Shown here: positions 1 to 64,000 of the stretch, in pieces
How the letters are laid out: each line of letters begins with the position of its first letter
Position numbering within the stretch: position 1 is the first letter of the stretch
Source of the DNA: Octopus vulgaris
Taxonomy: Eukaryota
Assembly: GCA_951406725.2 (NCBI GenBank)
Contig: OX597816.1
Coordinates: forward strand, 162,378,001 to 162,442,000
DNA length: 64,000 bases
Direction: 5' to 3'
Notes under the pieces: model-generated
What the model saw: the letters and a program-made list of their open reading frames with translations, nothing else
The model's database searches: none
Told to the model about the DNA's origin: nothing
Made by a program: the position numbers and the translations under genes

Positions 1-240
<240 letters not shown>

Positions 241-488
241 GATGATAGCGAAACAGATAAAATTGTGTATTTGTGAAGGAGCATGCGTATGCAATAAATA
301 TTTTTAAAGGAGGAAAGATAAAGAGGGGGAGAAGGTGAAACCAGTGTGTTTTGTATGTAAGATGTGTGCGTGTGTGTGTGCGCGCATGTGCATCTGTGAA
401 GGAGAAAGACGGGAAAAATAGAAAATTATGACTAAGTATTCAAGGTAAGCAAGTGTAAGGCAATGTGGAGCATACATCTCTTTATGAG

Positions 489-544
<56 letters not shown>

Positions 545-1284
545 TAAATAGATTTATGCATATATATATGTATATACATATATTAATGTATATATGCATA
601 CATGACTGCTTACATACAAATATATATACATACATACATGCAGTGAATGAGACAGGCAGAGAGAGAGAGACAGACAGAGACAGACAGAGAGAGAGAGAGA
701 GACAGAGAGACAGAGACAGTGGAAAATAGTTACGGCGTGTGTGATAGGTTTATCTATAGGAAACTGACCCTGTTTAAGGCCCTAGCAAAACAGGAAAATA
801 AAGGATGACTTGAACCTATGGCTGATACATAAAAGTCAACTCAAAAGCTATCTTGAAGAACAAAGGATGCAGTTTTTAAAAGAGAGCTAGTAGTAGTAGT
901 AGTAGTAGTAGTTGTTGTTGTTGTTGGAGTAACATCAGAAGTGAAGAAAAAATATGAGACATGAAGAACGAAAAATGTCCTCACACCTTGAGGGTTTCGA
1001 AATTCCGAAGTGGTTGAGTTCAATGAAAGCAGCGGGCTGTCTGAGACGCAGGGCTACCAACAGAGAGAGAGAAAGAGAGAGAGGATGAGAGAGAGAGAAG
1101 GAGAGGAGGCGGTGAGGAGGAGAAGGGATGAGGGAGTAAGAAGAGCTGGTGAGCAGGAATGAGAGACGTTATGATGAAAAGGTGAGGTCGTGTGATGGTA
1201 CAGGTTGAACATAAACCAATATGGCGAAGAGACGGCACACTGGGTTTGGCTTTGAACCTCTCAACACACACACAACCCCCCCCC

Positions 1285-1316
<32 letters not shown>

Positions 1317-1789
1317 CACACACACGTACACACACGTACACACACGTACACACAAGCATGACATCTGTCTACGGTGAAGAACTTTGATCAGTAGTTGTCA
1401 GGTTTCTTGGTCGAAATCACAGCCGGAAGCGGGTTTTACTTGACACTAACAACGTATGTGATGAAGGTGATGATGATGATGATGATGATGATGACGTCGA
1501 CGACGACGATGACGATGATGATGATGATAAAGAAGAAGACCAGTACCAAAAGCAGCATTCCAACGACGATGGCGATGATGATACCACCAACAATAATAAT
1601 AGAATAGTAGTAGTAGTATTAGTAGTAGTAGTAGTTGTAGTAGTAGCAGCATTAGTAGTAGTAGTGCCAACAGGATTATCCTTTGATGCTGTTGTTTGGA
1701 ATGTTACAGTTCATGTTTAGCCCTAAACAAGCGACCTATAGACTTACGATAATTAGACGTTTCCAACCGTATCTACAACGACGCTTAGA

Positions 1790-2023
1790 ATTGATTTCAA
1801 ATTTTGGTGCAAGGCCAGCAATTTCGGTGTGTGTATATAAGTCGATTACATCAATCCCAGTACTAATTTCGTACTTATTTTTATCGACCCAGAAGAGGGA
1901 TGGATTTATAAAGAAGGTAAAATCGACTTTGGCAGAATTTGAACTCAAAATGCGAAGATAGACGGACGAAATACCGATAAGGATTTCACTCCATGTGCTA
2001 ACGATTCTGCCAGCTTGCCGCTT
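1790..2023 (-). mobile_element. tRNA-derived SINE family A, diverged copy
   Basis: Reverse complement of the family A head (GGCGGCAAGCTGGCAGAATCGTTAGCAC...GAGTTCAAATTC) and body; lies head-to-head with the copy at 2056. Confidence 0.8.
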
Positions 2024-2055
2024 TAGCGACGCTTAATATTATGTCTACATGATTA

Positions 2056-2526
2056 AGGCAGGTGAACTGGCAGAAACATTAGCGCATCGGGCGAAATGCT
2101 TTGCGGTATTTCGTCTGCCGTTACGTTCTGAGTTCAAATTCCGCTGAGGTCGACTTTGCCTTTAATCCTTTCGGGGTCGATTAAATAAGTACCATTTACG
2201 CACTGGGGTCGATATAACCGACTTAATCCGTTTGTCTGTCTTTGTTTGTCCTCTCTGTGTTTAGCCCCTTGTGGGTAGTAAAGAAATAGGTATTTCGTCT
2301 GCCGTTACGTTGTGAGTTCAGATTCCGCCGAGGTCGACTTTGCCTTTCATCCTTTCGGGGTCGATAAATTAAGTACCAGTTACTCACTGGGATCAATGTA
2401 ATCGACTTAATCCCTTTGTCTGTCCTTGTTTGTCCACTCTATGTTTAGCCCGTTGTGGGTAGTAAAGAAATAGGTATTTCGTCTGTCATTACGTTTCGGG
2501 CCTTGTGCCTAGAGTAGAAAAGATTA
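2056..2526 (+). mobile_element. SINE family A, tandem multimer (one head, ~184-bp units)
   Basis: A-box-like TGGCAGAAACATTAG and B-box GAGTTCAAATTCC; unit restarts GGTATTTCGTCTG at about 2105, 2289 and 2473. Confidence 0.9.
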
Positions 2527-2538
2527 TACAATGTTAGT

Positions 2539-3590
2539 AAGGCGGCGAGCTGGTAGAAACGTTAGCACGCCGGGTGAAATGCTTAACAATATTTCATGTC
2601 ATTACGTTCTGAGTTCAAATTCCGCCGAGGTCAACTTCCCTTTTATCGTTTCAGGGTCGATAAATTAAGCACCAGGTACATACTGGGGTCGATCTAGTTG
2701 ACTGACCCCCTCCTCAAAAGTTTGGGGCCTTGTGCCTAGAGTCGAAAAGATTATATAATCTTATTAAGGTGGCAAGCTGGCAGAAACGTTAGCACGCTGG
2801 GCAAAACATTTAGCGGTATTTCGTCTGTCTCTACGTTCTGATTTCAAATTCCTCCGAGGCCGACTTTCGCTTTCATCCTTTCGTGGTCTGTAAATTAAGT
2901 ACCAGTTACGTACGGGGGTTGATTTAATCAACTGACCCCTTCCCCAAAATGTCGTGCCTTGTGCCTAGAGTAGAAAAGTATATCATGTCTACGTGATGAA
3001 GGCGGTGGGTTGGCAGGATCGTTAGCACACCGGGCGCTACATTCTGAATTCAAATTCTGCCGAGGTCGACTTTGCCTTTTATCATTTCGTTTTCGACAAA
3101 TCACGTACCAGGTGTACAATGCGGTAGATGCAATCAAAATGCCCCTTTCCTTGTAATTGCTGGCCTTGTGCCAAAATTTGAAACCAGTATTATGTCTACG
3201 GGAGTCAAAGAAGCTCCTGTAAAACATTAGAGTATACGGTACAATGAAAATTCAAAACTAGTTTTGGCAGTTTAGTGTTGGACCCTTTCGTTACAATGTA
3301 AAAATGAGTTGAACACTCATTGGTTGACTTACCTTAAACACTGAATCTAGATCAACGGTATAATCCGATGATAAAAGGCGGCGGGCTGGCAGAATCGTTA
3401 GCACACTGGACAAAATTCTTATAGGTATTTCACCCGTCGCTACGTTCGGGTTCAAATTCCGCCAAGGTAGACTTTATATTTCATCCTTTCTGGGTCGATA
3501 AATTAAGTACCAGTGAAACACTGGGGGTCGATGTAATCGTCTAGTCCCCACCTCATAAATTGCAGGCCTTGTACCTATGGTAAAAAAGAT
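2539..3590 (+). mobile_element. Cluster of four short-tail SINE family A copies
   Basis: Heads AAGGCGGCGAGCTGG-like at about 2539, 2766, 2999 and 3375, each followed by the GAGGTCGACTTTGCCTTTCATCCTTTCGGGGTCGATAAATTAAGTACCAG-type body. Confidence 0.85.
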
Positions 3591-3639
3591 TTTTTGTTAT
3601 AATCGGTTGTCACATATTTAATCAATGTTGGGTAAGTGA

Positions 3640-4020
3640 TTAAGGTGCACGACTGCAACCAAGTAGTTTCGGGTTCAGCTCCACTGCACAGCACCTTGAA
3701 CTTGCATATTCTGCTATTTCCTCCGGCCGACCAATGGCCTGTGAGAGAATTTCGTCGACGAAAGCAAGGAAAGTCTGTGGAAGCCCATCCATTTGTATAA
3801 GTGTATGTATGTCTTAGTATCAGATTTTGTCGTGCCCACACCGCTAGACAACCGGTGTTGGTTCTTTGACCTCCCCGTAGCTTAGTAGTTTGGTAAAAGA
3901 GGGAAGGAATAAGTATCAGGCATAAAAAAACAAGTACCGGAGTCGCCCTGTTCGATTAAACCCGTCAATAAGTTGCTCCAGTATGGCCGCAATCCAATGA
4001 CTGGAACAAATAAAATGATA
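3640..4020 (+). mobile_element. SINE family B, degraded
   Basis: GGGTTCAGCTCCACTGC head and CTCCAGTATGGCCGCAATCCAATGACTGGAAC tail match the other family B copies. Confidence 0.7.
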
Positions 4021-4464
4021 ATAAAATAGTATAACAATGTTTCTTTTTCAAATATTTACTGAATTACAATCATCCAAGGACATAGAGAGTAAACTTCTTA
4101 AGATTATGAATGCTTTATTATAAGTTTTAATTTTGATTCATAAGAAGCCGTTGTGAGTTTTGAGCACTTAACCGAGGCATTTATTTAAGTTGGTGTTTAG
4201 CAGACGCTGTCAGAGTTTAAGGACACTCAAAGAGTATCAGGGTGGATTTTAAATTCCTTTCTCGATTGGTTCTTCGAGATAAAAGCCTCTTGATATCCTT
4301 ATTCCTGTGAAAGCCTTCGTTTAATGTCAGAATCTTGTAGGTTTTAATATCAACGAAGCAGATTTTTCTGTGTAGTTAAATGCAAAAGTTGGTACTAGTA
4401 ATAATTCTATACATAACAGCTGCTAGAAGAGTCGGAACTTTCTATCATAAGTAATGATTCCAGC

Positions 4465-4844
4465 GGCACAATGGCCCAGTGGTTAGGGCAGCGGACTCAC
4501 GGTCATAGGATCGTGGTTTTGATTTCCAGACCGGGCGTTGTGAGTCTTTATTGAGCGAAAACACCTAAAGCTCTACAAGGCTCCGGCAGGAGGTGGTGGT
4601 GAACCTTGCTGTGTTCTTTCACCACAACTTTCTCTCACTCTTTCTTCCTGTTTCTGTTGTACCTGTATTTCAAAGGGCCAGCCTTGTCACACTCTGTGTC
4701 ATGCTGAATCACCTCGTGAACTACGTTAAGGGAAACACGTGTCTATGGAGTGCTCAGCCACTTGCACGTTAATTTCACGAGCTGGCTGTTCCGTTGATTC
4801 GGATCAACTGGAACCCCCGTCGTCGTAAACGACGGAGTGCCACG
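4465..4844 (+). mobile_element. tRNA-derived SINE family C (head H1 + tail T1) with 12-bp target-site duplication
   Basis: A-box TGGCCCAGTGGTTAG and degenerate B-box; AATGATTCCAGC is duplicated at 4453-4464 and 4845-4856. Confidence 0.92.
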
Positions 4845-5397
4845 AATGATTCCAGCAACTAGGAGTGAACAATATAATCAAACACCTTTTTTGTAATTAA
4901 GCCTTATTACAATATTTACATGGTGTCTTTTAACCTCTGGCAGCGCAACTTTATTAATTAAAAGCTGTTCGGAACGATTACTAATTAAAAGTTGTCTGGC
5001 AATGTCTAATTAAAAGCTGTTCGGCTCATCAGTCGCTACCTTGTTCTTCGACCAAATCTGTGAACTATTTAAAACGGTCTTCAAGATTTAAATCAAGGTT
5101 CATTCCGGTTCTCTCAGAAAGGTCACAATAGTTCTTCTATTGACTGAATGAGCGAGTAAACAACGCGTATATTCAGGAAGAAAAGGTGTCAGGTACAAAA
5201 TCAGCTTCTGGGAGGCCTAACTTCGTTAATGAGACCTAAGGTAAATTTTTTGAGAGATCTTTTGAAGGACAGCTGTACCGTATATGCTATCAAACACGGT
5301 ATATTGTTAAAGAGGCCATCAGCAATGATAAAAGTCCTCCCACGGAGCATATTGAAGAGATAACCCTGCGTCTGATTAGTCTTCCGATAGAGGAAAA

Positions 5398-5507
5398 TGT
5401 TGGTCTGCTCGCCTAGCCGGTGAGGTGGCATCGCTCAAACGCCAAAACGATGCAGAGCTCATTGTGATAACATCTCCTCGCCTGGTCGATCACGTGATCA
5501 CGTGATT
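5398..5507 (+). mobile_element. SINE tail T2 fragment
   Basis: Similar to 59305-59405 and to the reverse complement of 10949-11066; ends GATCACGTGATCACGTGAT. Confidence 0.65.
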
Positions 5508-5904
5508 ACCCAGCATTTTAATCAACTGCAAAAACAGCAGCTCTAGTATTGTCTTATTTCGAATCCAGTCTGGTACTATGTATTCATCCAGAATAATACA
5601 CCTGATGATGGCAGGAGATAAAACCGACCAAAATAAGGTTTTCTCGTTTTCTTTCTTTGTTTTAGGCCATCAAAGACAACACCAAGCTGAAGCATCAATG
5701 ATTACATTGATGAGTAGGTGTCTATTTGGTTAAAAGGTTTCATAATCAAAAGATTTAATTAACAGTCGTAAAAAACTGTAGTTTTTTTTTTTTCGTATTT
5801 CACGACAACGTTGAGTAATGGAGAGATGGGAATATGTGGAAGATGATCCAGGAAAAGAGGCAACTGGCCTGGTGTTGTTAGATTATGTAATCGATTTGTG
5901 AGCC

Positions 5905-6040
5905 AATCTATCTATCTACCTGCCTGTCTGTCTGCCCGTCTGCCTGTCTGCTGTCTGTCTGTCTGTCTGTCAGTCTCTCTGTTTGTCTATCTACCTGTCT
6001 GTCTGCCCGTGCATCTATCTATTTATCTAGCTCTCTCTCC

Positions 6041-6102
<62 letters not shown>

Positions 6103-6243
6103 GTCCGTCTGTCTGTCTGTCTGATTGTCTATTTATCTATCTATCTATCTACCTGCTGACTGTCTGCCTGCCTGTCTGTCCATCTGCCTGTCTGCTGTCA
6201 GCCTGTCAGTCTCTGTCTATCCACCTGTGTATCTGTCCGTGCG

Positions 6244-6329
<86 letters not shown>

Positions 6330-6425
6330 CATCCATCCATTGTCTATCTATCCATCCTGTCCTTCTGTCTGTCTGCCTGTGTGCGTTTCTTTCTGTTTTT
6401 CTATCGCTGTTCCCATCTGTCTATC
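5905..6425. repeat. (TATC)n/(TGTC)n compound microsatellite
   Basis: Direct repeat. Confidence 0.95.
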
Positions 6426-6989
6426 TTTACATACGTGTCCATGTATTCATACGCGCACACACACATACACCCGTACACACGCACACTTACATATGCACAC
6501 ATAGACAGACACACAAATAAAACCCAAAATGGCTGAAACTGAACTACAGCGCGAAGTAACTCCATAGTCTCTAGCAAGCGCGGTTGATGATTACAGAAAG
6601 TACACAGTCAATTTTAATGAATAGTACGCCGTTTTAAATAGAGTCTCCAATTTGAATAACTAAGCTCTTTAAAAAGAGATCGAATTCTTCTTTGTTAGTT
6701 AGTGTAGCTGATTTATCGATTATTTTTTCATCTTTCCTCCTACTTCCCCTTTCACTCCTTCATTCATCAATCTCTAATAAAGTCGCTATTCTTTTTATCT
6801 CTGTACAGTCTCTCCTCCCACTCATTCTCATGTTCGTTCAATGACAGAGTCAGACACATTTTATCACTCCCACTCTCTCGTTCATTCAGGAACATAACCA
6901 CACGCCACGCAACACTGTTATTTTCACCTATCCACCCTATCGTTTCATAATATAGTCTCTCTGTCGCTGTCTGTGTATCTACCTGTCTT

Positions 6990-7935
6990 TCTCTCTCACA
7001 CATACACATACATATATACATATATACAAACATACATGCAAACATATAAACCTGCATGCATACATGCATTGCATACATACATACAAACATACCTACAAAC
7101 ATACATGCATACATACATACATACATATATACGAACATGCATGCATACAAACATACATGCATACATACATACATGCATACATACATGTATACGAACATGC
7201 ATGCATACAAACATACATGCAAGCAAATACATGTATGCATGCATATTTACATACAAACATACAAATATGCACACATACATATATACATACACATACATAT
7301 ATACATACATTCATACATACATACATACATATATAAAAACATACAAATATGCACGCATATATACATTCATGCATACATACATTCCTACATACATAAATAC
7401 ATACATACAAACATACAAATCTGCACGCATACATGCATACATGCATACATGCATACATACATATATAAAAACATACAAATCTGCACCATATATACACATA
7501 CATGCATACATACATACATGCATACATACATAAAACATTACAAATCTACACGTATATATACATTCATGCATGCATACATACCTACATACACATATACATA
7601 CATATATACAAGCATACAAATATACACGTGTACATACATACATATATACATACATACATACATACATACATGCATACATACAGAAAAACATTACAAATAT
7701 ACACGTATATATACATTCATTCTTGCATACATACCTACATACACATATACATACATACATATTGCAAGCATACAAATCTACACGTGTACATACATACATA
7801 CATACATACATACATGCATACATACAGAAAAACATTACAAATATACACGTATATATACATTCATTCTTGCATACATACCTACATACACATATACATACAT
7901 ACATATATACAAGCTTACAAATCTACACGTGTACA

Positions 7936-7973
<38 letters not shown>

Positions 7974-7995
7974 ACATACATATACACATACACAC
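6990..7995. repeat. (CATA)n-derived satellite with ~144-bp higher-order unit
   Basis: The block AAACATTACAAATATACACGTATATATACATTCATTCTTGC recurs about 144 bp apart. Confidence 0.9.
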
Positions 7996-8169
7996 CCACT
8001 GTATTTCTCTGGAACTAGTGGCAAGGCTCCAAAATCTAACGATGGGCATGCGCTATTAATTCCATTTCGTCCGTCGGCAGAGCCAGCATGACAACACGAC
8101 ATCACTATTCAACAGAAGCTGTGTATTTGGTTGCCATAGCTACCGTGATTGAGGATACTATAAAAACTG

Positions 8170-8545
8170 GTATTGTGTGTGCGTGCGGGCGTGTGTGAGT
8201 GTGTGTGTGTGTGTGTGAGCGTACGTGTGTCCTGTGTGTGTGTAGGTGGAAATTTGATGTACGTGTACGGATGTCTATGTATGTCTATGTATGTATGCAT
8301 GTATGCATACATTCAGATATGTAGGTGTGCATGTATGTATGCACACATGCATGTATGTATGCATGCATGTATATATGTATATATGCATAAACGCATGTGT
8401 GTATGTATGCATGCATGCATACATGCTAGTATGTAGGTATGTATGTGTGTATGTATGTGTGTATGTATGCATTGTCATATATGTATGTGTGTGTGTGCAT
8501 TTGTATATATTTGCTATGTGTAGCTATAGACACACAAATATATAT

Positions 8546-8576
<31 letters not shown>

Positions 8577-9460
8577 CCTATATACCCACACACACACCAT
8601 ATATATAAATATGTACACGCATATGTCATGACTGTGCATGTGCATGTGTGTGTGTGTCAATACATATGTGTGTGAGCCCGTTTATGCGTATACCTGTGAA
8701 TGTGTGTGTGTATGTGTGGGTGTAATTGCGTGGGCGTGTGCGTGCGTGCCTGTGTGTGTGAGTGTGTGTGTATGTGCGTGCGAGTTTTTGTGTGTGTGCG
8801 GGTGTGAGTGTGTGTGAGTGTGTGTGTGTGGATGCGTGCATGCGTGTATGTGTGCGTGAGTATGTGTTTGTGTGTGCGTGCATGCTCGTGTATGTGTGTG
8901 CTTGTGTATGTGTGGGTGCCTGCGCGTGCGTGTGCATGTGTGCGTTCATGCGTACGTGTGTGCGTGTGCGTGTATGCATGTGTATGTATGTGTGTGCGTG
9001 TGCGTGTGTGTATGAGTGTTTATGTGTGTGCGTGTGCGTGTGTGCATGTGTGCGGGCAAGCGTACGTGTATGTGTGCGTGTGTGCATGTGTGTGTATGTG
9101 TGTGCGTGTATGTTTGTTTATGTGTGCGTGTATGCGTACGTGTGTGTGTCCGTGTGTGTATGTGTAAGTGTGTATGTGTGCGTGTGTGTATGTGTATGTG
9201 TGTGTGTGCGTGTCCGTGTGTGTATGTGCATGTGTGTATGTGCGTGTGTGCATGAGTGTTTATGTGTGTGCGTGTGCGTGTGTGCATGTGTGCGGGCAAG
9301 CGTACGTGTGTGTGTATGTGCATGTGTATATGTACGTGTGTATATGTGTGTGTATATATGTGTGCGTGTATGCGTACGTGTGTGTGTATGTGTATGTGTG
9401 TGTGTGTGTGCGTATGTGTATGTGTGTGTGTGCGTGTGTGTATGTGTATGTGTGTGTGTG
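8170..9460. repeat. (TG)/(TATG)/(TGCG) mosaic satellite with a 240-bp internal duplication
   Basis: GAGTGTTTATGTG...GCGGGCAAGCGTACG occurs at about 9014 and 9254. Confidence 0.9.
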
Positions 9461-10009
9461 TCTAGTGGAATAGGATGCTTTTACATTGCTTTGTTGCTGG
9501 GATCGTTTCATTAATTTCTTAGCTTCCAATAACGCTTGACTGGATTTTTATAAAATTTCCTTTTTCTTTGTGATATTCATTTATTTAGAGCCTCGTTGTT
9601 GTCACTGGGTCAGCTATAGTCGTTTTGATTGTTGTTGCTGTTGTTGTTGTTGGTAGTGGTGGTGGTGGCATTCTTCTTCTTATTGTCGTTGCTGTCGTTG
9701 TTGTTGTTGTTGTTTTTCCCTGATGAGAAATCGATATTGATATTGGTGATTTCGTTAAGTAGCTTTTAAGGTATAATTGTTATATTAATATCAATTAGGG
9801 GAATGCTTATAAATCTGCGATGCTAGACACATACAGACAGCGATTAAGGTTAACGGCAGCAATAACCAACGACGACAACAGTTACAACGATACCATCGTC
9901 AGCAGAAACAAAGGGAAGATCTACCTGGTTATTGTCATCAATAAAAATAGCAGCACCTTAAATATTTCTGAGTTTTAACATAACAAAACGCATCTATCTA
10001 TCTGTCTAT

Positions 10010-10083
<74 letters not shown>

Positions 10084-10084
10084 G

Positions 10085-10139
<55 letters not shown>

Positions 10140-10143
10140 GTCT

Positions 10144-10500
10144 TTGACCAAGGTTACCGTGGTCTTTTTCGTAGGCTTTTCTTCCCACGGATAAACCTTA
10201 CTTGCTTTCCCCTTTACACCATACATCATACCACTGTGATACACGATCCCTATTGATCGTTTTTTTCCCCTCTACTCCTTTTTTCTTCTTTTTTTTCATT
10301 TCTCTTTTCTTTTGTTCCTTTTCCTTTTTTTCTTTTTTTTCTTTTATTTTTTCCCTTTTACGATCCCTTTTGATGGAAAACCTACGCCACCTTTTTTTGT
10401 TTGTTTTTTTTTTTTTTGTTTTTTTCATCCCCCAAAAGAAAAGCTCTACCTTGTAACTTGTCCCATCTGTGTGCAGCCCTGTGTGGCCAATAAAGAAACT
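10144..10500 (+). mobile_element. 3' end of a putative (GATA)n-associated non-LTR retroelement
   Basis: Flanked on both sides by (TATC)/(TGTC) repeats; ends AATAAAGAAAC; a second, shorter copy lies at 37221-37376. Confidence 0.65.
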
Positions 10501-10948
10501 TATCTGTCTGTCTGTCTGTCTGTCTGTCTCTATGCCTGACTGTCTCTGTCTATCTATCTATCTGTCTGTCTATCTATCTATCTATCTATCTGATTGCATA
10601 CATCCATATATTGAGTACTGTCTGTTCCGCATTTTTTCATATTCATTTTCGTATATCCTTTTAAACGTTATTTACCAAATTATATCCGTACTCAAACGCA
10701 TATGCACACAGGTGCACACACGAACACACACACATATATGTGAATAAATACATACGCACACATATATATTTATATTTTAAGTTAGTTATGTTGTGTAGTT
10801 TGTGCCTGATGTATGTTTGAGGCATTGCTCAGCGTATGAAACTATTTAAACATGTAGAGTGTCTATTAAATACTATTTATCTCTCACTAGATGGAGTATG
10901 TTTTTGTTGATCTTACCATCACAGAACAGTACATTATATATATATATA

Positions 10949-11063
10949 TCACGTGATCACGTGACCGACCAGACCATCAGATGTTGTTACACATCGCTGG
11001 TCACAATGCGTTCGAATTGTTTTAGCCTTCGAATGACGCCACCCCGCTGGCTAAGCGAGCAGG

Positions 11064-11066
<3 letters not shown>
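10949..11066 (-). mobile_element. SINE tail T2 fragment embedded in (TA)n
   Basis: Reverse complement matches 59305-59405. Confidence 0.7.
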
Positions 11067-11097
<31 letters not shown>

Positions 11098-11114
11098 TTT
11101 ATGTATGTTTGTGC

Positions 11115-11153
<39 letters not shown>

Positions 11154-11157
11154 TGAC

Positions 11158-11200
11158 AGTGCCCCTGCATGGCCACACCACGTGAGCTGAAACTGGTTCA
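11158..11200 (+). mobile_element. Very short 3' fragment of the 13.4-kb LINE family
   Basis: GTGCCCCTGCATGGCCACACCACGTGAGCTGAAACT resembles the LINE terminus GTGCCCCAGCATGGCCACAGCTCATAAGCTGAAACT. Confidence 0.55.
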
Positions 11201-11231
11201 GTTCAATCTAATTCATAGATTTTCATGTATA

Positions 11232-12556
11232 CGAGATGTTATCAAAAATTTCCCGGACTAATTTTGTAACGCGCCAACAGATGGCAGCACATAGTTGCAT
11301 GCACAGTGAGAGCTAGATGTGACCTTCCTGAGACATTGTACCGAGTGATGTCGCAGTATTTACTGCGCAAGTTGTGATATTTATGTTTTGTGATCACCTT
11401 TATGCTGTAGTCTGCGATTTTGTCATAGACAAAAATTTGGAACAAAGAGTCAACGTGAATTTTTTCGTTAAACTTGGAAGGTCTGCAAAAACAGAAAATG
11501 AGCATGCTTCAGCAAGCTTACGGCGATGGAGGAAACGGGTCGTACGCAATGTTTTGATTGGCACGGGCGCTTTAATAGCGGAAGAACGTTCCTAGCAGAT
11601 GATGAGCGTTCTGGAATTCCTGCCACGAGAGTCACCCCCGGATATGGGGAGAATATTCATGTGTTTGCGCATGAGGATTGTTGGAGGGCAGTTAACGACA
11701 TTGCTGATGTTGTTGGTTTGTCATATGGGTCCGTGCAGGCAACCCTAACGTCTGAATTGTACACGCGACATATCTCTGCCAAGTTTCTCTCCCTCCTGCT
11801 AACCACTGAGCAGAAAAAATTCAGCTCAAAGGTCGCCGTTTTAACATCGTTGTTGAGACCAACATTGAATTGTCGAGGATTAGGTCCTCGGCTCGCTTGT
11901 GGAAAACGTCTTTCAGGCCTGAGACTCCAAGCAACAGTGTGAAAACAGGAACATTGCTACCGGTATAGTGCTGCGCAAGGTCGACTATTTCGAAAGGCAC
12001 GGTGTTAAAACTCAAGCAAGAGTTATTCTTTTTTAAATATAACTAGTTATTTTTTCGATACTATCTCGGCATTATGAAAGATATTCGTCCTTCAGTTTGC
12101 TACGAATTAAATCGAGAGTTTTGATGCGTTCAAGGTTAATCCGATCTTTTTCTTGGGAAAGCTTGACCAGGATCTGTGGAGATACGGAGAACTGCATATG
12201 CATCACGATGACAATGCGCTTTGTCACCGAGCATCCTTCACTCGTGAGTTTCTCACCACAAAACATGTCCTCGCTACTGCACCCACTCTATTCGCCACCT
12301 CTTTCTCAAGACGAAAATTCAGCTCAAAGGTCGCCGTTTTAACATCGTTGTTGAGACCAACATTGAATTGCAGAAGGTCCTCGGCTCGCTTGTGGAAAAC
12401 GACTTTCAGGCCGGACTCCAAAAGTGGCAGGAACATTGCTACCGGTATAGTGCTGCGCAAGGTGACTATTTCGAAAGTGACGGTGTTAAAACTTAAGCAA
12501 ATAAGTTATTCTTTTATTAAATATAACTAGTCCGGGAACTTTTTGATACTATCTCG
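11232..12556 (+). mobile_element. mariner-family DNA transposon relic, internally deleted and duplicated
   Basis: ~29-bp TIRs CGAGATGTTATCAAAAATTTCCCGGACTA / TAGTCCGGGAACTTTTTGATACTATCTCG, TA on both sides; transposase fragments EQRVNVNFFVKLG, DDERSG and HHDDNALCH. Confidence 0.9.
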
Positions 12557-12760
12557 TATTTGAAAATATTTGCATTAGTTTGCTACGAATTAAATCCTCT
12601 GGTTTTATATCTTCAAGGTTAATCCGATCTTTTTCTTGAACTTGACGGATTCACTATACATACGCATATGCATACATACACGCATGCACGCAAATCTGTA
12701 TGTGTGTATTTATACATACATACACACACATATATATAAATATATATGTATTTGTATATA

Positions 12761-12831
<71 letters not shown>

Positions 12832-13409
12832 AAATATCGTTGTTTATGTAATGATCTAATTATCGTAATTTTCTATATTATTAGATATTAAATTTAAGTT
12901 TATTCTTAAGATATTACTTAGCGATATTTTTGTTGTTTGAAAGCAAGTATACGAGTTGTCTAAAGTTAGGTTTATGTATATACATGTATTAATAGTAGTT
13001 TCAAATTTCTTATAATTAAAATTAGATAAACTTAAATAAACTTAGATATGTTTCGACCAAAGATTGGTCCAGGCCATGTCTAACTTAATAGCATAACTTA
13101 GTTATTGTCTTTTTAAATTGATATTCGCTAGTTTATTCCCATTGATAAATATATTTATAGTATTTATAGTATTTATTCGATACTATATAACTACGAATTA
13201 ATTATTTCTATAAGTATTTTAAATAAGATTTCCGAAAGTTCGTTTAAGTTTGTTTGTTTGTATTTTTGAAATTAGCTATTTCATCTTTAAATATGAAAAA
13301 TTAATTTATTAGGTCTTTATTATATGTGCATATATATTTATTTATAGAGATTATTTTAGATCTTAATTATAATATTTATATACCTTTATATATTTTCATT
13401 GATAATTTA

Positions 13410-15858
<2,449 letters not shown>

Positions 15859-16121
15859 GTTATATATAATAGTCATTTATATATAAAAAAATATTTATGT
15901 AATTAGATATAGACTATTACCGATATTAGATTATTGGTGGGTTTTCTTACCTTAAAAATTAAAATTAATATTTAACATTATCATCGATTTTGATATAATC
16001 ATAATTGTTAAGTTTTAAGTTTCTAGTTTGATAATAGAGTTTATTATAAGTAAAATTATTATATTATTTATATCTTAAAAATATTGTTTAAATATTTCTG
16101 ATTATTTTTAAAATATTTCAA

Positions 16122-16218
16122 TTAACCTGAAGATTGACTGTAACCATAACTCGAATTATTAATTGAATTTAAATTATTGTTATTCGAATTGGTACAGCCA
16201 TGAAACGATCGTATTATC
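16122..16218 (+). ncRNA. Degenerate hammerhead ribozyme motif (Penelope-type, long stem II)
   Basis: CTGAAGA (16127-16133), stem TGACTGTAACC/GGTACAGCCA, then GAAAC-GATC-GTA with palindromic stem III; stem I is poor. Confidence 0.5.
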
Positions 16219-16486
16219 ATTACATATGCTTGTATGTATAACAACAATATTAGTAATAATAATAATAAATCTAATCGAGAAAAAAAAAAAAAAAAAAAAG
16301 AATATACATATACATATATATATATATATATACATACACATACATATACATATATATATATACATATATACACACATATATACACATATACATATACATA
16401 TATATACACATATACATACACATAGATATTCATTTCTATTTCTTTAATTACCTGTGTATTTATTATGTTTGCAGGATCCACTATTG

Positions 16487-16693
16487 TCATATGTTGTGGT
16501 GTGCGCTATTGCTCCATTCTAGTTTTCTATTCAGGCTAGGTTTATTTTCTATTATATGTGTAGCTTCTGTAATTTGTCTAATTGTTGCATCTGTTCTATG
16601 TGTGGACAATATCTTAATCTCTATGTTATTGATTGATCCCCCGTGTTCTTGTTCGGCGTGTTGGTACAGAATCGATGAGCTTTTACCTTCCTC

Positions 16694-16695
<2 letters not shown>
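16487..16695 (-). pseudogene. Penelope-like element GIY-YIG endonuclease C-terminal fragment
   Basis: [11 protein letters not shown]...IKIL...RQITEATHI...PSLNR fits the H..H / R...EA..I / P.LN pattern of PLE endonuclease C-termini; cut by (TA)n. Confidence 0.65.
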
Positions 16696-16774
<79 letters not shown>

Positions 16775-16783
16775 TGCTTGTTG

Positions 16784-16821
<38 letters not shown>

Positions 16822-17003
16822 GTAAGTTTATATATATATATATATATATATATGTATTGTATGTATGTATTTAGTATGCGATTATTAGAGATATCAGCTT
16901 TTTAATTTAATTCTAAATTTTTCTATCAGCAGGAAAATTAGAGATTATATAAAGAAAATAATTATATATCTGAATCAACGGAAACATACATCAACATGCG
17001 GAA

Positions 17004-17138
<135 letters not shown>

Positions 17139-18177
17139 CACTATGGATATATATACTGTGTAGTATGTATAATTCCCTTTTGCAATTCTATTTTCTTCTG
17201 CTTGTTGTAATTGTTTTTTTTTTCTTTTTCTTTTCTCTCTAACTAATATAAGTTTGAGTATTATATACATTTATTTGTTTATTAGTAACTGCGTTAATTA
17301 GTCTTAATTACAAGTTTTATCACTAAATTTTATATATCTGCTTAAATAGTAACGTGGATTTATTTTCTGTCATGCATTTTTGTTTTCTTTTTTTTTCTTT
17401 TTTTGTATAAATATATAACACTTCCGATTTTCTTTTACGTTTCTTAGTAACGTTTTTTTTATATTTTCTTCCCTGGTTTTTACTCTTTCCCAGCCTCTAT
17501 CTTTTTCCCGAAGCACACTCTCACTCCCTCTGTCTTCGTTCATCTGTTTCTTTCCATCCCTCTCTTATTCTCTTCTTTAATCTATCTAACTCTCTCTTGT
17601 TCATTATCTACCTGTCTCTCTCTATCCATCATCTGTACTTGTTTTTCTGACTTCTATATCTTCTAGAACCAATAAATGGCATGCAATCTCTATCCCTTCT
17701 ACCATTTAATTATCATAAAGAAGTCGTACAACAGCCCTGCACTTGTTTGATCTCCCTTACTTTTATACCCACTCTGTCACCCTCTCATTCCCTCTCCTTC
17801 CTTTAGTCTTTCTAAATTTTCCGTCATTCCCCCTCTGCTATTTGTAATAAACATTCTCTTTTCCTACTCCCTCCTCCGTATTATTATCTGTCTTTCTTAG
17901 TCTGGCTCTTCCTTCCCTCACCATTCTTGTTCTCTCTCTTTCTCTTCCTCTCTTCCTATCTATTTAACTATTTGTCTTCTTTACATTCATACGCTTCCCC
18001 TCTGTTGGTTAAAATATATCATTCGAAATATATGAAACTTCAACAGAAATGGAAGTTTACAAAGTATGTTGATTAAGTTTTTTGCTTGTTTTTTGCTTCA
18101 ATATCAATGGTCGCTATCCAAGCCCCAGAGCAGCACCCCTTGCTCCCCACAGAAACATATCATTCACCTTATTTAAA

Positions 18178-18358
18178 GAGTAAAGGCCCCCTTCGGTCAT
18201 GAATGACCATGGGATTGCACCTAGAAAGTTACCCTCCTAGACACAAGTCCGGGCAAGGTTGTTTATAGAAGACCAGCAGTCGCCCATGCATACCAGCCTC
18301 CCCTCTCGACTCCACCAGTGTTATCCAAGGGAAAGACAAAGGTCGATACAGCTTGGCA
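18178..18358 (-). mobile_element. Probable 3' part of a SINE/LINE (RTE-like terminus)
   Basis: GC-richer block ending, on the minus strand, in the hairpin GGTCATTCATGACC. Single copy in this window; family assignment is from recollection only. Confidence 0.4.
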
Positions 18359-18735
18359 TAATAGCAACGTTATAATCTCGTGCTTTTCCGTCATTCTCCA
18401 AATGATGTTGAATGGTAGAACGTCTATGAATAATGACATAAAACCTTGCTTATCAGATGACACAACGACCACATATATCAGCTGTTTAATGTGTCGCGCT
18501 TTTGCCAACTTGCTCTCGACGAGGGAGACGGACTTCTTGTAATATCTTAGTGTGACTGTTTACTGGTTGCACCTTCCATCTAAAAATTTATAAACATCAT
18601 AATTATTACGTAAACCTGAGCTTCTTGAAACTTCTATCGAGTTGAGGAAATGTGTATTCGCTTCTTAGTGTTCTGTTTTTTTATTCTCTGCGTAAATATA
18701 TTCGTATCTCTCTGTCTCCTCTCCCCCTCTCTGAC

Positions 18736-18776
<41 letters not shown>

Positions 18777-18777
18777 G

Positions 18778-18857
<80 letters not shown>

Positions 18858-19579
18858 ATAATCTGGAAACTTGAGTGAGGAGGGAAGGCCACGAATGTAC
18901 TGGCTGAATATTCCGTCATTGAGAGGCAGTTTTTACAATAAAATGTCTTATATAGATTTTTGCTTATTCCGTGTCAGACTGTCTTCCCCGACAGATAGGC
19001 CTCTTGATCAGGACAGATTTGTGCAATTTTTGGCAAAAAACTTCGTTCAGGATTTTTTTTCCTTAATAAATTATTTACATGATTGTTCGAGCGTTTCACA
19101 TGACTTTATTCATTAAAATTTATTAAAACTTCAGGAGTTCTTACAAATTTGGTCGTCGTAATGCTTTGCTTTCGTTTGTTTAATAAAAATTCCGCCTCCT
19201 AGTGATTTTGCCTTCATTTTGTGATAGACAGCTATCATGCTGAAAATGACATACTCCAAATCCTGTTTTCTGGTTAGGTAAAAATGATTAAACTTTAAAT
19301 CTCAGCAACATTTTTCTGCAAATGTTTTGGAATAAATCAATAGCAAAATCTGATTTTATGTGGAAAATTATTTCAATATACCAAATTTGAAAATTTTGAC
19401 ATAATATTAAAATTTCACAATATATGACACTAACTGGGAAGGCCAACAGAAGTAGAGAGATAGACAGTTATAGGACGTGACACAGACAGAGACACACAGA
19501 CACACAGACAGACATATTTACAAACGTACACACAGGTAATCACAAATTTAAAATGGTATATAGTAGACATGTATATGTA

Positions 19580-20842
19580 CAGGGGCTGGACAAAATAATG
19601 GAAACACCGAGCATCATAGCATCATAATTCTGAAATATCTATAAAACCATTAAAAGCTTGTTTATTTTTTATATTTTTTGATTTATTATTAGTGTTGCCT
19701 AATATGTTTTGTTAAAATTGCTGTTTCTTTTCAGATATCATCAGAAAAAGCTAATTAAAATGTATTAAAATGACAGCTCTATCGGACTTTCAGAGAGGTC
19801 AAATTGTTGGTGCTCGTATGGCAGGCGCTAGCGTAATCAAAACAGCCGCAATGTACCAAGAAGAACTGTCTCGAAAGTAATGACAGCCTTTGAGATAGAG
19901 GGAAAAGCCTCCTCGTCGAAACAAAACTTCGGAAGAAAGCTAAAACTTTCGGATAGGGACCGTCAAACTCTTAGGCGAATTGTTAGAAAGGATCACAAAA
20001 GTACAGTCCCCAAAATTACTGCAGAGCTTAATGACCACATCGAGAACCCAGTTTCCACAAAAACTGTTCGTCGGGAGCTGGACAAAGCCTGATTTCACGG
20101 GAGGGCTGCAATCAGAAAACCATTACTTTCAAAAATAAACGTTGCAAAGCGTTTAGAGTGCAGTAAAAAGTTACAGAATTGGTCCCTAGAGCAGGGGAAG
20201 ACTGTTATTTTCTCGGACGAGTCATTCTTTACCTTTTTCCGACCACCGGCCGTGTAGGTGTTGAGCTAAAAGAAGCATTTGACCCAGACTGCCTTCTTTC
20301 AACTGTAAAACATGGAGGAGGATGTGTGATACTCTGGGGGGCTATATCTTGGAAATCCGCCGACCCATTGGTTTCCCTTTATGGCAGAATTAACAGTCAA
20401 GACTATTTAAGCATTTTATCAGATCAAATTCATCTTATGTTTGCGGAACTATTTCCGGAGCGAAACGCAATCTTTCAGGATGATAATGCACCAATTCATA
20501 CAGACAAAATTATTACTCAATGGCACGATGAACATTCTAGTGAAGTTAAACATCTTATCTGGCCACCATAGTCCCCAGATCTCAATATTATTGAGCATTT
20601 ATTTATTGTGCATTTTAGAAAAACAATTAAGGAGTATTTATCCTCAACCATCATCACTACAAGAACTGGTGACTGTTTTAGCTGAAGAATGGACAAAAAT
20701 TCCTTTGGAAACAATTTAAACTTTTTACGAGTTCATACCTCGTAGAATTCAAGCTGTAATTACTGCCAAAGGTGGTTCAATCCCATATTAAATAAATTTG
20801 TTTGAAATTTTAAGGTGCTTCCATTATTTTGTCCAACTCCTT
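19580..20842 (+). mobile_element. Full-length Tc1-like transposon (1263 bp), DD36E spacing
   Basis: 29-bp TIRs CAGGGGCTGGACAAAATAATGGAAACACC / GGTGCTTCCATTATTTTGTCCAACTCCTT, flanked by TA. Confidence 0.95.
19770..20791 (+). pseudogene. Tc1-like transposase pseudogene
   Basis: MTALSDFQRGQIVGARMAGAS HTH start, FSDES, KHGGG, QDDNAPIH, WPP*SPDLNIIE and AKGGSIPY*; has stops and frameshifts. Confidence 0.93.
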
Positions 20843-21295
20843 TATATATATGCAGGTATGTATGTGTGTGTGTCTGAGTTACTTTACGATGGACAACAGA
20901 AAAGTCACTTACCCGGTGTCTCCTTAAAACTACTTATTCCTCACACCCACCTTTTTCCCCTTCCTCGGCATTTTAAAAGGTAATTATATGTATGAGTGTG
21001 CGTGCGTATGTATGTATCTATGTATGTGTGTGTGCATCTATCTATGCATTTACGAAATTATGTATGCAGCGTGAAGGGTATATAACAACTGCATTAACGT
21101 AAAATCCCAATGCCACTCCATATTTGTCGCTTAGACAACGCTGTTCTCCCCTTACCTGATATTAGTTACCTGCACTTTGTCACCATATTTCCTTCATACT
21201 AACACTCCTTTCACTCTTCTCGTTCTATCATACAATTCGCCCAACCCTACTAGGGGACACATTATAGATATATATATAAATACATGTATATATAT

Positions 21296-21610
<315 letters not shown>

Positions 21611-22227
21611 ATATATACACACATATATTGTATACACATGTATAAATATATACGTGTGTGTGTGTTTATGTATATGTATGTATACACGAACATACAGAGG
21701 TATTTTTGCGCATGTCAGTTCAATTTCGTGTTCTTGTACGTGCGCAATAATTTAAAGGCTCTGATTCTGCAATGATCTGCTCTTAAGGGACTCTGTGCGC
21801 TGTAGAGTTGAGCCGAAGTGTTAGATATTCTATACTTAAAACCCCAAGTCACATGTGTAGTGCGCTATTATATAACTATACAACTATGTATGCGCGCGTG
21901 TATGTGTCTAACAGTAGATATAAATAAACAAATATATATGTAAATATATTTATGAACATATATATCTACATATGAATGTGTTTATACGTAGATATATGGG
22001 TGTGTACGATTGTGTATACTTATGAAGGCACTTTTATTTGTGTTCTAATTAAGCAAGCTTATTAAACGTACAATTCTATTCATTCAGTGATGGCTAAAGC
22101 AGAAAGAACTAAATATATAAAGTTGACAATGTATGGGAAATAATCTTAATGCATTTTTCATGGCTTTCATCGAAGACGAAGCAGAAACATAATTCAAATA
22201 GAAATGAAATTGTAAACGGTTACGTAT

Positions 22228-22292
<65 letters not shown>

Positions 22293-22571
22293 CTCACACA
22301 CACATACATATATATATATATAAAATAGATAGATAGGTACACATACATATTTATGAATGTTTACTTAAATGTGCGTATACACACACATATACGACACATA
22401 CACATACAGACACATACACATATATGTATACATATCTATATATATACATTTATGAATTTGTATATGTATACATATATATATAAATGCAGAAATATAAATA
22501 AAGACACACACACGCATGTATATAATATAGATAGGAACATACATATTTATGAATGTTTGATTAAATGTACG

Positions 22572-22637
<66 letters not shown>

Positions 22638-22885
22638 CATAACTATATATATACATGCAAATATGAATTTGTATATATATATATATATATACATATGAAT
22701 GCATACATATATATATATATATATGTATACATACATAAATTTAAATATATGAATATGTATGTATGCATGTATGCATATATACATACATATATGTATACAT
22801 ACATGATATATAAATACGTACATATATACATATATATATATAAATATATATATGTATGTATGAATGTATGTATATACATACATGC

Positions 22886-22947
<62 letters not shown>

Positions 22948-23186
22948 CACATATATATATATATATACACAAAGATATATACACAAATATATATACACAA
23001 ATATATAGGCAATGATGTGTGCTTTGCAGAGTGTGTAAATTTACAAATATGTTTAAATTTGGAGGAGTATAAACGTTGTTACATATGAATAAACACTCTA
23101 ACACACACACATGGGTATATGCAGACACACACATGTATAGATAAACATACATAAAAGTATGTCTATAACCGCATAGATACATATAC

Positions 23187-23223
<37 letters not shown>

Positions 23224-23479
23224 TATATATATATATATATGCATGTATATATATATATGTATATATATATGTAAGTTTACACGTAATACAAAACATTATA
23301 TGTGTGTGTATATATATAAGTACGTACACAGACGCATACACACAAACATGCGCACACACTCACACACACACATACACACACACACATATATAGAAATACG
23401 TTTGGGAAAGTATACGAATGTGTCAGTGTGAGAGTATAAGTGTGTGACTGAGCGTGCGTGCGTGCGTGCGAGTGTGTGT

Positions 23480-23830
23480 ACGTCATATATGAGCGGCGAT
23501 GGGGGGAAAATGTTTCGTTCGTTGAGAATGTCTGATTAAGTCTATTCACCATTCCGCTATTCCATTTGAAAGCGATCCTCCAAAGTAGTCCGTCCGCGCA
23601 GCAGGAGAGGTAATGCAGAATTTTTGGCATACACAAGTAACAGTAACGAGCGAATATGATGGCGGCTTTGTGTAAACCGGAAGTGCTGCATCGTACTACC
23701 CACCTGAGCTTGGCATAGTTTACATAGTACTAGATTCACTTCACGGAGATGATGAAGCTCTCGATGTAAAGAAGCACTAAAGGAAACGTTTGCAATGAAA
23801 TGTAGACACGTTAGACTCAGATCTATGGGC
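23480..23830. promoter_or_regulatory. Unique-sequence island with adjacent YY1-like and ETS motifs
   Basis: GATGGCGGC (~23658) and ACCGGAAGTG (~23676) in CpG-containing non-repeat DNA; motif evidence only. Confidence 0.3.
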
Positions 23831-23860
23831 GTATTTTAAATATTATTGTTACTAGTGCCC

Positions 23861-23913
<53 letters not shown>

Positions 23914-24063
23914 TGCCTTCATTTTCTGAGTTCAAATTCGACTGAGGTCGACTTTGCCTTTCATCCTCTCGGGGTCGATTAAATAAATATTAGTGTACTG
24001 GGGTCGATGTAATCAGCTTAATCCCTTCCCCAAAATTCGGGTCCTGCGCCTATAGCAGAAAGG

Positions 24064-24120
<57 letters not shown>

Positions 24121-24278
24121 GTGCCTTCACTTTCTGAGTTCAAATTCGACTGAGGTCGACTTTGCCTTTCATCCTCTCGGGGTCGATTAAATAAGTATTA
24201 GTAGAGTACTGGGGTCGATGTAATCAGCTTAATCCCTTCCCCAAAATTCGAGTCCTACACTTATAGCAGAAAGGATTA
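23914..24278 (+). mobile_element. Two tandem 5'-truncated SINE A copies separated by (TTA)n
   Basis: Near-identical ~150-bp blocks about 208 bp apart, each ending GGATTATTATT. Confidence 0.85.
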
Positions 24279-24317
24279 TTACTATTATTATCATCATCTT
24301 CATCATTATTATTATTA

Positions 24318-24385
<68 letters not shown>

Positions 24386-24930
24386 GAGTGAGAGAGCAGT
24401 GCATGCCATCAAAGTGACACAGGGGTAAAATATACAACGCCCAGTATACCCATCATGACTACCCGTCTGATAAGGGTACACTAGGTACATGCGTCACGAC
24501 CATCTGTGCGCGACATGGTGATCTCATATCAAGATAAACAGCACATGACCTTGCAGGTGCGGCCCAGTTAGAATTTTCTTCTAGTCGAGTAACCCATCCT
24601 GCTCAAATGGTCCCTGAATAAGGGTTATTTAAGGATGTTGAACAAAACAGCCATTATTCCAAGGTGAATCATTCAAACCCCAAAGAATCCCTCTCAACAC
24701 ATGGCTATGATGCTCTCCCACTACCTCTACTCGTGATCAGGGATGCACATATCGTCAGCCACTAAGAGACATGCTCAACTGGTTAAGGTCAAACAACTGA
24801 CAAGCAAATCTGTGGTATTGAGCAGAATATTTGCTGTAGCCCATCTTTTATACCAAGACAAAACAATGTACATAACACTTCCAATCAGTTAAGATCAGAA
24901 GCCATGAGAACCACTGCCTCGTACTGTATC
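24386..24930. mobile_element. ~545-bp element inserted in a (TTA)n tract
   Basis: Sharp boundaries with same-orientation (TTA)n on both sides; no convincing ORF. Confidence 0.5.
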
Positions 24931-24932
24931 TA

Positions 24933-24999
<67 letters not shown>

Positions 25000-25007
25000 C
25001 ATTATTA

Positions 25008-25131
<124 letters not shown>

Positions 25132-25984
25132 CATCGTCGTCGTCGTTCTTGTCGGTCATCATCATCATCGTCATCAATAACAGCAGCATTTTTAGTTATC
25201 AAAATAAAATCTGATAAAATACGAACTTGCAAACTGGAATATCGAATGTTTGGATTGGATTAGTTTATTCTGGCACCTAATGAAATGTAGCGTAATTTTT
25301 ATGTGTGTTCTCACTGAATATAATTTCAACGAAAATTAAATATGAAACAAATATTAGGCTTAACAGAGACAGCTACCCCCAATCGCTTGAAATAGGTGAA
25401 GCATGCCCTCCGAATTTTGAATTAATAAAAATGCAAGGTTACATTAACACCAGGTATTGAGTACTTTATTTGAAAATAGATTTTTCTCCTTTGAACTTTG
25501 TAACGAACGGGATATGCGTATGTATGTACGTGCCTGCTTAAATCTTGTGTGTGAACGTGTGTGTATGCGTGTGTGTGTGTGTGTGTATCTATATAAATAC
25601 AGGAACTATGAAAGGTGAATATATTTGTCTTACCACTTGTTATCCTAAGGATTACTGCCGCTTCGCAGCCTTCCTCATGTGATAATAAGTAATAATAAAT
25701 ACTTAATAAAGTATTTAGATATATAAATGTGCTTATACCTATGTGTATATGTACGTATGTTTGCGTGTGTATTTATGTTTGTCCGTGGCATATATATTAT
25801 ACAAAAAATACCCCGTAAACACGAAGTTTCTACCTTTAAAAACAAGGAGTTACAACCTCTTTACTTGTGTGATTTTTTGCTACCCTGGTAAATATCTATA
25901 TATTTTTTCCGTGTTAATTGTTAATAAGGCAAAAATACACTCATCTATATCTATATATATATATATATATATACATACTCTATT

Positions 25985-26347
25985 ACTCTATTTACTCTAT
26001 TACTTGTTTCAGTCATTTGACTGCGGCCATGCTGGAGCACCGCCTTTGGTCGATCAAATTGACCCCGGGACTTATTCTTTGTAAGCCCAGTACTTATTCT
26101 ATCGGTCTCTTTTGCCGAATCGCTAAGTGACGGGGATGTAAACACTCCAGCACCGGTTGTCAAGCAATGCTAGAGGGACAAACACAGACACACAAACATA
26201 CATATATATATATATATACATATATACGACGGGCTTCTTTCATTTTCCGTCTACCAAATCCACTCACAAGGCTTTGGTCGGCCCGAGGCTATAGTAGGAG
26301 ACACTTGCCCAAGATGCCACGCAGTGGGACTGAACCTGGAATCATGT

Positions 26348-26350
<3 letters not shown>
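25985..26350 (-). mobile_element. SINE family B
   Basis: Tail TTTCAGTCATTTGACTGCGGCCATGCTGGAGCACCGCC, internal microsatellite and head GGGACTGAACC on the plus strand. Confidence 0.9.
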
Positions 26351-26417
<67 letters not shown>

Positions 26418-27835
26418 CATTAATGGGTGTAAAAATATACAGTTGTTTGGGTGGTGGTGTGTATTTTTTAGCATGTTAATACTTTTATGCATGTGCGTCT
26501 AAGTACGTAAAGCAATTGTCTTGTTTTCACTTCAGTTTACTGCGACAAAATGTGTTTTGATGTCTTATCACGTTTTAACCTTATCTGAAAGTAACTGTTG
26601 CTCAATACTATCTCTTAATTTAATCTTTATATCTCCAACTGTCTGTTCTCTATGGGATTCATTTATATTACCTTTTTTATTCTTTTATATGTATTTTTTA
26701 AACATTTCCTAATTTATTATTTTAATCTAACTACTTTACTTCCTCTCCGATCTTTTCCTTATCTTTTGTTGATATTCAGGATGGTCAACTCCTTAAACTT
26801 GATCATCATCATCATCATCATCATCGTCGTCGTCGTCGCCGCCGTCATCATCATCATAGGCATCATCAGTATCAGCATCACAATCATCATCATCATCATC
26901 ACCACCACCACCACCACCACCACTACCATCATCAATTCCCTAAACGATAGATACGATGCAAAATATATTTTTCATTTATATTTACTTTTAATGACCATCC
27001 CAAGTTAATTTTATCGGCCTTCCATATATTGCATTTAACCAGGGAATATTTTGTAATTATACTTAGAGTTAAAGAAAGCATTGGTGTAACCCTGATATTC
27101 TGGTGATCTGAGTGCACACATATAAAATAATTTGTCATAACCGAAATTATTATTACATGGTAATGCTGCAAAAAGGCTGTAATCTTAAAGATAACAAATC
27201 GTTAAATAAATATATTCTCTTCTAATATTTGCTAACTTTTTATATACTCCTCGTGAAATTATTTTTGAAAAATGTTAAACCGTTGTATTATACTTTGGCA
27301 ATTTTTATCTGAAGCAGCTGGAGATACGATAGTTTGACTAAAAGAACAGGCTATTGAAAATAAAAATAAATATTGAAAAAAAGAAACGCATTTGGCCAAA
27401 TTTCGACAAGTTATCATAATAGCAACGATATATAATCACGGAGGGCGAATTTAGTTGTTTCTCCGTAGATTGAGAAAAACCTTAACCGATTTTCGAATCG
27501 CATTCTCATTTGAGTCGTCTACATCAGTTTGACAATCACACAGAAGCAATTAGCCAACCTGTTTATATACGCAATAATTCTAGTAGCTACAGAAAACAGG
27601 AGCTACTAATTTGCATAAGTGTTAACACAGAAGAGACGTCCATGTGATCTTAATGAGGAACCGTTGACTCGACTAGTTGCACAAATTTCTTTCTTTCCTG
27701 TCGAGGTATGACATAATATATGTATATCATGATATAATTGGCGCATATATCACGATATATCACGATCTATCATGATCACTCGACTTGCTAGATATAGAAG
27801 TCAACTCTACCTTAAAAATGCAGTAAGTACCCATA

Positions 27836-28430
27836 TTTATTTCTTTATTGCCCACAGGGGACTAAACATAGAGGGGACAAACGAGGGCGGACAAAGGGAT
27901 TAAGTCGATTACATCGACCTCAGTGTGTAACTGGTTCTTATTTAATCGAACCCGAAAGGATGAAAGGCAAAGTCGACGTCGGCGGAATTTGAACTCAGAA
28001 CGAAATACCGGTAGACGAAATACCTATTTCTTTACTACCCACAAGGGGCTGAACAGAGAGAGGACAAACAAATGGATTAAGTCTATTATATCTACCCCAG
28101 TGCGTAACTGGTACTTATTTAATCGACCCCGAAAGGATGAAAGGCAAAGTCGACCTCGGCGGGATTTGAACTCACAACGTAACGCAGACGAAATACCTAT
28201 TTCTTTATTACCCACAAGGGGCTAAACATAGAGGGGACAAACAAGGACAGACATAGGTATTAAGTCGATTACATCGACCCCAGTGCGGAACTGGTACTTA
28301 ATTTATCGACCCCGAAAGGATGAAAGACAAAGTCAACCTCGGCGGAATTCGAACTCACAACGTAACGACAGACGAAATACGGCTACGTATTTCGCCCGGC
28401 GTGCTAACGTTTCTGCCAGCTCGCCGCCTT
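27836..28430 (-). mobile_element. SINE family A tandem trimer
   Basis: Three units with junction GACGAAATACCTATTTCTTTA; single head at about 28380-28430. Confidence 0.9.
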
Positions 28431-29054
28431 ATATAAATTACTACTCGCTGATATTTCTCACCCCCTGCTCTTTGAGTTCAATCCTGTCGAGGGCAGCTTT
28501 ACTTTTTATCCTATGGCCGTTGATATAAGAATATAAAGCTGGACCCTGAATTTGTGTATTTTTTAGGTGCACCAGCAAGATGCCTCGAAATAATTGTTTT
28601 GTTTTACTGCTTTTTACGACGAAAATGGTACCAATATTTATCGGCTCGAGTCAGCGACATTCCCTTCGAATAAAACTTTCTGGACATGGGATAACTATTA
28701 ATTTTCCTGAATAAATTCTTGCCCGGCCCTGCAAATGCATGTACCTATAAATGTTCAGCCGTGACCAATGACGGCCCTATAGATGCCTTATGCCAAATAA
28801 TGACAGGGCCCTGTTTTACTTTTAAAGAACAACACGCGCGCACACACAGAGAGACAGACACACGCTCACACAGACACACACAGACACACACACAATGATA
28901 CATGTAAATAATTGGTATGCGATTTCCATCTTCTAATGCTTATTCAGAGGAGTAACAGCAAACCTCACCATGGCTATTTTTCGGGTTGACCGTTTCTGTA
29001 GAAAGAGATAAAAAGGAACCACAATAGATAGCTTTCTGCAGGATCTTTCATGCT

Positions 29055-29243
29055 TTACCTTTTACATGCTTCAGTCATTAGTCTGCGGCCATGCTGGAGC
29101 ACCGCCTTCACGAACATTTAATCGAACATATCGACATATCGATAGAACATATTCTATCGGTATCAATTGACGAACCACTATGTTACAGGGACGTAAACAA
29201 ATCAGCAACACCGGTTGTCAAACAGTGGCTGGGGAAAACACAG

Positions 29244-29306
<63 letters not shown>

Positions 29307-29460
29307 GTGGGGTTCTTTCTATTTCCGTCTACCAAATCCAATCACAAAGCTGTGGTCGGTCCGTGGCTATAGTTGAAAACCTTAATCAAGGTGCCATGAA
29401 CCCGGTACCTGGTAGTATGGGAACCAAATTTATAGCCACACAGCTAACCCCGTGCCTATT
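29055..29460 (-). mobile_element. SINE family B, degraded
   Basis: Same tail and internal (CA)n as other copies. Confidence 0.75.
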
Positions 29461-29974
29461 AAGTCATTCGTTTCTATTGTCTTAAGACTAAAGACCAACT
29501 GCCTACAACAGATCCGTCTCCGCTAGAGGTACACAAAGTCCAGGCTGTTATGTTAACCTGCGAATCGGATTAAGCCAGGAACATGTGGAACGGCTGTAGT
29601 GCTCAAACACACAAACTAAAAGCAGCAGGAGCACTGTTATATTGACGAAGCTTTGATTATGTTTTGTGGATCTGAATTCACGATGTCATGGATACGGCTT
29701 CATGATTGACAGGATAGGGTCTCGCAAGATGTTTGACCCAGTATCAAAACGACGACCTCAATGTTGTACCAATGGCTTCTGGCAAACAGTCACGTGCACA
29801 CACGTATGCGCGCGCGCACACACACGCAAGCACGCGCGCACAAACAAACAAGCACACGCACACACAATATACATACGCGTTTTCTGTTTCAATATAATAG
29901 TTTTTTTTTTCGTTTTTCATCTCATTTATTAAATTTCGTCATTCCTCTTTCTTCATCGTTTTTCGTTGTATTAT

Positions 29975-31090
<1,116 letters not shown>

Positions 31091-31565
31091 TGTTAATCAA
31101 CTTCCCAGTCATTGTTTACCTTTATGTTTCTCGTCATTTTATTTTTTCTTCCTTTGTCTTTTTCTTTATATATACTTCCTTTCATTCCTTCCTTCTTTCT
31201 CTCTCCACCTCTATTTCATTTTCTCTTCCTCTCTCTCTCTATCTCTCTTCCTATCTCCCTCTCCTTCTTTTATTCAGCTTTCATAAACCGTTTCTTCATT
31301 TATAACGTTTCTTATCTCTCCATTTACCATATTCTCTCTCTCCCTCTTTCTCTTTAGTATACTTTTTATCCATTTCCTTCTCTCTCTCTCTCTCTCTCTC
31401 TGTCTTTTGATAATCACGAATTTTTTCCGTGTCGTCACTTAAAATAAGCAAAAATACAAAATTCATTCCTCACAACCGCCACAGGCAAAATAACTCTAAT
31501 AACCAATAAAACATTATTGCATTTTTATATGATTTTCTTACGATAACATTCTGAAAGAGAGAGAT

Positions 31566-31602
<37 letters not shown>

Positions 31603-31642
31603 GGAGGGAGGGAGAGAGTGGTGTCTATATGGATATATACAT

Positions 31643-31681
<39 letters not shown>

Positions 31682-31696
31682 GTGTGTATAAATGTA

Positions 31697-31785
<89 letters not shown>

Positions 31786-32005
31786 ATACAAATACGTATA
31801 TATATATATATAGATAGATAGATATGTTTCTTTATTAGACGTATATACATATGCATATATGTATGTATATGCACATGCTCATGTATACGTGTATATATGT
31901 ACATATATATATACTTATATACACATATATACATGCACACATATAAATATATATATATATATGTGCGTGTATATATTATATATATATACATATATATATG
32001 TACAA

Positions 32006-32347
32006 GGAGGGGGGTGCAATGGCCTAGTTATAAGATCGCGGTTTCGATTACCAGACCTGGCATTGTGAGTGTTTATTGAGGGAAAACACCCAAAGCTCTT
32101 CGAGGCTCCGGCAGGGGGTGGTGCCAACCCTGCTGTACTCTTTCACTACAACTTTCTCTCACTCTTTCTTCCTGTTTCTGTATTTCAAAGGGCCAGCCTT
32201 GTTACACTCTGTGTCACGCTGAATCTCCCCCGTGAACTACGTTAAGGGTACCCGTGACTGTGGAGTTCTCAGCCACTTACACGTTAATTTCACGAGCAGG
32301 CTTTTCCGTTGACTGGAACCCTCGTCGCCGTAACCGGCGTAGTGCCG
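32006..32347 (+). mobile_element. SINE family C (H1 + T1), with small deletions
   Basis: Aligns to 4465-4844. Confidence 0.88.
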
Positions 32348-32619
32348 TAGTATACACACACACACTGGCGCGCACACACTCGCAAACACACAGAAACACA
32401 CACATTAGCTGTGATCGACCAGAACAATAACAGTAATAGCACCGGTGATTGTGGAAAGGGTGGAGAAAATATAGTGTAGTTTTTTCTCTACGTTCTGAGT
32501 TCAAATCCTGTCGGTGTCTACTTATGTGCCATATCATACAAACGTTTGTGGGTCCATAGAATTCTCGGTGAAATGCCGGGATCAGTTTAGAATCAGTTTC
32601 CTGGTCATATGTTAAAAAC

Positions 32620-33115
32620 TGCCTCTTCTCCCTCTCCCCTCTCCTCTCTCTCCGCTTCCTCTTGCTTCCTCACTTCTTCCTCTTCCTTCCTCCCTCTCCT
32701 CCTCTTCCACCCTCCTCCTCCTCATACCCTCTTCCTCCTTCTTCCCTCTCATCTTCCTTCTTTCCTCTCCTCCGCTTTCCTTCCTTTCCTGTCCTCCTCC
32801 TTCCTCATTTTCCTTCTAACTCTCTCTCCTTCTCAGTCTCCTGTTCCCTCTCTTCCTTTCCTTCTATTTCATCTCCTCCTTTACTCCCTCTGCCCTTCCT
32901 CTTCTCTCCTCCTCTCTCCCCCGTGTCCGCCTTCCGTTTCTTTCTCCTCTTTTCCTTCCCCTTCGCTCCTGCCCTTTCCTCCTCTTCTCCTTCTACCCTC
33001 CCTCTCCGCTCCTTCCTTCTTTCTCCCCTTCTCCCCTTCCCCCCTCTCTCTTTTACTTCACCCGCCCCTCTTCCTATTCATGCCCCTCACTCTCCCTCCT
33101 CTCCTTTCTCTTCTT
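32620..33115. repeat. ~500-bp polypyrimidine/polypurine low-complexity tract
   Basis: Almost exclusively C and T on the plus strand. Confidence 0.9.
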
Positions 33116-33314
33116 TGTGTCGTCAAGGGCAGTAAACGACTCTTGGTCACTTCCCGGACAAAATTTCTCTATTATCTTCTCTTTTTGAAGCAGTACTCAA
33201 TAACTGGCGCAATGGCTCATCGCATATCCACTGTTTCCCTTCAGGAGTTTAAAACCACGGCAATCTTCCTCTCTGACAAGAAATGCGCGTAAATCTAGAA
33301 TTATTGCAATTTCG

Positions 33315-33480
33315 TTATACGTCATAAGTATCGATCTTGCCTTTAACGGAAGCCACAGCAATATGGCGCTCAGACAACATCTCCGAGTCTCCGACTCTTA
33401 TGTCGTAGTTCGGAAATATGTAAATAAGCCGTCGGGAGCCATTGTTAACGTCGGTCACTTCATCTTCCAAACTTCTCAGT
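33315..33480 (-). CDS. Candidate terminal coding exon of a small unknown protein
   Basis: Minus-strand branch-like CTAAC, pyrimidine tract and TTTCCGCAG acceptor, then an open frame LRSLEDEV...KIDTYDV* in phase 2; the other two frames close within 7 codons. Confidence 0.45.
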
Positions 33481-33619
33481 CTGCGGAAACAATATAAAGA
33501 AGTTTACACAATTTTAGTTAGATTGTTCATTGTTCGACTTTAAATAAGAACATCGCCGCCATCACTACGACCATGATTAATTACCACGAACAAGGTAATC
33601 AGCTCCCTCCTCCCCCTCT

Positions 33620-33832
33620 CCCATCATCACCACGATCACCGTCAACACCATCAACATCAACACGATCATAACCAACACCATCATCATCATCATCATTGTC
33701 ACCATCATCATCGTCATCCTCCTCCTCCTCATCATCATCGTCACCTTCACCACCTCCATCATCACCATCATCATAATCATCACCATCGTCATCATAATCA
33801 TCACCATCATCATCATCATCGTCACCATCATC

Positions 33833-33887
<55 letters not shown>

Positions 33888-34190
33888 CCATCACCATCAT
33901 CATCAACATCACCACCATCATCAACATCATCATCACCATCATCATCACCGGCACAACCATCACTGTCAACACCATCAACATCATCAACATCACCACTATC
34001 CCAATCCTCATCATCACCACTACCACCACCACCATCACCACTACCATCATCATCAGCTGCAGTACCGTCATTATTATCATCATCATGACCACTATCTTCT
34101 TCATCATCATCGTCATCGTTATCGTCGTCGTCGTCGCCATCATCATCATTACCATCATCATCAGCAGCAGCAGCAACAGCAGCAGCAGTA
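33620..34190. repeat. (CAT)/(CAC)/(CAG) trinucleotide mosaic
   Basis: Direct repeat. Confidence 0.92.
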
Positions 34191-34850
34191 GCCCGCTTTC
34201 ATCATTGTCATGCCTATGACATCATTAGCGAAAAGTCACCGATGGCCAAATCGATAAGGTGATATTGATCATATCTCTGTGCTGCTGATCGATATAATTA
34301 AGTTCAAAGTAGCTTCTTTGAGCTCATTCATCCTACTCAGAATAGCGGCCGAATTCCGCTTCTATCACTCATTACAGGCGTAAGAGATGATGGTCACGAA
34401 TACTACATCAAATAATGTAGTACTCAATACATGACATCTCAATATATGATAAAACAGGAGCAACCTAGTGTGCTGCTAAACAAGAGAAACAGCATCAGCT
34501 CTTTCAATTTCTATAATATTTGATGTCGCTTATGAGTCTCAGAACACTTTAATTTCTAAGTTCTCCACCGAAAACTTTCTCTTTGAGTTGTATATTTGAT
34601 ACAAGTTATACAAGCTTTCTCTCTTCTTTGTTATGTTTCTACGAGTGAATGATATCATCAATCGGAAGTTAGCGTAAAATTTGTCAATTGTATATGATTA
34701 TCACTGCTTATAATAGTACTAGGGTGTAACATAACATAATTCTAAGACCTCAACCGAAAACTTTGTTTTTGAGTAGCGTATCAAATACACGTCTCTACAA
34801 GTAAATGATACCCCCTAACGGAAGTCGATTAAATACCTGTTTATTGTATA

Positions 34851-35460
34851 CTAGCTGGCGTACCCGGTAATTCCCAGAGGTAAAGATGTTCTCAGTAGCT
34901 ATTTATTACTTTGATATAATAAAGCAATTTCGTTATAAATGCCACAAAAGGCATATTTTCCGTCGCGAAAAAGTACAAAAAACTGTCAGCTGAAGGAGGG
35001 AGAGCTTGTCGGAAATTTGAAGCGAATTGGATGTTAAATGCAAAAGTTTTTGAGTGAATAAAAACTTGCAATCAAATTGAAAACATCATTTTTATGCGGT
35101 ATTTTGTCCTCCCCTTACAACCTAAGTAAAATATTTTTCCTTCATAAATCCTCGTAATATTTTTCACCTGTATCTCAAATTTGAAACGAATCGGTTGAGA
35201 AATGTTAATACAAAAAAAAAAAAATATCTTCCTTATGGAAATTCCCATTCAAAACTCATATTGATTTTTTTTCAATTGGCCGCTGATTTGTAATTATCGA
35301 TTTTTTTTTCAACAATCTGGGTACGCCATGAGGTTTCCAGACATGAGTTCTACTCACGTGTCAAATTTCATCAAAATCGATAAAACGATGTAGGAGGAGT
35401 TAGCTAACAACTCCACAAACAAACACAACCACAGATAGAATTTTCCACATATATGGTAGA
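34851..35460 (-). mobile_element. Non-autonomous Helitron (610 bp)
   Basis: On the minus strand: A|TC start, CTAG|T end, subterminal imperfect hairpin CTGGGAATTACCGGG and no target duplication; the empty site is visible in a paralogous repeat unit. Confidence 0.75.
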
Positions 35461-35926
35461 TGTTTGTTACTGTTTATAGAGGTGCTGATGATTTTCCTAA
35501 CACATTCAAATCTTAACCGAAAACCCGGTCTTCGAGTAGAATATCTAACACAAACTATAACAGCAGTTTCTTTCTCTTAATAAATTATACACCCTGCCGG
35601 AAATTAATTAAAGTAATTAAATGTTTTTAGCTGTTTGCGACTGTCATTGCTTATAGCGGAGAACTATACAAATACGTGATACATACGTTTGTACAATTAG
35701 TTTAGGCTGTTTCAGTTTCAAACTCCATGTCCATAGGGCCGATGCTCTAATGATGACGGCAATCGAACCAATTATTGTTCAACAGAATAGTTGATAGCTC
35801 TACCTCCGGGCCATATTCACAGTTTTATTATCTATGCATAACATCTAAAAATAGAATTCCAATAGAGAAATTTACAGCGCCAGACGAGAGATTTAATGCT
35901 ATTATAAAACCGCAGAGATTTTAAAC

Positions 35927-35968
<42 letters not shown>

Positions 35969-36000
35969 TAATAACAATAATAATAGTAGTAGTAGTAGTA

Positions 36001-36031
<31 letters not shown>

Positions 36032-36594
36032 AACCAATCTGCTTTCTCTCAGACAAAAGTTTCTATTTGAAATAATGGCGTACTATTTTTACAAATGACT
36101 TTTTATCGTGCTACGTTATTAAGACGATTTCCTAAACTCTATTTTATAGGATATAGTAACATTCGTCTATTTAATACAAGATGTTACGGTGAAGTTGTAC
36201 TTTAGCGGTGAATTACATTCGGTGAACTGGTTTAGATTATAAACACTTAAAAAGTTGAATCAGTTTGGTTTGCCGTAAGGAACAGATGGGGTGGGGGTGG
36301 GGGGAAAGACCAAACATTTCGGGCGTTCGATTTCGTCACAGAGTGATGTTATATAAATTCTAGATCAGGCTTGATTTAGCGGACAGATAATACTATGAAC
36401 AAAGACATTCCAACCGTGATCATCCCGTGCTTTTCTATAGCTTGGTCTCTATTATCCAATGTATTCTTTCTTTTTTTAATACCAAAGAATATGATGGTGG
36501 TTTGAAGAAATTTGATAGTTACTCATAATAAGCTGAGCGACCACGGGAAGGGTTATTCATCTTCGGAGGATGGCACTGCATAGATATAATACAG

Positions 36595-36735
36595 GCGCAA
36601 GAGTGCTTACCAATCACATGGTTCTGGGTTCAGTCCCACTGCATGGAACCTTTGGCAAGCGACTTCTACTATACCCTGGGGCCGATCAAAGCCTTGTGAG
36701 TTGATTTGGTAGACGGAAACTGAAAGAAGTCCGTC

Positions 36736-36826
<91 letters not shown>

Positions 36827-37035
36827 ATCTAAACAAGAAAGCACAAAAAAACACAACAACGCGAGGACGTGGAACAAATATAGTATTATTGGAGTGTGTA
36901 TGTATGTATGTATGTATGTATGTATGTATGTATGTATGCATGTGTGTGTGTCTGTGTTTGTCCCCACCACCGTCGCTTGACAGCCGATGGTGGTGTGTCT
37001 ACGTCCCCGTAACATTAGTGGTTCGGCACAAAGGA
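36595..37035 (+). mobile_element. SINE family B with expanded/interrupted internal microsatellite, 3' end missing
   Basis: Head GGGTTCAGTCCCACTGC, body GGTAGACGGAAACTGAAAGAAG and CGCTTGACAGCCGATG. Confidence 0.82.
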
Positions 37036-37137
37036 CGTTGACAAAAAACAATATAAACATTAAAAAATAAAGCCTGACGAGTTAACTTTGTTTCTCCAAT
37101 GAAAAAGACAACGTTGATAAGACCACCGGCAAAGTGC

Positions 37138-37220
<83 letters not shown>

Positions 37221-37375
37221 TGTTTCTTTATTAGCCACACAGGGCTGCACACAGATAGAACAAATTACAAGGTAGAGCTTTTCTTTTGGGGGTAAATAAA
37301 AAAAAAAAAAGGAGAGTGGTGGTTTTCGATCAAAAGGGATCGTAAAAGGAAAGAAAAAGGACAAAAAAAGGGGAG

Positions 37376-37376
<1 letters not shown>
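37221..37376 (-). mobile_element. Second, more truncated copy of the (GATA)n-associated element
   Basis: Reverse complement matches about 10340-10500; (GATA)n on both sides. Confidence 0.7.
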
Positions 37377-37435
<59 letters not shown>

Positions 37436-37469
37436 TTCAACTTGGGAAATAAATAGATGTCTTACTTAC

Positions 37470-37519
37470 ATACGTTTATCCACATTTTTATTACCATCAT
37501 CACCATCGTAGTGGTCCAT
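37470..37519 (-). CDS. Candidate first coding exon (MDHYDGDDGNKNVDKR + 2 nt)
   Basis: First ATG after an in-frame stop; ends at a consensus GTAAGT donor in phase 2, matching the 33480 acceptor. Confidence 0.4.
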
Positions 37520-38171
37520 ATATTTCTGCAGGACCACCAAAAAGTGGGTGTTGGAAGCAGATAGATTTTCTGACCAGCAAATCCTGTCCCATATATAAGA
37601 AGCCGAAAAGCATTCGTTTCATTCAAGCTAGAGGTTTCTTGGGCCAAGATATGACGGTAGGATAGTTATACACCCCTGCGTCGCCCTATTCCGGCGGTTA
37701 TAGATGACGAAATAATCTATGTATTTGCCGCTCGAAACCTACCCTTCAGAGAGAACTTGCAAGAACTCTATTTTTGTCCTGGAACCAGACCCTGAGCACC
37801 TTAATTAAGTCCTCAATTCAGCGATTGAAAGTTTCCGTTTTTGTGTGTCTTCCTGCACATACCTGTTACTCTTTCCGTACGATATCAACTCCCTCAATAT
37901 CCGAACAATCTAATACCGTATCAGTACTAGTGCCCGCGAATTTAGTGATGGTTGTCATATGACACAGTTCAAGTGAGATAATTTTTGGTCTCTATTCCCG
38001 GCGACAATAAGCCCAAGAACAAAACATATATACAAAAGACGGAAGAGGAGGTATCCTTGACAGGCTGATCAAACAATATTAAAACACTTCGAGACGTGGC
38101 CGTATAGATGACTATTGAAAAGATGCCGCTGTATATTGTTACGATCCACACTCTAAAGGGAGGACTGAAAT

Positions 38172-39600
38172 AATGGTTTCAAATTTTGCCACAAGGAAGA
38201 GGGGATGAATCGATTGCATCGACCCCAGTACGCAACTGGTACTTATTTTATCGATCCCGAAAGGATGAATGGTAAAATCGATTTCAGCAGAACTCAGAAC
38301 GTAGTGACGAGTGAAATACCGCTAAGCATTTCGTCCATCGCGCTAACGATTCTACCAGCTCGCTGCCTTGTTTACATAAGACATGTAAACTTAATTTCTC
38401 GATCAGTTTGACCCCATCAAATGGCTTTTGAGCGTCTTTAGTAGGGCACACGCTTTGGCAAGCGTTTCTGCCAGATCTCCATTTTGCGAAGAACTCAGTC
38501 TCTGAAGATGTGTAAATAAAAGAAAAAAGAGCCTGGGGTCAGCCTTCCATCTAACAAAGCCGTAGAAAAATATTAATAATGTTGTTTCTTATTTTAGCAA
38601 AAAGCCAGTAATTCTTAGAGGAGGGCCCAAGTCGATTACATCAATCCCGATACATATTTAACCGTACCCGGAAAAGACGAAATACCCTGTCAACCTCGGT
38701 GAAATTTGAACACAGAACTTAAAGAGCTGCAAGAAATGTCCCTCAGCATTTTGTCCAACACGCTGAAGATTCTTGTAGATCGCTGCCTGAACAATAATAA
38801 TAATCCTATCTACTATGGACACAAGGCCTGAAACTTTGAAGGAGGGAGTTAGTCCAACATCGACGCTAGGACTCAACTGGTCTTTAATTTATCGACCTCA
38901 AAAGGATGGAAGGCAAGATCGATCTCAGCAACAGAATTCAGAACGTAAAGTTGGACACAATACTACTAAGCATTTTGTCCGGTATTTTAACAACAATAAT
39001 TGCTTTAAACTTTGGCAAATAGCCAACAAATTTTCTTTGCTTGATCGATGACATCCATCCCAGTTCTTAATAGGTACATTTTTTACTTAGAAAAGATGAA
39101 AGGCGAAGTAGACCAGTAGGCGTCGGCAGGATTTGAACTCGGAAGATAAAGTGCTTTAAGAACCGGTGATAAGCAGTTTGTCCGATGCGCTAATAATTCT
39201 GCCAGGTCAATGCCTTCAAAATTGGCTTTAAATTTTGGAACAAAGCCAGCAACTTCGGAGGCGGTAGAAAGTTGATTACATCGATCCCCAATACTCCATT
39301 GGTGCTTATATTATAGACACCGAAAGGATTAAAGGCAAGATCGACCTCGACAGAATTTGAACTCAGAACGTAAAGTCGGACAAAATACCGCTAAGCATCT
39401 TATCCGGCTCTGTAACGATTCTGCCATCACGCTACGTAAACAATTGTAATTGTCCTTTCAACAGTAAGCACAAGGCCTGAAATTAGGAAGGAGTGGGCCA
39501 GTCGAATACATCGACCCCAGTATTCAACTAGTGTCTATTTGATGGACTCCAATAGGATGAAAGACAAAGTTGACATCGGTAGAATTTGGACCCACAACAT
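38172..39600 (-). mobile_element. Cluster of older, co-oriented SINE A copies
   Basis: About six diverged reverse-complement bodies containing GATGAAAGGC.AAG and TTTGAACTCAGAAC-like motifs. Confidence 0.78.
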
Positions 39601-39601
39601 A

Positions 39602-39921
39602 GGATAGGAGCACTCCGTCGGCTACGACGAGGGTCCCAGTTGATACGATCAACGGAACAGCCTGCTCATGAAATTAACGTGCAAGTGGCTGAGCACTCCA
39701 CAGACAGGTGTACCCATAACGTAGTTCTCAGATAGATTCAGCGCGACACAGAGTGTGACAAGGCTGGCCCTTTGAAATACAGGTACTACTCATTTTCGCC
39801 AGCTGAGTAGACAGGAGGAATGTGAAATAAAGTGTCTTGCTCAAAGACACAACACGTCACCGGGAATCGAACTCACAACCTTACGATTATGAACCCAATG
39901 CCCTAACCACTAAGCCACGCG
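39602..39921 (-). mobile_element. tRNA-derived SINE (head H2 + tail T1) nested in a SINE A copy
   Basis: A-box TGGCTTAGTGGTTAG and B-box GAGTTCGATTCC on the minus strand; 11-bp duplication CCCACAACATA at 39591-39601 and 39922-39932. Confidence 0.88.
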
Positions 39922-40029
39922 CCCACAACATAAAGACGGACAAAATGCCGGTAACATTTTTGTACGATGCATTATCGTTTCTGACCAGTTCGCTGCCTTA
40001 GCAATAATAATATTCTTTTCTGCTCTAGG

Positions 40030-40603
40030 GGGCCAGTCCATAAGATCGACCTCAGTACGCAACTGGTACTTAATTTGTCGATCCCGAAAGGATGAAAGGC
40101 AAAGTCGACCTCGGCGGAATTTGAACTCAGAACGTAACGGTAGCCGAAATACCTATTTCTTTACTGCCTACAAGGGGCTACACACAGAGGAGACAAACAA
40201 GGACAGACAAAGGGATTAAGTCGATTATATCGACCCCAGTGTGTAACTGGTACTTATTTAATCGACCTCGAAAGGATGAAAGGCAAAGTTGACCTCGGCG
40301 GAATTTGAACTCAGAACGTAGCGGCAGACAAAATACCGCTAAGCATTTCGCCCGGGGTGCTAACGTTTCTTATTCTTTATTGCTCACAAGGGGCTAAACA
40401 TAGAGGGGACAAAGAAGGACAGACATAGAAATTAAGTTGATTACATCGACCACAGTGCCTAATTGGCACTTAATTTATCGACCCAGAAAGGATGAAAGGC
40501 AAAGTCGACCCCGGCGGAATTTGAACTCGTAACGTAAATACAGACGAAATAACGCCAAGCATTTCACCCGGCGTCCTAGCGTTTTTGCCAGCTCGCTGCC
40601 TCA
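40030..40603 (-). mobile_element. SINE family A multimer/cluster
   Basis: Three bodies, one joined by the GAAATACCTATTTC junction. Confidence 0.88.
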
Positions 40604-41136
40604 GCAATAATAATATTAATATAACAATAAAACTGATTGCATTAATATAAGCCTATAAAACATGAGAGAAGGTACTTTAACAGATAAGATTGGGGGCATA
40701 TACATATAAGTTGTTGCTTTTTTTTCTAACTTGTTCCTTGTTCGTTGGTATTTTTAAATACTTTTTGTTTTTATTTATTTTTTATTCTTTCTTTTTTTTT
40801 TGAGAGCCTCTAGAATTAAAGGAGGAATCTTTATGGCACTGAAATGTCGTAATGTTATCAAAGGAAATATCATCAACAACAACAAGACCGTCAACGATAA
40901 AAAAAAAACCAAAATAGAAAAACAAAGGCAAAAGAACAAACAACAAACAACAGCAGCAGCAGCAGTAGCAGTAGCAGCTGGAGGAGGAGGAGGAGGAGCA
41001 ACGTCAAGAACAACAAATGCATGAATAACAAAACAAGCAAAAAAAAAATACTACACTAAGTACAATAACAACAATAAACTACAACAAACAACAATGATAA
41101 TAATGCAAGTAATAATGATTTCTTTTATAAATAGTG

Positions 41137-41202
<66 letters not shown>

Positions 41203-41477
41203 TAATAACAACAACAACAAAAGCAATAATAATAATAATAATAATAGTAGAAGTCATAATAAAAATGATGATGATGATAATGATGATGATCCTAGCTATA
41301 ATAACAATAAAGAATAAATGGAATAAAAAAAAGGCAAAAGACAACAGGAAAAAGAACGAAAATGGTGAAAAAAATACACCCCCAAAAGTAATAAATATAA
41401 AAAGTAAAAACATAAACAATAATATAAACAGAAACAACAAAGAATATAAATCATTCCGCACTTTTTCGCTTGTTGCT

Positions 41478-41524
<47 letters not shown>

Positions 41525-41763
41525 TTACATAAACGAGCTCTATAGGTTTCTCTGTGTGTGTGTGCACATAAAGAGAACTGTAATTGTATAATTGTGTGAA
41601 TGTGTCTCTCTTTGTGTCTGTGTAATCGTGTATTTATGTATAGATTGCTGCCTTTGGCATAAGAATACACGTACATATATACACACGCATATATACATAT
41701 ATAGTATAATCATATATGTATAGATGTGTGTATACGCACACACACACACATATACATATACAT

Positions 41764-41824
<61 letters not shown>

Positions 41825-41872
41825 TATATGTGTATATTTCTAAATATACACATATAAATGTATATGTCTCTC

Positions 41873-41909
<37 letters not shown>

Positions 41910-42104
41910 TTGTGTAGTGTATATATATATATAAATATGTGTAGATTTATATACATATATACATATATATATGTATATATATAAGTATATGTGTATATTC
42001 ATACACATGCACACATATCTATATATCTATGTCTATATATGTGCATATTTATGTGTGTGTAGTGTGTATATATAAATATATATATATATACATATACATT
42101 ATAC

Positions 42105-42135
<31 letters not shown>

Positions 42136-42169
42136 CATCATACATAAATATATATATATATACATACTT

Positions 42170-42232
<63 letters not shown>

Positions 42233-42934
42233 CATGTTCTTATATGTGCACTAATAATGTATGTACATGTTACATGTGCGTGATTTTATGTGGAAGACAA
42301 TCAATGCAAGTCTAACTGTACGGTACCAGCAACAATTTTGATTTTATCAATATTACAGAACGTCTGATTGTATGCTATATTACTGGATTATGCTAATAGA
42401 TCTTGGAAATTGCACAAGATTCTAGCGATAAAAACCAACAACAAACTTTCTGTTATAGCAAAGTCATTCCATTCATATTTAGCATTTTCCTGAATATCTG
42501 ATGTGTCGTGAGCATTTACAACGAAGTACTTAGTTGCGCGCGCATGTCTTATGTTAATTAAGAATTTGTGTGTGCGTGTGCGTATCCGTGTCTGCTTGCG
42601 TACGTGTGTGTTTGTGTGTTTGTTCAATGTGTGTGCGTTTCTGTTTTTGTATGTGCTGTGTCTTTGATATTTGGTGTTGTGTGTATTGTGAATAGCGCTC
42701 TGTATCTGTTTATAGATATTTCTCTCTCTCTCTCTTACACTCAATTACACAGATATACACACACATACACACATACACACAAGTGCGCGCACATGTACTC
42801 ACGCATACATGTTCACACGTGCCTGTGTTGTGTTTGTGTATGTGAGTGTGCGTTTAGCCTGCTGACATACGCAAGCGAGAGTGGTAGAGTCACATGTACA
42901 ATATTTTCTCAAATGGATTTAGATGCCTATATTG

Positions 42935-43094
42935 CCAGGAGTGACTGTGTGGTAAGTAGCTTGCTTACCAGCCACAAGTTTCTGGGTTCAGTCCCACTGC
43001 GTGGAACCTTGGGCAAGTGTCTTCTGCTATAGTCTCGGGCCACCCAAAGCCTTGTGAGTGGATTTGGTAGACGGAAACTGAAAGAAGCCCATCG

Positions 43095-43189
<95 letters not shown>

Positions 43190-43388
43190 GTCTGTGTTTG
43201 TTCCGGCAATATCACTTGACAAACGATGCTGGTGTGTTTATGTCCCCGTAACTTACTGGTTCGGCAAAAGAGACCGATAGAACAAGTACTAGGCTTACAA
43301 TGAATAAGTGCTGGTGTCGATTTGTTCGACTAAAGACAGCATTCCAACATAGCCGCATTCAAATGACTTAAGCAAGTAAAAGAGTAAG
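42935..43388 (+). mobile_element. SINE family B, full length
   Basis: tRNA-like head, CORE-like ACCTTGGGCAAGTGTCTT, internal (TA)n(TG)n and LINE-related tail. Confidence 0.9.
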
Positions 43389-43939
43389 GGTAGATAGTGA
43401 CACACTTCTTTGGCCTAGTGGTTAGGGATATTGAGTTCCCAATCGTGAAGTTGTGAGTTCAATTCTTGAACTGGCTTCTATTCTTCCAATCTGCTCAGCT
43501 GAAAGTTACCAATGTTGTACTGCTACATTCGGTCCTCCCTCCAGGTGTCTGAACTCCGAAATTTACTCCTAAGGATTAAACTTAAAATAAGATTGCAATA
43601 AAAAATGAAAAGTATAAAGCTGTCCGTCACAAACATAATAAAGAGAGTCACGATCATCAATATAACCAGGTTAGACGAAATAATATGTATTAATAATAAT
43701 AAGTGCTCAGTCGGACGGTTCTGATAGGAATATCACAACCCCTTTAACATGCGAAACAAGTACGTATAAAACGAATATGGAAAATATATTTCTATCGATA
43801 ATAACGTAGCTGTAAATAAAGAGAGACGCAAATACTACAGCCAAATGACAAAAATGATTCTGAAACTGATATTGAAATCTAAGACTCGCAAAGAATGAGG
43901 AAATCAGGAAGAATCTCAAAACTTCTTAGGATACATAAA

Positions 43940-45500
43940 CTATTAGATTTTGGCCGATTTTAGAAGAACCAGGTAAACTAAATCAAAAATTAATGAAGAA
44001 CCAACAATGACAGATGACAGAGTCTGAGGAGGAGTACTTGCAAAAAAATATCCTCCAACCAGCAAAGTTAAACTTGTTCACAGCTACAAACGGAATGTAT
44101 GCACAATTGTAAAATGCCGAAACAACTTAAGATGTAAAGACAGTTCAGACACCAGAGTAAACAAACAGCTAGAAGTCACACTAATAATAAAAGTCCAAAA
44201 CTTATTAAAATATCAAAGAATGAACAGGAATATTTAACAACATCTAACTGGATCACTCAAAAAGTTAAAGAAGCAGAATTCATTGACAATTACTAATCCA
44301 TAATCTATCTTCCTGCGGCGTAGTATAATAATAGTGCAGCTCATAAGCAAGTGAGAAAATAAGTTTTGAAAACACCAGAAATAACAAATATCACTGAGGC
44401 ACCGCAATTAGAGATACCATAAGTGAAAACTACTAAAGGAGAAGGATCAGAGCATGACATCGATTGACTACAAGGTTTCCCATTCGTGGATCCTCGAAAC
44501 ATCAATCATGTCGAATGTAGCAATAATAGAAGATATCTAAACTTGACTAAATGTCAATGACAAACAATTCTGCAAGTACTGATAAAAATGGAGATTATGA
44601 AATAATAAAATCAACTCACTTTTCTAAGAAGACGAACATTCCGCGATGGTTCCTTTTCTCTGTTGCTTTTCTTCCTGTTGCTAACACCTTTAATCAACAC
44701 ATCCTACCAGACTGAATTCGGATACAATCCTACCGTGGAACAATCAACCGTCATTAGTGTTTGGATGACCTCAAGTTGTATGCTGTACATGATAATTCGA
44801 AACACTGCTACAGATAATTTATAGATTCACCATAAGTATTGACACGAGGATCTGGTTAGAAATATATGCCAAAACAATCTTGAAGGTATCAATGAAAAGC
44901 TGGAGTACAACACACAATTGAAAGAAAGAAGTTTAGTAAAAATAAATGATACAATCGAGTTGGATTAATACTTAAAACGTTCGTAAATGGAAAATAATAA
45001 CACAGCGTCTCTCCTAGTAATCAGATGTAATTTAGGAAATCAATATAAATATAATACAGAAGGTAAAGTAACAGACAATTGCGAGAACAAAGGAGGAGAG
45101 AACGAGATTGGTGAAAAATTAATATGTCGGATGAAAGCAACATAATGCCATGCTAGGACGAAACCTCTAGACAATTTATTCATGAAAAGAACTGAATAGA
45201 AGCTAAAGTGATGCAAAAAATATCCAGCAACTGTTGAGAAGAACCGGAACATATGAGACCAAAGTATTTAGAAAAGATTCAAGTTTGGTAAAATCACTAA
45301 CAAAAACAAGTGTTTATTTGGCCTCTTGCATTAGATAAGATAAGATAGAATGAATCTTAGATAAGATAGAATGTATCCACAAGTTAGGAAGAGGTGAGAC
45401 TTTCTCACACACTGGAAATTATTTTGTTACTTTGAAATAGCAACAGAAAAGAAACGATGCAATCTTATATCAAATAAGTGGCCAAAGAACAAAGAGACCA
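43940..45500 (+). pseudogene. Highly decayed non-LTR retrotransposon, R4/Dong-like RT
   Basis: Fragments GSFSLLLFFLLLTPL and LDDLKLYA (44647-44784) resemble the GDSLSPLLF and YMDDLKLY motifs; strong A-rich strand bias. Outer limits uncertain. Confidence 0.5.
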
Positions 45501-46448
45501 TGTCAGTATATGCAGAAGGGGTTATCAAAGCGATTAGACTAGATTATTGTTATCCAAGGCTTAAAAGATCGAATTATCTATCCGAAAGTATATTTCCTGG
45601 TCGAATTATAGGTTGCAACAGATGATAAATAATCTCTATGAGGAATAGGGAAATTATTGGAATCTGGAAATAGAGATAACCAGAATGCGGAGTAGAGAAA
45701 TAGAAATAATGCTTAATCCCTATAATATGAGATGCCAAGAACTATGAACACAATTGAAATAAATATATACGCTCGCTCAAGATGCCATGCTGTGAGATTG
45801 AACATGGAGCCTTGTGGTTGGGAAGCAAAAATGCTTATAATACAGCAACGCCTATGCCAAATACTTATCCTTCAAAATTTAGTATTCGTTTCATGATATC
45901 TAGAAATTTGATAAAAGTTAAATTATCAATATTTTGTGACAGCCATTTAGCATATTTCCTCTTATAACCCATGGCAGCATAAGTACTCTTTCGTTATTTG
46001 ACAGCTAATTTTATTTGCATTTTCATTTAGGAATTTCCAATTTTCCAACATTTTGAAGGGTAAAGATCTGTTGATACCATCGAACCCAATACGGTATTGG
46101 CACTTAATTTTATCGAACCTGGAAGAATGAAAAGCGAAGTTGACATCGGCGCGGTTTGAACTCAGAATGGTGGGTTAATACTGCAACAAATTCTTTCTCC
46201 GATTCTCTAACGATTCTACCAGCTCACCGTCTTAAAAATTCAATAATGGTCTCCAGTTTCCAGCAAATTTCAGGAAAGGTTACTCGATATTATTTATTGT
46301 CGCAAATCCGTCGCTACGTTCTGAGTTCGAATTCCACCAAGGTCGATTTGTCTTTCATCCTTTTGGGGTCGATATATTAAGTACCAGTGAAATTTCCCTC
46401 CTAAAACTTCAGGCCTTATGCCTATAATATAAGGGATTATTTATTCTA

Positions 46449-47733
46449 TTGGGTCGTCAAGTAAGAAATTTATAGAAAAGAAACAAAAGTTGGCTAATGT
46501 TTTATAAATACAAGGAATCGTTTTATTCATCAAAGTATGCACCCATATTGTCAATACACTTTTGCCATTTCAGCGGTAGCTTGTCCAGCCCGGAACTGTA
46601 AAAGCCTGGCAATCTAGAGTCAATAACATCTTGGAAGGCCTGTTTTACAGCATCGTCGGAATTAAATTTTTTGCCTTTCAAAAAGTTATCGAAATTCTGC
46701 AAGAAGTGGTTATCATTGGGGGCAAGATCAGTTGAGTATGGTGAATGATGGGGAACTCCAACTCCAACTCCTGTAGTTTCGCCAATGTCATTTTTGCGAT
46801 GTGTGGTCTGGCATTGTCGTGCAATAAAAGAGGAGTGGATCTGTTGACTAATCTAGGCTGTTTTTTTGTAAGTTTCTGCATCATTTGGTCCACTGGGCTG
46901 CAGTATACTTCGGACGTGATTGATGAGCCAGGTTTAATGAAATCATAATGGATCACACCTGCGCCAGACCACCAAACCTCCACCATCAGCTTCTTTTGAT
47001 GAGTTTTGCTATTTGGGCCAGGTTGTGGTGCCTCGTCTTTGTCCAACCATTGTACTGAACGTTTACGGTTGTTGCATTGGATCCGTTTCTCATCACATGT
47101 TACAATTCGATTCAAAAGTGATTCATTTTTGCGACGAGAAAGTAGCATAATTCAGGCTCCCAAACGTTGCTGTTTCTGATTTTCATTGAGTTCATGTGGA
47201 ACCCACTTATCCAACTTTTTCATTTTATCGATTTAAACTAGGTGAGTCGATATTGTTTGCTTGCTAACACCAAACAACAAAGATAATTCACGGGAACTTT
47301 GAGATGGATCTGACTCGACGGTGGCTTTCAGTTCGTCATTATCCACCTTTGTTCCTGATCGACTGCGTTGTTCATTTGTGAGAATGAAAAGTTACGAGAA
47401 TGAAATTTTGCAAACCAATTTTATACTGTCTGCTGTGTAATGACATTAGAATGAAATACTTCATTAATATTCCGAGCTGTCTGTGATGTATTTCCAAGAA
47501 AGAACTCATATTTCAAAATCGTACGAATTTCCGACTTATCCATTTCTTAACAAAAATAGCTAAAAACGATTTATAAATACTTTATAAAGCGCAAAATGAG
47601 TTAGAATAAAGTAAGAGATGTGTCAGCTTTCTATCAAAAAATAAAGATTGTCAAATTATAATAATAGCGCAAAATGAGCAGCTGTCAAAGTTTACCATAT
47701 ACCTTATTACAAATTTTATATTTGACGACTTTA
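46449..47733 (-). mobile_element. Full-length mariner transposon relic (1285 bp)
   Basis: Imperfect TIRs TTGGGTCGTCAAGTAAGAAATTT / AAATTTTATATTTGACGACTTTA, flanked by TA. Confidence 0.93.
46523..47543 (-). pseudogene. mariner transposase pseudogene (cecropia/Hsmar1-like)
   Basis: MDKSEIRTILKYEF start, KWVPHEL, TCDEK, HDNARPH, YSTDLAPND and GAYFDE*; frameshifted. Confidence 0.9.
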
Positions 47734-47738
47734 TAGTA

Positions 47739-47950
47739 AAGGCGGCGAGCTGGCAGAATCATTAGCACGCCGGGCCAAATGCTAAACAGCATTTCGTTTG
47801 TCTTCATGTTCTGGCTTCAAATTCCACAGAGGTCGACTTTCCCTTTCATCCTTTTGGGATCGGTAAATTAAGTACCGGTGAAACACTGGGGTCGATATAA
47901 TCGACTAGTCCCCTCTCACCAAATTTCATGCCATGTAGAAGGAATTATCT
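47739..47950 (+). mobile_element. SINE family A, short tail
   Basis: Head GGCGGCGAGCTGGCAGAATC plus body. Confidence 0.85.
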
Positions 47951-48485
47951 ATTCTATCGACCCCGGAAGAACGAACAGTAAAAATGACACAGGTGTAACT
48001 TGAACTCCTAATAAATAGCACAAGATCTTTTTCCGACGCTCTAACGACTTAACCTGTTTTCTGCTTATAGGCCTACATAGCTTTGTTTTATATTTTTACA
48101 TCCTTAAGATACATCCTCAGGTAAAAGTCACACACAGCACTCTGTATTATGCTATTATACTGGTGTTAGTCAAAAATTTCGGAGTCCCGAGCAGTCGTCT
48201 TATAAACAAATACGAGCTTGCCTCAATGTCTCCGTGACAGGATATTCATGCAACACTTGGGATAATCACAGTGGTGATCGATAACCAAACCGTCATCATG
48301 ATCATCATCAACATTGTTGTCATGATTATCATCACTGCCATCATCGTCATCATCGTCATCAGCCTCATCAGCCTCATCCTCTCCCTCATCATCATAATGA
48401 CGATCAGAAGGATGACAATGACAACGATGATAGTAGTGGTGGTGATGGGGTCGGAGGATAATGATGACAATGAAGAAGGTGGTAG

Positions 48486-48546
<61 letters not shown>

Positions 48547-48936
48547 AGTGATGATGATGATTACTATGATGATGATAGTGATGATTTTAGTGGTGTTCAT
48601 CGTGGCGGCGGCGCCAGCGGTGGCGGTGGTGGTGTTTATATGAGCATACATCGTTGGTTAGGAATAATTTCTCGCGAGTCTTTTTTTCAAAATCGATCGA
48701 ACATTATCATAATTTCCTGCTTTTATAGAGAATACATCAACCTTACCAAAGAAATAGAATCTCATCTCAATGACACAAGAACTTTGGGTTATTTTCGGAT
48801 TATTCTATAATTATTCTATGTATTTTTGTCTCTGCGATGGTGACGAGAACAGCTTAAATTTCAGGATTTTCATCGCACGTCTCCTTCTTACTGACTCCTT
48901 CTGTCGATCTGTTTCTCTCACTTTCTCTCACTCATT

Positions 48937-48978
<42 letters not shown>

Positions 48979-49059
48979 GTTTTCTTCTCTTCCTTTCTAT
49001 ACTGTTCTCTATCTGGTTCGATTCTTGGTAGTTCTGGATATATATATGTGTGGGTATGT

Positions 49060-49116
<57 letters not shown>

Positions 49117-49996
49117 TGTATATACACATATATATATACATATATATGCATATATGCATATGCTTATATATATATGTATATATATACATATATATATGTA
49201 TATATATATATATATGTGTATGTATACATATATATACATATATATGTATATATATACATACATATATATATATATATGCATATACACGTATGTCTATGCA
49301 TACATGTTATATTCATACATAATATACACGCATATCCACATATATTATATACATACACGTGCAAATCCATACCTACAGTATATTATATTTATTTGTAAAT
49401 TCATACGTGCATGTATGTATATATATATGTGTGTGTGTGTGTATATATATATATGTGCATATATGTGTATGTATATATATATATATCTATATATGTATAT
49501 ATGCATACACAAGTATATGTATATTTAGCTTTTTTCAAACGTATACTCCATCGAATGATTGATTTGGCATATAAGGTGAGATATGAATGGTGTGACTAAG
49601 AGAGCGTGTATGGTTCTAAGTACACCGATGATGAATGGAACCCAACTCGGTCAGAGTCGTGCTAATTCGGTTGTCAGACTTTTTATAACCCTCAACCTAT
49701 TTGAGAACAGTAAGGTCAAAAACATATATATATTTCTATATAGATATAATTAATTCATGTGCTCTATGAGCCGTCACATCATTTTTCTCATACGTACTCT
49801 ATGTATGTATGTATGTATGTATGTATGTATGTATGTATGTATGTATGTATGTATGTATGTATGTATGTATCTAAGTATGTATGTGTATGTATGTATATGT
49901 ACATACATATATGTATATATTTGTATATGTATACATTTATAAATGTGTGTACGTATACGTACATACATACGTCTGTTTATCTATCTATCTATCTAC

Positions 49997-50032
<36 letters not shown>

Positions 50033-50055
50033 TTATCTCTCTCTCTCTCTCTCTC

Positions 50056-50100
<45 letters not shown>

Positions 50101-50624
50101 CTAACCTTCTTGAAAAGAAGACAAAATCTTTAGAAAGCCCTGGAAATGCTAGTCCTACTTCTGTGAATAAAATGTCACGAGCGAAACAACATTTTTTCGT
50201 TGCGGAAAAATAATCCCCTTCATCAGATAGGGAATACAGACCATGAAATGGTAGATACTGACCTAATAAAGAAGCTAAAAGAGGTATATTTCAGAATGGA
50301 AGAGAACAGCTTTGAAATTTGTAAATCCAAAAGCAGAATCCACTTGATTAAGTCATTGGTACATTTATTCTTTTGTGATAAAAAAAAACCCTGTAAAACG
50401 TAAGTAAATTTAAAAGTTAAAATTAGGGAAGCGTCAGAGTCTCCCTACACCGCTGAATCGATTGTCTTATCAATACATATCGCTTGAAAGAAGTTCTCCG
50501 AAGGTGAAACTCAACAGTTATTATTTCCATTTAATTGCTCATAGGGAGACCGTATTTATACTATGTACCACACTAAAAGTTTATGAGTCAATACCGTGTC
50601 CTATGCATTGTTTTAAGTATATCT

Positions 50625-50873
50625 CTACAGATTTTCAGTAGAGTTTAGAGCCACCACTGAAAGTTACGATGTTTCGTATATGAATACGTCTTTACAAACA
50701 ATGCGATCGAAGAAAGAAAGAAAAAAACAGGTAATATTGATAAAAAGGTAATAAGTGTGGAATCATATTTACCTACTTTTCTATCAAGCTCTCTGTCTTC
50801 GATTGCATTATTTACATCGATGTATTCGTAGACGAAACAGCGTAACTTTCAGTGTTGATTCTAAGATCTGCAG
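50625..50873. repeat. Fold-back (MITE-like) element
   Basis: CACTGAAAGTTACGATGTTTCG pairs with CGAAACAGCGTAACTTTCAGTG; complementarity continues to a centre near 50760. Confidence 0.8.
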
Positions 50874-50908
50874 TAGTTCAGATGACTATCTTGTAATGAG
50901 TTGGCTAT

Positions 50909-51650
50909 AAGGCGGCGAGCTGGCATAAGTGTTAGCACGTCGGGCGAAATGATTTGCGGTATTTCGTCTGCCGTTACGTTCTGAGTTCAAATTCCGCCGA
51001 GGTCGACTTTGCCTTTCATCCTTTCGGGGTCGATAAATTAAGTACCAGTTACGACTGGGGTCGATGTAATCGACTTAATCTGTTTGTTTATCCTTGGTTG
51101 TCCTCTCTGTGTTTAGCCCCTTGTGGGTAGTAAAGAAAGAGGTATTTCGTCTGCCGTTACGTTCTGAGTTCAAATTCTGCCGAGGTCGACTTTGCCTTTC
51201 ATCCTTTCGGGGTCGATAAATTAAGTACCAGTCACGACTGGGGTCGATGTAATCGACTTAATCTGTTTGTTTATCCTTGTTTGTCCTCTCTGTGTTTAGC
51301 CCCTTGTGGGTAGTAAAGAAAGAGGTATTTCGTCTGCCGTTACGTTCTGAGTTCAAATTCTGCCGAGGTCGACTTTGCCTTTCATCCTTTCGGGGTCGAT
51401 AAATTAAGTACCAGTCACGACTGGGGTCGATGTAATCGACTTAATCTGTTTGTTTATCCTTGTTTGTCCTCTCTGTGTTTAGCCCCTTGTGGGTAGTAAA
51501 GAAAGAGGTATTTCGTCTGCCGTTACGTTCTGAGTTCAAATTCTGCCGAGGTCGACTTTGCCTTTCATCCTTTCGGGGTCGATAAATTAAGTACCAGTTA
51601 CGCACTGGGATCGATGTAATCGACTTAATCCCTTTGTCTGTCCCCTCTAT
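50909..51650 (+). mobile_element. SINE family A tandem tetramer (183-bp period)
   Basis: Units start at 50958, 51141, 51324 and 51507 and are nearly identical; one head. Confidence 0.95.
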
Positions 51651-52619
51651 AAACAAATAAGACAGCGACAGCCTGTATTCTCATAGCCTTTGTTTGACAA
51701 GTGGCTCATCCAGGACGAGGAGAGTAACATACAAAAATACTCGGAAGGTACACATTTTCAGTTAAGTAGAGCAATATGGCATGAAGTTCCTTGCTCAAGG
51801 ATGCAACGCACAGCGCAATAAAGGGATTGAATTCCATTACTATGATCACGAACCGAACGCCTATCCCCCTTCGTCGTGCACATTTACGATGATCCTAGAT
51901 GAGAATCAGTTATTTGGTTGTCGGTCAGCACAACCTTCTCAAACTGACGAGGAACTCCCAAAATGGTCAATAATAGGAAACAAGGAGCCTCGAAATTGCA
52001 TTTTATCTTAAAATGTTTTGGATATTGTAGACTTAGATATGTAACCGTAAATGAAAGACTGTATTATTACGGCTAGAAGGTCATTGATTATATATCTGCC
52101 GGATAAGGGGATAAGCAATAGCAACAACGATAACAACAACAACAACACCATCTTATTTCTATATTTCAAGTGGGTTATAGTAAATATAATACCTCGTTCC
52201 TTATATATTCCGGAGACTATTTAATATTTAAAAGTCTTACATCTTTTTTCATCTCAAATATATTTATGTATTCAATTCGAAAAATACGTTCTCAGTAAAT
52301 GGCAAAAACAAAATAATAAAACGTAAAACAAAATAAGATAAAATAAACGAAAAAGAAGGAATGGAAAAAAAAAACAGGAAAATGTGCTCTCTCCCGCTAA
52401 TTTATTTCTTATATTAGAATTTTCTTTTACCAAATTCACAGTTGAAGCATTCCTTGTCGGAGAAAGTTCCCTTGGCAAATATTCTCTCGTCTGGTAAACA
52501 TATTTTTCAAATATTCATACATAATATATCGATTTCTTTCGACTCGGCTTACGGGCAATATATCATATATCGTATCATATCATATCATATTATTTATCTA
52601 TCTATCTATCAGTCTATCC

Positions 52620-52716
<97 letters not shown>

Positions 52717-53239
52717 CCTACCTACCTACCTACCTACCTACCTACCTACCTACATTTGCACATATACATATATAAACAAATATATATTTATACATACACA
52801 CGTGTGTGTGTATATGTGTATGTATATATGTGCTGGCAGGATAGAAGTAAATCTACTGAAACTCGCCCATGCGTATATATTTGTGGTATTTATTTTCATT
52901 TATTTTCATGGGTACAGAATATTAAATTTGAGTCCGGTGATATTTAAAGTTGAAACGAAGAAGAATGAATGTAAACTGTATGTTACTTGGATGGTCAAAA
53001 AGGTATTGCATAGCCATATCTAATTCATTTATGGTATTCTGCTCTCCTTATTCTTTATTCTGCGAGGAACCGAAGATGAGAAAAGAATGAGTAGTGGACA
53101 GAAAAAAGATGGACAGACACCGTCAAAAAATGAGCTGAAAAGAGAAGTCTTGTTAACGAACACGCGATCTTTGGCTCAAAACCGCGACAGATGTAGAAAA
53201 CTGGCGGGAAATTTGTCACAGCGACTTACATACGAGGTT

Positions 53240-53536
53240 TGTTCCTTCTCGAGACATGCCTGGCTCATTAGGGCTGATTTACCCGTTTCCTTGGCGTATA
53301 GGTTCGCCACCTGAACGGGACGCCGGTCCGTCGCAGGTGAGCAGCAAGATGCAGGAGGAAAGAGTGAGAGAAAGTTGTGGCGAAAGAGTCAGCGGAAGTT
53401 CGCCATTACCTTCTGCCGGAGTCGCTTGGAGCTCAGGTGTTTCGCTCATAAACACACACATCGCCCGGTCTGAGATTCGGACTCGCGATCTCTCGACCGT
53501 GAGTCCGCTGCTCTAACCACTAGGCCATATGCCTCC
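53240..53536 (-). mobile_element. tRNA-derived SINE (H1-like head + tail T3) with 12-bp target-site duplication
   Basis: ACATACGAGGTT at 53228-53239 and 53537-53548; A-box TGGCCTAGTGGTTAG on the minus strand. Confidence 0.9.
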
Positions 53537-56059
53537 ACATACGAGGTTGAGGGCTCAAACGATATTGGATAAGGTAGTTCCTAATTTAAAAAGAAAGAGT
53601 TGTCACGTGTAATCAAACAAGTCTACTTGTTGAAGGATAACATGCCTCGGAACACCAATACAAATACAACAACCAAGTTTTGTTCTATCCAATGAGGGAA
53701 GATTGCTACACAACGCTCGACCTACTGAAAATAGCAGTAAAAATACTCTCGCGTGATACACTTTTATCATAAATTAGAACAGTAGCATATGTGTGTGTGT
53801 ATGTGCGTGTATGTAACAAGATACAAACACATCCACAGCTTCTGTTTGTAGAGGTGATCTACGCATGGAAAATATATGTTCAAGTGGTACATGGGAAAAC
53901 AGCTTGTATAAGAAAGAAAACTGTATAAACCCTCGGACATATAAAACAATACCATGAAATGTTGGTTCTAATTTTTAGCGCAAAGCCAGTAATTTCGGGG
54001 AAGGGAATAAATCGGTTACATCAACCCCAGAACGTTAAGCCGGAAAAAATACCGCTATGGTAAATGGTCGAAACTTCTTCAACTCAAATACATTCTCTGT
54101 GCATGTGAGACTTTTACATTGAGTATTGCATTGTCAGAAATTTCATTAACCCATCCATTTTTCCCACCTGCCCCCACTTCTTTTTAGGAAAATCGTTGAG
54201 GTAGATTCCTCAGGCACATTCTTCGATGGGACTTATCAGAAGTAACCGCTATTGGATTCCTAAGCGCGACAAACGGAGGCTATGGATATAATCCAACCAT
54301 TTCGCTCTTGTGCTACCCCTTGGTCTACCACCGTTTGGCAAGATTTGAAGAATCTGTCTTGAGATTCTTTCCTATGGCATTCTATCCATTTCTCCATTGT
54401 ACCGGGGCTGTGACTTCTTACTGGGGAAATGTTGAAAGCCAACCTGGTGAGTCTCCCTGATTTCTGAGTTATGCTCCCTGTCGAGAATCTTTATTCCAGC
54501 GATCTTCAGAGGAGTCCCATTTCTGCCGCTTCCTTTTGCGATCGTACTCCTTCGGAAGATTGGTTGAAATTAACTATCAAATTTGAATTTAAAGTCTAAA
54601 TACAAAAAAGAAGCAACTATATCGATTGTAAATCCACTGCACAAAAATAATGCTACAGTAAATTTATCAGAATACTATATGGAGGTGAAAAGTCTGGTGC
54701 AGAGCGATATTATAAAAATATTTATGTGCGGAACGACATTATGAAAATATTTACGTCTGCTATACGGGATAGGAAAATGATAATGCAATATTAAAGTGTA
54801 AACATATGTTCTTATATTACATTCAAATGAATATATTTATTTTTCAAAGTTGAAAATATATTTCTAGAGAACACTATGATTGTGTGTGAGTGTCATTATG
54901 TTTAGATGAGGCTAAAAGATTATATGCTAATAGGCTATAGATAGCTCATTAGTGGTTTTAAACTTATATTATTGCGACACCCTTCCTAGTTGCAGGTTTA
55001 CAGACGAAATAAATATATTACCGTCTCTTATATCCTAAAGTCTAAAAATACACAAAAATAACACACAGAATACACTCGAAGTTTAATTCAGACTTTAATT
55101 TTTAATGTACAGAAATATCCACAGAGACATCTAAAATCCCGCCCACTTCCCATTTTCAGCTCAATGGCTGTAAACCTTTTATTAAGAATTGAATTAATAT
55201 AAACTATACTTGTAAAAATTTTGTGAAATCAAGTGGCAATTTGAATTGTTTAATCAGGAAGACTCACCGGGTAATAAATTACGTTTCAGCTTATGAAAAC
55301 ATTTCTTAAAAAATTCACCCACAACAGTAAAATTTTGGAAACTCTTAGCCATTGTTTCAAGTCAAGCCAGTTAATTAAAATGTACACAAAAAACATATTA
55401 GTTTGACCTTGAATTCCTTTAAAGTTAGATGTTATCAGCAGACATATGCATTCAAAGAACAGGAAAAATTTCTACAATCATCTCCAAGCACATTTGTCCT
55501 GTATGTTATTAAGGTGTAGATTCATTAAGGCTTAAAATTAAATAATCAATATTCTGTCTCACAATTTAAGATGCTCTCCTTCATGTTATATAAACATACA
55601 CTTTTTGTAATAATTATTCAGCAAAATTACGCATTAAAGATATAAAAACATTATCGGCACAACGCATATAACCTTCTACATTATCTAAACGGGTGTTTCA
55701 AACAACAATTTATACTTCAAATAGATGAATAAAGCAAAAACAAACAAATAAAAAATGAATGGGAGCAATGTAACTCGAAATTTTCCAATTTTCAAGAGGT
55801 TAAATAGGTCCATATATTGCTAATTATTTCTTACTTGTTACACTTTCCATACACACGCAATCGTCGCCATTTTACATTGTCAATCTATTACATATACTGT
55901 GTCATAATTTCTCCATGTTCCGAAGAAGCGCTATGCTCAAAACGTAAAACTACTACTTTTTTCCTTCTCTGAACGTCTTATTAATACGTTGCTTGTGTTA
56001 CATCCACACACACACGCACGCACACACACATACACACACACACACACACATACATATGT

Positions 56060-56324
<265 letters not shown>

Positions 56325-56327
56325 CCC

Positions 56328-56544
56328 TATAAGCCCTCGACAGAAAAAGTAGGCTTTTCCATCTGCGTGAGATTCGAACCCACATCCATTTGTTAACGCT
56401 ACTGTGTCACCATTACACCAGCTTCCCTGTTTCTGTCCAATTTGTGTTCGAGTCACATGCAGTGTGGGTCCGAGTCCCATGCGGGCTGTGGGTTCGTGTC
56501 CCACGCGAATAGCAAAGCGTACTTTATTCTGTCGAGGGCTTATA
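56328..56544. mobile_element. Head-to-head tRNA-derived fold-back element in (TA)n
   Basis: ~55-bp inverted arms beginning TATAAGCCCTCGACAGAA; minus-strand A-box TGGTGTAATGG and B-box GGTTCGAATC. Confidence 0.7.
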
Positions 56545-56617
56545 TGCCCTATTATTAGATTATTTTCTATACTCATTGCACGATGATCGCTATAAGCTTT
56601 AAGCTTATGCAGATACC

Positions 56618-56670
<53 letters not shown>

Positions 56671-56853
56671 TGCCTATTTTTATTTTTGTCTAGCCAGTCT
56701 TTTACTACTAAAGGTTTCGCTTGCGGACGTACAGGCATTTAAACAAGTAGCAACTTGCCTGAACACACTCTGTCAATCTTGAGCAAACGCAGGCAAAATT
56801 ACATATTTTTCTTTATTGTAGTAATTACAATGAAAGAAGATATGTAATGACCA

Positions 56854-57217
56854 TTATTACCCTGCGCGTAAGAAAAAGCAGGGTATTGTAGCCGCTCGTG
56901 TTAGTCTGTTTGTGTGTTTACAAAATTACTGGAAAACGGATGAACGGATTTTCACAAAATGTGGCAGAAATACTCATTGGGTACGTGGTTCAAATTCATT
57001 AAATTTTGGCTTGATAATCTTCATATCTGGCGGACAAATGAATCAAAATGTTTTGTTTTTTTTTTGTCTTTGTTACATATTCATAAACCATAGGCTGGGG
57101 AAATAACACGAGATGTCATTTTGCTTAAATATGAATTCGTCTGTGAATATATTTATTAAATTAAATTTTATTTTATCCTTGTGTGCAGGATATGCATCGC
57201 CCGTCCGACACCTTATT
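56854..57217 (+). mobile_element. HINE/DINE-1-like (Helentron-associated) element
   Basis: 5' TTATTACCCTGCGC with nearby inverse GCAGGGTATT, a GTCT/GTTT tract, then 3' GTGCAGGATAT and a small hairpin before a T-run. Confidence 0.5.
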
Positions 57218-57903
57218 TTTCATTTATACTTTGTCTTGCATATCACAACTGGAGCACAACCACGGATTCACAATATAGAATGGTGATGAACTATGACCTC
57301 GGACACTGCTAAAAGAATAAGTGGTGTTCTTTACTGATCTAAACAATATTGTTAACGTGGTGTGCTAACAGAAAACTTATAAAATATTTTGCCTGATTTG
57401 GTAATCCTTCTTTAATAATTCTATGTTAACCATATATATATATATATATATATATATATCCATTTAACGGCATACAAAAACTGTTATATTTGCTTACCAA
57501 TAATATCCTCAACTGCAGGAATCTAGGGTTGTACATAATTTCCGAGTAGGAAGACACGTTTATATCTTCTTTTTCTATTTCTAACATTCTTCTCTCTTAT
57601 TCCTTTCTAAACTGCGTTACTTATAACATTAAGCATGTCAGTTTAATATATGCATTGTTTATATTTTGATTCGATTTTAAAATATTTTAGAGTTAAAATC
57701 CTGCTGCATTGTGGTTGTTTGACTCTTTGACATTTGCTGCAAATGTATAAATTCAATTCCTCGGTTTTCTCATCTTATGTATTGTAAATGCATTTATATA
57801 TTTCATTAACGTTACTTCTTTTTTTATCCACATGGGACCATGTTCGGAAGAACAGAGAGGTCGTTCGTTTAATTCAGCTATACGTACTTATCTATCTATT
57901 TAC

Positions 57904-57979
<76 letters not shown>

Positions 57980-58066
57980 ATATATATATATATATATATA
58001 TATCTGGCTGTCTTCCTATCTATCTGGCTATCTATTTATCTATTTAGGTGTTTTATATTAAATACA

Positions 58067-58119
<53 letters not shown>

Positions 58120-58519
58120 CTATGTAGACATATACATATATGTGTATGTATATATATATATATCGACGTTAACATTCATATACAATATAAATTCATTGCA
58201 TATATATGCATACATGTATGATATATACATACACACACACTTATTCCCCACCACATATATATATGTACATGGCGCCATTGCGTCTGTCTTTACGCTTTGT
58301 GTTCTAATTCCGCCGAGGTCGATCTTGCCTTTCGTTCTTTCGGGGTCGCTAAAATAAGTGTACTAGTTAAGCATTGGGATCGATGTGTCGACTTCTTCTT
58401 CCCATGCCAATTGTTAGCCTTGTGCGAAAAATTTGCTGGAATTTTTTTACTATAAAATAGCAGAACAGATCATCAGAGGAAGAATCTAAATGCAATAAAC
58501 GTGGGGGATATTCTGTTAT

Positions 58520-58776
58520 TCTTTTATTCTTTTACTTGTTTCAATCATTTGACTGCGGCCATGCTGGAGCTCGGCCTTTAGTCGAGCAAGTCCACCCCAG
58601 GACTTATACTTTGTAAACCAATAGTTATTCTCTCGGTTACTTTTGCTGAACCGCTATGTTACGGGGATGTAAACACACCAGCATCGGTTTTCAAGCTATG
58701 TTGTGGGGAAAAACACAGATACACAAACACACACACACACACACACATACACACACACACACATATATATATGTAA

Positions 58777-58856
<80 letters not shown>

Positions 58857-59014
58857 CGAGCTTCTTTCAGTTTCCGTCTACCAAATCCAGTCACAAGACT
58901 TTGTTCGGCCCGAGGCTATAGTAGAAGACACTTGCCCAAGGTGTCATGCAGTGAGACTGAACCCGGAACCATGTGGTTGGTAAGCAAGTTGCTTATCACA
59001 CAGCCACTCCTGCG

Positions 59015-59017
<3 letters not shown>
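58520..59017 (-). mobile_element. SINE family B, full length
   Basis: Complete head, internal microsatellite and tail. Confidence 0.9.
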
Positions 59018-59101
<84 letters not shown>

Positions 59102-59115
59102 GTGTATGTGTGTGT

Positions 59116-59402
59116 GTGGAGGCGCAATGGCCAGTGGTTGAGGGTAGCGGACTCGCGGTCGTAGGATCGTGGTTTCGATTCCCAGACCGGGTGTTGTGAG
59201 TGTTTATTGAGTGAAAACAACTGAAAGCTCCTCGAGGCTCCGGCAGGGGGTGGTGGCGAACACTGCTGTACTCTTTATCCACAAATTTCTCTCACTCTTT
59301 CTTCTGTTGGCCTGCTCGCTTAGGCGTCATTTGAAGTCTAATACAATGTGAAGCGTATTGTAACCAGCGATGTGTAGCCTGGTCGGTCACGGTGATCACG
59401 GT

Positions 59403-59405
<3 letters not shown>
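59116..59405 (+). mobile_element. SINE with head H1 + tail T2
   Basis: The first ~185 bp match family C; the 3' part matches fragments at 5398 and 10949. Confidence 0.85.
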
Positions 59406-59472
<67 letters not shown>

Positions 59473-59481
59473 CATACAAAC

Positions 59482-59622
59482 AACGGGCTTCTTTCAGTCT
59501 ACCAAAACCACTCACAAGGCTACAATAGAAGACACTTGCCCAAGGTGCCACGCTGTGGGACTGAACCGGGAGCTATGTGGTTGGTAAGCAAGCTGCTTAT
59601 CATACAGCTACTCCTGCGCCTA
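59482..59622 (-). mobile_element. SINE family B 5' half
   Basis: Matches 58855-59017 with deletions. Confidence 0.8.
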
Positions 59623-60267
59623 TGTAAACATATAGAAGACATTTTATACATATATAGCAAACAACGTCTGTATACTTTCCATACTAACATCCACGAGGGA
59701 AAAGGGAGTATTAAAATAAAGTTTCGAAACATAGATATAAATATAAATAAATATAAATATAAATAAATATTCGAGTAAAAATAGATAAAATATGGAGAAA
59801 TCACATTTAATTGAAGAGTAATCACGGCCCATAAGTCAGAAGTTCAAAGTGCAACAATGCAGTAGACCCACTGGAACTCCAACTTACCATAAAAAAGCTA
59901 ATACGTGAATGAATATATATATTAAATGCATAGGCTTAAAATCGGATTCAGCTATGTTAGAAAAGAAAAAATTTAATGCAAGAGGAGAAAACCGCAAAAC
60001 AACAGAACAATATTGAGAAAAATAGGAAAACAAGCCCTGCGGTGATCGAAACTTAACAGTAACTTGTTCAACAGACTAAATGAAGGGGAAATTGTATGAC
60101 CTTTAGGCCGCAGAAGTGCGACGCCAATTTTGACTTGTCAGGAAATAAATGGTAATTGAATAGAATAATTGCTGCATGTTTATAAATGTGTAGACTAGCT
60201 TTTCCATAGTGCTGTTTCGGTTCTATGAAGTCATCCAAGAACTATATATATATATGCATATTTATGC

Positions 60268-60348
<81 letters not shown>

Positions 60349-60374
60349 TATATATAATTATATAAACAATTGCT

Positions 60375-60574
60375 GTTAGATTCTCTTCAACATTTAAATT
60401 TAATTTGTGTCAAAATATTTTCCTTGTTTTGAAACCTGATCACTGACAAAACTTCGCGCTGCAGCCCAAAACTTCGTGATGTAGCACGAAGTTTTGTCAT
60501 TGAACAGGACGTGGTTTCAAAGGGACGAAAATTCTTTGACACAAATCAAATTCAAATGTTGAAGTGAACCTAAC
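60375..60574. repeat. ~200-bp imperfect palindrome
   Basis: CTTCAACATTTAAATTTAATTTGTGTCAAA pairs with TTTGACACAAATCAAATTCAAATGTTGAAG; GACAAAACTTCG pairs with CGAAGTTTTGTC. Confidence 0.85.
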
Positions 60575-60731
60575 GTTTTTTTTTTTTTGTGTTCTTAAAT
60601 GGATTATAAACGTCTTCTAAGTTGCAGTTGTTTTTGTTCCAGCACACAATCTTAGATCAAGTCACTTGTTACGCGAGTAAATATCCGTAATATAAATATA
60701 TACATAGATATATAGAAATTTATATATAAAG

Positions 60732-60908
60732 CGTAGGAGTGGCTGTGTGGTAAGTACCACATGGTTCCGGGTTCAGTCCCATGCTTGAAACTTTGGACAA
60801 GTATCTTCTGCTATGGTTCCGGGCCGACCAAAGCCTTATGAGTCGATTTGGTAGACAGGAACTGAAATAAGCCCGTCGTATATATATATATATATATATA
60901 TATAAGAC

Positions 60909-60953
<45 letters not shown>

Positions 60954-61170
60954 TGTGCGCGCGCGTGGGTGTGCGTTTATTTGTTTGTCTGTGTTTGTTC
61001 CTCCAACATCGCTTGACAGCCGATGCAGGTGTGTTTACGTCTCCGTTCTCAAAAGAGAACGATAGAATAAGTTCTAGGCTTACAAAGAATAAGTTCTGTG
61101 GTCGATTTGCTCGACTAAAAGCGGTGCTCCAGTATGGCCGCAATTAAATGACTGAAACAAATAAAAGACT
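60732..61170 (+). mobile_element. SINE family B
   Basis: Head GTAGGAGTGGCTGTGTGGTAAG and tail GCGGTGCTCCAGTATGGCCGC. Confidence 0.88.
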
Positions 61171-61172
61171 AA

Positions 61173-61206
<34 letters not shown>

Positions 61207-62139
61207 ATTATGTTAAATACCTGAGCTAACTGACTTCACTGTGTTGCAGTATGCTCAAATTTCTGCTTCTGTTATTTAGTCACAAATAATCAGTTCAGAT
61301 CTAACAGATTCATAATCGTATTTTAGGTTTGTCTAACATTACATTACCTAATGTGTCTTTGCCTATTTAAGAAAATATGGTGAGATTCCAAAAAGATTTG
61401 CTTGCCATTTCTAAAGTGTTGTACCGTTGACTAATGTTCTAATTCCTATTTGCGTGATCTATATCGATGTATTACTATTTTATCCGAGTATTTTCTGAGT
61501 GAGATACTAGTGTTTTCGTTGTGTGGTTTAATTCTAGATAAGATCAACAATTGTGAAAATGGAGATAATGGCGATACTTCCGGTTTCCTCTTTAAAGTTT
61601 TATCGTTATTCGGGATTCTTTTGTGCAATATTTCCATTTGTATCTATGTATTTATTTATCTTTGGGGTTGTAGGAAAAGACTACGGGCCAAATTTCCTTT
61701 GCAAACACGCGAGACCCCACGAGATCCTTGAGATCAACGCGGTTTATTTCTAAGACTTTTATACGCTTTATATGTACCCTGGGCGTATTATTTTATCTTC
61801 CAAAATATTTTGGTTCGTGTTTCGCACGGAACCGTCACTTCCAGTAGCTTCCATTTTTGGTCAGTATACCACTTTTCGTTCAGCTCCTTTAATTTTCTAC
61901 GTTTATCATTTATCGTAAGATGGTCTACCCTTTGACCTTTCTGGACTGTTAAAACTTGGAATGTGCTATCCAATACCGTTAGCAATTTAAAGATGGCAGG
62001 GTGACATTTGAGGGATACCTGGCTATTATGTCAAGCGGTTCGTATGATCACGTAAAAGCTAATTTGTTGGCATGTCATTATTGTTCATTATTTACAATAT
62101 TTACATTTGACGGATAATTGTCCTCATCTTGTTTGTTGT

Positions 62140-62187
62140 AAACACAACGTTTCGGCTGATATACCCTCCAGCCTTCATCAGGTGTTT
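62140..62187 (-). ncRNA. Minimal type I hammerhead ribozyme
   Basis: AAACAC-CTGATGA-A-GGCTG-loop-CAGCC-GAAAC-GTT-GTGTTT: stems I and II intact, loopless ACGT stem III. Confidence 0.7.
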
Positions 62188-62264
62188 TGAGGAAATTTCG
62201 AACCTGGGTTCTCATTCCTAAGGCATTTTTCGATCTTCTTCTTCTTCTTCTTCTTCTTCTTCTT

Positions 62265-62346
<82 letters not shown>

Positions 62347-62375
62347 TCACTGCCTGGAATCGAACTCGGCCGTGA

Positions 62376-62465
<90 letters not shown>

Positions 62466-62535
62466 TAATAATAATAATAATAATAACATCGAAAAATACC
62501 TTAGAAATGAGAACCCAGGTTCAAAATTTCCCCAA

Positions 62536-62581
62536 GACACCTGATGAATGCTGGAGGGTATATCAGCCGAAACGTCGTGTT
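62536..62581 (+). ncRNA. Minimal type I hammerhead ribozyme with GUC site
   Basis: GACAC-CTGATGA-A-TGCTG-loop-CAGCC-GAAAC-GTC-GTGTT; predicted cleavage after 62576; first stem II pair is mismatched. Confidence 0.7.
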
Positions 62582-62923
62582 AACAACACACAAGCTGAGG
62601 ACAAATATCTGTCAACTGTAAATAACGTAAATAATGTACATAATTCTTCAGCTCTTAAATGTAGAACTGTCATTAATGTTATTGGTTGCGGTATTTCTGT
62701 TTGTGTTGAAGTTGTTGTTGTGGTTGTTGTTGACCACATTACCATTCTTACACAGAAAAAGCAAGTTAGCACTATTATGCTGCTACTTTAATCTCCATTG
62801 TAAAATATTATATTTGTTTTGTCGAACAAACGAGCGACACATAAAATTTAAATATCTTCTCCAATGAAAATTAGGTATTCCTCAGAAAAATGTTTCCTCC
62901 CTAATTAAATATTTTATAAATGT

Positions 62924-63270
<347 letters not shown>

Positions 63271-64000
63271 AAATTCTATAAATATATGTAAAAGAATTGT
63301 GAAACATACATAAGGACTCCTACTGCCTAAAAGAACTTCAGATTAAAACGGGCACTTGCCCAATTAAGAAATTTTTAATTAATGAAAATTACATATTTAG
63401 TGATGAGAACATTCATTATTTTAATGACTAATTCTAACGACAAAAAAAAAACGGAGAGGAAAACCAGCACAAAATTTTAATTACTGAAGATTAATTCAAT
63501 ATAGAATGCAATGGTGATTGAATCTATTCTTTAGCAGTATGATGTCAACTCTAAGGAGAATTGTTTCGAGGTTTATTGTAAATTTTATTTCCTATGACTT
63601 AACTTGAGCATGAAGGAGAGTGCCTATCGAATTTTTCAGAAATTCAAAGATGGCTGGAAGGAAGGTTGAATTTTAACTCTGACCGAATTTCTCATTAGAG
63701 TATTCTCTGAGAAATCAAAGGCGACGTAAAGGTTATGTTGTGGTGTTAAACCAGCGACGGATCGAATCTGTCAGAGAAGCATTGTTTAACTAACACTTCG
63801 GAACGCAGATAATTAGGGTGGGTTTTAGGATTTTATAGAATGTATTCTGAATGGCGATATAACCTTGAAAAACCACAAGGGGATGCCTGATGTATTAAAA
63901 TTTAATGGGTAAATGGAAGCTTTACGAACGGTTTTGGACGTAATGATCCAAACAGATCTACACAAACACATATCTTTTATCTTATATTTGTTTCAGACAT

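Follow-up and report, generated by a model that had tools for sequence, protein, structure and literature searches.

A palindrome of two truncated Penelope-like element ends in Octopus vulgaris, and a possible tRNA-derived promoter in the pLTR of their family

Autonomous retroelements are assumed to use RNA polymerase II (Pol II). For the Penelope-like elements (PLEs), promoters have been characterized in very few cases, according to the sections of Craig et al. (2021; PMC8557442) that deal with them. The closest described relatives of the element considered here, as far as the relevant parts of these papers go, are PAc of Anolis carolinensis (Frangieh et al., 2024; PMC11167929) and the PLEs treated by Craig et al. 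(2021; PMC8557442), which share with it an open reading frame (ORF) with a reverse transcriptase (RT), followed at the C-terminus by a region of GIY-YIG type (putative in the present element), and a pLTR. PAc and Poseidon-type PLEs also have in common with it a hammerhead that overlaps the ORF start (in PAc, the ORF starts within its hammerhead; PMC11167929), a pair of 3′-end sites that lie within the ORF start, some 30 nt from each other (the “tail”), an adjoining inverted 5′-truncated copy, and the lack of RNA ends at the ribozyme cut in the data these papers report. Such an adjoining copy is described for PLE insertions generally (PMC8557442). The minimal hammerheads of PLE pLTRs, as presented by Cervera and de la Pena (2014; PMC4209133), have the same type-I core, loopless palindromic stem III, and extra base before stem II as the motifs below.

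The locus lies in a 64,000-nt stretch of Octopus vulgaris DNA (assembly GCA_951406725.2, contig OX597816.1, positions 162,378,001 to 162,442,000 of the forward strand), here called the window, whose numbering is used throughout. A sequence-only reading of the window had proposed a palindromic, non-coding SINE/retrozyme hybrid, with a tRNA-derived promoter and a hammerhead on each arm, mobilized by PLE machinery. The palindrome is confirmed as an inverted repeat (62082-62354 and 62368-62640) with 273-nt arms that are 86% complementary. Its features are as follows, the junction being read directly from the letters:

62082..62233, minus strand: left arm, PLE pLTR / N-terminal coding stretch, with ATG at 62215 and without tail
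62141..62186, minus strand: left minimal type-I hammerhead motif, matching the family majority; predicted cut after 62146
62234..62341, minus strand: left spacer, (AAT)16 then (AAG)20 on the element strand
62343..62369, minus strand: 3′ third of a tRNA-Arg-like head, including the B box at 62356-62367; A box lost by 5′ truncation
62368..62371, no strand: head-to-head junction of two truncated copies
62372..62379, plus strand: final bases of the right copy's tRNA-like head, without A or B box
62380..62486, plus strand: (AAT)n spacer of the right copy
62487..62669, plus strand: right arm, PLE pLTR with ORF start (ATG 62507) and 58 open codons
62536..62581, plus strand: right minimal hammerhead motif, within coding sequence; predicted cut after 62576
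62641..62669, plus strand: PLE “tail” of about 30 nt, right arm only, of the type shown in PMC8557442 and PMC11167929

The minus-strand B box that had been placed in the centre is thus there; of the (AAT)n spacers claimed for both arms, the right one stands, while the left is a compound of two repeats. The arms are 89% identical over 158 nt with mismatches at many sites, which upholds the earlier view that this is not a simple fold-back, and a read artefact is rejected as the origin of the palindrome. The left arm ends at the first of the family's two 3′-end clusters (see below) and is 95% identical to the family majority; the right-arm frame from 62507 resembles the N-terminus of the PLE protein P0009 (19/47 identities, E 0.01). 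The palindrome is a back-to-back pair of truncated PLE ends, a single decayed insertion, and an ordinary one for this class of elements, since a tail, an internal RT start, and an inverted upstream piece are all known PLE structure. It is not an intact promoter, because a true B box is present in the left arm only and an A box in neither. A read-through transcript of it folds both hammerheads into one long hairpin (-284 kcal/mol). A search with Rfam models, which had been proposed as a check, matched neither a hammerhead nor a tRNA here at E ≤ 5, and ARAGORN at default settings called nothing at the locus.

Other repeats are present in the window: tandem arrays of 183-227-nt units at 2105-2978, 40157-40584, and 50958-51637 (the last 98% homogeneous) belong to another repeat with a B-box-like motif, and a further SINE-like repeat, different again, lies in both orientations (direct and inverted copies) between microsatellites at 58661-59656 and 60782-61046. 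Outside the window, one of the sampled loci (L032:1204-7886) has tandem intronless open frames that, to judge by motifs, may resemble AMP-binding acyl-CoA ligases.

The assignment of the hammerheads to the PLE type is supported: both combine stem I and a stem II of 5 bp with a stem III that is palindromic and loopless, with cores at 62541-62576 (plus strand, cut triplet GUC) and 62181-62146 (minus strand, cut triplet GUU). The full minimal type-I set (CUGANGA, GAAA core, stems I and II, palindromic stem III, NUH) is found in the left arm and in the family majority. A T replaces the first G of stem II in the right arm, and the closing pair of that stem, highly conserved according to Cervera and de la Pena (2014; PMC4209133), is broken, so that the claim of a hammerhead on each arm holds for the cores and stems but not for this pair. 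The motif does not differ from that of the PLE pLTRs in the same paper; here, however, the two are on opposite strands, which rules out a cis dimer at the palindrome, and the locus is an inverted pair rather than the head-to-tail array, with a hammerhead in every unit, that characterizes non-LTR retrozymes. The hammerhead sits in the first 25 codons of the PLE ORF. Because arm, tail, and ORF are contiguous and in frame, it and the “second B box” of the sequence-only reading (62518-62531) are coding sequence; the latter lacks the C of the TTCRANNC motif, falls in codons 4-9, and is rejected as a promoter element. Lunse and colleagues are said to have worked, in 2017, on minimal hammerheads of PLE pLTRs.

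A 39-nt stretch of the hammerhead has 1268 exact copies in genome G000 and a 38-nt stretch of the tRNA-like head has 603, against 0 for the reversed control of each, so that neither is a chance occurrence. The isolated hammerhead motifs fold no better than shuffles (z 0.22, -1.06, and 0.05), and none of 77 genomic 3′ ends falls at the predicted ribozyme cut. The expectation that the core would be better conserved than its flanks failed among family copies (0.944 vs. 0.941), a comparison which carries no weight either way because copies of one family decay neutrally.

Same-strand tandem hammerhead cores occur at six of 56 other loci. At five loci (L425, L426, L427, L428, and L383) the hammerhead arm, together with a short stretch of ORF start, is repeated head to tail, a retrozyme-like arrangement in which hammerhead dimers could form. 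A pattern search of G000 for other hammerhead families gave 335 matches vs. 24 in the control, most of them variants of this PLE family; among 30 non-family matches, stem II has three or more pairs in 13 (null 0.21) and stem I in 8 (null 0.12). None of these 30 has A and B boxes by a strict pattern, related forms of which missed two of three positive controls. Some loci (L258, L266, L277, L295, L296, L298, and others) represent further minimal hammerhead-like families in G000 with a short stem II, and tblastn found no PLE ORF beside them. An imperfect hammerhead-like motif in the window, at 50226 on the minus strand, is unrelated to this PLE family.

The right arm yielded 2763 candidates in G000, of which 40 were scored and proved 92-95% identical to it; copies of the PLE family number in the thousands, many of them in long inverted repeats. 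At several loci the arm follows an ORF end, and partial tandems give the pLTR, the same sequence preceding and trailing the ORF. The order of the unit is: ORF stop, a 33-nt linker, the tRNA-Arg-like head, (AAT)n, the ORF start with the hammerhead, the tail, and the remaining ORF. Arm, tail, and ORF 5′ end are contiguous in about 12 of 30 loci picked by the ORF 5′ end, and one (L102) has a natural 309-codon open frame running from the hammerhead into the ORF; no natural copy turned up in a scan that asked for at least 90 open codons beginning at the pLTR ATG. By its sequence, then, the palindrome arm is the pLTR plus N-terminal coding sequence of an autonomous PLE. Its continuity with an RT-bearing ORF supports the proposed mobilization by PLE machinery, and the ORF-bearing copies are the autonomous PLEs sharing the hammerhead tail that the sequence-only reading had suggested looking for. 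Two clusters about 30 nt apart (39 and 32 copies) are seen among the 3′ ends of 77 copies, and an inverted piece lies upstream in 57 of 91 sampled copies. The (AAT)n spacer downstream of the head is often broken by other repeats, several with a common 5′ sequence (L145, L153, L164, L185, L198, L051, and L066), and is an apparent target for AAT-tailed retroelements.

The ORF contains an RT domain (PF00078) above the cut-off. Its homologs at E ≤ 1e-20 number 365, with Anolis (P0087, 44%), lamprey, beetle, and echinoderm proteins among them; the closest relatives, found in ENA, are 55-68% identical, and there were none in viral contigs. Pfam gave no match to the C-terminus, a putative GIY-YIG endonuclease, which aligns by eye only with the GIY-YIG-type region of P0009 and P0087; tblastn matched this region in other PLE loci. 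A tree of 89 RT pieces contains no named clade references, and the link to Penelope/Poseidon is similarity to the Anolis protein only.

In complete copies the B box extends into a 73-nt head with both A and B boxes. The tRNA-promoter origin suggested earlier, with a full A- plus B-box head to be looked for, therefore holds for the family, in which this head is fixed, and the B box at the palindrome is a remnant; a tRNA-derived SINE would likewise be expected to begin with such a head, and the family does, while the palindrome, without an A box, does not. The head majority matches a host tRNA-Arg(TCG) at 49 of 73 positions (z 8.2), the best among 30 host tRNA loci representing only six isotypes. 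ARAGORN at default settings and Rfam do not call the family head as a tRNA, relaxed ARAGORN settings give mostly noise on the heads, and no cloverleaf fold was found. The head lies about 33 nt past the stop codon in 30 of 30 loci selected by ORF end and head together. Among 30 loci selected by the ORF alone, 23 have head, (AAT)n, and hammerhead after the stop; of the other seven, four break off before the ORF end and three reach it with no head detected. The linker is weakly similar to the reverse complement of the head start (L062:1687-1760, P 0.08), and can pair with that start.

The positions at which copies begin were taken from the first 91 of the 603 exact 38-nt head matches, a sample requiring intact CpGs and drawn from contigs C1-C2 only. 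Sixty-one begin at -10 to +7 of the head start (11 exactly at +1, 18 at -4 to -1), 18 inside the head (+8 to +28), 7 at -11 to -40, and 5 further upstream. Copies are lost at 9.5% per nt at the head start vs. 1.0% per nt within the head (binomial P 4e-36, with copies treated as independent). Of the 61 head-start copies, 18 have no inverted mate, 19 have one that starts elsewhere, and 7 have an inverted piece further off; in 15 the mate is symmetric, and 2 run into the linker past a small deletion. Read depth also rises at the head start, about 2.5-3-fold past a flat ORF end (RNA reads; run X17 contigs); in run X21 it goes from about 720 to 1970 following 250 flat bases. Exact counts in G000 are 301 for the linker and 603 for the head, figures not directly comparable because the head stretch contains CpGs. 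Combined with the read depth, these counts suggest a share of a quarter to a third for the head copies that extend upstream, above that in the 91-copy sample.

Among copies with ORF 5′ sequence, six of 57 reach the forward head, of which three start there (L391, L430, and L387), two continue into an upstream ORF end, and one starts inside the head; L105 is another such copy starting at the head. Divergence from the majority at non-CpG positions is 4.8% for head-start copies (n = 45) and 5.4% for ORF-linked ones (n = 37), with one weakly different column (P < 0.02). Divergence being equal and a diagnostic split lacking, there is no sign of a separate SINE lineage, and the whole short sequence is contained in the PLE. 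The short copies look like SINEs because they are short, non-coding, and start at the head, and to this extent the SINE part of the earlier proposal is supported; a separate non-coding SINE/retrozyme hybrid is not, since the head is also part of the ORF-bearing PLE. Fourteen of the 91 copies are armless; among those listed, what follows (AAT)n is mostly other repeats or flank.

Pol III terminates at T runs. Two majority sequences of this family, of 2086 and 853 nt (12 copies each, partly overlapping), have no sense-strand run of four or more T's (T4+), compared to 22 and 13 A4 runs; 4.3 T4 runs are expected from base shuffles (P 0.012) and 2.45 from synonymous-codon shuffles (P 0.04). Twelve natural copies have 10 in 21.6 kb, and 49 other PLE ORFs (from 79 PLE loci) have 200 in 66.8 kb, or 3.0/kb, with none of the 16 longer than 1.5 kb free of them. 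LINE-type ORFs in the same genome are also T4-poor (0 in 909 nt, 4 in 2439, 1 in 1164, 0 in 1038, 0 in 792, and 0 in 750), so that the lack of T4 would allow Pol III read-through without being proof of it. A LINE-type RT frame of 346 codons with no T4 run lies in the window itself, at about 13506-14543 on the minus strand.

In three RNA-seq runs of “organism B” (possibly a relative), about 6% of each of which was read for end mapping, there is no RNA end at the head start, nor at the predicted ribozyme cut, where mapping had been proposed, nor any other position at which molecules start or stop in numbers. The element appears in these runs on both strands and mostly as a passenger, 69-76% of placed reads running into unlike sequence. 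The runs speak neither for nor against short Pol III transcripts or cleavage. A pile-up of copy 5′ ends at the head start is insufficient alone to show Pol III.

A possible second case is L303, a tandem 2.79-kb PLE unit on a metagenome contig, with an RT 43% identical to that of the family. Its order (L303:2751-3020) is ORF stop, an A and a B box at a distance of 56 nt, (AAT)3, a hammerhead at the ORF start, and the ORF; it has two T4 runs and no T5 in 2.79 kb. Of 56 control loci (49 + 7), it alone reaches such an A/B score, by a hand-made scoring scheme (P 0.0007 in 3000 shuffles, about 0.04 corrected); Rfam finds no tRNA there. A FastTree phylogeny of the 89 RT pieces (midpoint root) places L303 among headless elements, apart from this family, which suggests, without showing, that its putative head was captured independently.

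The reading preferred here, with a somewhat better than even chance of being right, is that the template RNA of the PLE starts at a captured Pol III promoter, and that the short copies are by-products and not a separate SINE. Transcription by Pol III is likely because it is at the tRNA-derived segment that most copies begin. The start of the transcript would lie near -4 to +2 of the head, and it would run on through the ORF, which is possible because the ORF has no T4 terminator. The PLE protein would nick AT-rich DNA and begin cDNA synthesis internally on the RNA, some 120-130 or 145-170 nt downstream of the ATG; an internal start is reported in vitro for the anole PLE (PMC11167929). A start in the first pLTR would copy back to the RNA 5′ end, giving SINE-like, head-starting copies of 250-400 nt; one in the second pLTR would give ORF-bearing, randomly truncated copies; and inverted pairs like the palindrome at 62082-62640 would arise when extension proceeds from the two target strands. 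The hammerhead would not set copy ends, and would cleave only in tandem or with help from protein. A fuller version is conceivable but on balance doubtful: an autonomous PLE that Pol III transcribes end to end, using a tRNA promoter captured into the pLTR, with a 2.5-kb ORF purged of T-run terminators, SINE-like copies self-made by internal priming, and a design that has arisen at least twice, in this family and in L303. Transcription by Pol III leaves the translation of an uncapped 2.8-kb RNA as an unexplained problem, and the argument made in Kojima (2024; PMC10886601) that autonomous LTR elements must use Pol II counts against it.

The short copies might instead belong to a separate non-autonomous SINE, a tRNA head plus a PLE end module, made by Pol III and mobilized in trans, one copy of which was picked up at the 3′ end of an autonomous PLE itself made by Pol II. 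That most copies are short and head-starting would then be expected, the weak likeness of the linker to an inverted head start (P 0.08) is what a captured head-to-head insertion would leave, and schistosome SMalpha is a precedent for Pol III with a hammerhead (as described in PMC6765202 and PMC8490949). It is nonetheless rather unlikely: short and ORF-linked copies show equal divergence and no diagnostic differences, copies with ORF 5′ sequence start at the head too, the ORF proper lacks T4 runs, and, among the listed cases of the 14 armless copies in the 91, the head was not seen with any other body.

Pol II could also make the RNA, from a promoter within the pLTR or ahead of it, the situation in Drosophila Penelope, with the 5′ end put at the head by a coincidence of start sites or by an RNase P-type cut at the tRNA-like +1. 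Characterized PLEs do show pLTR start sites, with introns and H3K4me3 (in the examples given in PMC8557442), a capped RNA would solve the translation problem, and the 11 ends exactly at +1 would suit RNase P; the 18 at -4 to -1, however, lie upstream of the RNase P site, the head does not fold as a cloverleaf, and the retention of both A and B boxes and the absence of T4 runs are not what Pol II transcription would call for, making this an improbable account. Least credible, with only a slight chance, is an effect of reverse transcription itself, in which a short palindrome at the head start stops the cDNA or folds it back, the tRNA segment being carried along passively. A 5-bp palindrome does straddle +1, the linker can pair with the head start, and a symmetric inverted mate accompanies 15 of the 61 head-start copies; but 44 have none or one starting elsewhere, a stall would be expected at the 3′ base of the structure and not at its loop, and neither the absence of T4 runs nor L303 is accounted for.

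If a captured Pol III promoter is indeed the start of the template RNA, this would be an uncommon trait among mobile elements that code for protein. Such a PLE, with its tRNA-type promoter, would show how an autonomous element can lead directly to SINE-like copies without a separate SINE lineage, and would raise the question of how an uncapped RNA with a predicted ribozyme in its first codons is translated. The palindrome type, the minimal hammerhead, and the inverted truncated pairs are known already; what appears to be new, set against the papers compared, is the tRNA-derived head in the pLTR of a protein-coding PLE. No description of a tRNA promoter in a pLTR was found in the portions of the literature compared, a comparison outside which Repbase, Dfam, and the 1994 octopus SINEs fall. 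Octopus tRNA-derived SINEs (Ohshima and Okada, 1994) have tRNA-derived heads as well, and the short form may equal one of them or a Repbase or Dfam entry.

Compared with PAc and the Poseidon-type PLEs, as portrayed in the parts of those papers used here, a tRNA-derived head with A and B boxes, followed by (AAT)n, opens the pLTR of this family, the copies start at that head, and T4 runs are absent. The animal non-LTR retrozymes (Li, Clavereau, and Pollet, 2026; bioRxiv 10.64898/2026.07.22.740005) are likewise short hammerhead-bearing derivatives of pLTRs, some here too in tandem units; they form tandem arrays, with no tRNA head mentioned in the relevant portion of that preprint, whereas most copies here are solo or inverted. 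The TRIMp3 elements Cassandra, Helenus, and Ajax (Kojima, 2024; PMC10886601) share a small-RNA-derived Pol III promoter in a terminal repeat, but are non-autonomous LTR elements whose autonomous partners are expected, in the account given there, to lack the shared repeat; here the ORF-bearing element carries the head. SMalpha and Sj-alpha of Schistosoma (PMC6765202, PMC8490949) likewise combine a Pol III-type promoter and a type-I hammerhead in one short repeat. In the excerpts drawn on, they are non-coding, tandem, SINE-like units without a link to a PLE ORF, whereas the unit described here belongs to a protein-coding PLE and the putative promoter is kept at the 5′ end of its copies; repeats that unite Pol III and a hammerhead, such as SMalpha, might stem from a PLE with a promoter of the tRNA type.
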